From Mobula hypostoma (Eukaryota): a stretch of DNA of 64,000 nucleotides. The notes beneath the pieces are model-generated. The model saw only the letters and a list, made by a program, of their open reading frames with translations. It was not told the DNA's origin and made no database searches. The stretch lies in assembly GCF_963921235.1 (NCBI RefSeq), contig NC_086097.1:57042001-57106000 (forward strand). Reading direction: 5' to 3'. The position numbers and the translations under genes were made by a program. This document shows, one piece after another, positions 1 through 64,000 of the stretch; position 1 is the first letter of the stretch, and the number at the start of each line of letters is the position of its first letter.

Positions 1-238
1 CTCTAGCTAGAGGGTGGCGAGTCTGGATTTCATTGTCATAGACTGCTGTAGAGGCCAAGTCACTGGGTATTTTTAAAGCAGAGACTTTATGTTGTTCTTG
101 ATTATTATGTTCTTGATCAGTGAGGGTGTCAAAGGTCATGCAGAGAAGACAGGAGGATGACTTTGAGAGGGAACAATAAATCAACAATGAGCAGACTTGA
201 TGGACCAAATGGCCTTAATCTGTTCAGATGTCTTATAG

Positions 239-1402
239 CAGGGGCAGGCCAAATCCGGCCCGCGAAGGTATTTTGACAGGCCTGTGAGCAAATATTGAGA
301 TACTATGCATATCCGGCCCGCGAGTGATTTTTTCTCATTCTGAGTATTTCACGCGACCACACTGATGGACGTGCATTGCGTCCTGTTACACTAGCCCCAG
401 GTTCCGTTTTGTTCCAAACCAAAGACTGGTATATACGAATGACAGGAAGGCAGACTACCTTATTAATATGTATTAGATACTGTCCGTGCACGCGCAGATT
501 TTCAGATGGGATCGTTCAAATTTGTAAACAGAAACAGCGACACTGTGTTTTAACAAGAAATCCACACTAAATATCCAGATATCTACATGTGCTATGATAC
601 TTGTTGAATAACTTGCATTTCGAAATAAAATCAAAGAAAAAATTCCAATGGCAATGAATGCAAAACAGGGGAAGGTAGACGCTGAGTGCCGAAAAAGCAG
701 TGAAAATGAAGGAAATACCCATGCCAGCTATGAAGTCTCAAAATGTATTGTAGAAAAGATGAAGCCTTTTACAAATGGAGAGTTTGTCAAAGAATGTTTA
801 CTGGCAGTGGTGATATTGTTTGTCCTGAAAAGAAATCTTTATTTGCATCTATCAGCCTGTCAGCAAGAATGATCACGGCGAGTTGAAGAAATGTCAGCAG
901 ATGTTAAAAGTTTTTTAAGGGATGCCTGCAACGAATTGCATTTTTTTCAATTGCGCTCGATGAGAGTACAGACTTGAGACATTGCTCAACTTGCAGTGTT
1001 TGTGCGAGGAGTGACCTCAACTTTTCAAATTTTTGCAGAGTTTATTCAATTAATTCCAATGAAGGACACGATTGCTGGAGCAGACATTTTTGAAGCTTTG
1101 CTGAAAATGATGTCAGAAATGAAACTTAATGTGTCGAAGCTAATTGGCATCACAACTGATGGGGCACCAGCAATGATGGGACAGAAAAACTAAACTGAGT
1201 TCTTTGATTACTAATTGGCATCCTTGGTTAAGCACAAATGATTTTCTAGCCTGTGTTATTCATTAATTTGAGGCAAAACATAACTAGATGTAGTTAAATG
1301 TATAATTCCTATATTTTAAGTTTTTTATGGCATTTATCTGGCCCACCGTCCGCTCATTAATACGCAATCCGGCCCACAGAGGCAAAAAGGTTGCTGACCC
1401 CG
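239..1402 (+). mobile_element. hAT (SPIN/Charlie, GTF2IRD2-like transposase) deletion derivative
   Basis: Termini caggggcaggccaa / ttgctgaccccg; 8-bp TSD tcttatag/tcttgtag; transposase remnants KPFTNGEFVKECL, ALDESTD, ITTDGAPAMMG. Confidence 0.88.
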
Positions 1403-1808
1403 TCTTGTAGTCTTATAAAACCTTCAGAGAGATATGAGGGACAGATCTTTCACACAAAGCGTGGTGGGTAAATGAAATACGTTGCCAGAGGAGCTGTTAT
1501 AGACAAGTACAATCATAGATGGATAGACACATGGGTAGAAAAGAAATAGGGGTTTGTGTTAAATGCTGGAAAATGGGATTAGCGTAACTGGGTATCTCAG
1601 TTGGCAGAGACCACTTGGGCCGAAGAGTCTGTTCCTTACCTGCATGACACTGACTTTGATACATCTAATGAGTTGGTCTCCACCACCATCAGAAGCAAAG
1701 AAATTTAGAGATTCACTCGCCTCTGAGAAGAAATTGCGACACACATGCTCAATGCTTTTGATTGGTGATTACTGCAATATTTTCACAGTATTGGCAAGAT
1801 TAGGTGAG

Positions 1809-2505
1809 TCGACTGTGGTGATATACTGCGTCCGGTGCTCCCGATGTGGCCTTTTATATATTGGTGAGACCCGACGCAGACTGGGAGACCGCTTTGCTGA
1901 ACATCTACACTTTGTCCGCCAGAGAAAGCAGGATCTCCCAGTGGCCACACATTTTAATTCCACATCCCATTCCCATTCTGACATGTCTATCCACGGCCTC
2001 CTCTACTGTAAAGATGAGGCCACACTCAGGTTGGAGGAACAACACCTTATATTCCGTCTGGGTAGCCTCCAACCTGATGGCATGAACATTGACTTCTCTA
2101 ACTTCCGCTAGGCCCCACCTCCCCCTCGTACCCCAGCTGTTACTCATTTTTATGCACACATTCTTTCTCTCACTCTCCTTTTTCTCCCTCTGTCCCTCTG
2201 AATATACCTCTTGCCCATCCTCTGGGTCACCCCCCCCCCCCGTCTTTCTCCCTAGGCCTCCTGTCCCATGATCCTCTCATATCCCCTTTTGCCTATCACC
2301 TGTCCAGCTCTCGGCTCTATCCCTCCCCCTCCTGTCTTCTCCTATCATTTTGCATCTCCCCCTCCCCCTCCAGCTTTCAAATCCCTTACTCACTCTTCCT
2401 TCAGTTAGTCCTGACAAAGGGTCTCGGCCTGAAACGTCGACTGCACCTCTTCCTATAGATGCTGCTTGGCCTGCTGCGTTCACCAGCAACTTTGATGTAT
2501 GTTGC
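1809..2505 (+). mobile_element. Penelope-like element 3' end (GIY-YIG endonuclease plus pLTR tail)
   Basis: VIYCVRCSRCGLLYIGETRRRLGDRFAEH...LEEQHLIFRLGSLQPDGMN; pyrimidine-rich tail; hammerhead-like motif at 2407-2442. Confidence 0.88.
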
Positions 2506-3717
2506 AGGAAATGAGAGTGTGTGCTTTTCATTTCTAAAGCAGTCCTTTGGTGCCGACTAGAGGCTGATACAATAACTGTATGAGAGCCTTGAAGATCTAT
2601 TAGAGCAGGTATCAAGTGAGCCTTTGATATTTACAGCTGTTAACTGCTGTAGCCTGCCAGCATTCCAAAGTTATTGATTTAATGGAGGTGTGCACTTCCA
2701 CTGATCTGGTAGTTTTCTGATTTGCTGATTCCCCCTTCTAAGATATTGATCTGTCCATCGAGCTCAGAATCTTTGTAAAATTGTTTTTTCTTGGCAGTTA
2801 ATTGCAGCTAACTGCAGTTCGGGTAGCAATGCCACAGAGTAAGTTGGTTCATCTGGACAGCTGAAAGACAGTCCTGGTGTTGAGTTTTCAAGGTTAGGAA
2901 TCTGTAGGCTGCTTAATTCTTCACAAAGAAAATAAAAGCATCAAGCTTCCTTTGGAATCACAGAGTATACTTTTTTGTTCACTCTGCAATTAGCCAATTG
3001 AAGGTGCCCACACATTATGCTGTATATTCTAATCTATATCGAAGTCGGATTTTAAAAGTTCAGAATAAATTCTTATTTTAACAGAAATTGCATGCAGTAC
3101 ATTATAACTGATAAAATTGAAACAGCAAAAATAATTAGCTATTTTTAAGATACGTACACATGTACATCCAATGAAATCATCATTATAATTTGAACTTCAT
3201 CTAAGCTGAGAGGAATTTTGAGATGGGAGGAAACCACAGGTGATGCAAATAACAAATTGAATTATTACATTTTCCGTGAGCTTAATTTAGGAAAAGGATC
3301 ATTTCTTTTCACTTAATTGATATAATGTGTGAATTTTCAACCAGATTACAAATTAATCCAGCCAAATTTGCAGTTGTTTCTTGGAAAGTTTCATTCTCAA
3401 CTCTTAAGTTCCAAAGTACTTTTTTGAAAAGGGAAAGTGTAAATCTGCTTCAAATTTCAGGAATAGATCTATTTCTGGTTTTGCATTTAGCTTTCATATA
3501 AACTGGTGCATAAATTGTCACTGACTAGCAATAGTGCTAAATATGGTATATTTCTACCTGTGTTGCTTATTGAGAGTGGAACATCTATTTAGGCAAAAAG
3601 GTCTCAAGTATAACATTTTATTTGCCCATTGTTGATCGAATTACAAAATTTAATGGATATCAAAAAGTAGAAGTTAAAAGTCCTGTAAAGAATCAGGCCA
3701 AACACGGGTTTACTCAT

Positions 3718-4627
3718 GCAAACATGCAGATGCTGGAATTTCAAGCAACACACATAAAAGTTGCTGGTGAACGCAGTAGGCCAGCAGCATCTATAGGAAG
3801 AGGTACAGTTGACGTTTTGGGCTGAGACCCTTCGTCAGGACTAATTGAAAGAAGAGCTACTAAGAGATTTGAAAGTGGGAGGGGGAGACCCAAAATGATA
3901 GGAGAAGACAGGAGAGGGAGGGATGGAGCCAAGAGCTGGACAGTTGATTGGCAAAAGGGATATGAGAGGATCATAACATATCAGAATGGGAATGGGACGT
4001 GGAATTAAAATGTGTGGCAGACATATCAGAATGGGAACGGGATATATCCTCGCCTTCTATATATTGGCGAGACCCGACGCAGACTGGGAGACCGTTTGGC
4101 TGAACACCTAGGCTCTGTCTGCCAGAGAAAGCAGGATCTCCCAGTGGCCACACATTTTAATTCCACGTCCCATTCCCATTCTGATATGTCTATCCACGGC
4201 CTCCTCTACTGTAAAGATGAAGCCACACTCAGGTTGGAGGAACAACACCTTATATTTCATCTGGGTAGCCTCCAACCTGATGGCAGAACATTGACTTCTA
4301 ACTTCCACTAATGCCCCACCTCCCCCTCATACCCCATCCGTTATTGCCCATCCTCTGGGCTTCCCCCTTCCCCCTTTCTTTCTCCCTAGGCCTCCCGTCC
4401 TATGATCCTCTCATATCCCTTTTGCCAATCACCTGTCCAGCTCTTGGCTCCATCCCTCCCCCTCCTGTCTTCTCCTATCATTTTGGATCTCCCCCTCCCC
4501 CTCCCACTTTCAAACCTCTTACTAGCTCTTCCTTCAGTTAGTCCTGACGAGGGGTCTCGGCCCGAAACATTGACTGTACCTCTTCCTATAGATGCTGCAT
4601 TCACCAGCAACTTTTATGTGTGTTACA
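3718..4627 (+). mobile_element. Penelope-like element with an inverted copy of its terminal repeat
   Basis: GIY-YIG ORF 4012-4311; 3741-3975 is the reverse complement of about 4390-4625; flanking direct repeat ggtttactcat at 3707-3717 and 4628-4638. Confidence 0.88.
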
Positions 4628-4944
4628 GGTTTACTCATAGTTTTTTTTTCTAGTATTGAAATGGCACGTAAACATAATGGAAAATTAAGCATTAACACTT
4701 GGATAATTTTCAGTGTTCTGAGATGCCTTTAATCCTGACACAACGTCATCCATATTTACCAAGTCAGCAATTGTAGGATTCCCCAATGAAGAGTGTTATG
4801 TTTTGTAACTTCAAAACATTAAATTAATTCAAAGGAAGACACAGGAGTTCGAAATGTGTCTAATTTGTTGTTTTACTTTAAGTGAGGTGCACCCGTATCA
4901 CGTGGTTGCATGATGATGTATTCAAGTCACACATTTTCACACAT

Positions 4945-5810
4945 CAAAATTCAAAGTAAAATTGAGAATATAAACATGTCTCCACATACAGCTCTGAGAT
5001 TTTTTTCTCTTGCGGGCATACTGAACAAATTTATGGAGTGGTAACTGTAAATGGGATCAATAAGAGAGCAAGAGCATAGAATACAACAACCTATTGAAAT
5101 GCAAATATAAATAAATTACAATAAATAATGGGAGCACGAACTGACAAAATAAAGAGTCCTTAAAGTAAAATTATTGGTTGTAGGAATATCTTACTATTTG
5201 AGTATAATTATCCTCTTTTGTTCATAGTCTGATGGTTGAGCGGTAGTAACTGTTGAACCTGGTGGTGTGAGTACTGAGGCTCTTGTACCTTCTGCCTGAT
5301 GGCAGCTGCAAGAAAAGGGCTTGGCTTGAGTGGTGAGGAATTTGATCGTTTCTGCTTTCCTACGACAGTGTTTCATGTAGATGTGCTCAATGATTAGGAG
5401 GGTTTTACCCATGGTATATTGGGCTGAATCCACTATCTTTTGTAGGATTTTCCATTCAAAGGTATTGCTGTTCCCATACCAAGCTGTAATATACCCAGTC
5501 AGTAAGCTTTCCATTACACATCTATAGAAGTTCGTCAAAGTTTTTGATGTCCTCCCAAATCTCCACAGCCTTCTATGGAAGTGGAGTCCTGTCATGCTTT
5601 CTTCGCAATTTCATTTATATGAGAGTCCAGGAAAGGTCCTCTGAGATAGTGACACCCAGGAATTTAAAGTTGCTGACCCACTCCACCTCCGATCCTCTGA
5701 TGAGGACTGGCTCATGGATCTTTGGTTTCTCACTGCTGAAGTCCACAATTAGTTCCTTGGTCTTGCTGACATTGAGTGAGAGTTTGTTGTTATGACACCA
5801 TTCAGCTAAA
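4945..5810 (-). mobile_element. Rex1/Babar-type LINE 3' fragment inserted in the 3' LTR
   Basis: WCHNNKLSLNVSKTKELIVDF, FKFLGVTISEDL, ESLLTGYITAWYGN; tttgaa-type tail. Confidence 0.8.
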
Positions 5811-6249
5811 CAGGTTGGCATCAATACCTGTTCGTCCTCTGTTGGGCAATGGTTCAAGGTGTACATATAACCCATAATGAATTATTTAAAACAAACAAGA
5901 ATGTTTTAATCAAACAATATATTTTCGAATCTTACTTAAATATTAAATACTCAGCACTTCTCCCTGCTTAGCTGTAAACTGCTCCATAATAGAAGATGCA
6001 TTTCAACTACATACACAGTGTATTATATCATGCAACTAACATATGCTGGCATTCAAAACTGTCCCATTCAGGCCAAAAGATTCAGTCACTGTGAGATAAC
6101 GTCTTTCCTTGACAAAGGTGATCATTCTGCTTGGCTGGTGAGACTTATGGCTGTGAAACAATCTCAGGTTCTGGGGCCTCCTCGGTGATTGTAGGAGTTG
6201 ACTGAGACTGCAGGAAGTATTTCTGACAGCAGTAGCCACCTTTCTTGTC

Positions 6250-6395
6250 CTTTTCTCAGCTTTTCTCTCTGGATCTACTTCAATCTTTGTTTCTCTTCTG
6301 GCTCTAGCTCTTTCTCTCTCTTTTTCCTTCCTCACATTCCTTCTCTCTTTCATGCCATTTTCTTTCTCAGTCACGTTTGTTCTATCTCTTTCCTC
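6250..6395 (-). pseudogene. RBM25: Continuation of the processed RBM25 fragment (RE/RD-rich region) beyond the L1 insertion
   Basis: Minus strand reads RNKD*SRSREKS*E, compared with DRNKDRSRSREKSR in RBM25; the stops fit CGA>TGA decay. Confidence 0.72.
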
Positions 6396-6945
6396 TTTTT
6401 TTAAATTTTATTTTTATTTGGATAAGGAGTTCACAATTATCATGTACTTTTTTCACACATATAACCTTTTCCATTTTTTTATATGTATAAAACTACAATT
6501 ATTTATACATTCTTAAGTACACATTGAGATGATATAAAAGCAAAATAAACATTTAAATAGATAGTTATGTACTGTGGTAAATCTAACCTATTAGGCTAAG
6601 TAATGAAATTAATTGTTAAGAAAAATGGTAATAATAGTTTCCATACAACCCTTCTGTACCATTTCCACTGGTCCAAAATGTTGCATACAAGCCTATATAC
6701 CAACCATTGTAGGTGTTTATATCCCAATTTGTTCGTGCTTGTTCCTGCCCGCAGACATAATTATCCAATCCCTATGTACTTATTTACTTAATTTTTTCAT
6801 TTTTTTTTTATCCCTTTCCCAAATCTTTCCCTTTACTTGTGTTAAATCTCTATTTTCCAAAAAAAAACAACAAACATTTAGACTAGGGGTGCTTACATTA
6901 GCAATATTACTGTCTTGTTGAGAAGAGCAATATAAATCATTAGAG

Positions 6946-9900
6946 TCATCTAAAGTCTGCTCGCATTGGGGTTATATATTCAATCCATTTATTCCAGATT
7001 TGATAAAATGTTTCTTTTTGAGTTCTCAGGGAGTAGGTCAACTTCTCCATTTTAAATATTTCCAAGATAATTTCGTACCAATCTTCTAATGTAGGTGGTA
7101 TTGGATTTAGCCATTTTCTAGTGATTGATTTCTTACTTGCCGCTAAGAGGGCCTGCAGCAACTTTATATCTTCCTTCTGTTCAAGGAACAATACATGCCC
7201 CAAATAGAGCGTCTCAAAGTTCAGAGGTATCTGGGACCTAAGTACCTTAACTAATGTTCTATGAATACCTTCCCAAAATAGACTTAATTTAGGGCAATCC
7301 CAGAAAATATGAAAATGATTTGCCTCCTTAGAGCCGCACCTTCTCCAACACATCACATTTGTATCTTTATATTTTTCCTGATATGGGGTCTTGAAGTATC
7401 TTATAATGTTTTTCCAACAATGTTCTCTCCAAGTCAAAGAATTAGTCGAGGACCATTGAAAGCTGCAGATTTTCCCCCAAGCCTCCTCTGAAAGTACCAA
7501 CCCCGCTTCTTTCTCCCACTTCTCTTTAATATACAGTGTATTTACATTTTTAGCATGGGAGAGTGCATTATATAGGCGAGAAACTGATTTACTAGGTATT
7601 GAACTGCAAGCCGAATTCAGAATCTTGAAAAATTCTAATTCTACTGTTGATAGGTCTGTATATCTACAACTCTGGTTAACATAGTTTCGTATTTGAAGGT
7701 ACCTAAAAAAGTCATTATGTTCTAGGCCATGTTTGTCCTGCAGGATTTGGAAACTTTGTAATACTCTTATCTATAAATGAGAGGTAGGTTGTAAGACCTT
7801 TCTTTATCCATAGCTCAAATCTTTTATCTCCTCTGTTGGGAAGGAATTCGGTATCATATGCACACCATCTAAAGAGTTTTAGCATGTTATTAATTCCACA
7901 TGAATTAACCACCTTCTGCCATACTTTTAATGTAAGATTTATCCAAGCATTATTAAATTTTTCCAACTGGGCCATCAATCCTTTGTCAGCTATTGAGGCC
8001 TGAAGAGGAAAACTGTCAACTAATCCAAATTCTATTTCCTTCCATCTAGCCTTATATTCCCTATTACACCAATATAACAGAGAGGTTATCTGTGAGGCAT
8101 AAAAATAATTTCTCAGGCAAGGAAGAACCATACCTCCTCTTTCCTTCCCTAACTGTAAGGTGTTATATTGAATTCTAGGTTTCCTTCCTTGCCAAATGAA
8201 GCGGGAAATCCATTTGTCCCATTCCCTGAATTGATTATCATCCACCTCCACTGGTAAAGTACGGAAAAGATATAATAACCGAGGAAGAATATTCATTTTT
8301 ATAGTATTTATCCTTGAATTTAAACTTAAAAAGGGGATAAGATTCCATCTATGCATATCTGCTTTTATCTCTGAGATTAATGGCCCATAATTTACCTGTG
8401 ACAGTGTTGAAAGATCCTTCGGCAGGGTTATTCCTAAATATTTTAATGATTTAGCTTCCCACTTAAGATCGTATGTATCCTGCAATTTTTTGGATGGTGT
8501 ATAATTTAGGGACATAACCTGCGTTTTCTTTACATTTATTTTATAACCTGATATTTTCCCAAAGTCATCCAACAGTGTAAACAATCCTATAAATGATTTT
8601 TCTGGTTCACTCAGATAGACCAAAACATCATCTGCGAATAACGCCACTTTCTGTTCAATCCCTGCCACCTTGATACCCTTTACGATTTCGCTCTGTCTTA
8701 TTAGTTGGGCAAGTGGTTCAATATATAGCGCAAAAAGGAGAGGAGAAATTGGGCATCCCTGTCTAGTGCCTCTCTCTAAAATGAAGGAGTCAGAGAGGTC
8801 CCCATTTATCTTAATTCGGGCTGTTGGGCTGTCATATAGAGTCTGAATTACTTTAATAAACCTTTCCTGAAAGCCGAATCTTCCTAACACTCTGTATAGG
8901 AATGCCCAACTAACCGAATCAAAAGCTTTCTCAGCGTCCAATCCTACTACCATTGTCTCTGTCTCGTTCTTATTAACCTGTTCTAATATGTGCAGAGTTC
9001 TCCTTATGTTGTCCTGTGTTTGTCTTTGTTGAATAAATCCAGTCTGGTCTAAATGGATTAGGCCAGGTAAAAGCTTTTCCAATCTGCGCGCTAATATAGA
9101 TGTAAATAGTTTGTAATCTAAATTAAGAACACTAATTGGCCGATAATTGCCACATTCTAGTTTATCTTTACCCTCTTTAGGAATAACTGAAATAATCGCT
9201 TCTCTCCAGGAAGGTGGAGTTTCTCCTCTCTGCAAGATCCAATTAAAGGTGTTAAGTAGTAATGGGGCTAACTGTGTCTTCAGGGACTTGTACCACTCTG
9301 AGGTAAACCCATCAGAACCCGGGGACTTTCCAGCCTTTAACCTAGAGATGGCCACGTTCAGTTCTTTGACAGTTACTGGTTCTAATAAACTTTCATTTTG
9401 TAAATCTGTAAGTTTAGGTAGATCTAAAAAATTCAATACACTGTCTATATAGGGCTCATTGGGGGCCCAGGGTTGGGAGTACAGCTCTCGATAATACGTT
9501 TCAAAACTCTCTTGAATTTTCCCTATTGTACTCTCCACAAGCTTTGTCTTTGGATTCTTTATTTTATGAATTGTATTGTCTGCTTGTTGTTTTCGTAATT
9601 TATATGCTAATAATCTAGCTGATTTACCTCCTACTTCATAATTCTTTTGTCTCAGGTAAAGAAAGTTTCTTTGAGTTTCCAACGTATAAATATCATCAAT
9701 TTCACTTTGCAATTTCCTAATTCCCTGTTTTCGGTTTGAATTACTTTTGTTGCTATCTCCAACTTGAAGTTGTTTTAATTTTCCTTGAAGGTCTGCTAAT
9801 TTTTGTGCATTGATTTTTTTCATGTGAGTAGTAATGGAAATAATTTTCCCTCTCAGTACAGCTTTCAATGTATCCCATAAAATCACTGGTGATGTTTCTC

Positions 9901-10732
9901 CCGTGTCATTAAGGTCTAGATATTCTTTGATTTCTCCCCTTAATCTCTCCATTACTTTTGGGTTATTAAGTATATGTGAGTTTAGCCTCCATAGTGTTTT
10001 CCTCATTTTCCTTTCCAGGATTAGAGACATAGAGACTGGGCTATGATCCGACAGATCAATTGTTGCAATATTACAGTTTTTTATCCTGAGTCTATCTGTA
10101 TTAAAGATAAAGAAATAGTCTATCCTTGAATAGGCTGAATGAGGGAAAGAGTAATATGTATAATCTTTACTACTAGGGTGTAATTCCCTCCAGACATCTA
10201 TAATTCCCAACTCCTCCATCAATGAATTCACTTTCCGAGTCAGAGGTTTATTCTGAGTAACTATTCTTGAAGAATCTAATATAGGATTTAATCTAATATT
10301 AAAATCCCCTCCACAAATTACTACCCCTTGAGAACTGACCATTAGGTCAAAAATGTGTCTATAAAATGACCATTCACTACCTGGAGGAGCATAAACATTC
10401 AGCAATGTTATTTCTGTACCTTCTATTCTTCCTGTGATTTTTACAAACCGTCCTTCTTTGTCTCTAGTCTCTGAAATATGTTCATAATTAAGAGTACTTG
10501 ATATTAAAGTAGCTACCCCTCTTTTGTGACTCAATTTATATGATGAATAAAATACATGCTTAAAGCCCATTCTTTTTAATTTTCCATGTTCAGATTGGCT
10601 CATATGTGTTTCCTGGAGGAAAGCTATTTGTGCCCTCTCTTTTTTCAATTTAGACATAATCTTATTTCTTTTAATTGGATTCAAAACCCCATTAACATTA
10701 TAGGAAATTATTTTTACCAATTCAGTTTGCAT
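6946..10732 (-). pseudogene. L1 ORF2 (APE endonuclease, RT, CCHC) with one frameshift near 7765
   Basis: SYNVNG, LQETH, GGDFN, SDH; GKSPGSDG, NYRPISVLN, QGCPISPLLF, FADD; the shifted frame continues to CWRRCGSKEANHFHIFWDC. Confidence 0.92.
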
Positions 10733-11095
10733 TTTTCTCTAGTAGAAAAAAAAGCACTCTCCTTTTCTAACCAAACAGTAAGCAATCCCTTCTCAACAGT
10801 AAACCAAGACATATAACCACACCCTAGACATTTCTGAACGTATAACATTTGAAAATTTTCCCCGACTTCCCACAGTGAGGCCTGAGCACCGACCCGCCTC
10901 AGTTCAGAGGGATAACCTCTATCTTCACCATGTGTTAGAGGGCCCTCAGCAGTTTGAATTATCATAGAGAATTTTCTCCTATTTATGTCTCGACCATATT
11001 GCTATCATTCAAGTTATTCCGCCTAGATTATTTTCAGTTACCAGTTTTCATTTTACTTTTAAGTCCGATTTACTCTTTTCAGTCATTTCTCTTAA

Positions 11096-12080
11096 TTAAT
11101 CTGTATTCTCTGTACATTCGCGTCTGAATATTTGCAGCTTTTCCTTGTAGTTTGACACTCTGTTTCAAGTGGAGCGTCCTCGCCCCACTAACTGCCACGA
11201 CTTCTGCCGAATCCTCTCCAGTAGCGACTCCGGTTGGGTGATAACTTTAATAGGTAGTCCCCGGTCCGCCAGGTCCGACGTTGCCTCCTCCACCGTAGCG
11301 TAAGTTTTTGTCCCTTCGTCGTAAAAGACTCTCAGCCGAGCTGGATACAGGGTCTGGAATCTGATGTTGTTTTCCTTCAGGACTCTCCGTGTTTCCGTAT
11401 ATTCCTTCCGTCTGGCAAGAATCCCCGGTGCGTAGTCGTGGTCTAAACTGATTTTACAGTTGTTCCACATGAAACCTTTCTTTTGCCATACTCTTTTAAG
11501 CACCTCTTCCTTCGTTCTGTAACTGAGAAATCTGATCAGAATCGATCTGGGCTGGGCGCCTGCCGGAGGCTGTGGTGCCAACGTGCGGTGAGCCCTTTCT
11601 ATCTGTAGGTCTTTTGCGGCCGGTATATCAAGGTTCTCTCTAAGCAGCTTCTCCACGAAGGGAATCATCAATCCGGGTTTACCTTCGGTTCCTTCGGGAA
11701 CTCCGTAGATCCTCACATTTTCCCTTTTCGAGCGGCCTTCTTGATCTATTAGTTTCCACTGGAGTTGGTCTTGTAGCTTCAGCATTTCTGCTATCACTTC
11801 CTCGGCATTTTGTAGCTTCTCTTCAATTCCAACAATCCTCGCTTCGGCTTCATCTATCCGTGAGTTAGTTTTTACTATTTCTCCTTTAATATCTTCCAGC
11901 TGCTTGCTGTTATCTTGTCGGAACTCGCGAATCTCTCCGAGAATCAAAGACTGAGTCACCGATTTCCCCCTCATTATCTCCGTCCTGGCTTGCCGTGGGA
12001 GAGCTAGGCCCGTCGCCTTGCTGCATCTCTTTATGTTTATCAGCCTTCGAAGCGGACTTTTTATTCTTGTTCTTAGACAT
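11096..12080 (-). pseudogene. L1 ORF1 (coiled coil plus RNA-binding), disrupted by a 1-nt frameshift near 11965 and a TGA at 11165-11167
   Basis: EGRSKRENVRIYGVPEG, IERAHR, PRSILIRFL, YPARLRV; upstream MSKNKNKK in another frame; YKEKLQIFRR after the stop. Confidence 0.8.
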
Positions 12081-12227
12081 CATCCTTGCCCCTTTTATTA
12101 ATATAGTTATGCAATATTAAGTATTTGTCTAAATTCGATTTTGGGGCAGTTTACCTTCTTTTTTGTCGAGAGACCTTTTCCTTACGCCGCCATTCCCTTG
12201 ATGACCCAGAAGTCCTCCTCTTTCCTC

Positions 12228-12745
12228 CTTTTCAACTTCTTGTCTTTCTTTTTCTTGCCTTCTGTTTTCTTTTTTCTGGGATCTTCTTTCTCGATCTTTG
12301 GGAAAGTACGTTTAGTTCACTGGAGTATTCCCTTGTTAATCCTTCTATTGCTCCCTTAAAGATCTGATCTCTCCCTGTGGTTTTCTCATCCACAACATGA
12401 TCTGATGAATCCTCTGTTTTCATATCTCCATTATCTACTTTTACAAGCAGCTTATTGTCTTCCACTTGAAATTCATGCAGTAACCTTAATGCATGCAGAG
12501 TATATTATAGTTCTTTATACTCACAAAAGGTGAATGATTGCAACTTTCCTGAAGCTTGTTGAACTTTCTTACAGCTTAAAACCAAGTCACATTTTGCCTG
12601 ATTAATATATCACAAGCTTTCTCAGATATGTTAACTTCAAAAACTGTTGTAATCGGACCACTGTTTTTGTCACTTTCCCGATTCCAATATGGTCCAATAT
12701 GCTTTCTCGCCAGAGGCACAGAGGTTGGCACCGATACCTGTTTAG
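12228..12745 (-). pseudogene. RBM25: Processed RBM25 fragment (RRM region) inside LTR element copy 1
   Basis: SGPITTVFEVNISEKACDILIRQ, KLLVKVD, RDQIFKGAIEGLTREYSSELN match RBM25; contiguous with no introns; frameshifted. Confidence 0.85.
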
Positions 12746-15700
12746 CCTCTGTTGGGCAATGGTTCATGGTGTACAGCATGGAGACAGTTGTAGCATCATC
12801 CAGTACCTTAATTTGCTTTCAGTCTCTATTGCAGGGAATGTGGCACGCATCTCTAATCATGTTGTAGTTGTCTCAGCCATTCACATCCCCACAATGCTGG
12901 TCCTCCTGTTTTACCACATACAAGGTGCTCAGTGTGGCTTGCTGGTTGTTGTATTTCACTTTTATGAATGTCATTCCCACAGGAGTTACCTTTTCTCCAG
13001 TTGGCTATGTACAGGCTTCAGTTCAATATCTTTGTAATGCTGTTCAAACTTATTTTGTGGAATAACTGAAACAGCTAAGCCAATGTTCAATTCTATTTTA
13101 ATTAATTTTCTGTTCACTTCTGGTATAAGCCATATTGTTTGTGTACTTTTAATTTTCCACACTTATTTATTAAGGCCGCACAGTCCTGTGTCACCTTCAT
13201 TGTTATCAGATTATCACAGTGTGCAGATTAGTGTTCTTTTTGAAACTGCAACTTGACTTTGTATCTTTTCCTCATCCCTGTGCAGTCCATTTATTTTTGT
13301 CTGCCTGACATGCTCCATGTATGTGTCCAACTTCGTTGCATTTTCTGTAGGTTTGGTCCTTAAACCTGCATTGGTCTCATGTATGTGAGCCACTGCCACA
13401 ACGGTAACACAATTTGTTCAGCCAGACCAGTTTCTGTTAAGACGTTACAATTTTGTTCATGCTCAATTTCATTCTTGACTGCAACTCAATTGCTTCTCTG
13501 TCTGCAGTTTCCATTGATACAGTGATTTCAGCTGCTCTTTTAAATGTAAGTTGTGCTTCAGTTGTAAGGTTCCACAAACTAAATGATCTCTCAGTTCATC
13601 ATTAAGACTATTATCGAACTGACAATGCTCAATTTCTTCAATTCAACCACATACCCTGAAATGGACTCCCCTTCCTTTTGATTCTGCTTATGAAACCTAA
13701 AGCGTTCTGTAAGCAAGAATGGCTTTGGTTTTAAATGTTCCTGTAGTACTCTGCCTCTGACAATATCAGCAAAGCTCATTTCTGCTGGTTGGTTTGGAGC
13801 AGTCAAACTTTGAAGCAAACTGTATGCCTTCAAATACAGTACACTCATCAAAATTGGTACCGATTTCCAATTGGCTCTTTCATTTGCTTCAGAATACTGC
13901 TCAATTTGCTCAATATATAAAATCTATTATCTGTTGTGTAATCTAACATGTCAGTCTTTCCAAAGTAGGCAGTCAATTCTGCTTTTTTTAAAATTATTAC
14001 TATTGCCCATTACTCACTCTTTCTGAACCAATGGATTCTTTAGCTTACTGCCTTTTTTAAAAAAACACTTGATTGTCTCTGCACATATGGCTGTTACTTG
14101 CCGGTCCTTGGTGCGTTTCAACAAGTTGGTAATCGTCTTGGGTTCATTTTAAAATACATCGTCACCACTGGCATGGTTTTTAACTTCAAAACATTAAACT
14201 AATTGAAAGGAAGACATGAGAGCCCAAAATATGAGACTAACTTCAGGTTTTACTTGAAGCAAGGAGCTCACATATCAAAGTTCAAAGTACATTTATTATC
14301 AATGTATGTATACATTATACAACCTTGAGATTATTCTGCTTACAAGTAGCCACAAAACAAGAAACCCAAAAAGAAAAAAAACGAATTGTACAAACAAGAA
14401 AAACAATCAAACAGCATTCAGAAAGAAATGGAGTCCGTAGATACGAAGACCGGAGCAGTGAGCAGAACTGGCCAACCCTCACCTCCGGTCCCGACACCCT
14501 GCCTTTTCAATCCATTCAGTCTGGCGTTTAAATCATCCAAACATCAAGCCATTCCATGCTTAAAGACCCGAGCCCTGTCGCATCAATATAGTCTGGGGCT
14601 GGACCCCACCGCCACATTGGGGCCCGTGTCCGACCTTTCCAAATCGGCCTGGTGCAAAACTCCTCCACTCTGATTTTTCTCCACTTTGCATGTCCAGACT
14701 CCATCTCGAACATGCCTTGACCCCTCTCTTCTTTCCAACTGTGATAAAACTGCTGAACGGATCCTGACCCGGATCTGGGCCGTACCCTCCAAATATCCGG
14801 ACCTGCTTCTTGGTTTTTTTTGCACTACCTTACTTTCCCTTTTCTATTTTCTATTTATGATTTATAATTTAAATTTTTAATATTTACTATCGATTTGTGC
14901 TCCAGGGAGCGGGAAGTGCAGAATCAAATATCGCTGTGATGATCATACGTTCTAGTATCAATTGTTTGGCGACAATAAAGTAAAGTATTTCTTGCTTTGG
15001 GAACCATCGGTAAGCTGTCGCTCATCCTCAGTAGCACCGTCTTAAACATGGTGAAGTATGGCGTATGCAATTCACGTATATTTACATATAAGCAGTTATG
15101 AATTATTGAAATGAACAAGAATGCTAAATCAAACAATATATTTACAAGACTACTTAAATATTCAATATACAGCAAAGAGGATGGCTGAATGGGATTACAG
15201 GTTTGGCACAGAGAATAAATGACATTGTAATTTTGGAGGTTTCCACTAAAAATGAATGGTCTTGCTCATTTCCTTTTAAAGGCAGTGATGCAACAACGAA
15301 TGGGATATTTCCCAGTTTTCCACTCTCCCTTCCCAATTTGTTTGCTAGAATAGCAGTCCACAAACACTGTTTCTTCTCTATACCTTTTTCAGGTTGCACT
15401 TCTTCTTGTATGAATTCCATGCACAAGGCACGGTTGAAACTTCTCATGTCTCATGTAATGTAAAATAGTTACAAAAATCTGCAGATGCTGCAAGTGCCCA
15501 GATTGGACAGCACCTGTTTTTTTTAAAAAGAGCAATAGTGTTAGCGTTTCAAATTGATGACTCTAATAAATTATTTGATAGCAGAAGCAGAATCAGGTTT
15601 AATATCACTGCCATATGTCATGAAATTTGGTGTTTTTCAACTGCAGTACTTTGCAATATATAATAAAAAATATAAATTACAATGAAATGTATATAAAAAT

Positions 15701-16560
15701 TAAATTATGTAAATAGTGCAAAAAGAGAGGAAAAAATATTGAGGTAGTGTTCACTGCTTCATTGACCATTCAGATGTGTGATGGCGGAGGGGAAGAAGCT
15801 GTTCCTGATATGATGAGTGTGTGTCTTCAGGCACTTGTATCTCCTCCTTGGTGGTAGTGAAGAGAAGAGGGCATCGCCTGGGTGGTGGAGGTCCTTAATG
15901 ATGCATGCCGCCTTTTTGATGCATCTCCTTTTGAAGGTGTTCTTTCTTGTTGGGGTGGCTTGTGTCCACTGAGTTTACATAAGAGAGGAATTTTTTTCAT
16001 TTTCTATTTTCTTACAAAAAGTTGTTTGTAAGGCTATGTGCAAGCCTCAGCTAATTCCTTGCACCACAAATGGTGAATTTACCCTGAAGTTTTCCAGTTC
16101 AGTCAGGTAACTAGTCTCTTATCTGATAGCCATGCATTAATTTCTGCCGGAGCTTAATCTTGTAGACCTTATTTTCATACATTGAATTATTGACACTGAG
16201 TTACAATAAGTATTTGAACATTTGTTTTCCAAATATATTATAACTTAATGGTTCACATCCTTTTAACTGGAGTCTCAATTCCAGTGCTCCCTTTAAACTT
16301 CATAGATTCATTGCAAACTATATTATTCCACAGTGTAACATTTATTTTAAAGGTGAATTAAAAGTGTCATGGAATACTGATACAGCAACAGTTTGGCAAA
16401 TCTGTTCTTAAAAGGATTGTGGAACTTGCCACAAATTAGTGAAGTAGGTTTATTCAACAAATTTCTGTTGAAGTTTTTCTAATAAGTTACAAAATTGACT
16501 TTTCATTTTACGAATTGGTGAATTAATTGTACTGAATTTTAATAAATTACTCACCTTTAG

Positions 16561-16832
16561 GGCCGAAGGAGAAATACTACGCCTGCCAAAAAAGAAATCA
16601 AAGAAACAAGTAAAGAAGAAATGTTGAATGAGGAAAACAATAAAGAAAATAAAGACTCTAAAGAAGACTTGAAAAAACAAGAGAAAGAAATGGATGCAGC
16701 ACAGCAGAAAAGTACATCAGTGTCCAAAAATAGAGGAGAGAAGAATAAGAAAGATGAACCTGAGAAGAAATCTGAGGAAGGAGAGGAATATAATGAAGGC
16801 AGAGAAGAAGACCATGGGAATAGACAAAACAA
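16561..16832 (+). CDS. ARID4A: ARID4A internal coding exon (first one visible in the window; upstream exons not found)
   Basis: ctttag acceptor; reads GRRRNTTPAKKEIKE...GNRQN; AA|gtatgt donor in phase 2, matching the next exon. Confidence 0.8.
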
Positions 16833-17445
16833 GTATGTGTTGCATTAAATCTTGTTCTTTTGCATGTTAAATGTAAATGTGTTTATGGTGAAGTATACTT
16901 TGTTCAAAAGAATATTTTAAAAGTGCTTTGTTCAGAGGTAGTATTCAAGAAAATATGAGCTACTTGTGTATTTGTAAAACATAATCTTGTTGCTTGAATT
17001 TTCTTGGACAAGAATTTTTTTTTAACTTAAAGGCTGTTGTGAATGATCTTAAAACTAAAAACTTTGGGTTTTTTTTGTTGCCTTTCACAAGGTAAGGATG
17101 CCCATAAACATTTCCCTCGCCTTGACTTTCTCCTTCTGTGCAGGGATATGTGGTAAACAATTTGCACACAGCACAATCTCATAAAGCAAGGTAACTGACT
17201 CGTAAATCTGTCATGGCATTGGTCAAGAAATATTACGATAGGATGCAAACAAATTCGTGGCAATCCATCAGCCTGAGATCTTTCACATTCTCTGAGTAAA
17301 CCTGCGTTCTTTGATGCTGGGGCAATTGTTCTGCAGAACAGTAGCACATATAATAATTTTATGATTGTGGAGATCTACAAATACATTTGGCAAATGTGCA
17401 ATGTCACATTTTTGTTCATAATTTTCTCCCTTTTTCATTAAATAG

Positions 17446-17724
17446 AGAAGCAGATGAAAGTAAAAAAGATGGCGATGATGAGGAGGAAGATGGGGACGAG
17501 GAGGAAGATGACAATGAAGGAGAGGAGGAAGAGGAGGAAGAAGAAGAAGAAGAGGAAGATGAAGAGGAAGATAATGAATTTGAACGATTCCCTTCTGGAA
17601 CAAAAGTTAAAGTAAAATATGGGCGTGGGAAAAATCAGAAAATCTATGAAGCCAATATTAGAAATTCTGAAGTTGACGATGGGGAGGTGGTCTATTTGGT
17701 GCATTACTATGGTTGGAATACAAG
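17446..17724 (+). CDS. ARID4A: ARID4A exon: acidic tract and start of chromo-barrel domain
   Basis: aatag acceptor; poly-E/D then [19 protein letters not shown]...[12 protein letters not shown]|gtaata donor. Confidence 0.93.
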
Positions 17725-18629
17725 GTAATAGAGCTGGTTAAAAAGTTATTACAATTAATTTAATTTATTTCTATATTGTTACAGTAAGGACTAAGTGGAA
17801 ATTTTCTTAAAACACAACATTGGTCTCTGTTTTAAAACTTACTTGGTTAACCTATAAATATCTCTGCTGCAGTATGAACTAGTACAAGTATGGCCAGAAA
17901 TGGAATTACCAGAACATTACTTTGAAGGTTATGTCTGTGCTTTTTCCCCCTCTTATGAAAACTAAGGTCTCTAATGACAGAAAGTGAAAGAAAAAATAAA
18001 CAACTTAATATCCTAGGAAAGTTATGAATAAATGTCAGAAAGCTTCCAGATTTTTTTTAAATGTATAAAATTAAATGGAAAGCCTTAAAATGAACCGACA
18101 TTATTTGCCATATAAGATGCAGTAAAAAGAAACACCCAGTGTGACATTTCTGTGGGCAAAATCACCTTATTAATGAGAGAGGTCAGAGGAGAATGGCCAG
18201 AGTGGTTTAAGCTGACAGAAGATACCTAATAAGATGGTTACTGAATGTTTATTACATTACAAGTGTCACCCCAAACAAATTAATAGAATTGGGGCAAACA
18301 CACGGCTTGGACTGAACATTGATATTGGATAGAAAGCAAATTGTGGAATTAAGAGATCTTTCTGGTCTTGACTTGTGAAGGTCTGCGGGGTCTGGTTTTT
18401 TGGTTCCATCTATTCACAATCAATATTAATTATTTTGCTAAGGTGACCAAATGTCATATTTTCAAGTTTCCTGATGATGCTAGACTAGGTGAGATTACAA
18501 GTCCAGAGGAGTATGTGAAGAAACTACAGGCCATATGAACAAGCAGAGTGTGTGGCCAAGAATATGGCAGATAGAATATCACGTGGAAAAATGTGAAGTG
18601 ATCGTCTTTGGAATTGGAATTCAATCCTG

Positions 18630-20600
18630 ATAAGAATCATGTTTATTATCTCTGTGAAATTTGTTGTATTGTGGCAGTAGTATTGTGCAAGACACAGAAG
18701 TTACTATAAGTTACCTGAACGAAGTGCAAAAGAGGAATAACAAGGTAGTGTTCATGGATTCATAGACCATTCAGAATCAGAAATCTGATGGCAGGGAGGA
18801 AGAAACTGTTCCTAAAAAGTTGAATGTGGGTTTTCATGCTCCTTTACCTCTTCCCCGATTGTAGGGGAATGTCCTGGATAGTTGGGTCCTTTAGTGATGA
18901 ATATTGCCTTCTTGAGGCACTGCCCCTTGAAGATGTTCTTGATGGTGGTGAGGATTGTGCCCGTGCTGGAAATAGCTGAGTCTAAAACCTTCTGCAAACT
19001 CTTTTGATCTTGCACAATGGTATCTCTATACCAGCCAGTGATCCAACCAGTCAGAATGCTTTCCTCTGTAGAAATTTGCAAGAGTCTTTGATCTATCACA
19101 TCTCTTCAAATTCATAAGGAATTAGTGTACCTGCCATGCCTTTTTCATGATTGCATCAATGTGGTGAAAGAATAAGTCAACATGATAGATCATCACAATA
19201 GAATATCAACACCCAGGATAGATCCGCTGACATGTTGATGCCCATAAACTTGCAGCTGACCTTTCCCAACTTGTGTTCTTCCAACTTCTCTTTCCTGAAC
19301 TCTGTGAACAGTCCCTCGGTTTTGCTATTGTTCCATGTGAGTTATTGTTGTGATACTTTTGAACAAGCTGATCTATCTCACTTCTGTATGCCTCCTTATC
19401 ATCATTTGTGATTCTGCTAACACCAGTGGTATCATTGATGAATTTATAGACAGTGTTTGAGCTGTGCCTAGCCACACAGTTATGAGTGCAGACAGAGTAT
19501 AGCAGTGGGCTGGCTAAGCATGCATTCTTGATTGCACCTGTATTGATTGTCAATAAGGAGATGTTACTATTGATCCACGTTTGCTGTGTTCTCTCAATGA
19601 GGAGGTCGATGATCCGGTTGCTCAGGGGCTCAGGTTTTAAAACTTTTAAATTAGCACTGAGGAGATGATGATGTTGAATGCAGAACTGTAATCAGTACAG
19701 CACCTTGATGATGAATATACGCCATTATCTAGGTGCTCCAAAGCTGAGTAGAGAGCCAGTGAGACTGCATCCACTGTGGACTTGTTGTAGCAGAGCCAAG
19801 CTGCAGTGGGTTCAGGTTCTTGCTCAGGCTGGAATAAATTCTGGCCATTACCCAACCCCTCAATGCATGTCATCACAATAGATGTGATTGCTACTGGTCT
19901 GTAGTTGTTCATGCAGTTCGCCATGCACTTCTTGCACACCGGCATGATTGATGTCCTTTGAAGCAGGTGAGAACCTCCTGATTGCAGCAGTGAGAGATTG
20001 AACATGTCCTTTAACACACCCAGCCAGTTGATTGGCACAGGGTTTCAGCACCCAGCCAAGTATACCATCAGGATCTGATCCCTTGGTAATGGTTCACCCT
20101 TTTGAAGGATGTTCTGACCTCAGTCTCTGAGACCGAGATTACAGGATTGCCAGAAACAGTGGGAGTTTACACAGATGTAGCATTATTCTCCCTTTCTAAG
20201 TGTGCATGAGAGGTTTTAAGCTATTAGGAAGTGAGGTGTCACTGTCATTTATGCTGTTAGGTTTGTCTTTATAGGAAGTAAAGGCATGCACCCCTGCCCC
20301 AGCTGTTAATGCATCTTTTTGTGTCTAATTTCACATGGAATTACCTTTTTGTTCTCATGATGACCTTCAGTAGGTTGTTCCTGGACTCCCTTCGAGGTTC
20401 TGCATCGCTTGTGAACACCAGAGATCTAGCCCTTGACAGAATGCGAATATCCTGGTTCATCCAGGGCTTCTAGTTTGGAAAGATTCACTATGTTCTCAAA
20501 GGCACATACTTATCCATGCAGTTCTTGATGAAGTGACAGATCTGAAGATAAATTCCTGAATTGTTCCAATCCACTGATTCAAAGCAGTCTTGTAAATGCT
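18630..20600 (-). mobile_element. Degenerate Rex1/Babar LINE
   Basis: NNYRPVAITSIVM, DYSSAFN, SPLLYS, ESILTGWITGWY fragments. Confidence 0.75.
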
Positions 20601-21300
20601 TAGAAACACAAAGAATTCTGCTGATACTGGGAAACTGGAGGAAATCAGGTCAGGCAGCATCTATGGAGGAAAATACTGTCAAAATTATTATTTTGCCATG
20701 TTATTGGCAAGTTTGGCACCATTATGACTTTTTGTTTGATCATAATTCTTTTCACATGCTATGTCATTGCTTTTGAGTAATGAAAATGCACACAATGCAT
20801 CAGCAAATGCATTTTGACAGTAATTTAGTTTTATATTCCATTTGGATCATTTTGACCTCTTCTGTGTTCCTTGACATGGCTGTTAGCCAAGTTCTTTAAG
20901 GTGTATTACCAAGTATGAAACTGGGATGTTGAAATAGGTTTTCTGCTTCTTATTCTTGCAGTGGTTATTGTTTGCCAGTAGATTATTAGCACTGAAGTCT
21001 CAGTTCACAATCTTAACTTCAAAAATTCAATACTTGAAACCTTGAGTCTGAGTATATTTTAATTTAAGTAGCTAATACAAATGATCCAGCAATATTGCGT
21101 TCAACCTGAGCACAGCTTTCAGTTGAACAACTGCCACTTCAGTTGCAGATTATATCTTAAACCCTGAAATGCACTGACAGTTGCTGGAGAAAGATCTCAG
21201 CCGAGTGTGTTTAATTAATGCTCTAATGGATGTGAATATTCATTTTTTAGAAGTGGCCTTAGATCAACAGCTACTAAGTTTCATCAGCTTTTACCTACAG

Positions 21301-22261
21301 CAGACATCTCACCCTGCAAAAACTCATTTCAGGGAGGTAGCAACCCCCCCGCCCGGCACGTAAATGTCGGCGCAGATCAGAGATAACGCTTGTTTATTTC
21401 GGCTTTTTTCTTAAAGATGTGCTGGGTGCATTCTGGCCACCGCTGTATTCTTCGTGGCCCAGAGGTTGGGGACCACTGAATTATAAGTCAATAGCATCAT
21501 AACATTTTAAGTAACATTTGGATATTAAACACACAGCGCATATTTTCCTCGTATGAACATATAAAATCATTGCAACACACCAATATCGCTGAATCAGTGG
21601 GAGCCCTGGGCTTGTTTTCCTGCGACAACACAGTCCGATCGAGGGGTGATGGGAGACAGCGATACTTGAAGGGGGTTCCTTATGTCCAGTCTATTCTGCA
21701 ATTTAGTTTTCGTTGCATTCATTGCAGAAAACTCCACTTCGCAGCGATATGATGGTGGAAATGGAAGCAAAGTTTTCAGTGCTTTCGTGGCTATCTCAGG
21801 ATATTCAGCCTTGACTTTGATCCAGAATGCCGGCAGAGCTGTTATGTCAAATGTACTTTTCAGCCCATCGTCATTTGCAAGCTCAAGGAGTTGATCTTTT
21901 TCCCTCGCTGACATGCATGATTCACCGGGGACATTCAAAAATGGGTCACGGACCCATTCCTTTGCGCATCTTGGGTCACTGATGACCTCGCGTGCACTAA
22001 AATTCAACAGTGCGTGACAGGGAATGAGGAAAGGTGTAGCTGACTCATAACATTTCATATCACCAAATCATATTGTTTCCTCGTGGCCCAGTGGTTGGGG
22101 ACCACCCTTAGCACGAAGAGAGACCAATCAGGATGCTCGCTCTCCCTCTCCCTCTCAAAAAGAATCTATTTCCGGGATATTATATATAATTTCCGGGCGT
22201 CAGGGAGCCACTATCAATATGCGCGAGACTCCCAGAACTTCCAGGAGAGGTGGGATGTCTG
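21301..22261. mobile_element. CAGACATC-terminus MITE containing Charlie-type hAT transposase C-terminal sequence
   Basis: TIRs cagacatctca / tgggatgtctg; flanking ctacag duplicate; minus-strand WIKVKAEYPEIATKALKTLLPF...QAQGSH (hAT dimerization domain) at 21594-22058. Confidence 0.75.
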
Positions 22262-22423
22262 CTACAGTCAGAGCACAATCTGTAAACTATCATATTTTCT
22301 ATTTTCTTAAATTTCAGTTTTATTTGTCTTGCCTCTTTAGAATCTGTGAAAAAAGGTCAATCACATTTGTGTAATCTTTTGTTGAATACATATTGGAGTG
22401 ATCCTGTAGATATTGGAATGATC

Positions 22424-22600
22424 CACACAAAATGCTGGAGGAAATCAGCAGGCCAGGCAGCATCTATGGAAAAGAGTATAGTTGATGTTTCAGGCCAAGA
22501 CCCTTCATCAGGCTGACTGCACTCTTCCATAGATGCTGCCTGGCCTGCTGAGTTCCATCAGCATTTTGTGTGTGTTGCTTGGATTTCCAGCATCTGCAGA
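22424..22600. repeat. Short palindromic Penelope-derived repeat
   Basis: cacacaaaatgctggaggaaatcagcaggccaggcagcatctatggaa followed by its reverse complement. Confidence 0.7.
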
Positions 22601-23670
22601 ATTTATCTTGTTTGATATTGGAGTGATCATTTTCAGTGTAATTGTCCATTGAGATTAAATGGAAGTTGTAGGTTGCAAATGTGTGGATCGGGACCTCAAA
22701 TTCTGATGCTGGAAATCTGTTGTTTGCAATAAATTGAATCTGACCAAGATTTGAATATTCTCAAATCCTCCATCACATATTCTAACAGCTTGGTTTTTTA
22801 AAGTGTGACTGTCCATATCTGAAATACATGAAAGCTTAAACAGCATAATGGAGTTTTTAAATGGGTTTTCCAGATCTTTCTCACTTAGAAAGTTACGTTC
22901 TGGCTAGCTTACAGAAAACTTTATTTTGCCTGAGCTGAGGCTTTTGACTTCTAACATTGTCAATTTCTGAGCTGATATTCCTTTCCAATCATTTATGCCT
23001 TGCACTGCTTACATCTCTTTATTGCATCTTCATGTCAAATGTACAAACATCTGAACTGTTCTGTTTTTCTTCCTGCACAGACTAAAATTTGTATTTGTCA
23101 TGCTTAGTAAGAATTGCAATGCATATGATTTGTAGTGCATCAGCATCTTGAAAGGTGGATATTGTGAATTGGTGAGCAAACAAAAAAAAACAGGGATTCA
23201 AAACAAAAAGAGAAGTTGCACTCAAATTTATTACAAAAGCATTTAAGTGAAGTCAAATGTATTCAGATAACAAAATTTTTTCACATATAAAGTGGATCAA
23301 AAAAAAACAAAAACCACTGACCAGAAAATATAGTTTTGATGTCTCTTATTTCTGTTTACCTTGGAATCCCATGACAGATTATAATTTCAATGCTTCTGTT
23401 CTATTTCTCTTGTGATTCTAAGTGCCTTTTTTTTTGCTCGTATTGAGAACTTGCTTGTTCGTTATTTGTCCCTGTTGGTGTAAAACCATATTTTATGTTT
23501 GGTTTTAGACTATTATAGTTTCTTCCTTGGAATTTATTTACATTAAATGTGAAAATATAGTTTAAATGGTTGGACAGGTGTAATTAATTCCAGCTATTAT
23601 ATTAGTCTTAATAATTGTATTAACCTTAATTGTATGGTTCTGAAAGTTTAATGTACCTTTTTACATTCAG

Positions 23671-23755
23671 GTATGATGAATGGGTAAAGGGTGATCGAAT
23701 TATCTGGCCTTCAGAAAGAGGTGCTCCAAAGGGGAAGCACAGAAGAAAATTGAAG
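23671..23755 (+). CDS. ARID4A: ARID4A exon: end of chromo-barrel domain
   Basis: ttcag acceptor; (R)[31 protein letters not shown]|gtaaat donor; frame continuous with neighbouring exons. Confidence 0.93.
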
Positions 23756-24365
23756 GTAAATCCTATTCTAATGAAACCATGTTGCCTAATTCTGTGCTGC
23801 ATTATGAAGAAAATTTATATGTGTTGACAAAAGGAAGTAAATTAATGTAGCTACATGTTCAACGGGTGTTGTTGATTGCTATACAAAATAATACATTTTC
23901 ACTGTGTCGAATTATTTTGGCCTTTCTTCTGTGAGAATTTAGGAAATCAATCCTTCTGGCCCATTCTGTGTTTCAGTTAGATGATGAGCTGAAAGGAGCT
24001 TGCACTCCATTTATCTCAGCTATTATATAATTATAAAATATAGTTTTACAAGTTCATTGTAAAATAGATATTAAATGTGACCTATTCTAAAGTGTTGAAA
24101 GTAGTACTTTCAGCAGTTGGAGCAAGAGACTGGGTTTTTCCCATTGTGATTTGGCTTGTGTTCAGCTGACCATTTTTTAAGGTCGAATTCCCTTCCTTAT
24201 CCGTCTCTGCCTTCCTTTAGATACTGATTAAAATTAATTTCCATCACCAAGATTTTCCTTAGCTGTTTTAATTTTTTTTGTAGCTCATTATTTAAGTTGA
24301 CAACTCTTTTGTGACAAATCTTCAAATGTCTTATTACACAGAAAAATTCATTTGCTTATTTGCAG

Positions 24366-24570
24366 AGTAAACAGGATCGTGAAAAGGATGAGAAAAAGGA
24401 TGATGATAAGCAAAGTAAATCAAAACGTGGTCGTCCTAGTTTGAAATCCATACCAACTGCCAATTCTCAGCGGAGTTTATCCAGGACCCCAGGCACCGAG
24501 GGGAAAAGTGGCACCAGAAGTGGGCGGAGTAATGCATCTGAATCTTCACCTCTTCTTAATGGAGTGGAAG
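24366..24570 (+). CDS. ARID4A: ARID4A exon
   Basis: tttgcag acceptor; SKQDREKDEKK...KRGRPSLKS...NGVE; G|gtataa donor. Confidence 0.88.
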
Positions 24571-24998
24571 GTATAAATTATTGAGTGGCACAGTCTACCC
24601 TCTGAAATTTTCAGCTGTCTTGTGTTCATCTTATGTATCATTGCTGAATATCTAATTGGAAATTGCAGTGTAAGTAAGCTGATGGAGGTAGCAGTAATTG
24701 TATTATATACTTTAAATTGCATTTTTCCACCTCTTTCCCCCACCTCGTAAACTTGTTCAATGTCATAAACAATTGGGTAAAACTCCACAGATGCAAATAA
24801 TCATTATTTGCTTCATTGTTGGTCTTCTTGACAAACTGCTATCAATTAATAATGTTCAACCTTGAAATTTTCTTAAATGGGTTTTGTATGATGCTTTTCA
24901 ACTGACAAAGACAAATGTGCTTAGCTTTGTTGTGTTTGAAAGCATTCAAAATAGAGTAATTATATTTTTCTAATTGTTTTGATGTCTGCTTTCTCCAG

Positions 24999-25061
24999 GT
25001 CTTCCTCGAAGACGCACCAGGCGTAGTTCTGGAATATATGATTCAGACAAAGCATCAAATG
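24999..25061 (+). CDS. ARID4A: ARID4A 63-nt exon (not in the ORF track)
   Basis: ttctccag acceptor; (G)LPRRRTRRSSGIYDSDKASN; G|gtacac donor; phase 1 at both ends. Confidence 0.75.
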
Positions 25062-25358
25062 GTACACATAATTGTTTATTAATTTAAAATCTTTTGTGAT
25101 TTGTATTTTAAATCAACAGTCAACTCATTTCCTACTTTTTTTATTTGCTGGTACTCATTTTACAAACTTGCCTCATTTATTCACTGTACTGGTAATTGTG
25201 GCTGTGCTGCCATTTGGTGAAATTATGGGTGATCTGTATCTTAACACCATCCATTTCCCTTGGGTCCATTCCATAGTGTACGAAAATCCAGCAGAAACCA
25301 TGTATCATAGTCCAGCAGAAATATGTTGACCTCTGATCTAAGCTACCATTCAATGCCT

Positions 25359-25648
25359 TTTTTTTTTGGGTGTGTGCGAGTCTGTGCATCTGCGTGTGCG
25401 TGCGTGCTTCCGTGATGTCTTTTTCATGGGTTTTTACAAGGCGCGGAACGAGAGAGAGACTGGCGCGCCACTCCTCACATAGACACTTTCGCAGTATTTT
25501 CCCTTTATTTTACGAGGTTGAGTTGTGATCCCGACACTCAACCCGGCACGGATGGAAAGCGTACTCGGGAGCAGACCCGACTGGTTTTGAGCCCGGGAAT
25601 CTCCGCCCCTGGGTCCGGCGCCGATGTCGTTGCGCCACCAGCCGGCCC
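25359..25648 (-). mobile_element. tRNA-derived SINE
   Basis: A-box-like tggcgcaacg and B-box-like gggctcaaaacc; (CA)-rich plus polyA tail; TSD tcaatgcct/tcagtgcct; CpGs retained. Confidence 0.75.
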
Positions 25649-26147
25649 TCAGTGCCTATTTTTAATGAAGAGAGCACATGTGAAGGGAAGTAATGTTGTA
25701 CTTATGAATAATCTGACTCTAATTTTTAAGGCTGTGTCTCTATGTTCTGAAATCCTGAGGTTTGCTGACACATTATGTGCTCAGAGGCAGCCCTTATTTT
25801 AATACATTTGCTAATGTCCACAGTATTAACAGTTTGAAAATCACATGTGGCCTGAACATTGAGACTGAGGATTGGCAGAATTAGTTCCTTTGTAATAACA
25901 GTGTATTGTCCCTTGAGTGCATTATCCATAAAAGTGAGCAGTTAATTAGCTTATTGGAATTTTACGTTCTCATCATGAAATTGTTAGCTTACTTGCACTA
26001 CAGCTTCTCATTAGAGACATGCATCTAGAACCAGTGTAGTAATTTACATGCCTGATGTATAATGAAAGGTTATGTCTTTTGAAAGCAATCAGAGGACTGC
26101 TTGTAAGGCAAGAGGTGAATTTTGTGAATTTATCAGACTGAAATATT

Positions 26148-27102
26148 TATCCGTATTTAAGTTTGCTGATGACACCACTGCCGTTGGCCAAATCAGCATA
26201 TAGGAGGGAGATGGAAAATTTGGCTGAATAGTGCCACAGAAACAACCTCTCACTCAATGTCAGCAAGACCAAGGAGCTGATTATTGACTTCAGAAGGAGG
26301 AAACCAGAGGCCCGTGAGCCAGTCCTCATCGTGGGATCAGAGATGGAGAGGGTCAGCAACTTTAAATTCCTCAGTGTTATCATTTCAGGGATCTGTCTTG
26401 GGTCCAGCAAGTAAGTGCCACTATGAAGAAGACACCTCTACTTCCTTAAGAAAAGAAGTTTGCGAAGCTTTAACGTGAAATCTAAAACTTTAACAAGCTT
26501 TTATAGATGTGTGGTGGAGAGTATATTGTCTGGTTGCATCATGGCCTGGTATGGAAACACCAATACCCTTGAATAGTAAGTACTACAAAAAGTAGTGGAT
26601 ACGGTCCAGTTTGTCATGGGTAAAGCCCTCCCCGCCAATGAGCACATCTACATGGAGCACTGTCACAGGAAAGCAGCGTCCATCATCAAAGACCTCCACC
26701 ATCCAGGTTTTCTCTTCCCTTCTGGAAGGAGATATAGGAACCTCATGACCCACACCACCAAGCTGAGAAATAGTTGTTACCCCTCACCCGTCAGGCTGTT
26801 GAACCAGAAGGTATAAGTTCACTCATTTTCTCTTGCCCTATTACTGGATTGCTCCCATTACCTGTGGACTCATTTCAAGGTTCTGCATCTCATGTTCTGA
26901 ATATTTATTATTTATTTTCTTCTGTATTTGCACAGTTTGTTGCCTTTTGCATGTTGGTTGTTTGTCCATCCTGTTGGGTGTGGTCTTCCATTAATTCTGT
27001 TGCGTTTCTTGGATTTACTGTGTGTGCCCGCAAGCAGATGAATCTTGGGGTTGTGTATGGTGACATATATGTACTTTGATAATAAATTTACTTTGAACTT
27101 TG
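26148..27102 (+). mobile_element. Rex1/Babar LINE 3' fragment
   Basis: KFADDTT, LSLNVSKTKELI, ESILSGCIMAWYGN; aataaatttactttgaacttt tail. Confidence 0.8.
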
Positions 27103-27629
27103 GACATGACTAGAATGGCTGAAGTGGTTTCGTATTACATACCCCATTAATTGACATAAGTTTGAAAAACTCAGTAAAATATAACTTGTTCATTTCAAAG
27201 CAAACAACAATAAGGCTTCAGGTGGGGCTGATCTGTGGAAAGAGAAAAATAGAAGTTTTGTTGGCACAGACCAAGTGATAGTTTTGATCTTTTCCTTAGC
27301 CAATGGTATAGCAATATGTGGAGCACCTTACACAAAGCTGCATGTTTGGCAGTTAGCTTAATGTTGTTCATACGAACATTCTCATTATGTCAATTTCACT
27401 TGTATTATTATCAATTAATATAGCTCTTGTGCCAGTGGTTGTCACCCAGTGAAACCAGGGCTTCAGATAGTCTCTTACGTTCTCCCGATTGTTAGTGTGG
27501 AATGCCTTCTTCAAAGCAAACAGTATAGCAAGATTTTAAATTAAGGGTCAAACATTTGTCATCTTGGTAAATAAAAAGAGTTCTCCACACTATTGATGGG
27601 CTGGGGTTGGGTGTGGGACTGATGGTTTT

Positions 27630-28490
27630 GTTTTATTATTGTCATGTGTACTAAGATACAGTGAAAAGCTTGTCCTGGGTACTATTATGTACAGATCAAA
27701 TCATTACACAGTGCGTAGAGCTAGAATAAGGTAAAACAATGCTGAAAAAAGTGTCAAAGTGCAGTGCAGATAAATGATAAAGTGCAAGATCATAACAAGG
27801 TAGATTGTGAGGTCAAGAGTCCATCTTACGTACAAGAGGTCCATTCAAAAGTCTGTTACCAGTGGGATAGAAGCTGGTAGTATGTGCTTTCAGGCTTTTG
27901 TATCTTCTGCCCAATGGAAGGAGAGAATGAGAAGAGAGAATGTTTGGGGTGGATGGGGTCTTTGATTATGCTGGCTGCTCTTCTGAGTCAGTGGAAAGTA
28001 TAGATAGAGACCACTGAGGGGAGGATGGTTGCCATGATGTGCTGAATTGTGTCCATAGCTTCCTGTATTTCTTGAGGATATGTCAGTTGCATTATCAAGT
28101 GGTTATGCATCTGGACAGAATCCTTTCTATGGAGCATTGATAAAAATAAGTCAAGATCAATGGGAACATGCAAATTCTTTAGTGTCTTGAAGAAGTAGAG
28201 AAGCTGGTGAGCTTTCTTGGCTGTGACATCAACGTGGCTGAACCAGGACAGCCATTAGTAATGTTCGCGGCTAGAACGATGTCACTCTCAACCTCAACAC
28301 TGTTGAAGTAGACAGAATCACGTGTACCACATCATTAAGCTCCTTATCTTCTTCCTGTCCTCTATGATTCATCGTAACTTGAGATGTAGCCAACTACAGT
28401 GGTATCATCTGCAAATTTGCAGATGGAGTTCGAGCAGAATCTGGCCACACAGGCATTAGTGTGCAGGGAGTAGAGAAGGGGTTTGACTGT
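27630..28490 (-). mobile_element. Degenerate Rex1/Babar-like LINE fragment
   Basis: Minus-strand KFADDTTVVG near 28400 and the family 3' region. Confidence 0.6.
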
Positions 28491-28758
28491 TGTTTATTGT
28501 CAATGGTAAAAAGGAACAAAAGTCTATTTCTGGTAGCTTTTCAGATTTTATCATGAACTAGTTGTGACCACCATGCTCTATGACTTGCTTTTAAATGCCT
28601 TTTTGGTTTTGTGCACAAACTCAATTTAAAAAAATGTTCTATCATGTGACCGCACGTTTCCTAGATTGGATTTTTAAGATGTATTTAGATGCATATGATC
28701 ATCCATTTTAGTTTTTCATTCTCAATATAACATTGGAAATCATTGTGTTTTATTATAG

Positions 28759-29892
28759 GGTCTACCAACTCCTCAGATGAAAGTGAATTGGAAGCTGCAG
28801 CAAGTAAGTCTGTGAAAGAAGAAGGTGTTTCCATAAAAGATGAAGAAGAGAAATCAGAGGGGAAGAGACTCAAAGATAGTTGTTTGCAAGAAGCTAAAGA
28901 ATTACCATGTGACGATGATGTGAAAGCAGTGCCTGTGAAGCAGGAGACAGAAAATACACAACCTACAAGCAATGATGAGATAGTGGTGTTTCAAATTGAA
29001 GATGTACGTAAAGACTTGATAGAGAGGTCTCCAAAAGGCAAGGGAAGAAGAACTAGAACTCGAGATAATTATTCAGAAAATAACAAGCCTATTCTTGCTA
29101 ATCACACAGAAGCAACTACTGAGAGTGAACTAAATACGGAAAAATTGGTAGTCTTAGAGGACAACCAGCTAGCAACCCCTAGTGCACCTGAAGAAGAAAT
29201 TCCAATTACAGATACTGCATTGTCAAATGAAGTTGTAGATGATGAGAAGAAACCAGGGAAAAGAAAATCTCCAGAACAGTTAACACCTGATAAAAGGCTT
29301 CGGAGGGATAGTGAAGATGAAATGCAAACTGCGAAAGAGGAAGATACTGAGAAAAAAGAGCTTTTTGGCAGTGAATGTAAAGAATATAAAATGATTGAAA
29401 GGTTAGAACTTGAAAATGGTGATGTTTCTCCATCAGACATTGTTACAGGCATGTGCATAAAACAAGAATTGGAAGCTCCCTGTTTAGAAATTGAAGAGGA
29501 TATTTCATTGAAAACTGATGAAGATACAATGCCACCGATTGGGCCTGAAGCTTTAGTTTGCCATGAGGTAGATTTGGATGACTTGGATGAGAAAGAAAAA
29601 AGCAGTAGTGAAGATATAGGTGCAGGAAATTCGAGATCCAATTCTCCTGAATTAGTTATTGCAGTTGTGTCTACATCAATGCAGCAGGTTTTGCCAATTG
29701 CATCACCCGCACCTGTTCATCAGGATGAAGTTCGTAGCGTCAAAAGTGAAAGTGATATTACTATTGAAGTGGACAGTGTTGCTGGTGAATCACAGGAAGG
29801 ATTATGTGAGAGTGAGTCTGTCAACGGGTTTGATGCCAGTACGAGCTCAAGTAGCAGTGTCACAGTACAAGAAGCTGAGAACAAGGATAAAG
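28759..29892 (+). CDS. ARID4A: ARID4A large exon with LxCxE (pRb-binding) motif
   Basis: ttatag acceptor; 1134-nt open frame with IGPEALVCHEVDLDDLDEK and SVKSESDITIEVDSVAGESQEGLCE; G|gtaggg donor. Confidence 0.93.
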
Positions 29893-31342
29893 GTAGGGAA
29901 TTATAAGTATGCTGCATTATTAATTGAAGATTAAACTGAAAGAAATTATATTTTGGGTTGTCTGTCTTGTCTTTTGAAGGTACATTTTATTCTGAAATTT
30001 CATTAATTGGTATGATTTTTTGAATGAGCAAATGACTTGCACAGAAGCCTATGCCTTAAAATCTTGAGGATCTTCTTTGCAGAATATTCTGAATTTTCAC
30101 TTCTTCCCAAGAATGAGTTTGATTTTAATGATGTTCAATATGCTTTTGTCTTTCTTCATGCTTATTAATTTATTTTCATTGAAATCTTACAAATTTATTG
30201 TTATTTTGCACATCTCTAAGTATTTTTCTTCCTCCTTTGAATATGTTTAATTAATCTGGGGTATCTAGTATATACACTAGCTTTAAGGATTTGTCATGCA
30301 GTGAGAGATTTTGAAGCAAAATTATTAATCCCTGCAGGATCAGAAGGCAACTGGAAGCAATAATGAATTATATAAAGGAGGGAAAAAACCTTTGGGAGTT
30401 TTTAGAGCCATTAGGTTTTAGAAAACAACTAAATAGGAATGACATGTTAAGCAGAGCCAAGAAGCACAGATGATGTTTTTACATGGTTAGGGTTTCAACA
30501 AAATAGTAATGATTTGATTTCTATCAGATGTATTAGGAACTATTGAAGATGAAGTTGAATTTAGGTTCAAATGCCAACCAAGGTTTGGTCGTAAAGTTCA
30601 CTGCTTTTACAAAGTTAATGATGGGATTATTTTCTTTTTAAAGAAAAACTTTTGTTGGCTGAAAAGATCATGAGAAGTGCAGCTAATCTCTATGGGGTTG
30701 CATTCCAGAAATTACAGTGAGTCTCAAAAACTGCAAGTACCAAAATCAAGTATTATGTTATAACTCTGGTGCTTCAGTAGTTGACACTAGCTGCCAGCGG
30801 CCATGGATTGTGAGTTAAGTCAGACTCGATCCTGTAAGGCTATAGAAGATGAAAACTACACATTTTGAAAGGGATAAATATTCAAGCTGAAACACAAAAT
30901 TTATTTATCACTTGCCGTTATTGTCACATGGACATACGTATGTGCTGAAGAGTCACCCCTCATCTCCCCGCCCCATTTTCTTCTGCATCATCTTGTCAAA
31001 AAGATTTCAGTTTTGCAAGTTTTCACACACTTTGAAAGTATTCCCTAAAATATATCCTCCATTATGAATTTGTTAAGTAAATGTTAATTTTCTGGGGAAA
31101 TCTGTAATTCCTTCCTCTTGTACTCAGTCTAAATGGAAGTTTCACTTTTTGAAAAGTTTAAGAATAAATTTCATTTCCTAAGCTCTTTCTGAAAGAACCT
31201 TGTATTTATGGATATGAATGTGTAGGATATATATGAAACTAGTAAGCTACTGTGAATGATAACTATAATCATTACTCAGTGATGTGAACATGCTGTAGTG
31301 TTATCAATTACTTTTACTTTCAAATGTTTCAATTACATATAG

Positions 31343-31447
31343 GTCAGAAAAGAATAAGCGATAGCAATAATGGGACACCAGCAAAGAAACAAAAGCGTAG
31401 CCATAAACGGTCAAATGTATCCAGTAAAAGTGAAAAGAATGGAACTG
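31343..31447 (+). CDS. ARID4A: ARID4A exon (not in the ORF track)
   Basis: atatag acceptor; (G)QKRISDSNNGTPAKKQKRSHKR...KNGT; G|gtaagt donor. Confidence 0.88.
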
Positions 31448-31530
31448 GTAAGTTTTGAAGCTGGAACTTAGCAAGTTGTAAGCTGTTTTATTGAGACATT
31501 TTTTAATAATAACAATAATATTTTTTGAAG

Positions 31531-31734
31531 GCAACAGCAGTGACAGTGAAGACCTACCAGTCACAGACAACTCTAATAAATGCACTCCAGTGAAGACTTC
31601 AAATAAGTCTCAAAAATTTGGCAGGTCCCCATCAAGGTTGATTTCTCCCAACAATAAAGATGGCGATAAAGATAAAGAGAAAGATGGAAATGATAGTACG
31701 TCACCCAGGACTTATAAATGGAGTTTCCAACTTG
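31531..31734 (+). CDS. ARID4A: ARID4A exon
   Basis: ttttgaag acceptor after an 83-nt intron; NSSDSEDLP...[12 protein letters not shown]|gtaaga donor. Confidence 0.9.
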
Positions 31735-32989
31735 GTAAGAAAAGCATTGTTTTGTAGTCCAGATTAATTTTAATTTATTTTAGTGTCAGTTGTTTTGAAT
31801 GCAGTAGCTTTACTTGATGTACCAAAAGGCCTAATTTGCCTATCATTTCTAATTGATGTAAGAGGATAAAAAGTGATACATCTTTCAACAGATTCATTTT
31901 TTAGTCCTTTATGGCCATTTACAGTTCCTGTTTGTAGTGGTTGCTTGTTCACTGTAACTTAACTGCCATCTTGAAGCTGCTTTAGCTGCTATGTTGAATG
32001 AAATTTTGTAAACTAACGAAGAATTTGTGGTTCTAATCTAATTATTAAATGAAATAATAATTTATGGAATCTAATCAGAATAAGAAATCTTGGGACCAGA
32101 AAATTTTGCTTGAGAAGTAATTTTCTCAGCAAGATTACTCCTCTGTGGTGGAAGATCTAAACATAGCTATGATTCTCAAGTCGTCTGTCGTATGTGTATC
32201 ATATGAAATTTGCCGAACACTGTTCAATGCATTTGTAAATGACTAAGAATAAGTTGACCAGCATCAGTGACATCTCCCAAGGCAACATCCCCAGCATTAA
32301 GGCCATAATTGTACTCAGCCTGCTCTGTTGTACAGGCCATGTTGTAGAACATTAGACTCCTGAAACAGATACAGGCAGGCAACTCCTGTATTACAGCTGT
32401 TTGGGAAAGGGAAATTCACCCATACAGAATTCACAAATCACTACCCATAAATATGAGGTATGGAATAAAATTTCCTCTCATGGAAATTAAGTGGAATGTA
32501 CGTAAATGAACATAAAACATTTCTTAACATATGAGCAGATGATGCAGATCATTTTCAAGTAGCATGGAGGTTTCCTCCGCTCTGGTTAGAGCTACATCAT
32601 AGGAAGAGGTGACCAGATGGATAGAGGAAAAGGTGCAAGGATAAGTTCAAAGTCTGTGAAAAGCTGCAGCATACCAACAGGCTCCTGGCTCTTGACTGCT
32701 CAAATTGTACAAAGGGCTATTGGGATGGAATTGAGAACCTCTATCCCATCTGTTGGGAGCACACAGTTACCCTGCATAAATGGTGGAACAAGAGCTCCAT
32801 TTATAAGCAACTTATCTATATGTCCTTTTAGGCACTTTCTTTCCTATGTATAGAAGAGTCGGTGATTCGCGCATTGACATCATCAGTCATCTCAGATCTC
32901 ATAAAAAAACTGGAGTGAAAGCAAGGTATCCTAAGGTTTCTAAGAACAGTCTAAGAAGGAGGAGGATAAAATAATATAAAAGCAGATGG

Positions 32990-34105
32990 CTGGTGGCTTT
33001 GGCAATTTGAGGCACCCACCTGCTTCAAACAGGCTTCAATTCCAAAGGGATCTTACCACTAGACATATCTTTACCTCTCTTCTCCCCCGACCCCCAGCTT
33101 CCCCTAGGATCATTGCTCCCTCTGGGATTCTCTTATCCTTTCGTCCCTCCCCACTAATATCCCTTCTGGTATTTATCCCTGCTAGCTACCTAAGTGCCAC
33201 ACCTCCATACACCACCTCCATTCAGGGCCCAAGGCAGACCTTCCAGGTGAGGCAACACTACCTGCGAATCTGCTGGAGTTGTCTATTGTGTCCAGTGCTC
33301 CTGATGCAGCCATCTCTACAACGGTGAGACACATTGTAACTTGGGGGGAGGGGCACTTCGCTGTGCTCCTCCTCACCATCCATCACAAACAGGACTTCCC
33401 AGTGGCCAAACATTTTAATTCTGATTCCCATTTCCATTCTGACGTGTTGGTCCGAGGCCTTCTCTTGTGCCAGGATAAGGCCACCTTCAGGTTGGAGAAG
33501 CAAACACATTTCCCTCCACTTCCTCTATTCCCCACTCTTCTCACCTGCCTATTACTTTCTCCTGGTCCCCTCCTTCCCTTTCTACCTTGGTCTACTCTCC
33601 TCTTCTACCAGATTTCTTCTTCTCCAGCTCGTGACTTTTCCCACCTGCCTTCACTTCACCTTCCAGCTAGCCTCCTCCCCTTCTCCCCACCTATTTATTC
33701 TGGCATCAACCTTCTTCCTTCTCAGTCCAGAAGAAGGGTCTTGGCCCGAAATGTCAAATAGGAGCAGGAGTAGGCCATCTGGCCCGTCGAGCCTGCTCTG
33801 CCATTCAATAAGATCATGGCTGGTCTAGCCATGGACTCATCTCCACATACCCCTACTATGCAAAAATCTATCCACCCTTGTCTTAAGTATATTTCCTGAC
33901 GTAGCCTCCACTGCTTCTTTGGGCAGAGAATTTGATAGATTTACCACTCTCTGAGGAAAAGGAGTTCCTCCTCATCTCCATTCTAAATCTGCTCCCCCGA
34001 ATCTTGAGCTATATCCCCTTGTTCAGTTCCATAGATGCTGCCTGACCTGCTGAGTTCCTCCAGCATTTTGTCTGTGTTGCTTTGGATTTCCAGCATCTCA
34101 GACTT
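32990..34105 (+). mobile_element. Degenerate Penelope-like element with an inserted minus-strand CR1 3' fragment (about 33760-34022)
   Basis: QGPRQTFQVRQ, PVAKHFNS; the Penelope tail is split by a CR1 3' UTR. Confidence 0.7.
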
Positions 34106-34107
34106 TC

Positions 34108-36570
34108 TCAAATCAATTATACCAGTGGCTAAGAAGAACATGGTAACCTCCTGCCTTACTGACTATTGTCCAGTAGTACTTACATCCACTGTAATGAAGT
34201 GCTTTGAGAGGTTAGTGATGAAACATATGAATTCCTGCCTGAGAAGCCACTCAGATCCACTCCAATTAGCTACCATCACAACAGGTCCATAGCAGATGCC
34301 ATTTCATTGGCTTCTTCACTCACCCTTGGAACATTTGGACAACAAAGATGCGTACATCAGGATGCCCTGTATTAATTACAACTTGGCATTCAATATTATC
34401 ATCCCCTCAAAGCTAATCAATAAGCTTCAAGATCTTGGCCTCAATACCTCCTTGTGCAATTGGATTCTCGATTTCCTCACTTGCAAACCCTTGTCAGTTT
34501 GGATTGGCAACAACATTTCTTCCACAATCTCCATCAGCACAGGTGTGCTGTATGGTTGTGTGTGTAGCCCCCTGCTCTAATTACTTAATACGTACAACTA
34601 TGAGACTAAGCACAGCTCCAATGTCCTATTTAAGTTTGCTGTTGACACCACTGTCAGCATATAGGAGGAAGATTGAAAAGCTAGCTAAGTGGTGCCACAC
34701 AACAACCTCTCACTCAGTGTCAGCAAGACCAAGAAGCTAATTATTGACTTCGGGAGGAGAAACTAGAGATCCATGAGCCAGTGTTCATTGGGGGATCAGA
34801 GGTGGAGAGGGTCAGCAACTTTAAATTTGTCGGTGTTATCATTTCAGAGAATTGTCCTGGGTCCAGCACATAAGTGTCATTATGAAGAAAACATGGCAAT
34901 GCCTTTACTTCCTTATGAAACCCCTTTTTACTAGGCATCTCTGGGGATGCAGCTCCTTAGCCCCTCACTAACAGCCACTGGACTTAGTGGTGAGAAAACC
35001 ACCTTTCCTAGACTCTGTCCGTCTAGGGTCAATGTGACTTGGGTCCCACCAGAACCAGGAAGTTGAGATGTCTCACCCACCCGAACCCTGATCTGTGTGA
35101 CTATTGTGTAACTGCTGCCTTCATGCAATTGCCCATCAGCAAGAAATAACAGATTGTACACTGCATACAATTATAAAGAAAGTACATTTATGAATGTTAA
35201 CTTAATCGTTATTAAAGAAGAAAGAAAAAAAGAAAAGGTCCCATCATAATTAAAACAGGCGAATGTGCACAAGTTGATCCTCAGATTCACTGATCACCGG
35301 TAGGATTTCCCCTTTTGGATTCCATTGAATTCCAGTATTCCCATTGTATCAAATCCTATGGCCGGTTCTCTCGCTTCTTCTCTGTCCATGTCCCACTGAG
35401 CAGGACTTCGACCAACCCCCAACCCCTTCAGTGTCCATAACAAAAATACCTCTGGCCCAACATTCTCTTGAACCTTCTCCCAATTCCACCATCTGACTGG
35501 ATGATATGACATTCCTAAGCATCACAACCCCTTATCTTTAATGGTAACCCTAACACTACCAACAGAACACACTGCTTCTACAGAAAACCATTAAGTGAAA
35601 CACCTTACAACATTAGCAGTGAGGAGAAGATACGTTATTGAGGACAGACTCAAGAAATTTGAAAAAATCTGGCAACCATTACTGTTGTATTTAGAAGAGA
35701 CCGACAGCTGGACTAAGTGGTGGGCGGTAGGACCTAAACAGCACATACGGGAGGGGTGAGGGGAGGGAGGGTTGGGAAAGGAGAAGGGAGACGGAGTGGT
35801 AGGGTTTCCTTTGCTTTTTGCTTGTTACTATACATACATTCATTTGATTTTCATTATGTTGTTATAAGAAACAAAAGGAAAAAGAAGCATTGTACTTTAG
35901 GACATTGTTGGTTGTGGTTAAGCTGATGTTGCTTCACAATAAAAAACATTTGAAACAACATTAGCAGTAAAATCTATAGATGTGTGGTGGGGTGTATATT
36001 GACTGTTTGCATTACGGCCTGGAATGGAAATACCAATGCCTTTGAATGGAAAACCAGACAAAGAGTAGTGAATACGACCCTGTCCATCATAGGTAAAACC
36101 CTCCCCACCATTGAACACATCTACACAGAGGTGATGCTGCATCCATCATCAAGGACCCCCGTCACCCAGATCATGCTCTGTTCTCACTACTGCCATCAGG
36201 AAAAAAATTACAGGAGTTTAGGAAGAGTTATTATTCTTCAGCCATCAGGCTGTTGAACCAGAGGAGTTCAAATTCACTTGCCCTATCACACTGAACTATT
36301 CCCACAACCTATGGACTCACTTTCAAAGTCTCTTCATCTCATGTTCTCAATACTTAGTGTTTATTTATTGTTTTGTTTTTCTTTGTATTTGCACAGTTGG
36401 TTGTCTTTTGCACATAGGTTATTTGTCAGCCCTGTTGGATGCAATCTTCTAATGATTCTATTGTGTTGCTTGGATTTACTCTGTATGCCTGCAAGAAAAC
36501 AAACCTCAGGGTTGCATATGGTGGCATGCATGTACTCCATAATGAATTTACTGTGAACTTTGAGCATGAA
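34108..36570 (+). mobile_element. Rex1/Babar LINE split by other insertions (about 34920-35950, including an L1-like 3' end with polyA)
   Basis: [29 protein letters not shown], and later ILTVCITAWNGN; KFEKIWQP plus aataaaaaa near 35660-35946. Confidence 0.72.
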
Positions 36571-36820
36571 CTTTGCGATGGTTAGTGCAATTTGTCTGAT
36601 GTGGCCAGAGACAATGATATGGATGAGTTAGTAGCTTAATTGGTCACATGGAGGTAATTGGGCACTGTGGGCTCATTGGGCTGGAAGGGCCAGTTACTAT
36701 GCTGTATCTCCAAGTAATAAAGATAAATGAATAATGCACATTCTGTTTGAGATTGTTGACTTGTTTATTTATCACAGTGTAGTTTATTTATGTGCATAAA
36801 TTTAATATTCTTTTCCTCAG

Positions 36821-36967
36821 CTGATCTTAATAATCTGACAAGTGCTGAACGGATAGCTTTCCTACAGGACAAACTACAGGAGATCAGAAAATACTATATG
36901 TCTTTGAAATCGGAAGTAGCATCCATAGATAGGAGAAGAAAGCGATTAAAAAAGAAAGAGAGAGAAG
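36821..36967 (+). CDS. ARID4A: ARID4A exon: C-terminal coiled coil
   Basis: cctcag acceptor; [49 protein letters not shown]|gtaatg donor. Confidence 0.95.
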
Positions 36968-37867
36968 GTAATGATTAACATGATTGATCCTATTAACATC
37001 TTTGATAACAATGTTTATGATTCATTCTGCTTTTGAATAGGAGTAGGCCATCAAGCTCTTCCAAATCTTCAACATTGTTCAGTATGGCTGAATGATATTT
37101 CAAACCCACAAACATTTATTATGCTTCCCTTGATACCCTGAACCAATTAATTTTTCAATCTTTTCAATTTCGAAAATTTCTCTTCACCCAGATCCTTTTG
37201 GGGTATGATGTTCCAGATTTTAGATTGTCGCTTTTTGTGTGGAAATGTACTCCCAAACTTTTATCATCAAGTTAATCCTCTTATAATTCAAACAATTCTA
37301 TTAGAGTTAATTTTCCTTAGTTGCAGGTGGGTGGAATGTAAAGTAAATTTATATGGATTTGATTTAAAATGTAACTCTATAATATTCCAGGTTCACATTG
37401 GTAAGTTTGCATTGCAATCCATACAGGGCCAATATATCCTGTCTTGTGTACAGAACCAAGCTAAGTGCAGGAGTCCAGGTGGGGTCAGGCCATGGCCATG
37501 TGCAATTGAGGCATCACTTTATCCCCTATACACTCTGTAGAAATAAAGGCAATTTTTCATTAATGCATTTTGCATACATATTGTAGGTTTTAATAGCCTG
37601 GGCACTGAAGGTCAAATCTTCTTTATTTCAATTTTTAGTTAGCTTATTGCTGTGATTTCTTTGTTCAAAGAGGTTGTCCTTGTATATTTCAAGAATTCCA
37701 AGTGTCAGTTTTGCACATTTCCTTTTCGAGTTTTCCTTCTTTTAGCTCTGCAGTTATTTTGTTTTCTAAGTTATATTTAAATGTGGCTTACATTTGTTCC
37801 TTCCATCATGTTTTTATTATGTATGTAAATGATGAAACCCTTTAGAAAGTTGAGTGATTTACTTCTG

Positions 37868-38490
37868 GAAGACGGTATAGAATATAAGAGTAGGGATGTG
37901 ATGTTGAGGCTCTATAAGACACTCGTGAGATCACACTTAGAGTATTGTGTTAGTTTTGGGCTCCTTATTTTAGAAAAGATATACTGACATTGAGAGGGTT
38001 CAGAGAAGATTCATGAGAATGATTCCAGGAATGAAATGGTTACCATATGAGGAACGTCTGGCAGCTCTTGGGCTGTATTCCCTGGAGTTCAGGACAATGG
38101 GGGAGGGGGGGGATCTCATAGAAACATTCCGAATGCTGAAAGGCCTGAACAGATTAGATAAGGCAAAGTTATTGCCCATGGTAGGGGAGTCCAGGACAAG
38201 AGGGCGCGACTTCAGGATTGAAGAACGTCCATTTAGAACAGAGATGCTGAGAAATTACTTTAGACAGAGGGTGTTAAATCTGTAGAATTTGTTGCCATGA
38301 GCAGCTTGGAGGCCAAGTCAATGGGTGCATTTAAGGCAGAGATAGATAGGTTCTTGATTAGCCAAAGGGCATGGGGAAAAGGCAGGGGAGTGGGAATGAC
38401 TGAAAGAATTGGATCAGCCCATGATTGAATGGCGGAGCAGACTCGATGGGCTGAATGGCCTACTTCTCCTTTCTCTTATGGTCTTATTGT
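37868..38490 (+). mobile_element. CR1 LINE 3' fragment
   Basis: LRLYKTLVRSHLEYC, YEERLAALGLYSLE, GDLIETF; 3' UTR ending in cttatggtctt. Confidence 0.85.
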
Positions 38491-38625
38491 ATTACATTAA
38501 ACAATTTTGCCTAGTAAGGTTGAAGATCTTACAATGAGTGTCAGTATTAACTGAAGATTGTACTGCCATTTCTAGAATATGTTATATAGATTTTTTACTA
38601 ATTTGTGTTCTCTTCTATTATCCAG

Positions 38626-38729
38626 TTACACTTGCAGCTCCAGGTACATCCTCAGCTTCTTCAGAAACTGGAATGAGTCCCACTTCCTCTTCACCAGCCC
38701 AAAACAGTGTGGCAGTAGAATGCAGGTGA
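38626..38729 (+). CDS. ARID4A: ARID4A terminal coding exon
   Basis: tccag acceptor; (V)TLAAPGTSSASSETGMSPTSSSPAQNSVAVECR* resembles the ARID4A C-terminus rather than ARID4B. Confidence 0.93.
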
Positions 38730-40540
38730 TGATGCGCCTCCATACCCTTCCCTATCCTTTTCCCAGCAGCCTGCTGCCATGACACAAGTGCTAAATACCC
38801 TGGAACATTAGCATAGGAAGCACTCAGCTGATTGGACTTGAGTATTATCAGTAGGATTCAAGCAAAAGTTTCCCACTCTGCCTGGTTAACTTCCAGTTCC
38901 TTTAGCACTGCAAAGCACGAAGTTGAATGTAATTTGGAGATGAGACATGCTTCACTGATGACTACTGTCCACTCTATTACATGAAATGGCACTTTGTGGA
39001 AGACTCTTGGTGATTGAATAAAATGAATGTGACCACCTTCCTCTGAAGACACTCACAGAACAATAACTGCAATTGAAAAATAGCTTTGTTGGTAATGGAA
39101 CCGAGGGAGCCTAGCCCAGTCAGCTCAGTTCATATGTTGGGTTAATAGTTCCAGTTCAGTCTTAGTTGTGGGAGCATTAGCTATCTTGAACTGCCAAAGT
39201 ACACGGTGAGCAGAGTGCCCTATTTTGTGTAATTTGGAAATGGGACAAAATAGATTGTTACAGGAAATTTAGTGTATTGAAAACTGATACTGTAATGAAA
39301 AAGTCTTCCGCTATATTGCTGTTGGATTTTGAGCACAGTTATGCAAATGAGATTTCTTATTTAAGTTTTGTAATGTTTACAGTCATCGGAGAAGTTGGTT
39401 TTCAGTAGACTAATTTCTGTAGCAAGACTATTTTGTCTCTTTTTATATGTAATTGCAGAGTTTTATTTTATTACAAAAAAGTTTCAAATATATCACAACA
39501 ATGAAGTTATTTAACAAAAAATTTCTAGACCTGAAAAGAATTTTGTGTAAAATAAAAAAATGTATTATCTTGCAACTTGTGAAGTATATTTATTCAGACA
39601 AGGCAATGGACATAATACTTGTATTTTTTATGTATTTTTAAAACAAGAAAGAAAGATATTTTCAGACTTGGTTCGGTTTTCCAGGTTTGTTCGCTTTAAT
39701 TTACGAGATGTTACAAACCTTGAATTATAATTTCAGTCATTTCAAAAGCAGGTTCGCTTTCCTGAATTACAAACCTTGTAGAGTCCAGTTGGCTAGCTTT
39801 GTGGTCACACTGCCTAATGGTAAAATGTGTATTATTTGCCCCGTTAAACAAAGTTGGTTGGTCCAACATTTAAGTCTATGCCAAGTTGTCTACTATCTTC
39901 AATTCAATTACAATGTTTGGGAAAAACAAATGTAGCACAACTACTACAAGGAGTGACGGTTACCGTTAGGTGGCTGTGTTGTATTTCCAGATCATGGACA
40001 AGGCCATGGTGTCTCCATTGCATACTTTGTATATATTAACTCTTCCAGAACCATGTATTTAAAGATACAGTTTGCACATATATTGTGTACAGATGTGATT
40101 ATTTTATCAATTTTTATCCACACGTACTGTACATTGTAAGGAATTGGTGTCCCTTCCCAATGTTTAATATACTGTAGAGTAATAGTGTGAATGCTCTAGA
40201 CTGTTTGTATATTATGATACTGTGGTTCAGAACAGCAGTGGGCCTGAGATGGATTGTAATAGTATTCCATAGAACTGCTAACAAATCAATGTCCATTCAT
40301 TTTATGTTTGAGATTTTTTTTGTATTTCTTGACAGCGTGGAGTTGTAGTAGTTATTACAATGGATTTTTTTTTCTTCCACATGTAACGGAAGAGAATAAT
40401 TTGACAATGGCTTAACTTTCTAAAAGCAGAGCATTTTTTTCCTCTCCACTTGCAAAACTGGTGTATTGTAATGTGAAATAAAATGGAGCTCCGTACAGAA
40501 TTTAATAAAGGCCAAGTTTTAAGAAAAAAATTTGAATTTA
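38730..40540 (+). other. ARID4A: ARID4A 3' UTR with candidate polyadenylation signals
   Basis: AT-rich, apparently repeat-free stretch after the stop; AATAAA at 40477 and 40504 followed by T/GT-rich sequence. Confidence 0.55.
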
Positions 40541-42628
40541 TTGTCACGTTTTCTGCATGATCCAATACTTCTTAGCTGAGAGTGGTCTAGCAGTCTGTTT
40601 CCAAAGCCTTCACCTTTTCTACTTTCTCTGATCAGAAATTGTTTTGCAACAATTCAAGTGGCATTTGTTACTCCTCTATTAATAATGAATCAATTGTGAT
40701 CAAGATGAATGTCATTTAGGAGTGTGGCACAAATGAACAATTTGACAACTTTAAAAAGAAAGTAATTCTTATAATTCAAACATTTCCAGTTTCTGTAAGT
40801 TTGTCCAACAGTCATGCCTCATTTACAGTAATGGCAGTTTTTCCTTCCTTGAGTGCAATTTAATCTATCAAACAATAGTAAACCCCCCCCCACCACCCTT
40901 TTCTCCCTCTCTCTCTGTGATCAATATTTAGGCTAATGGTAATTTGGCTTTGACTTGGTGTCCACATACTTTGTAAAATTAAGTATCCTGGATATGACAT
41001 GCAAAATGCTGGAAGAACTCAGCAGGTCAAGCAGCATCTATGGAAAGGAATAAGGAGTTGATGTTTTGGGCAGAGACTCTTCATCAGAACGCATTTTGGA
41101 TATTGCTATGTAAAGTACACACATAAATTTTGTTGAGTTTAGTTCAATACATTTACCAAAAAATTAGAAGCATTGGATATGTATGTGCTGTAGGTTGTTC
41201 TGAGTAATTGTTCCAATTGACATTAAGTACTTTGCTGGAAACATTTTTTTCAATATTTGCAGAGAGATGAAGGTAAGGTAAAGGTTCTAACTGATTCTCA
41301 TAAGTGGGAATTCTTCCAATGATCTCATCCTAACATGAAACACTATTTCGTAATGATGTTTAAAATACTACAGGAGAAAAATAATTTCTCCAGGTTGTTG
41401 CAAAACAACTCCACAATAGATGGTTGCAATTCTGGCTGCAAAAGGAGGAGGGGTTGGGCATGGGGCTAGCAACTGCATCCCAGTGCTACAGAAACACTAA
41501 CAAAAGCTTTAAAGACCACATTCCTGGGAGAGGAAGGATCTTTAATGATGGACTACTCCTGGGGACAATTTGAAAGACTGGTCCAGACAGAAGATTCTGT
41601 CGAACTGCTGTTGGCAGCCTATGTCTAATAGGGCTTCAGATGAAGTTGCAAAACAGTTTTGGGATTAGAGAAACTGATTAAAAGTTATTTTTTTTTAAAC
41701 ACGGAAAGCTGAAAATTATATTGAATTGTAAATTAATGTCAATTATTTTTAAATGAGTGAAATAATGGCTAAATATTTCTTTTAGTCTGCATCAATCACC
41801 TTACTCAAGTATTCATACATTAGATGAGAATGCTGGATGGCTGTGATTCTGAACCCTTTGGAACTTCTGCTATGTTGTATGAATTGTCATCTGGTATTTT
41901 AGTTTCATACTAAGCAGATTATCTTGATTTGTGAATGGGTTAAAAACAGCACCAACTGACTACTAACTCTATAAGTTAAAGTGCACCACTACAAGGCTAT
42001 TTGGCTCTCAGTTCAATCATTTAGGGAGTCCAAGATTATAAATTTTACTTAAAAACAGAAAAAAGGTGTTAAAAGGCTAAGCTTGTGGTCTATTGAACAG
42101 CCATGACTCATCCTTCAGTTTATGGGTGACATCTACAAACTCTGATAGTTCTGCTATAATATGATACAGTACTTGCATTGCTAAGAAATCTCATATTAAA
42201 GAAAATAGCATTATAAAATGGCTATGTCGGTGGGGAAAGTATGATTAGGGTATAGAGAGGTTAAGGTTTGCAATATTAAAAGCTTTTCCCCCTACACGAT
42301 ATTTAAAAAATAAATATTTATAATAGCTGTCAGTTTATTACTGCACATTAAAAAGACTAAAAGACTGAGGGTTGCTTAATAGTTTTATTGCAAAAGTATC
42401 AATAAAAGCAATTACTTGTCAATTTCCAATGGCCTCCCACAGTGAAACTTAGCAGCCCTTATTCTTTAGAGACTGTGTCTAATTACTGCTGAGAGAGCAC
42501 ACATAAACTGTCAAGAAATTCTGCTTGTGATGGAAATTTTGAGCAACACAAATAGGAAATTACAGACCAGTTACCCTGACATCAACAGAAGAGAAATTGC
42601 TATTTTTAATTAATGAATTAGTAACATT

Positions 42629-43242
42629 TGTAATCAGGAGGTCTGAATTGGAGGGGTCGTGACTGTCACGTGACAGCACTGCCCATTTACCTGGCCGAAA
42701 GACATGCCACCTGCCAATCAAGGTTTGACCCCTCCTCGCCCATCAATGCACACCTAACCATTGGCCCCTTTAATTAGCCTTGTACTTGACCTCAGGCAGT
42801 TGGCCTTTGTAATCGGCTTAACTCTGCTGGCACCGAGCCATTGGCTTCCCTGTGAATCACCTGGACTGGACTCATCAGCCCTGCTGCACTATAAAGGAAG
42901 CCACGTGTGCTTGACCTTTTCTCTTTTTTTTTGCTATCTTCGAGTAGGGTTGGGAGTGTGGATATCGACCCTAAGTAGAAGAGCTGTACCCGCACAGAGT
43001 CAAGGGGTGCGGGTATCTTATTGACTTTTCCCTTGGTTGTGTGTGCGTGTGCTTCGTTCCCACGCGATTTTATTAATTGTCCGCGTGTGTTTTATTGCTG
43101 ATCCGACTACTGTGAATTGTGTGTGTGTTGCTTCTGTTGCCACTTTCCCACGTTTGCCTTCTGTAAATAAAATCCTTTACTACCAAGACTGTGTCCAGAG
43201 TCCTCGCCTTTGAGACCTATCGAATCTGTTTCCTCACTTACA
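42629..43242 (+). mobile_element. Probable solo LTR
   Basis: tgtaa...ttaca inverted ends; TATAAA near 42890; AATAAA near 43166; no clean TSD. Confidence 0.6.
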
Positions 43243-43249
43243 ACAGGGT

Positions 43250-44040
43250 CGTATTAAGAGTGAATGATATTTCAATGAATTACAAAGAGATCTTGATCAA
43301 CTGAGAAATGATGCATTATGAACATTCAAACCAGAGTAGGGCATACACAGGGAATGGTTGTCCTATGATGGAAGACCTGGGAGTACAAGTGCAAAGTTTG
43401 CTGAAACTGGCTGTGCAACTAGAGTGGGAAAGAAGACATTTAGTATGTGACCTTCATCAGTGTGCACCGAGTGTAGGAATAAACTAATGGTCCTTATTCT
43501 GCAGGTATACAAGTTGGTGATAATGTACTTAGAGAATTGTATACGGTTTTGGTCGCCCTGTTGTAGGAAACACACTGTCAAGCTGGAAAGTGTGTGGAAG
43601 AGATTTACAGGGATGCTGCTGAGACTAGTGGCATGAGTTATAGGGAAAGGTTGGTCATGCTGGATCTTTATTCCTTGGAGCCTAGAAGAATGAGAGGTGA
43701 CCTCGTAGAAATTTTAAAAATCATGAGGGATATGGATAAGTTGGATAGATGGTCTTTTCCCCAGGGTTGGTGAGTGTAAGCCTAAAGAGCGCAGCTACAA
43801 GAGCGAAGAGATCTAAAATAGACAGGAGAGGTAACCCCTTTGCACAAAAGTGAGTGCCTGGAATGAGCTTCCATTCGTGGAGATAGCTACAATTGCAACA
43901 TCTGAGAGGCATTTGGCTAGGTACGGCGCAGAGAGTTATGGGTTAAATGCGGGCAACAGGGACTGGTATAGATGATGCTGTGGTTGGAATGGACCACTTG
44001 GGCTCTAGGCTCTATTTCCATGTTGTATAGTTCTATGCTG
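43250..44040 (+). mobile_element. Degenerate CR1 LINE 3' fragment
   Basis: RT C-terminal remnants (LYSLE..RMRGDL) and a CR1-type 3' end. Confidence 0.65.
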
Positions 44041-44539
44041 GGGGAACACAGTGGGTCAGATAGCATCTGTGAAGGGAAATGCATAGTTGATGTTTCAGGC
44101 CAAGACCCTTCCTGATGAATTCAAGTCCTAATGAAGGCTGTTGCCCAAAATGTTGACTGTTTCTTTCCCTATATTTGTGTTACCTGGCCTAGTGAGTTTA
44201 TTCAGTGTTTTTTATGTGTTACAGGTAAAGATATTTTAGCAGCAATTTTCCCCCATTAGCTTTTTTAACTGTTTGTCGATTTCCAAAGTAACTCAAGTGA
44301 TTCTCCAGTTGTCCATCGAAATTGCATTATGGCTAATTCGGCCCGCCTAATACAGATAGTGTTGCCAAATGTATCCGTTGCCTTATATCTATTTTACGGT
44401 ATGGAGACACATGTTATAGCAGAATGACATGCATGTAGTTTAACAACATATAACACAGGTTAGACCTGTCTCTGTAAGTTATTCCACTGGCAGGGAAAGG
44501 CAGTGATCTCACACAGCAATGTCCCTATATCACTGTCTG

Positions 44540-47500
44540 ATCAGTAGTGTTAGGGGACTCTAGAGTTAGAGGGTCAGACAGGCGATTCTGTGGACACAGG
44601 AAAGAAAGGCGGATGGTAGTTGGCTTCCCAGGTGCCAGGATCCGGGATGTTTCTGATCGCATCCACGATATCTTGAAGTGGGAAGGAGAACACCCAGAGG
44701 TCATGGTACATATAGGAAGGAAAAGGGAGGAGGTCCTGAAAGCAGACGCCAGGGAGTTAGGCAAGAATTTGAGAAGCAGGACTTCAAAGGTAGTAATTTT
44801 GGGATTACTGCCTGTGCCACATGACAGTAAGTATAGGAATAGATTGAGGTGGAGGATAAATGCGTGGCTGAGGGATTGGAGCAGGAGTCAGGGATTCAGA
44901 TTTCTGGATCATTGGGACCTCTTCTGGGGCAGCTGTGACCCGTACAAAAAGGAGTGGTTGCACTTTAATCTAAGGGGGACCAATGTCCTTGCGGGGAGGT
45001 TTGCAAAGGCTTTTGGGGAGAGTTTAAACTAGAGCTGCTGTGGGGTGGGAACCGAACTGAAGTGATGGAGGAAAGGGAGGTTGGCTCACAAATAGAGCAA
45101 GCTTGGCGACAGTGCGAAAGGGAGGATAAGCAGGTGATAGAGAAGGGACGCACTCAGATTGAAGGTTTGAGATGTGTCTATTTTAATGTGAGGAGTATTA
45201 TGAATAAAGCAGATGAGTTTAAAGTGTGGATCAGCACTTGGAGCTATGATGTTGTAGCCATTACAGAGACTTGGATGGTGCAGGGGCAGGAATGGCTACT
45301 TCAAGTGCCAGGCTTTAGATGTTTCAGAAAGAACAGGGAGGGAGGTAAAAGAGGTGGGGGCATGGCACTGTTGATCAGAGATAGTGTCACGGCTGCAGAA
45401 AAGGAGGAAGTCATGGAGGGGTTGTCTATGAAGTCTCTGTGGGTGGAAGTTAGGAACAGGAAGGGGTCAATAACTCTACTGGGTGTTTTTTATAGACCAC
45501 CCAATAGTAACAGGGACATCAAGGAGCAAATAAGGGAACAGATTCTGGAATGGATTGATAAAAACAGGGTTGTTGTGGGAGATTTTAATTTCCCAAATAT
45601 TGATTGGCACCTCTCTAAAGTGAGGGGTTTAGATGGGTGGAGTTTGTTAGGTGTGTTCTGGAAGGTTCTTGATATAACACGTAGATAAGCCTACAAGAGA
45701 AGTGGCTGTACTTGATCTGGTATTGGGAAATGAACTTGGTCAGGTGTCAGATCTCTCAGTGGGAGAGCATTTTGGAGATAGTGATCACAATTCTACCTCC
45801 TTTACCATAGCATTGGAGAGGGATAGGAACAGACATGTTAGGGAAACATTTAATTGGAGTAAGGGGAAATATGAGGCTATCAGGCAGGAACTTGGTAGCA
45901 TAAATTGGAAACAGATGTTCTCAGGGAAATGTATGTTAGAAATGTGGTAAATGTTCTGGGGATATTTGCGTGGGCTCCTGCGTAGGTACCTTCCAATGAG
46001 ACAGAAAGGATGGTAGGGTACAGGAAGCGTGTACCCTATAAAGGCTGTTGTATATATAGTCAAGAAGAAAAGAAGAGGTTATGAAAGGTTCAAAAAACTA
46101 TTTAATGATAGAGATCTGGAAGGTTATAAGGCTAGCAGGAAGGTGTTTAAGAATGAAATTCGGAGAGCCAGAAGGGGCCTTGAGAAGGCCTTGGCAGACA
46201 GGATTAAGGAAAACCCCAAGGAATTCTACAAGTATGTGAAGAGCAAGAGGATAAGATGTGAGAGAATAGGACCAATCAAATGTGACAGTGGAAAAGTGTG
46301 TATGGAACCGGAGGATATGGAAGAACTACTTGGTGAATGCCTTGCTTCAGTATTCACTACGGAAAAGGATCTTGGTGACTTGCAGTGGACTGAAAAGCTT
46401 GTAGATATTAAGAAAGAGGTTGTGCTGGGGGTTTTGGAAAGCATCAAGTTGGATAAGTCACTGGGACCGGACAGGATGTACCCTAGGCTACTGTGGGAAG
46501 TGAGGGAGGAGGTTGCTGAGCATCTGGCTATGATCTTTGCACCATCAATGAGGACAGGATAGGTTCTGGAGGATTGGAGGGTTGCAGATGTTGTTCCCTT
46601 ATTCAAGAAAGGGAGTAGGGATAGCTCAGGAAATTGCAGACTAGTGAGTCTTACTTCAGTGGTTGGTAAGTTGATGGAGAAGATCCTGAGAGGCAGGATT
46701 TATGAACATTTGGAGAGGCATAATATGATTAGGAATAGTCAGCATGGCTTTGTGAAAGGCAGGTCGTGACTTATGAGCCTGACTGAAATTTTTGAGGATG
46801 CAACTAAACACATTGATGAAGGAAGATCAGTAGATGTATATGGATTTCAGCAAGGCATTTGACAAGGTACCCCATGCAAGGCTTATTGAGAAAGTAAGGA
46901 GGCATGGGATCAAGGGGGACATTGCTTTGTGGATCCAGAAATGGCTTGCCCACAGAAGGCAAAGAGTGGTTGTAGACAAGTCATATTCTGCATGGAGGTC
47001 AGTGACCAATGGTGTGCCTCAGGGATCTGTTCTGGGACCCCTATTCCTCGTGATTTTTATAAATGACCTTGATGAGGAAGTGGAGGGATGGGTTAGTAAA
47101 TTTGCTGATGACACAAAGGTTGGGGGTGTTGTGGATAGTGTGGAGGGCTGTCAGAGGTTACAGTGGAACATTGATAGGATGCAAAACTGCGCTGGGAAGT
47201 GGCAGATGGAGTTCAACCCAGATAAGTGTGAGGTTGTTCATTTTGGTAGGTCAGATATGATGGCAGAATATAGTATTAATGGCAAGACTCTTGGCAGTGT
47301 GGAGGATCAGAGGGATCTTTGGATCCAAGTCAATGGGACACTCAAAGCTGCTATGCAGGTTGACTCTGTGGTTAGGAAGGCATGCCATGCATTGGCCTTC
47401 ATCAATTGTGGGATTGAGTTTAAGAGCCGAGAGGTAATGTTGCAGCTATATAGAACCTTGGTCAGACCACACTTGGAGTACTGTACTCAGTTCTGATTGC

Positions 47501-48572
47501 CTCACCACAGGAAAGATGTGGAAACCATAGAAAGGGTGCAGAGGAGATTTACAAAAATGTTGCCTGGATTGGGGAGCATGCCTTATGAGAATAGGTTGAG
47601 TGAACTCGGCCTTCTCCCCTTGGAGTGACGGAGGATGAGAAGTGACCTGATAGAGGTGTACAAGATGATGAGAGGCATTGATTGTGTGCAGACATCCCAT
47701 CCTGCAAAAACTCATTTCAGGGAGGTAGCACCATCAATTTGTGGGAGACTCCCGGAACTTCCAGGGGAGGTGGAATGTCTGCAATAGACTATCTCCTTAG
47801 TAGCTAGTCAGCCTAATGAACGAATGACACCTGTTAAACTCTCAACATGTCTTTTACAGTCTTAACCCACCATGGGCAATAGAAAAGTCACTGTTGCAAA
47901 CAGCGCAGCGAGCAACACTGTCATTATTTTGACCCCTATTAGGCAGGGGTACACTTTAGTGTAGTCTGGAGTGATGTACATTTTATATTTTCTTTTTTTG
48001 TAACACTCTGCCATGGTGTGCTCTCTCTCTCTCGTGGTCGCTCTCGCTTGCTTTCTCTCTTGCTGTCTCGCTCGCGCTCTCTCGCTTGCTTGTTCTCGCT
48101 CTCTCTTGCACGGGCTCTCTCTCGTGGTTGCTCTCGCGCTCTCAAAAAGATTGATTTCCGGGACATTGTATATAATTTGCTGGCATCAGGGAGCCACTAT
48201 TAATATGCGGGAGACTCCCGGAACTTCCGGGAGAGGTGGGATGTCTGCGCGTGGATAGTCAGAGGCTTTTCCCCAGGGCTGAAATGGCTAGCACAAGAGG
48301 GCATAGTTTTAAGGTGCCTGGAAGTAGGTACATAGGGGTTGTCGGGGTAAATTTTTTACACAGAGAATGGTGAGTATGTGGAATGGGGTGCCGGCGGCGG
48401 CGGAAACGATAGGGTTTTTTAGAGACTCCTGGAAGGATACATGGAGCTTCGTCAAATAGAGGGCTATGGGTAAGCCTAGGTGATTCTAAGGTAGGGACAT
48501 ATTCGACACAGCTTTGTGGGCCGAGGGGCTTGTATTGTACTGTAGGTTTTCTGAATTTCTATATCGTGTGCA
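44540..48572 (+). mobile_element. CR1 LINE (SGNH esterase ORF1 end, APE, RT), decayed, with a MITE insert
   Basis: GDSRVRG...FPGARIRDV; YFNVRSI, AITETW, YRPPN, GDFN; DFSKAFDKVPH, GVPQGSVLGP, FADDTK. Confidence 0.9.
47689..48247. mobile_element. CAGACATCCCA-terminus MITE (same family as 21301-22261)
   Basis: TIRs cagacatccca / tgggatgtctg; gggagactcccggaacttcc subterminal motifs; interrupts CR1 with tgtgtg/cgcgtg flanks. Confidence 0.8.
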
Positions 48573-48619
48573 GAGAATTCTTAGTACGGGCGAGTCAGAT
48601 AGAAAGCGAAGGAAGATTC

Positions 48620-48790
48620 ACAAGGGAGGATTCGCGCCGCGCGCTTCTTCCAGTCATAAAGATGGCGGCGGCCAAACTCTCACGCCGACTGAGGGCAGAG
48701 GGCAGCTGGGGTGAGGTTGACGTCCGCCCGGTTACACTTCCGGGCCGGCTACGGGGGTGGTGTCGAAACCGACAGCGGGTCGGAATGCTG
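48620..48790 (+). promoter_or_regulatory. CpG-rich promoter/5' region of the TOMM20-like gene with YY1 and ETS/GABP motifs
   Basis: AAGATGGCGGC (YY1 consensus) at 48659-48669; ACTTCCGG at 48736-48743; local CpG enrichment. Confidence 0.65.
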
Positions 48791-48911
48791 CAGGTTGGGA
48801 GGACGGGGGTAATCGTGGCCGGAGTCTTTGGGGCTGCATTCATCGGTTACTGCATATATTTTGACAGGAAAAGAAGAAGAGCCCCTGATTTCAGAGTAAA
48901 ATTGCGCGAAA
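48785..48911 (+). CDS. TOMM20L: TOMM20-family (TOMM20L-position) mitochondrial import receptor, coding exon 1; later exons not identified in the window
   Basis: MLQVGRTGVIVAGVFGAAFIGYCIYFDRKRRRAPDFRVKLRE is the TOM20 signal anchor; A|gtaagt donor; lies downstream of ARID4A on the same strand. The paralog name rests on synteny. Confidence 0.85.
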
Positions 48912-49551
48912 GTAAGTGTTGCTCCGCCCACTGTTACCAGCGACAACTTGGTATTACCATTTAATGGTGGCGGCCGGGACGTGTGGGAGAAGCCCCGGCG
49001 GCATTTCTCAAACTTGTTCTGGTTTCGGCGAAGTAGCAAGATTCTGGGAGAGTAGTGTCAGAGATAAATGCTGGAAATCCGATATCTGCTGGAAGCAGTA
49101 AGTAGGTCAGGGAGAATCCTGGTAAACAGTTAATGCTTCAGGTGGAAGGGAACAGGCTGTTTCCAGCATTTTCCATTATATTTATAGCAGCGTACAACTA
49201 TTTTATAAAGTAAATTATGTACCCGATTCAGGATTGAAATAAGCGCGTTTTGCATCAGCATCTACTTTTTATCGTAAATTTTGGCTAATTCTAAAACATA
49301 CTGTCAGAATTTATTCAATGTAGAATAATTGGATCGGTAGGAAATAGAGGTTATTGCATGAGGATTCACAGGTCAAGGACTGATGCAGCTTGATTAGCTT
49401 TGGAAGTTTATACAAGTGTACCGAAATACAAGAAAATATATGAACTGCAAGCTTCTGTTCAATTATCCATAGAACTTGGAGGAGTTGTAGGTGATGCAGC
49501 ACAGCTAAAGAAAAGTCCCCGGAGGTGCATATTCAGGAGACCTACCAGGAT

Positions 49552-51982
49552 TGTTGTGTGTTTAATATTTGAGAAATATTGTAAATATTTTGATTATGTA
49601 TTCTGTTGTTTACATCATGCGCTGCGGTGAAAGTGCGTAAATGGCATAGGTCATCACGCCGCCACGTCATATGCGCACACCTTGCTTAAAGTACTAAATT
49701 GAGCTAAACTAAGACTCATGTCTTTTAGCTCCCTTGTTTTCCTTTCAGTTAGTTTTATGTTTTGGAGTTTAAAAACGTAACAGTGGCGATGGGGCATTTT
49801 TAAAACAAACCCGAGACGACAACCTACTTGCTGAAACCCAGCGAGAAACAGTTGAATTTTTAAAAAATCCGCGATTCCATTTCTAAATGGACATTAAACA
49901 CCACCTCACCAGCTTTCTGCACCACTTTTTAAATATTTAATATACATATATACACTTTTCCCTATACTTATCATGTGTTGTACTGCTGCCGCAACGTTAA
50001 CACATTTCACGACGTATACCGGTGGTGTAAACTTGACTCTGAAAAAGCGCAGTACTTTTTTTTCCTCATCGGAGCAGCACGTTTCTTTCACAAAAGTAAG
50101 GAGATCGATTTTTAAAAAAAGACAGAAAGCGGGTTAATAAACAGTGAGTACCGGGTGATTTTTTTTTAAGAGTAGAAATGGCTGGCTACCTTGGAAAGAC
50201 TGATGTATTTCATCACACAAGAGATAAAATTAATGATGCACTGATAGATCGTTTAGTTTGTTGAATCTTACAAGAAAACATTCAAAAACGGTTCCTAACT
50301 GAAGCACAACAAAAGAGCAGTTGAAATTGCTGCATTAATAGAAACAGCAGACAGCAATTGAGTTGCAGTTGGGAATAAAAGTGACTGCACTGGGAAGAGA
50401 AAAAGATAAAAAGTCAAAATTCAGTTTTTAAGAAGAGCTGTTGATAAAATCTGATGAGAGTGACATAGGACCGAGTAGCCTTCAGATTTCAATGTGAAAA
50501 CTAATAATAGCCTATATTAATAAATGTGGCTTACACCAAAAGTAAATGGCAAGTTAATTAAAATGGAATTGGACACTGGCTGAGCTGTTTGTCATTCCAC
50601 AGTGTGAGTTTGAATTGAAGTTTGCAGATATCCAACTAAGAACTGGTACTGGAGCAAAGCTAACTCCTGTGGGAATGGCATTTGGAGCAGTGAGATCTAA
50701 CAACCGACAAGCCACATTGTGCTTGTATGCGTTTAGAAACGGGAGGGCCAGCAGTGTGGGGACGTGATTACCAACCACAACTTGATTGGAGCTCTGCTCA
50801 TTAGTTGCATCCCTTGCAAGAGAGTCAGCTGAATGCAAACTAAGATAGGTACTGGGTGATGTCACAATTGTCTCCGTGCTGCACATCATGAACAGAAGGC
50901 AAATGGGTGTTGGTGCCAACCTCTGTGCTTCTGGTTGGAAAGCAAATGGGATCAAGAAAGGAACATGTTGCTCAGAAATCATGAAAGTGACAAAAGCAAT
51001 GGTCCAACTACAACTGCTTTTGTAGGCAACGTATCTGAGAAAGCTTCTGATAATAATCATGCAGTTACTTGCAAAATGCAGTTTGGTTTTAAGCTGGAAG
51101 AGAGTTTAGGAGCTTCAGGAAAGTTGCAAACATTGTTTTTTTTTGTGAGTATAAAGAGCCAGAATCTACACTGCGTGCATTAAGGCAAGAATTTCAAGTG
51201 TGAGACAAAAAGCAAACCATGAAGAGAGATCAGATTGTGAAGGGAGCAGTAGAAGGATCAATAGGAGAATACTCCAGTGAATTAAATGCACCTTCCCAAG
51301 ATCAAGATGCAGAAAATAGAAAAAAAGAGGATGCCTTAAGTGCTATGGAAATGGAAGAAAATAAACGAGACAATTTCTTGAAATTAGCAAATGCAGAGGT
51401 ATTGACAAGAAAGTAGAAGGAAAAGGAAGACAAGAAATAGAAAAGGAGAGATAGAGAATGAGTGAGAGAGAAGGAATGTGAAACAGAAGTAGTGCAGGAT
51501 AAGGAGAAAAGTTGTGACTGGGAGAGAAGCGAGGATCAATGTAGATCCAGAGAATAAAGCTAAGGAAAGGTGAAGAAAGGTGTTCAGATCTGTCAGAACC
51601 ACTTCTGGCAGTCTCAGAGTCAACTCCTACAAACACCATGGAGGAGGCCCCAGAGCCTGAGATTGTATATGTATTATATAGTATATTGTATATGTAAGTT
51701 GTGATGCATTCTACATTGAGGTGGAGGTAATAGCTGAGAAAGGGGAAGAGTTGTGTATTTAATATTAAAGTAATATTTGAGCAACACTAATATATTGTTT
51801 GATTAAGCATTCTTCGTTTACATATTATCGGTTAAATGTAAGTACGTGAATGCAATGCGTCATGCTGCAATGTCATATGCGTGCGCCTTGCTTAAAGTAA
51901 AAACTGAACCAAGACTTGCACCCCTCGGCTCCCTTGTTTTCCTTTCAATTAGTTTTATATTTTGGAGTTACAAAACATAACA
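49552..51982 (+). mobile_element. Non-autonomous Gypsy-type LTR retrotransposon, copy 2, carrying an RBM25-derived segment
   Basis: 5' LTR 49552-49782 (tgttg...taaca); PBS-like gtggcgatg; gag MAGYLGKTD and DRLVC remnants; protease KMELDTG; PPT gagaaaggggaagag; 3' LTR about 51750-51982; TSD aggat at 49547-49551 and 51983-51987. Confidence 0.9.
50905..51570 (+). pseudogene. RBM25: Processed RBM25 fragment inside LTR element copy 2
   Basis: VLVPTSV..VGKQMG, GPTTTAFVGNVSEKASD, QLLAKCSLVLSWKRV, GASGKLQ, CEYKEPESTLRALR, RDQIVKGAVEGSIGEYSSELNAPSQ, MEMEENKRD; intronless and frameshifted. Confidence 0.9.
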
Positions 51983-52124
51983 AGGATGACTAGCTTTTAT
52001 TTTATTTCAGTGGGGTGTGTTATGTGGGATTGGAGTAGGTGTGGGAAACTTTAGACAGAATGAGAGGGTGTGTAGTTCATGAAGTGCTGCATTATTTTGC
52101 ATTATTCACACTGATCCTGAGGTA

Positions 52125-52617
52125 TAGTACTGTGCAAATGTGTTGGGCACATGGATATAGCTAGGGAGCCTAAGAGTTTTGCACAGTATTATAATTTTAT
52201 GTATGAATTCTATGACTACTACTGCTGCAGCAAAAAAAACTTAATTTTATGACATTTGTGAGTGATGATTGAGAATGGGAGAGGAGCACCATTGTTGGGA
52301 AAGGAGGAAGGGAGAGGGAGCAGAGGGTACCAGAGACATTCTAGAACGATCAATAAATCAATTATTTGGAATCAAGTGACTGTCTGATGTCTCACAGCTG
52401 GGTGCGTCTGCACCTATACCACCCCATTGCCCTGGCACTCCTCTGCCACCTGTCTCACCTCCCTCCTGCGGTGCTCCACCCTGGCTATTCCCAACATGCT
52501 TTGCTTCTGCCAGGTTCACAAACTCTCTCCTCTCCACATTGGAAAGTACAGTACTGTGCAAAAGTCCATGGCATCTCAGCTATATGTACCTGCTTAAGAC
52601 TTTTGCACAGTACTCTG
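52125..52617. mobile_element. Degenerate Tc1/mariner-type MITE
   Basis: agtactgtgcaaa...ttttgcacagtact inverted units at both ends. Confidence 0.5.
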
Positions 52618-52978
52618 TAGATTAGAGAATCTTAGTGCCATGCAAATCCTTTTTCATTTTGAACATTCATAGTCTACCCATTCACAGGATTCAGTGGGAA
52701 CTGAAGTTTTTTTTTAACATGCTTGGAGAACATCCTTGAATCTTTTCCACTGTCCACATCTTAATCTTGCATAACAGCTTGGAATAGAAAGTCAGGTGTC
52801 AGCTATGTTATTAATGCGCCCCAAAAGAGCCTGTTGAGCACAATTCAAAACTCAGAAGGCAATTCAATATATATTCTGTGGGTTTTGAAAATTCTCTGAC
52901 AATGAATGTTATGAGGCTATTTGTATTGAAGGCTCCTGATTGCTTCTATGCATCCATAACAAATTTCCTTAACCTTGT

Positions 52979-53470
52979 ACACTCAATGGTCACTTTGTTA
53001 GGTACATCTGTAAACCTCATTAATGCAAATATTTAATCAGCCAAAGATGTGGCAGTAACTTAGTGCATGAAAGCATGTAGACATAATCAAGAGGATTAGT
53101 TGTTGTTCAGACCAAACATCAGAACAGGGAAGAAATATGATCTAAGTGACTTTGACTGTGAATTGGTGCCAGATAGAGTGGTTTGAGTATCTCAGAAACT
53201 GCTGATCTGCTGGGATTTAAAAGCACAACAGTTTCCAAAGTTTGCAGAGAGTTGGGGCAAAAGAAATCCAGTGGACGTAAACAGCTTGTAATAAGAGGTC
53301 AGAGGACGAGTTCAATCTAACAGGATGTTAGAGTAACTCAAATAACCATGCGTTACAACAGTGGTATGCAGGAGGGTATCTCTAAACGCACAACACATCG
53401 AACCTTGAAGTGGATGGCTATAGCTGCTGAAGGCCATGAACATGTCTCCTGTACATAACATAGTGGCCTT
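52979..53470 (+). mobile_element. Tc1-family non-autonomous element
   Basis: tacactcaatggtcactttgttaggtaca start; HTH remnant (LSISETADLLGF). Confidence 0.6.
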
Positions 53471-53699
53471 AACATAGGACATTTCCCCAAGGATCTTCCT
53501 TGTAGTCTAATTGGACAGGAAACACTAAGCTAAAGGAGGAGATAATTATTAAAAGAAGCCTGCATTACACACCAGAATCTACAGTTGAGAAAGCTGGATG
53601 GATGACCACTTCATCAAGTGCGAAGGGAATCGAGGATGCATAACGGCTGCGGTGATGGAAAACGCAGTCCTTAGATTATATAAATATAAGAGGCTTCAG

Positions 53700-54315
53700 T
53701 GACAGTGAAGTCATGAAATCATGAAATGTTATGGAAATGGGAGGAAGAATTTTGAAATTGAAGTGGAAGTCAGGTGAATAAATAGATGGTAGTTGGCATG
53801 AGTTAACATATAGCAGAGGATGGGTGTTCCAGTTTAACAAAGATGGCTTCGTTAACCCCTCTTTCAAACCAAACCACCTGTTTTCCCTGACCAATGTGTG
53901 CACATTGTTATCATCAAAGGAGTCTCCCTTGTTCTTTAGGATCCCACAACCAAACATAAACAGTGCAATATTGTATATGCTATCCAGTGCAATGAGAACT
54001 GTACAGATTGTATATTGGTGAGACAAAACAACCACTTCACAAATGGATGGCCCAACACCTCGGTTCAAGACTCGGCTGTATATCTACACCTAAAGGGCAC
54101 CTCCATTCATGCAAAGATAAGACTAATGACCCTGTCATTACCTCTACAATTCTCAGCAACCCTCATGTGATTGCTATACCTTTAAACAACTCAGAGTTTA
54201 TAAGCTGGAAAACTACTCACCATGGATCAGAACTGAAGAAGCCTCCTGGATGAGTGGCAAAATGTTTAGAATTCTAGAGAACACAGCAAGTCCAGTTGCC
54301 TTGATTTACTACTGC
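53700..54315 (+). mobile_element. Penelope-like fragment of a second subfamily, with an inverted 5' part
   Basis: YIGETKQPLHKWMAQH; minus-strand NVHTLVRENRWF...KPSL; ctgaaga...ggcaaaatgt degenerate hammerhead-like end. Confidence 0.65.
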
Positions 54316-54444
54316 TTGATACATTGGAGCATTCAGGTTTTGAGGTAACGTATGTGGATGAGATTTTCAGTATTTAAGCTATGACAGTAGTGGACATGCG
54401 TGACTATGATGATGTAATAGCTTACCAACAGAATATAAAAAGAT

Positions 54445-54755
54445 TAGCTTTTATAAATATTAACTTTATTTGTCACGTGTCCATCAAAACATAGAGTAAA
54501 ATGTATTGTTTGCATCAGCGACCACCAACAGTCCAAGGATGTACTGGGGGCAGCCCACAAGTGTAGCCATGCTTCCAGTACCAACATAGCATGTCCACAA
54601 CTTAGTAACCCAATCTGTTTGTCGTTGGAATGTGGGAGGAAACTGGAGCACCCACAAGAAATCCATGTATTCACAGGGAGAGCCTTGTACAGACAGTGGT
54701 GGGAATTGAACCCCAATTGCTGGCACTGTAAAACATTGCGCTAACTGTACAAAAC
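54445..54755 (-). mobile_element. V-SINE-like tRNA-derived SINE
   Basis: ggggttcaattccc B box; central gggtgctccagtttcctcccaca motif typical of V-SINEs. Confidence 0.65.
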
Positions 54756-56120
54756 AAGAGCAAGCCTGATGGCCCATGGTGGTCTGTGCTGACCATGATG
54801 CCTGTACTAAGGGACTAATCATATCTCTATGTAGCCTATATTTCAACATTCATTGCCTGTCCTTGTGCCTCAAACATTGCTATTATATATGTTTGTATCA
54901 CTTCCCTGGCAGTGGATCCAGGCACCTATCACACTCTGAATAAAACAAAATCCTTATAAATTTCTTTTAAGCTATTTCCCCATTCATATTTTAGTTCTGC
55001 CCTCTGATACGTGATATTTCCAGCTTGAAGAAAAGACTGACCATTTGCCCTTTCTCTGCCCCTCATAATTTTAGATACTTATTATTGGTCACCCCTCAGC
55101 TTCCACTTCTCCAAAGCAAACAATCCAGGTTTGTCCATCCTCTCCTTATAGCTAATGCTCTAATCCAGACAACATCCTGGTGAGCCTCTTCTGCCTTCTA
55201 CATTCACATTCTTCTTTGTATGTGACAAACATTACTGTGGCCTAACCAAAGTTTTATACGGCCGCCATTTGACTTTCCAACTTTTATACTCGACAGCCTG
55301 ACTGATGAAGACAAATATGCTGTGTACCTATTTATCACCCAATCTACTTCTGTTGCCTTTTTTGGGTAGCTTTGAGACTGCTAACTGTAGACTTCAGTTT
55401 AAAAGGTGCAGTGAAAACTAAGACAATTTCTTCAGTGAATTTGAGCACGAGTCCCTCAAACACCTTGATTAATTTTTTCACTGTGTTCACTTATAATATT
55501 CCTTTCCTGCTCCATTTAATTTTATTTTGAAAGCTATTTCCTATTCTCATGCTGTGTTATTTGTATGGAATAAGGGCAGAAACCTCTTGTAGGTACCACA
55601 CTTTTGTAGTCAACGCAACCCCTAAATAACTATAAATGTCCCCTATAATGCCCCAAAAGTTAACAAACAACAATAAGCACATTATAACATTTATATAGCA
55701 AAAGTTATTTCCTTGTTGGATAACAAAGTGCCATTTAGTGTAGTGGTACTTACAAGCAGTGATCTGCTGTGATTTCAGAAAGTAAACTCTTAAACAGTGC
55801 AGAGCAGGGAGCCTCTCGTCATGACTGGTTAAAAATCTGATCAGTAAGTATATAAATTTATATGATCAAAAAAAATTAACATGGACCCTGGAGTCAATCT
55901 GATTTGTACATGAACCTGTGTATATGTTGATTAAAACATTTTAATGAGCATTGGTAGAGTCGTGCAAGTTGAATGGGAGACAACTGAGAATGGAAAGGGG
56001 TTTAAAAACTCATTTGTGATTGCTTGAGCTGGCTAATTCCTCTGTCAAAAGCTGGTTCCATGGAGGTCTAGTCCAATACGATGAGCAGAGAATTTTAATT
56101 ACAACAATTCCTTCTAAACT

Positions 56121-56770
56121 TAGATTAGATTATGAGGACACGCAGTCCCCTTTTATTGTCATTTAGTAATGCATGCATTAAGAAATGATAGTGTTTCTCC
56201 AGAATGATATCACAGAAACACAAGACAAACCAACTGAAAAACTGACAAAAACCACATAATTATAACATATAGTTACAACAATGCAAAGCAATGCCGTAAT
56301 TTGATGAAGAACAGACCATGGGCACGATAAAAAGTCTCAAATTCTCTCAAAAGTCTCATCATCTCACGCAGATGGTAGAAGGAAGAAAAAAAACTCTTCC
56401 TGCCTTGAGCTTCCAGCGCCACAAACTTGCCGATGCAGCACCCTGGAAGCACCCGACCACAGCCAATTCGAGTCCATCCGAAAACTCCGAGCATCCGACT
56501 GGCCCTCCAATGCCGAGCACCATCTCTGCTGAGCGCTTCGACCCCAGCCCCGGCAATAGGCAAAGTCGAGGATTTGGGGCCTTCCCCTCCAGAGATTCTG
56601 TATTGCACAGTGGCAGTGGCAGCGAAGCGGGCATTTCAGAAGTTCCTCCAGGTGTTCCTCCGTGCTTCTCACGGCTGTCTCCATCAAATCAGGATAGTGC
56701 ACGGTCCCTAGTTAACACATACGATATCACTCGGAAAGACCGCACGCGCTGCGTTGCGCCATCTTCTCCT
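56121..56770 (-). mobile_element. Short non-autonomous retroposon with GC-rich AAGATGGCG head and Rex-like (aatct)n tail
   Basis: Minus strand starts gagaagatggcgcaacg and ends cctcataatctaatcta; its 3' part recurs at 59570-59794 on +. Confidence 0.6.
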
Positions 56771-59700
56771 CCCTCCATTATTCAGACTCTGTTTATTCAG
56801 ACAACAATGGTAGCTTGCCTATTTTTCCAGTGTTTATTTTCTTGTTCCCAACCTACTGCTCATAGTTGCTTAGCAGTTATTAATAAGTATGCAATACTAG
56901 CTGACAGGAACAGTACAACACTGAATTTGCAGGCAACATTAGCAAACAAAAAAGGAAACTAATTGGGCAGCTTAGTAAAACCCTATTAAGCCCATTTTGA
57001 TAATAGGTATTTCGAAATATTTTGTATACTAAAATAAATCAGCTGTTGTGAAATTTTCTTGAATAGTACAGTTTCTTTAAGCAGATTGTAGTTTCTGCTA
57101 TTTTGAAGTAATTCCTTAATTGACCATGAGGGAACTAAAACTAAAAGTAGAATTTCAGTTGACAGGATATAGGTTTTATGAATTTATCTGTTTTGTTTCT
57201 TGTAATGGAAACATTAGTTACTTCTAATTTTATATATATTCTAGTGCAACTTTAACACAGTTATGCAACATTCTTTGTGATTAAAGTTGCAGCTTAATAT
57301 TTTGGAACTAAATTACATGTCAGAACAAAATAAATTAGTAATCACAAATTCGGGGTTCTGAAAGTGGCAAAATCTAAAGATATACTGGAAGTATTTGTTA
57401 TTTGACATTTAAGGTCTAATTATGGTTGCTAATTGAATACTTGTTTAATATATGCGCTTTCAGCTCTGATAAATTGAAGTAAAACTTTACAGTCGGTATC
57501 TGCCATAATAACAACTGTGTAAGGACAAATATTTAATTAATGCACCACAATGAAACATTTTGCTTCTCGCTAAGTATCTGCTCAGTTTTAAAGCTCATCT
57601 GATTCACTGCTAAGGCAGAGTATTTTTTTTTAATTATTGCCAAACAGTAAAAATACTTGAATATTCAACTTGTAAATAATGTTGCTTTATCTGTTACAAT
57701 TATTCCTTGGCCAAAGCTTTGGGATGACTTTAAAATAAACCAGATTATTTAAAATTTACTACATGGTTAAAGATTTGAACTTTTTTTGTCAACTCAGATA
57801 TGCATAAAAAATAACGAAGCTGTAAATGACCATTGTGTAATTGTGACTATTTATAATGGTGAACAATTTTTGAGCTTCATATAACTTGTAATCCTGTGAG
57901 TTAGTATGTACGGTTCCTCATAAATGTATTCAGCCCGCATTACTTTGTTCACGTAAATGTGTAGTACACCCAGGGATTTTGATCAATTTAACTGAGAATT
58001 TTTATTTGTGAATCACATGCTCATTTTTTTTCACAGTAGAACCTCTCTGAAAAACAGGGAAAATTGTAAAACATGCAAAACACTTCATTAAAAAAAACCC
58101 TTAATTGTCAGCAGTTCAAAATTACTCATCCCTCATTCCTCGGCCCTTCTTTGAACCACCTCTCACAGCTATTACAGTCAGTGGTTTTTGGATAAGTCTG
58201 GTACAGTGTAATGGAGCAAGATTTGTCCATTCCTTCTTGCAAATTTGCTCATGCTGTGCCAGGTTAGTTGGAGAGCAGCTGTGGACAGCAATCTTGAAGT
58301 TTTGCCAGAGATGGTTGATTGGATTAAGGTCAGGACTTTGCCTGGGCCACTCAAAGACATCAATTTTCTTCTTTTGGAGCCACTACATGGTTGTTCTGGC
58401 AGTGGGCTTTGGGTCGTTATCCTACTGAAAGATGCCCTTCTTCCCCAGTTGAAGTGTTCTGGCATAAGTGGCGGGGGCTGTGAACAGGAGTGAAGAGACT
58501 CAGGATAGGAGGGATGGTAAAAAGCAAAGGGAGCATGCAGTCAGACTGTCAGGAAGGGCAGGCAGATGATAGGACAAAATTGCATCCTGCAGGGTGAAAA
58601 TCAGTGCTTTAGGGATGCAGAATCAAAAAGGGTAGCAAGCACAGTACTCAGTGGATGATCTTGTTGCACTATTGCAGATTGTCAGGTATGATGTTGTGGC
58701 CATCACGGAACATGGCTGAAGGATGGTTGTCGTCAGGAGCTGAATGTTCAAGGTTACATGTTGTATCGGATGGATTGGAAGATGGGCAGAGAGGGTGGTG
58801 TGGCTCTGCTGGTAAAGAATGGCATCAAATCAGTAGAAAGATGTGACATAGGATCAGCAGATGGTAAATCCTTGTGGGTTGAGTTAGTAAACTGCAAGGG
58901 TAAAAGGACCCTGATAGCAGTTACAGACAGACTTCCCAACGGTAGCTGGGACATGGACCACAGATTACAACTGAAAATAGAAAAGGCGTATCAAAAGGGC
59001 AATGTTATGATTGTCATGGGAGATTTCAACATGCAGGTCAATTGGGAAAAGTTGGTAATGAATCTCAAGAAAATGAGTTTGTTGAATGCCGATGAGATGG
59101 CTTTTTGGAGCAGTTTATTGTTGAGCCTACTAGGGGATCAGCTACACTGGATTGGGTGTTATGTAATGAACCAGAGGTGATTAGGGAGCTTAAGGTAAAA
59201 GAACCCATAGGAGACGGTGATCTCAATATGACTGAATTCAACTTGAAATTTGATATGGAGAAGGTCTGACGTAGCAGTAGAGGAGTAAATGAGTAAATGA
59301 AAAAGGAGATGGCTAAAGTAAATTGGGAGGAGATGCTGGCGGGGTGACAGCAGAGCAGCAATGGCATGAGTTTCTGGGAAAAATGATGAAGGTGCAGGAC
59401 ATGTGTATTCCAAAAATGAAGAAATACTCAAATGGCAAAATAGTACAACCATGGCTGATAAGGGAAATTCAAAGCTAATGTAAAAGCAAAAGAGAGAGCA
59501 TACAACAAAGCAAAAATTAGCTGGAAGATAAGAGGATTGCGAAGCTTTTAAAAATCTACAGAAAGCTATCAGGACTTTGAGACTTTTTTTTACTGTGCCC
59601 ATGGTCTGCTCTTTATCAAATTACGGTATTGCTTTGCACTGTTGTAACTATATGTTATAATTATGTGGTTTTGTCAGTTTTAGTCTTGGTTTGTTCTGTG

Positions 59701-60103
59701 TTTCTTGTGATATCATTCTGGATGAACATTGTATCATTTTTTAATGCATGCATTTCTAAATGACAATAAACAAGGGTTGAGTGTCCTCATAATCTTAAAA
59801 AAAAAGCAACTAAAAGAATCATTAGGGAAAAAGAAATATGAAAGCAAGCCAGCAAACAATATCAAAGTGGATAGAAAAAGATTTTTCAAGTATGTAAAAA
59901 GAGATGAGTGGATATAGGACCACTAGGAAATGAGGCCAGTGAAATAATAATGAGGGACGAGGAGATAGCAGATGAACTAAATGAGTATTTTGCACCAGTT
60001 TTCACTGTGGAAGACCCTAACAGCGTGCCAGATGTTGAAGGGTGTGAGGAAAGAGAAGTGAGTGCAGTTACTATAACAAGAGAGAAGCTGAGACTTAAGA
60101 GTA

Positions 60104-61362
60104 CACTCTCTCCTCGTTATATGCGAGGGATACGTTCCTCGAAGTTGACGCCTAATGTGAAATCGCTTAATGTGAATAATTATTTAAATAGAGAAAATAG
60201 GGATGTGTTCCAGAGAGCTTCCTAAATATGTTTTATCTGTAATTTATTCACATTTTTATACCAATACAACACAAAAGCAGTACTACAAGACAACATTTAT
60301 ATTATATTTAATCAATTTAAGGTAATATTCAATGTAATAAATCATAGAAAGTTAACATCCTCTGGTGTACAGTATTCACCAACAGTGGCAGGTGTGTTCA
60401 CTCCCGGAGATGAGTGGTGGTTGTGGTGTCAGGCAGCTTTACACAGATAAGGTGGATGGTTGTGGTTGTCAGGATAATATCAAGCACAGCAAGGGGTGAA
60501 GGGAGACTCAGAACTCTTTGAACTGCTGGCAGAAGGTGTTGCCAATTTGCATAAAATGATGAGGGTTGTTTGCTTGGCAGCATTTTGTTTTAAATTTGCT
60601 TGTAGGGAAGAAGGGTTGACGGCAGGGAACGACTGAAATGCTGACTCCGTTCTAAACTTGGGTCCATGTCCATTGCCATTTGTGCCAAGTGTTCCGACTT
60701 TCACCATTCCCTTACCGTTGGTAAACTCCCGGGATTTTCAAAGTCGTCTGTTGCTTGCAGCATCTGAGAGATAGTTTGCCGTAAAAAAAAATACGTACGC
60801 CTTGAATGTGGATCACAATGGTCACATGGTCGAATGGTTGAATCAGCAATGTTGCGTTAGGCGGCAGGAAATGCACTGTTATGTTAGGATGAATGCTGTC
60901 CAAATGTTTAGGATAGGCTAGCGCATTGTCAAGCAACAGAACTTTAAAGGCAAGATCCTGTTCTGGGCAGTAGCGTCCCAGAGCTGTGTTACCTTCAGCT
61001 GATGCCGCGCTGTTTATAATTTCCAACTTTTTTTTCAAGTGTTAAAGCAGTTCTCTGCTGCTCGGCTGACAGCCCAAGACATGACATCGGACGCTTAGGA
61101 GGCATAGTTAAGTATTTCAAGCGCAAAATCACTGCACCGTAGGTAAAACCAACAGAAGTTTGAGATTGCGCATCCACACCTTGCTAAAACCAATGCGAGA
61201 GTGACAGAGAGAGATTGTGAGGCACGCGCACCTGACTTGTTTGGTGGGAAGCGGTGCTTCTCGTCCCAACAGTGAGACTGTGAGGTGTGCACGTGACTCG
61301 TATTGGCGGGAAGGCAGTGCTCCTCACATAACTGTGAATCTGCATATAACGAGGATAGGGTG
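60104..61362 (-). mobile_element. Tigger/pogo DNA transposon deletion derivative
   Basis: TIRs cactctctcctcgttatatgc / gcatataacgaggatagggtg with TA on both sides; MPPKRP...ALTLEKK, VLLLDNA, FLPPNATLLIQPFD. Confidence 0.87.
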
Positions 61363-62216
61363 TACATAAGTCATCCGGACCAGATGAACTGCTCCCTAGG
61401 ATTCTGAAAGAGCTGAAAGAGGTAGCGTGAGAGATTGTGGAGGCATTAGTAAAGATCTTTCAGAAGTCAATGCACTCTGGCATGGTGCCAGAGAATTGGA
61501 AAATTGCAAATGTCACTCCACTCTTTTAAGAAAGGAGGAAGACAGCAGACATGAAATTATAAACGAGTTAGTGGTTGGGAGGATGTTGGAGTTAATTGTT
61601 AAATGTTAATTGTTAAAGAATTAAGTTATGGAGTACTTGGTGCCACAGGACAGGATGGGACAAAGTCAGCATGGTTTCCTGAAGAGAAACTCTTGCCTGA
61701 CAAACCTGTAGGAATACTTTCAGAAGGCCTTTGACAAGGTGCCACACGTGAGGCTGCTTACCAAGTTAGAACCTATGGTATTACAGGAAAGTTACTGGCA
61801 TAGTTAGAACATTGGCTGATTGGTAGGAGACAGTGAGTGGGAATAAAAAGATCCTTTTCTGGTTGGCTGCCAGTGACGAGTAGTGTTCTGCAGGGATCAG
61901 TGTTGGGATTGCTTTTATTTGTGCTGTATATCAATGATTTAGATAATGGAATATATTATTTTGTTGCCAAGTTTGCAGATGACATAAAGATTGGTGGAGG
62001 GGCAGGTAGTGTTGAGGAAACAGGTAGGCTGCAGAAGGACTTGGACAGATTAGGAGAATTGGCAAGAGTGGCAGCTGAAATACAGTGTTGGAAAATGCAT
62101 GGTCATGCACTTTGGTAGTAGAAATAAATGTGCAAATGATTTTCTAAGCAGGGAGAAAATCCAAAAAATTTGAGATGCGAAGAGATTTGGCACTCCTTGT
62201 GCAGAACACCCTAAAG

Positions 62217-62770
62217 CAGTGGTCACCAACCACCGGGCTGCAAAGCGTGTGCTACCGGGCCACGAGGAAACAATATGATTTGACGATATGAAACAATATA
62301 AGTCCACTGCACCTTTCCTCATTCCCTGTCACGCACTGTTGAGCTTGAAATAACCTACCAAATCATACCAAATAACACAAAACCTAAAATAACACTAACA
62401 TATAGTAAAAGCAGGAATATGATAAGATAAATACACAGCCTATATAAAGTAGAAATAATGTATGTTCAGTGTAGTTTCACTTAACAGAATTGGGAAGATT
62501 AAGCCAAAATGGATTTGTAGAAAAAAAATCGACACGTACACACATGCACACACTGGTGCCCGCGCAAGGCTTCATGGTCATGGTAGTCTTTTTTTTGGGG
62601 GTAAACACAAGTGTCCCGTATTTGAATGCTACTTTTGTCCCTTATTTGGGAGTGAGAAAGTTGGCAACCCTACTTCCTACTTGAACAACCGCCCCCCTCC
62701 GTCGGCCGCTCTGCAAGAGCAGTGTCAATATTAAACTGGTCTGCGGTGCAAAGAAGGTTGGGGACCCCTG
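62217..62770. mobile_element. hAT (Charlie-type) MITE
   Basis: cagtggtcaccaacc / ggttggggacccctg TIRs; perfect 8-bp TSD ccctaaag at 62209-62216 and 62771-62778. Confidence 0.88.
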
Positions 62771-64000
62771 CCCTAAAGGTTAACTTGCAGGTGGAGTTGG
62801 TGGTGAGGAAGGCAAATGCAATATTCACATTCATTTCAAGAGGTCTAGAATACAAGAGCAGGGATGTGATGCTGAGGCTCTATAAGGCACTTGTGAGGCC
62901 TTACCTTGAGTATTGTGAACAGTTTTGGGCCCCTCATCTTAGAAAAGATGTGCTGGTATTGGAGAAGGTTCAGAGGAAGTTCACAAGGATGATTCCAGGA
63001 ATGAAAGGGTTATCATAAGAGGAATGTTTGATGGCTCTGGGTCTGTACTTGCCGGAATTTAGATGAGTGGGGAATCTCATAGAACCTTTTGAATTTTGAA
63101 AGGTGTAGACAGAGTGGATGTGGAAAGGATGTTTCCCATGGTGGGGGAGTCTAGGACAAGAGGGCACAGCCTCAGGATAGAGGAGTATCCCTTTAAAGCA
63201 GAGATGCAGAGAGATTTCTTTTGCCAGAGGGTGGTGAATTTGTGTAATGTGTTACCACAGGCAGCTGTGGAGGCCAGGTCATTGGGTATATTTAAGGCAG
63301 AGCTTGATAGGTTTTTAAATTGGACATAGCATCAAAGATAATGGAGAGAAGGCCAGGATGTAGGGCTGAGGAGGGGAAAAAAGGATCAGCCATGATTGAA
63401 TGGTAGAGCAGACTGGATAGGCCAAGTGGACTAATTCTGCTCCTATGTCTTATGGGCTAAATGAACAGGTTTTTTTAATCCAGGATCTCTCAAAATTTTA
63501 GCAGCATTCATATTCTCATCAATTCTGACCATATTTTTACTCCCTTCTTGCTGAAAAACATCCCCATTGCATGATGCTACCTCTACTGTACTTTACACTA
63601 TTGATGGTGTTATCTGGCTGATGCCCAGTATTAGATTTAATGCTGAGGCCAAAAAGTTCCACTTTAGTCTCATCCAATCACAAAACCTTCCACATCTTTA
63701 CAGTATCTTGGTAATGCTTTGCAAAGTCTTTACAGGTAAGGATTCTTTTTGTGCAAGGTCTTAGTGATGGCAGAGCAATGAACTTCATCTCTAGTTGCAG
63801 CCACTGACTTCTGCAGGTCACATAGAGTGACTGTTGGCGTCACAGTAGCCTCTCTTACAAGTGCCATTCTTCTCCACTGACTAAGTTTAGAGAGGCGGCC
63901 TGACTGTGGTTTCATAGTTTTTCTATCTTTCACAATGGACTGCAGTGAGCTCCAAGGTATGTCCAGTACCTTTCAGATGGTCTTATTCACTTCCCCAGAT

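What the first reader, a model, noticed from the sequence alone, without database searches (positions are those of the whole stretch)
49552..51982. Compact LTR retrotransposon whose pol core is replaced by a processed host RBM25 mRNA fragment
Seen: a 2.4-kb unit in the order TSD aggat, LTR, PBS, gag and protease remnants, about 0.65 kb of RBM25-like sequence, a short pol C-terminal tail, PPT, LTR, aggat. No RT, RNaseH or integrase-core motifs are visible. Known: the peptides match the RRM and RE/RD-rich region of splicing factor RBM25 and run without introns. Inference: an mRNA was captured by template switching during LTR reverse transcription, as in transducing retroviruses, and the chimera was then mobilised in trans. 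It sits in intron 1 of the TOMM20-like gene.
Basis: partly seen in the sequence, partly recalled or inferred. Interest (0 to 1): 0.88.

Follow-up and report, generated by a model that had tools for sequence, protein, structure and literature searches.

The report
Retrotransposon family carrying captured RBM25 mRNA
This is one old, decayed copy of a jumping-gene family that long ago swapped its own replication genes for a spliced piece of the host splicing-factor gene RBM25 and then multiplied to thousands of copies, a clear but not unprecedented case of gene capture by a retrotransposon.

Summary
Observation confirmed, interpretation supported and sharpened. Window 49552-51982 is an LTR retrotransposon copy (LTRs 231/234 nt, 79% alike, TG..CA, 5-bp duplication AGGAT) with gag and protease remnants, no RT/RNase H/integrase, about 0.7 kb of RBM25 sequence and a short pol C-terminal tail. 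The insert is collinear with the spliced exons of this genome's own RBM25 gene (C1:99.79-99.84 Mb, minus strand). It spans a 48-nt alternative exon plus seven canonical exons or exon parts, with no introns. Both junctions lie in short microsimilarities between element and mRNA (11 of 12 nt at the 5' side, 8 nt at the 3' side), the signature of two template switches during reverse transcription. A splice-mediated capture, which I favoured at first, was refuted. It is not a one-off. Every copy examined shares the same two junctions, the genome search flags about 2,800 candidate places, and copies differ neutrally. A related organism's DNA holds this same insertion at the same site. Pol-bearing relatives of the same lineage exist, so mobilisation in trans is the likely route. 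The scan found this family before on other DNA of the same genome (e1-7790852). Known mechanism (LTR-mediated retroposition), with an unusually successful product in a vertebrate.

The parts
49547..49551 (.). left target-site duplication AGGAT
   Evidence: identical 5-mer at 51983-51987
49552..49782 (+). 5' LTR (231 nt, TG...CA)
   Evidence: the LTR family has 1719 first-look candidates in the genome, 40 scored, best non-self match 76%
49784..49796 (+). PBS-like stretch starting TGG, one base after the LTR
   Evidence: read; no tRNA was matched
50178..50303 (+). gag remnant (start MAGYLGK...), lacking the equivalent of about 105 residues of the fish relative P0121
   Evidence: P0121 residues 1-16 and 122-148 abut in the window
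50524..50801 (+). aspartic protease remnant (KMELDTG, then ..GRD..QLDW), with stops
   Evidence: protease ORFs of sister copies score just under the Pfam cut-offs; a profile of them finds 1525 proteins at E<=0.001
50860..50871 (+). 5' switch point. In better-kept copies this 12-nt stretch reads TGCCACAACTGT, which is the last 10 nt of the canonical RBM25 exon plus the first 2 nt of the 48-nt exon. It matches the element's own pol sequence at 11 of 12 positions.
50870..51578 (+). RBM25-derived spliced mRNA fragment. Blocks: 48-nt alternative exon (with an 11-nt loss), then exon blocks at 50903-51072, 51074-51129, 51141-51213, 51211-51325, 51328-51415, 51418-51469, 51516-51550 and 51551-51578. 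81-89% identical to host exons. Own deletions of 114 nt (mRNA-piece positions 365-478) and most of the RE/RD part.
51572..51579 (+). 3' switch point inside the purine run (AGAAGAAA in better-kept copies), shared by RBM25 exon 8 and the element's native sequence upstream of the tail
51580..51666 (+). pol C-terminal tail
   Evidence: Homologous DNA lies in the pol-bearing relative L003 and the non-chimeric copy in L035. A sister-copy ORF aligns to the last 29 residues of P0121, 13 of 25 identical, E 5e-4.
51736..51748 (+). polypurine tract
   Evidence: read; a similar stretch precedes the LTR in L003, L007 and L010
51749..51982 (+). 3' LTR (234 nt)
51983..51987 (.). right target-site duplication AGGAT
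48818..48919 (+). exon 1 of the TOMM20-like host gene whose intron holds the element
   Evidence: PF02064 positions 1-34; motif seen

Best explanation
The element is a non-autonomous Ty3/gypsy-type LTR retrotransposon. It arose once, when reverse transcriptase copying an autonomous element's RNA inside a virus-like particle switched templates twice.

First switch: from the element's pol tail onto a co-packaged, spliced RBM25 mRNA. This happened at an 8-nt match in exon 8.

The enzyme then copied the mRNA backwards through seven exon junctions. These included a 48-nt alternative exon.

Second switch: back onto the element RNA at an 11-of-12-nt match, just after the protease.

The product kept the LTRs, PBS, leader, gag, protease, pol tail and PPT. 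It lost RT, RNase H and integrase. Using those enzymes from related autonomous elements, it then multiplied to thousands of copies. A shorter subfamily arose from it by an internal deletion. The window copy is one long-form copy that landed in an intron of a TOMM20-like gene and has since decayed.

Shown: the anatomy, the spliced host origin, the shared junctions, the microsimilarities, neutral decay, and the orthologous insertion in a relative. Inferred: co-packaging, the order of the switches, and the trans helper.
For: Host gene. The RBM25 C-terminus maps only to C1:99791418-99802552 (3 of 3 matches). tblastn gives 13 collinear exon hits up to 99840648.

Intronless capture. Window blocks abut while their host counterparts lie 1.7-6 kb apart. 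The host blocks are flanked by AG/GT. 15 of 18 copy rows align to the spliced mRNA piece as one HSP from positions 1-4 across at least the first four junctions; L023 and L027 run to position 1062.

5' junction. The canonical exon C1:99838488-99838439 ends ..TGCCACAACT|gt. The pol-bearing relative L035 reads ..TGCCACAAGTGTTC.. at the same place. Of 16 chimera rows, 14 carry the host-type C and none the G.

3' junction. It lies mid-exon, inside AGAAGAAA, which is also present in the native element sequences L003 and L035-minus. The chance of an 8-nt exact run at a random pair of positions is 2-4 in 10,000.

Family. 2842 first-look candidates, of which 40 were scored. All 11 loci fetched with the RBM25 part carry RBM25 followed by the same tail; 9 of 11 then have the LTR, and 8 of 11 have the protease directly upstream.

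Neutral decay. dN/dS among 18 copies is 0.72 in frame, against 0.69 and 0.67 in the shifted frames.

Relatives with pol. L035 has gag and protease, then RT_RNaseH_2 at E 5e-12. L003 has the same RNase H region, the tail and the family LTR. Among 12 database hits of the protease profile that were scanned, 5 show RT, RNase H and then integrase.

Age. LTR K2P is 0.25. A contig of organism B bridges the 5' LTR-flank boundary (record 25).
Against: - No intact autonomous partner with this LTR was recovered. The link rests on two degraded relatives (L035, L003), and L035's own LTR was not seen.
- The host-type base at the 5' junction is judged against a single pol-bearing relative.
- The copies sampled are the best-scoring ones, so they are a biased sample. 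Copy number is a first-look candidate count, not a census.
- A target-site duplication was checked only for the window copy.
- An RBM25 paralogue as the true donor cannot be excluded, because RRM-region searches are swamped by the family.
- Use of the 48-nt exon in this species' own transcripts was not shown with RNA.
Confidence: 0.88

Rival explanations
1. Classical retroviral-type transduction. An element inserted upstream within RBM25, a read-through transcript was spliced from a donor in pol to an RBM25 acceptor, and only the 3' junction was made by recombination.
For: Homology to the host seemed to begin exactly at the acceptor of the 48-nt exon. The relative L035 has GT right at the break.
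Against: The 10 nt before the 48-nt exon in the chimera are identical to the end of the canonical upstream RBM25 exon. The mRNA was therefore normally spliced upstream of the break, and the break lies inside an 11-of-12-nt microsimilarity. No element remnant lies in the relevant host intron.
Confidence: 0.04
2. An ordinary LINE-made RBM25 processed pseudogene landed inside an LTR element, which later lost pol by deletion.
For: Processed pseudogenes are common in vertebrates. An intronless TOMM20 copy exists in this genome.
Against: There is no poly(A) tail and no duplication around the insert, and the 3' end is mid-exon, far from the mRNA's 3' end. The insert replaces pol exactly between two microsimilarities. 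The same junctions occur in all copies examined.
Confidence: 0.03
3. The many copies arose by DNA-level (segmental) duplication, not retrotransposition of the chimera.
For: L020 and L021, both on C96 and 1 Mb apart, are near-identical, so some copies were duplicated as DNA.
Against: The best 40 matches lie on many contigs with similar mutual divergence. Copies carry their own LTRs. The window copy has its own 5-bp duplication. The flanks of different copies hold unrelated sequence.
Confidence: 0.02

Closest known systems
LTR-mediated retroposition / chimeric retrocopies (Tan et al. 2016, Genome Res, PMC5131818; abstract and found passages read)
   Same: An intronless mRNA fragment replaces part of the internal ORFs of an LTR element. 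Microsimilarity marks both switch points (their median is 6 bp; 8 and 11-of-12 here). Their model has two template switches in a virus-like particle. They also note that such loci can act as non-autonomous elements and be retroposed again.
   Different: Their cases are young and single or few-copy (fly, mosquito, zebrafish, chicken, mouse, human). Here the chimera became a family with thousands of candidate places, split into two subfamilies, and is old (LTR K2P 0.25).
Bs1 of maize, an LTR retroelement with transduced host gene segments (as described in the review PMC13317346, passages read)
   Same: A non-autonomous LTR element whose interior holds host gene fragments in place of pol.
   Different: Bs1 is a plant element with three donor genes. 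It is reported there as forming a new expressed chimeric gene. No sign of such a host function was seen here.
Acutely transforming (oncogene-transducing) retroviruses (review PMC4276931, passages read; the read-through/splice plus recombination model itself is recalled)
   Same: A replication-defective chimera that lost coding sequence, carries a spliced host gene piece fused in frame to gag-side sequence, and needs a helper.
   Different: No env. Spread was in the germline as a retrotransposon. The 5' junction is not a splice junction. The captured piece is a truncated splicing factor with no evident growth effect.
Non-autonomous/autonomous LTR pairs such as MaLR-MERVL (named in PMC5131818) and ETn-MusD (recalled)
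   Same: Short pol-less elements sharing LTRs with a coding partner and outnumbering it.
   Different: In those pairs the interior is not a recognisable host mRNA.

Membership tests
LTR retrotransposon, Ty3/gypsy type (non-autonomous derivative) | Paired LTRs with TG..CA ends and a 4-6 bp target-site duplication | tested here: met
   231/234-nt LTRs, 79% alike, AGGAT on both sides
LTR retrotransposon, Ty3/gypsy type (non-autonomous derivative) | PBS after the 5' LTR and PPT before the 3' LTR | tested here: inconclusive
   A TGG-starting stretch and a purine run are at the right places. No tRNA complement was identified.
LTR retrotransposon, Ty3/gypsy type (non-autonomous derivative) | gag with CCHC knuckles and an aspartic protease (D-T/S-G) | tested here: met
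   Window remnants. Sister ORFs have two CX2CX4HX4C motifs (L021) and DTG (L015). The Pfam protease hits are just under their cut-offs: 24.5 against 28.2 bits. The profile search gives 56 proteins at E<=1e-10.
LTR retrotransposon, Ty3/gypsy type (non-autonomous derivative) | pol order protease-RT-RNase H-integrase in coding relatives | tested here: met
   5 of 12 scanned database relatives show RVT_1, RT_RNaseH and then rve. L035 shows gag-protease, then the RT start and RNase H.
Autonomous LTR retrotransposon | Own RT, RNase H and integrase | tested here: not met
   0 Pfam families in 3 of 3 frames. The interior is fully accounted for by gag, protease, RBM25 and the tail.
LTR-mediated retroposition chimera (Tan et al. 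2016) | Intronless parental mRNA fragment flanked by discontinuous parts of one LTR element | tested here: met
LTR-mediated retroposition chimera (Tan et al. 2016) | Microsimilarity between mRNA and element at both switch points | tested here: met
   11 of 12 nt and 8 nt. Chance of an 8-nt run is 2-4e-4.
Retroviral read-through/splice transduction | 5' junction joins an element splice donor to a host exon acceptor | tested here: not met
   The break lies inside the last 10 nt of the upstream canonical exon, not at an exon start.
RBM25 protein family (for the insert) | RRM followed by an RE/RD-rich region | tested here: met
   RRM_1 at E 9.4e-7 and 1.5e-5 in two sister ORFs. RBM25 best hits. 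The RE/RD exon is present in long-form copies.
RBM25 protein family (for the insert) | C-terminal PWI domain and N-terminal proline-rich part (a whole gene) | tested here: not met
   The capture ends 28 nt into exon 8 and starts at the end of the exon before the RRM. The C-terminal part is found only in the host gene.

The most novel reading that the evidence does not exclude
The RBM25 piece was not a passive filler. A Gag-protease-RRM/RE-RD fusion protein is in frame at the 5' junction. Such a protein, or the RBM25 RNA sequence itself, may have given the chimera an edge over its parent, which would explain why this one accident out-multiplied its helper. The edge could be better packaging of its own RNA, nuclear-speckle targeting, or interference with host splicing or with small-RNA silencing that would also hit the essential RBM25 gene. 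A corollary is that thousands of RBM25-exon copies now expose the host gene to cross-silencing.
Probability: 0.1. Interest if true: 0.75.

Novelty: new member of a known kind. Interest (0 to 1): 0.48.

Why it matters
It gives a fully resolved vertebrate example of an accidental mRNA capture turning into a highly successful parasite of a retrotransposon. Donor gene, both switch points, the native element sequence at both points and the derived subfamily are all identified. It also preserves a molecular fossil of an RBM25 splice isoform containing a 48-nt exon. That exon still sits, with intact splice sites, in the host gene and opens a shark RBM25-like gene model. In practice, thousands of RBM25-like fragments can mislead gene annotation and expression counts for RBM25 in these genomes.

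Tried and rejected
- My own splice-donor capture model (after) was rejected once the canonical upstream exon was read.
- Pfam on the window's three frames found nothing.
- The PDB sequence search gave only generic RRMs, 5 hits and none RBM25.
- The PWI family search led to other genes on C76 and C2. The 80 kb fetched there held no RBM25, though by luck it held the pol-bearing relative L035.
- The protease ORF against longer proteins in the word-indexed database found none among 200 candidates.
- Pfam on DNA upstream of three LTR-only loci (9 frames) and on L036 (3 frames) found nothing.
- A DNA search with the L003 RT region was swamped by a nested SINE-like repeat.
There is therefore no census, no survey of LTR ages, and no intact helper.
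- A scan for TOMM20 exon 2 using recalled motifs found only exon 1. A wider Pfam scan failed on length and was not repeated.
- RNA: no RNA holder is listed. Runs X5 and X10, guessed to be RNA, gave low-depth exact contigs over the element and the neighbouring intron alike. They say nothing about expression of the element.
- Organism C bridges the 3' boundary with only 31 letters on the LTR side (record 16). Organism B's record 32 has 27 letters and does not count.
- Selection on the RBM25 frame among copies: none detectable. This cannot speak to the master copies.

Full report
**What is there.** The window stretch 49552-51982 has two direct repeats about 2200 nt apart.
- Aligned as LTRs (49552-49782 and 51749-51982), they share 174 of 220 aligned positions (79%), K2P 0.25. 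Of the 46 differences, 10 touch a CpG.
- The 5' LTR starts TG and both end CA. The pentamer AGGAT flanks both ends, at 49547-51 and 51983-87.
- A TGG-starting stretch follows the 5' LTR after one base, and a 13-nt purine run precedes the 3' LTR.
- Pfam finds no family in any of the 3 forward frames of the interior at E<=1.
- A fish gag-pol fragment found later (P0121) maps by tblastn to the gag start (50178-50225), gag (50223-50303), the protease DTG region (50524-50589) and the protease end (50733-50801). The equivalent of about 105 gag residues is missing.

**The insert is RBM25.** The window copy is too broken for a direct protein search, so I used intact reading frames from sister copies.
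- Two of them carry RRM_1, at E 9.4e-7 and 1.5e-5, both above the curated cut-off.
- A 182-aa frame finds 241 proteins at E<=0.001 among 1444 candidates. Of the 120 listed, most of the rows that carry a name are called RBM25 or RBM25b. The top hit has E 2.8e-56 and 71% identity over 76% of the query.
- Solved structures gave only generic RRMs (5 hits).

**The donor gene and the exon junctions.**
- The C-terminal 159 residues of gar RBM25 hit the genome only at C1:99791418-99802552 on the minus strand (3 of 3 matches).
- tblastn over 100 kb gives 13 collinear exon hits up to 99840648.
- The window's RBM25 part aligns to seven blocks of this gene at 81-89% identity. The blocks abut in the element but lie 1.7-6 kb apart in the gene.
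- Each host block is bounded by AG and GT.
- I joined the exons in a script and aligned the 18 copy rows I held to that piece. 15 of 18 align as one HSP from positions 1-4 across at least the first four junctions, at 78-88% identity. Two of them (L023, L027) run to position 1062, 28 nt into the eighth exon of the piece.
- The three exceptions, the window copy among them, are shortened by their own deletions.
- The first exon of the piece is a 48-nt in-frame exon (C1:99832633-99832586) that is absent from gar RBM25. The canonical exon before it is at 99838488-99838439.
- The same peptide (MLYTMNRCPTEGKQ) opens an NCBI gene model of a shark, Heptranchias perlo RBM25-like isoform X1. It is therefore a real alternative exon.

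**The junctions.** At first the homology seemed to start exactly at the acceptor of the 48-nt exon. A pol-bearing relative (L035) shows GT at the break, which suggested capture by splicing. Reading the canonical upstream exon refuted this.
- 5' side, host: the canonical exon ends ..TGCCACAACT, and that is exactly what precedes the 48-nt exon in the chimera.
- 5' side, element: the element's own pol reads ..TGCCACAAGTGT.. there, which is 11 of 12 identical.
- At the one differing position, 14 of 16 chimera rows have the host base and none has the element base. L019 and L025 are the same locus.
- Upstream of this stretch the chimera follows the element, and a sister ORF aligns to P0121 up to the residue before its RT start.
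- 3' side: host homology stops mid-exon in AGAAGAAA. Two non-chimeric relatives (L003 and a minus-strand copy in L035) hold the same 8-mer just upstream of the tail.
- In shuffling-free sampling of 200,000 random position pairs, an exact run of 8 or more occurs in 0.036% (5' side) and 0.016% (3' side) of pairs.
- The tail DNA recurs in L003 and L035. A sister ORF of the tail aligns to the last residues of P0121 (13 of 25 identical, E 5e-4).
- The 5' junction keeps the reading frame, because both partners share the Ala-Thr codons there. By my reading, the 3' junction does not keep the pol tail's frame.

**A family, not an event.**
- The RBM25 part has 2842 first-look candidates in the 3.48-Gb genome, 40 of them scored at 79-83% identity. 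The LTR has 1719.
- Gar RBM25 gives 54 scored matches. All are contiguous, carry stop codons and cover residues between about 60 and 413. The 81,838 candidates of that call include low-complexity hits and are not a count.
- All 11 loci fetched with the RBM25 part have RBM25 followed by the same tail. 9 of 11 then have the LTR. 8 of 11 have the protease directly upstream, and 6 of 11 have gag.
- A short form jumps from the end of the fifth exon of the piece to the purine run of the eighth. It keeps the same 3' junction, so it derives from the long form by deletion.
- The window holds a second, interrupted copy on the minus strand.

**Selection and age.**
- Among 18 copies (153 pairs; L025 dropped as a duplicate), dN/dS in the RBM25 frame is 0.72, against 0.69 and 0.67 in the two shifted frames. 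The copies therefore diverged neutrally.
- Copy against host gives 0.33, against 0.94 and 0.86 in the shifted frames. This reflects constraint on the host gene and/or the stem lineage and cannot be split without an outgroup.
- Every copy has stops or gaps.
- The copies are a biased sample, since they are the best-scoring ones.
- If a neutral rate near 1e-9 per site per year is assumed (not measured here), the LTR distance suggests an age of the order of 100 million years.
- A DNA contig of coded organism B, at single-copy depth, bridges the 5' flank-LTR boundary (record 25) and further contigs tile the element at about 98% identity. The insertion therefore predates that split.
- Organism C bridges the 3' boundary with only 31 letters.

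**Helpers.**
- L035 carries gag and protease homologous to the family, followed by an RT start and RT_RNaseH_2 (E 5e-12).
- L003 carries the same RNase H region, the tail, a PPT and the family LTR. Both are degraded.
- A profile of four natural protease ORFs finds 1525 proteins at E<=0.001. The best is P0121, a Metynnis hypsauchen hypothetical protein.
- Of 12 hits scanned, 5 have RT, RNase H and then integrase, which is the Ty3/gypsy order.

**Context.** TOMM20-like exon 1 lies at 48818-48919, on the same strand. The last exon is beyond the window. Exon 2 was not found.

**Comparison and novelty.** The anatomy and both microsimilarities match the two-switch model of Tan et al. 2016 (abstract and passages read). 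That paper already notes that such loci can behave as non-autonomous elements. Maize Bs1 is the classic plant parallel (review passages). Two full-text searches for RBM25 with retrotransposon terms found no report of this capture, and a third with shark terms found none. Repeat libraries could not be checked. The scan had already noted the same family 51 Mb away (e1-7790852). I rate it a new member of a known kind. It is notable for its copy number in a vertebrate and for how completely the capture can be reconstructed.

Noticed in passing
window about 4794-14275, minus strand: A second copy of the same RBM25-carrying family, with gag, protease, RBM25, tail and LTR pieces in order. It is split by a roughly 6-kb and a roughly 1-kb foreign insertion.
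   Followed up: partly
G000:C1:99832633-99832586 (locus L047): The host RBM25 gene has a 48-nt in-frame alternative exon (VSMLYTMNRCPTEGKQ) with a polypyrimidine tract and AG/GT. It is absent from gar RBM25 but opens a Heptranchias perlo RBM25-like isoform model.
   Followed up: partly
L003:121-430: A SINE-like repeat of about 310 nt nested in a degraded pol-bearing element. The 40 scored genome matches are 91-94% identical, out of 9021 first-look candidates, so this is a young, very abundant family.
   Followed up: no
G000:C66:39231104-39231445 and C2:84825692-84830613: Besides the window's TOMM20-like gene there is an intronless full-length TOMM20 copy in a 144-aa open frame, likely a retrogene, and a second intron-bearing paralogue.
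   Followed up: no
L020 and L021 (G000:C96:35.21 Mb and 34.15 Mb): Two family copies 1 Mb apart in opposite orientation have almost identical ORFs, pointing to a recent inverted segmental duplication.
   Followed up: no
G000:C1:99876647-99876890 (locus L051): A solo or partial LTR of the same family lies about 36 kb upstream of the RBM25 coding exons. With thousands of copies this is probably coincidence.
   Followed up: no

Follow-up and report, generated by a model that had tools for sequence, protein, structure and literature searches.

The 64,000-nucleotide stretch of Mobula hypostoma DNA considered here (the window) contains two LTR retrotransposon copies in which the RT/RNaseH/integrase region is replaced by intron-free RBM25 mRNA sequence, and this raises the questions of how a piece of host messenger came to lie between the protease and the end of pol, whether it was captured once, and whether the founder could have encoded a fused protein. 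In the self-comparison of the window there is a single long homology, of 50230-51982 with 13605-4794 on the minus strand, and none between the flanks of copies A and B. Copy A occupies 49552-51982 (+), between AGGAT repeats (49547-49551 and 51983-51987), and copy B occupies 15174-4794 (−), between CTCTT repeats (15175-15179 and 4789-4793). Each has LTRs of the form TG..CA and its own 5-bp target duplication (2/2), and because the duplications are different and the flanks unrelated, A and B are separate insertions. Copy A lies directly past TOMM20 exon 1 (48782-48910; MAS20 domain, E 2e-11) in the orientation of TOMM20 and is intronic; ARID4B-like exons are found across 16564-17728, with a Tudor-knot exon near 17357-17728 that we take to be ARID4B.

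Organisms B and C have the copy A insertion too, as seen in contigs bridging its left edge (X5 record 17), its right edge (X15 record 16), and its internal junctions (X5 records 19 and 22, X15 record 12); two further records (X5 record 24, X15 record 15) were left uncounted because one side of the bridge had fewer than 31 letters. The 5' and 3' LTRs of copy A (49552-49782 and 51749-51982) are 79% identical (173/219), corresponding to a K2P of 0.25; the LTR pairs of copy B give 0.25-0.29, and LTR pieces of A compared with those of B give 0.15-0.27. By these divergences both copies are old and of similar age. Stops and frameshifts are present in the gag, protease, and cargo of each, and neither has an open fused reading frame. 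No RT or integrase was found in copy A or copy B, in which gag and protease precede the cargo and a short tail, a polypurine tract, and an LTR follow it.

In copy A, the 5' LTR is followed by a putative primer-binding-site position (49783-49795; GTGGCGATG), and a similar string stands after the LTR ends in family contigs, which have loose ends behind 51982. The gag remnant (50178-50520) has, by alignment, large internal deletions relative to copy B, and there are loose ends before 50230. It is succeeded by a stretch disrupted by stops and frameshifts (50524-50860), in which an ELDTG motif can be read and which we take to be a protease remnant with a post-protease linker ending in VLGD. The 5' junction zone and first cargo segment (50861-50906) consist of an RBM25 exon end (ATT) and a 16-residue segment of a shark isoform, with 11 nt lost. 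The cargo from VLVPT onward (50907-51578) comprises the whole RRM, a linker, and the RE-rich part to EKDKK, without introns, and in alignment with the shark RBM25 protein P0041 it has six frameshifts and one stop within host residues 26-251, with 127 of 170 aligned codons identical. The 3' junction and a P/S/T/E-rich pol tail (51572-51667) overlap the cargo by an AAGAAA that fits either its end or the start of the tail; there is a loose end at 51666, after which ∼120 nt are missing from copy A. The polypurine tract is at 51736-51748. An unrelated repeat, absent from copy B, appears to have been inserted in the leader of copy A at 49860-50080 and has high depth at 49926-50021. Contigs of a run presumed to be RNA have a depth of 3-5 on intronic pieces of copy A, which we do not count as evidence of expression.

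Copy B, on the minus strand throughout, is more extended as a result of later insertions. Its 5' LTR (15174-14170) is in two pieces, 15174-15060 and 14277-14170, split by ∼780 nt of nested repeats at 15059-14278, and is followed by a broken gag, protease remnant, and linker (13990-12795). The first part of the cargo (12794-12218) starts at ATTVSM in the frame of KVLDD, and the last part (6395-6241) ends in RSREKS..EKDKK; copy B is non-contiguous because a 5.8-kb L1-type LINE (12217-6396), flanked by a 10-bp target duplication, splits the RE-rich cargo. In the frameshift-aware alignment with P0041, 134 of 192 aligned codons are identical. The pol tail and 3' untranslated part (6246-6040) match the family loose ends behind 51666, and the 3' LTR (5958-4794) is again in two pieces around a later insert, 5958-5866 and 4945-4794, with K2P values of 0.25 and 0.29 relative to the 5' LTR pieces. 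The LINE within the purine-rich cargo is near full-length and young, with an ORF1 of 304 codons from stop to stop and an ORF2 that is open for 1007 codons and then shifted.

A third copy of the first cargo segment, 54 nt in length (5865-5812), lies within the 3' LTR of copy B, at the 5' end of a truncated LINE. It is identical to 12775-12722 at 48 of 54 positions (E 1e-14 to 4e-14), with the phase and spacing of copy B, and is absent from two other copies of the same LINE (26219, 34682). This piece resembles a templated insertion that accompanied integration of the LINE, and would then be younger than copy B. Further repeats in the window, at 1563-2630 and 3725-4629, are Penelope-like (GIY-YIG, E 3e-4), with direct and inverted copies of ∼300 nt.

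The assignment of the element to a class is tentative. In copy B the gag region resembles PNMA (E 0.012) and the zinc knuckle zf-CCHC_5 (E 0.002), both short of the Pfam cut-off, and is assigned to Retrotrans_gag by the Atlas (0.91, with 117 shared features); the protease has no match in Pfam, PDB (noise only), or the Atlas. The LTR features are those of a Gypsy-type element, and the name Gypsy is in part presumed. The parent element was not encountered in the collections searched: a protein search with a 40-residue protease piece returned one candidate and none that scored; among viral contigs, one of 11 stretches passed with the gag query (a phage false positive) and none of nine with the protease query; and DNA patterns gave no hits in metagenomes or viral contigs and one chance 20-mer in prokaryote genomes. 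Similarly, database searches, which detect fused forms weakly, returned no protein joining gag or protease to RBM25; one yielded a single match among 14 candidates, and another yielded seven, of which six were RBM25-like and one was a bacterial repeat.

The identity of the cargo is established by protein comparison. Of 78 candidates retrieved with a 102-residue frame of copy B, 36 are RBM25 proteins (best E 1e-29), the best match being a shark protein, and the initial annotation was correct in describing an RBM25 cargo in sense with gag. The cargo covers the whole RRM (PF00076 at residues 72-140 of P0041) and the RE-rich part; the Pro-rich start, the PWI end, and the 3' two thirds of RBM25 are absent. 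Degraded pieces of the cargo are not recognized by Pfam, and PDB gives weak RRM matches only. Exon edges, placed by protein comparison from database ORFs that run into introns, are located before VLVPT (P0045, P0046), after QLLA (6/6 RBM25-like matches), after KEKKEE (P0004), and after DTHK (P0041). The cargo crosses these four edges without introns, the DTHK edge in copy A only, there being a deletion at this site in copy B. In neither copy is there a poly(A) or a target duplication at the ends of the cargo, which stops short of the end of the coding sequence and is continued by the pol tail. In shark RBM25 (P0004, P0040, P0041), VLVPT is preceded by 16 residues that are in frame and include an ATG of their own, and an alternative acceptor adds CFTQ; this segment is lacking in two bony-fish RBM25 proteins, P0017 and P0020, and no report of it is among the papers listed by a literature search. 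Both copies carry the segment in the form of P0040/P0041, without the CFTQ extension (50870-50906 in A and 12785-12738 in B), and judged by these residues the captured mRNA is an uncommon isoform that includes it.

Alignment of the two copies is gap-free from GTACTGG through GTCTCC into RBM25, and at this end, as at the 3' end, they have the same seams, so that the shared junction regions proposed in the initial annotation are present in both. Their placement has to be revised. RBM25 had been considered to begin near VLVPT, with the preceding acaa..gtctcc assigned to Gypsy, but the latter is already cargo, and RBM25 starts at about 50861 in A and 12794 in B, 46-57 nt before VLVPT. Shark P0040 begins with MLYTMNRCPTEGKQ ahead of VLVPT and P0041 has MAPATTVSMLYTMNRCPTEGKQ there, and copy B reads KVLDDATTVSMLYTMNHCPTEAKQVSVPT within one frame. 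At host residues 12-30, 17 of 19 residues of copy B are identical to P0041, and none of 11 at residues 1-11; for copy A the corresponding values are 6 of 11 at residues 12-22 and 0 of 11 at residues 1-11. Since identity with P0041 begins at residue 12, with none before it, the 5' switch is placed at ∼12794 (B) and ∼50861 (A). The ungapped score of copy B is 90, against 46 for the third piece and at most 28 for the background of 127,882 six-frame positions. That the 45 nt before VLVPT might be a leftover of RT was considered and rejected, as P0004, P0040, and P0041 show them to be RBM25. The seam lies three codons before the probable exon edge (ATT|VSM).

The spacing of landmarks around this seam bears on the reading frame of the founder. 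From TPVGM of the protease to VLxD there are 186 and 180 nt in the two copies, from VLxD to VS 21 nt in both, and from VS to VPT 54 nt in copy B, as in the host, and 43 nt in copy A, which has lost 11 nt just after the seam. The net phase from the protease anchor to the 5' junction is therefore 0 in 2/2 copies, and copy B is open for 80 codons across the seam; we take the linker frame to be the pol frame. On these grounds the founder was probably an in-frame fusion at its 5' junction. Microhomology at the seams is the hallmark of template switching. The candidate zones for it, for which the host is known as protein only, are the Ala-Thr codons at 12794-12789 for this seam and AAGAAA (51573-51578 in A, 6246-6241 in B) for the other. 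Related polyproteins lead us to assume that the parent has Ala-Thr at the 5' seam, which would give a short in-frame microhomology.

At the 3' end, the copies are 80% identical along 144 nt (E 6e-29), and in each of them AAGAAAGGTG follows the RSREK motif at a distance of 30 nt. The similarity to RBM25, previously thought to end after RSREKS, continues to EKDKK, and the pol tail begins near 51572-51578 in A and 6246-6241 in B, which is 35 nt ahead of the 51609 initially proposed; a start at 51572 is indicated by other family contigs, which join there. The AAGAAA is compatible with the KK of RBM25 and with the start of a tail that reads EERC..EEAPEPEIV in copy A, the EERC..EEAPE frame being presumably that of pol. 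In both copies the RBM25 frame is shifted relative to the EERC frame at this seam, and further along the tail frame is restored in copy B, which is 5 nt shorter (63 rather than 68 nt). None of the best 12 of 102 indels between copy A and family contigs falls at the spacing of the 3' seam, which is a weak hint that the spacing in copy A is the usual one. The 3' junction was thus probably out of frame, and the founder protein would have ended in an off-frame tail.

It should be noted that the 3' junction is not uniform family-wide, because a form with a shorter cargo exists. In all four contig runs, cargo ending at ∼51308-51328 is joined to the tail start at 51572-51595 (15 of 1369 joints listed), with 1-5 contigs per listed joint and run; here the lysine-rich exon end after SSELNAPS is the last of the cargo and meets the same tail start as in the long form. 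The short form may have arisen by a later deletion or by a second return switch; a deletion between AAGAAAG repeats and a second return would give the same product. The single capture envisaged in the initial annotation therefore holds for copies A and B, which share the 5' and 3' seams and the isoform and have separate target duplications and no flank homology, but for the family as a whole there are at least two forms of the 3' end.

The family is abundant. Each large DNA run has ∼19,500-20,900 contigs on the 2851-nt stretch, and cargo sites at 50929-51264 are covered by from 57 to at least 128 contigs per listed site, in three organisms. In run X1 the summed depth is 6,329-19,775 in bins of the RRM region and up to 48,000 over gag/protease and the tail, compared with 11-16 in two left flank bins; contig depth is not a copy number, and the low depth at 51366-51557 and 50694-50885, where copy A is divergent or of low complexity, does not signify absence. 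Such depth cannot have come from a single RBM25 gene, and there are many family contigs in the three organisms.

Selection on the cargo can be addressed by comparing the two copies. For A versus B, dN/dS is 0.72 (bootstrap 95% interval 0.44-1.21; dN 0.29, dS 0.41) from 144 codon pairs in this one pair, and differences are distributed 29/39/43 by codon position. This ratio, proposed in the initial annotation as a test of the cargo, shows no selection; it fits neutral decay, with an interval that includes 1, and two copies cannot reveal selection on master lineages. Four cargo frameshifts of copy A (50979, 51052, 51107, 51136) fall at indels between A and other family contigs, and because these contigs differ there they arose in copy A after its insertion, which fits a founder with an open cargo. 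Copies A and B share departures from P0041 at 5 of 144 codons, two of which are also shared with another shark; being so few, and partly shared in this way, they give no independent support for one origin. Of the Gag-Pro-RBM25 founder suggested in the initial annotation, the in-frame 5' junction is thus moderately supported by 2/2 copies, but functional constraint on the cargo is not demonstrated.

These observations are probably best explained by a double template switch within the particle, with an anatomy like that described by Tan 2016, and by later spread in trans of the resulting non-autonomous family. An autonomous Gypsy-like LTR retrotransposon of an ancestral cartilaginous fish would have co-packaged spliced RBM25 mRNA, and reverse transcription would have departed from the element RNA where the integrase tail begins with a purine-rich stretch, copied ∼1 kb of RBM25 from the RE-rich part back through the RRM and the segment of the shark isoform into the final codons of the preceding exon, and returned to the element RNA just after the protease. 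The product would have kept the LTRs, primer site, polypurine tract, gag, and protease and lost RT/RNaseH/integrase, and the chimera would have spread long ago with the help of proteins supplied in trans. Its founder, with the 5' seam in frame, probably could make a Gag-Pro-RRM-RE protein ending in the off-frame tail, and the cargo most likely rode along without selection. Splicing at the 5' seam is possible, because the seam is within 9 nt of the probable exon edge, and capture may conceivably have taken two steps as in transforming retroviruses, a read-through transcript being joined to RBM25 near the exon edge before one switch, or may have involved a repeated 3' return to the same purine-rich site. 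The position of the seam three codons before ATT|VSM, the start of P0004 and P0040 at the M of the segment, the end of the short form at the exon edge after KEKKEE, and the preference for return sites near exon junctions reported for BLASTOPIA in the available text of PMC5131818 would accord with such a history. However, copy B matches the host in the ATT codons before the edge, which a splice to the edge would not bring, and a deletion in the long form, between its AAGAAAG repeats, accounts equally well for the short form, so that we regard this course as unlikely.

We attach a similarly low probability to the proposal that the cargo was useful and that this accounts for the expansion. Splicing control, export, or packaging of the element RNA would then have been improved either by a Gag-Pro-RBM25(RRM+RE) protein, which the protease would cut as it does Pol, or by the purine-rich RNA as such. 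The phase of 0 and the open frame of copy B, the inclusion of a whole RRM, a dN/dS point estimate below 1, the distribution of differences by codon position, and the attribution of four frameshifts to later damage in copy A speak for such a role, but an in-frame seam has a chance probability of 1/3, or more with a codon-like shared stretch, the interval of dN/dS contains 1, a form with a shorter cargo, lacking the RE part, persists too, and, according to the accessible text of PMC5131818, non-autonomous elements often outbreed their parents without benefit from a cargo. In its fullest version, in which the element gained a host RRM and RE domain in the place of RT that was released by the protease, was selected on master copies, aided RNA processing or packaging, and drove spread to hundreds or more copies in cartilaginous fishes, the proposal is likewise doubtful. 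Least probable by far is an RBM25 processed pseudogene made by a LINE within an LTR element, or a local inverted duplication of A and B. The window is rich in LINEs, of the L1 type and others, and the two copies lie within 64 kb in opposite orientations, but the cargo has no poly(A) and no surrounding target duplication, lacks the 3' two thirds of RBM25, and replaces the pol core, and local duplication is largely refuted by the different target duplications and unrelated flanks.

An old family of this kind, with many copies in related species, constitutes a natural experiment: it permits a test of whether a host domain, once captured, is carried passively or maintained by selection on the element, and of how seams change after capture. 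The RBM25-bearing family also documents an old RBM25 splice form with a date attached, and its copies will complicate the annotation of RBM25 and the counting of retrocopies in genomes of cartilaginous fishes. The top retrocopy parents of cartilaginous fishes listed in the accessible part of a recent preprint (bioRxiv 10.64898/2026.06.26.734816) are MIPOL1, SUDS3, SDF2L1, SLU7, and ZNF276, and some of these may be similar element-amplified captures; RBM is absent from the main text of that preprint. Among the papers listed by a literature search, with subscription papers and repeat databases outside its scope, there was no description of an RBM25-bearing LTR family, RBM25 being absent from the 15 listed of 626 matches to one query, and the portions of PMC3597677 and PMC6431247 available to us make no mention of one.

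The closest parallels are the LTR-mediated retrocopies of metazoans (Tan 2016, PMC5131818), which, as far as the accessible text describes them, likewise consist of a partial, sense, intron-free mRNA piece that replaces internal ORFs between two retained LTRs, without poly(A) or a cargo target duplication, have switch points near exon junctions, and include further rounds of retrotransposition with shared switch points. In the fly set of that study, microsimilarity was present at 25 of 29 junctions. These retrocopies are young and occupy one to few insertion sites, whereas the RBM25 family is old (K2P 0.25), abundant, and present in three organisms. Maize Bs1, from the available descriptions (PMC5131818, PMC13317346), is also an LTR element with host cDNA, shared switch points, and a chimeric frame, but Bs1 draws on three donor genes, occurs in 1-5 copies, and has an ORF that is transcribed and translated, whereas the RBM25 family has one donor and many copies, those examined being broken. 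The crocodilian elements CrocERV29, with KIT-ligand, and CrocERV31, with nectin3, are, in the accessible part of Chong et al. 2014 (PMC4299795), old vertebrate LTR elements that captured host mRNA and multiplied afterward; they differ in being retroviral, with about nine and six copies and intact cargo ORFs under purifying selection, whereas the RBM25 element is Gypsy-like and carries a fragment for which selection is not shown. The capture mechanism is thus already known, from animal cases with few copies; the RBM25 hybrid multiplied widely, and its first seam probably preserved the frame.
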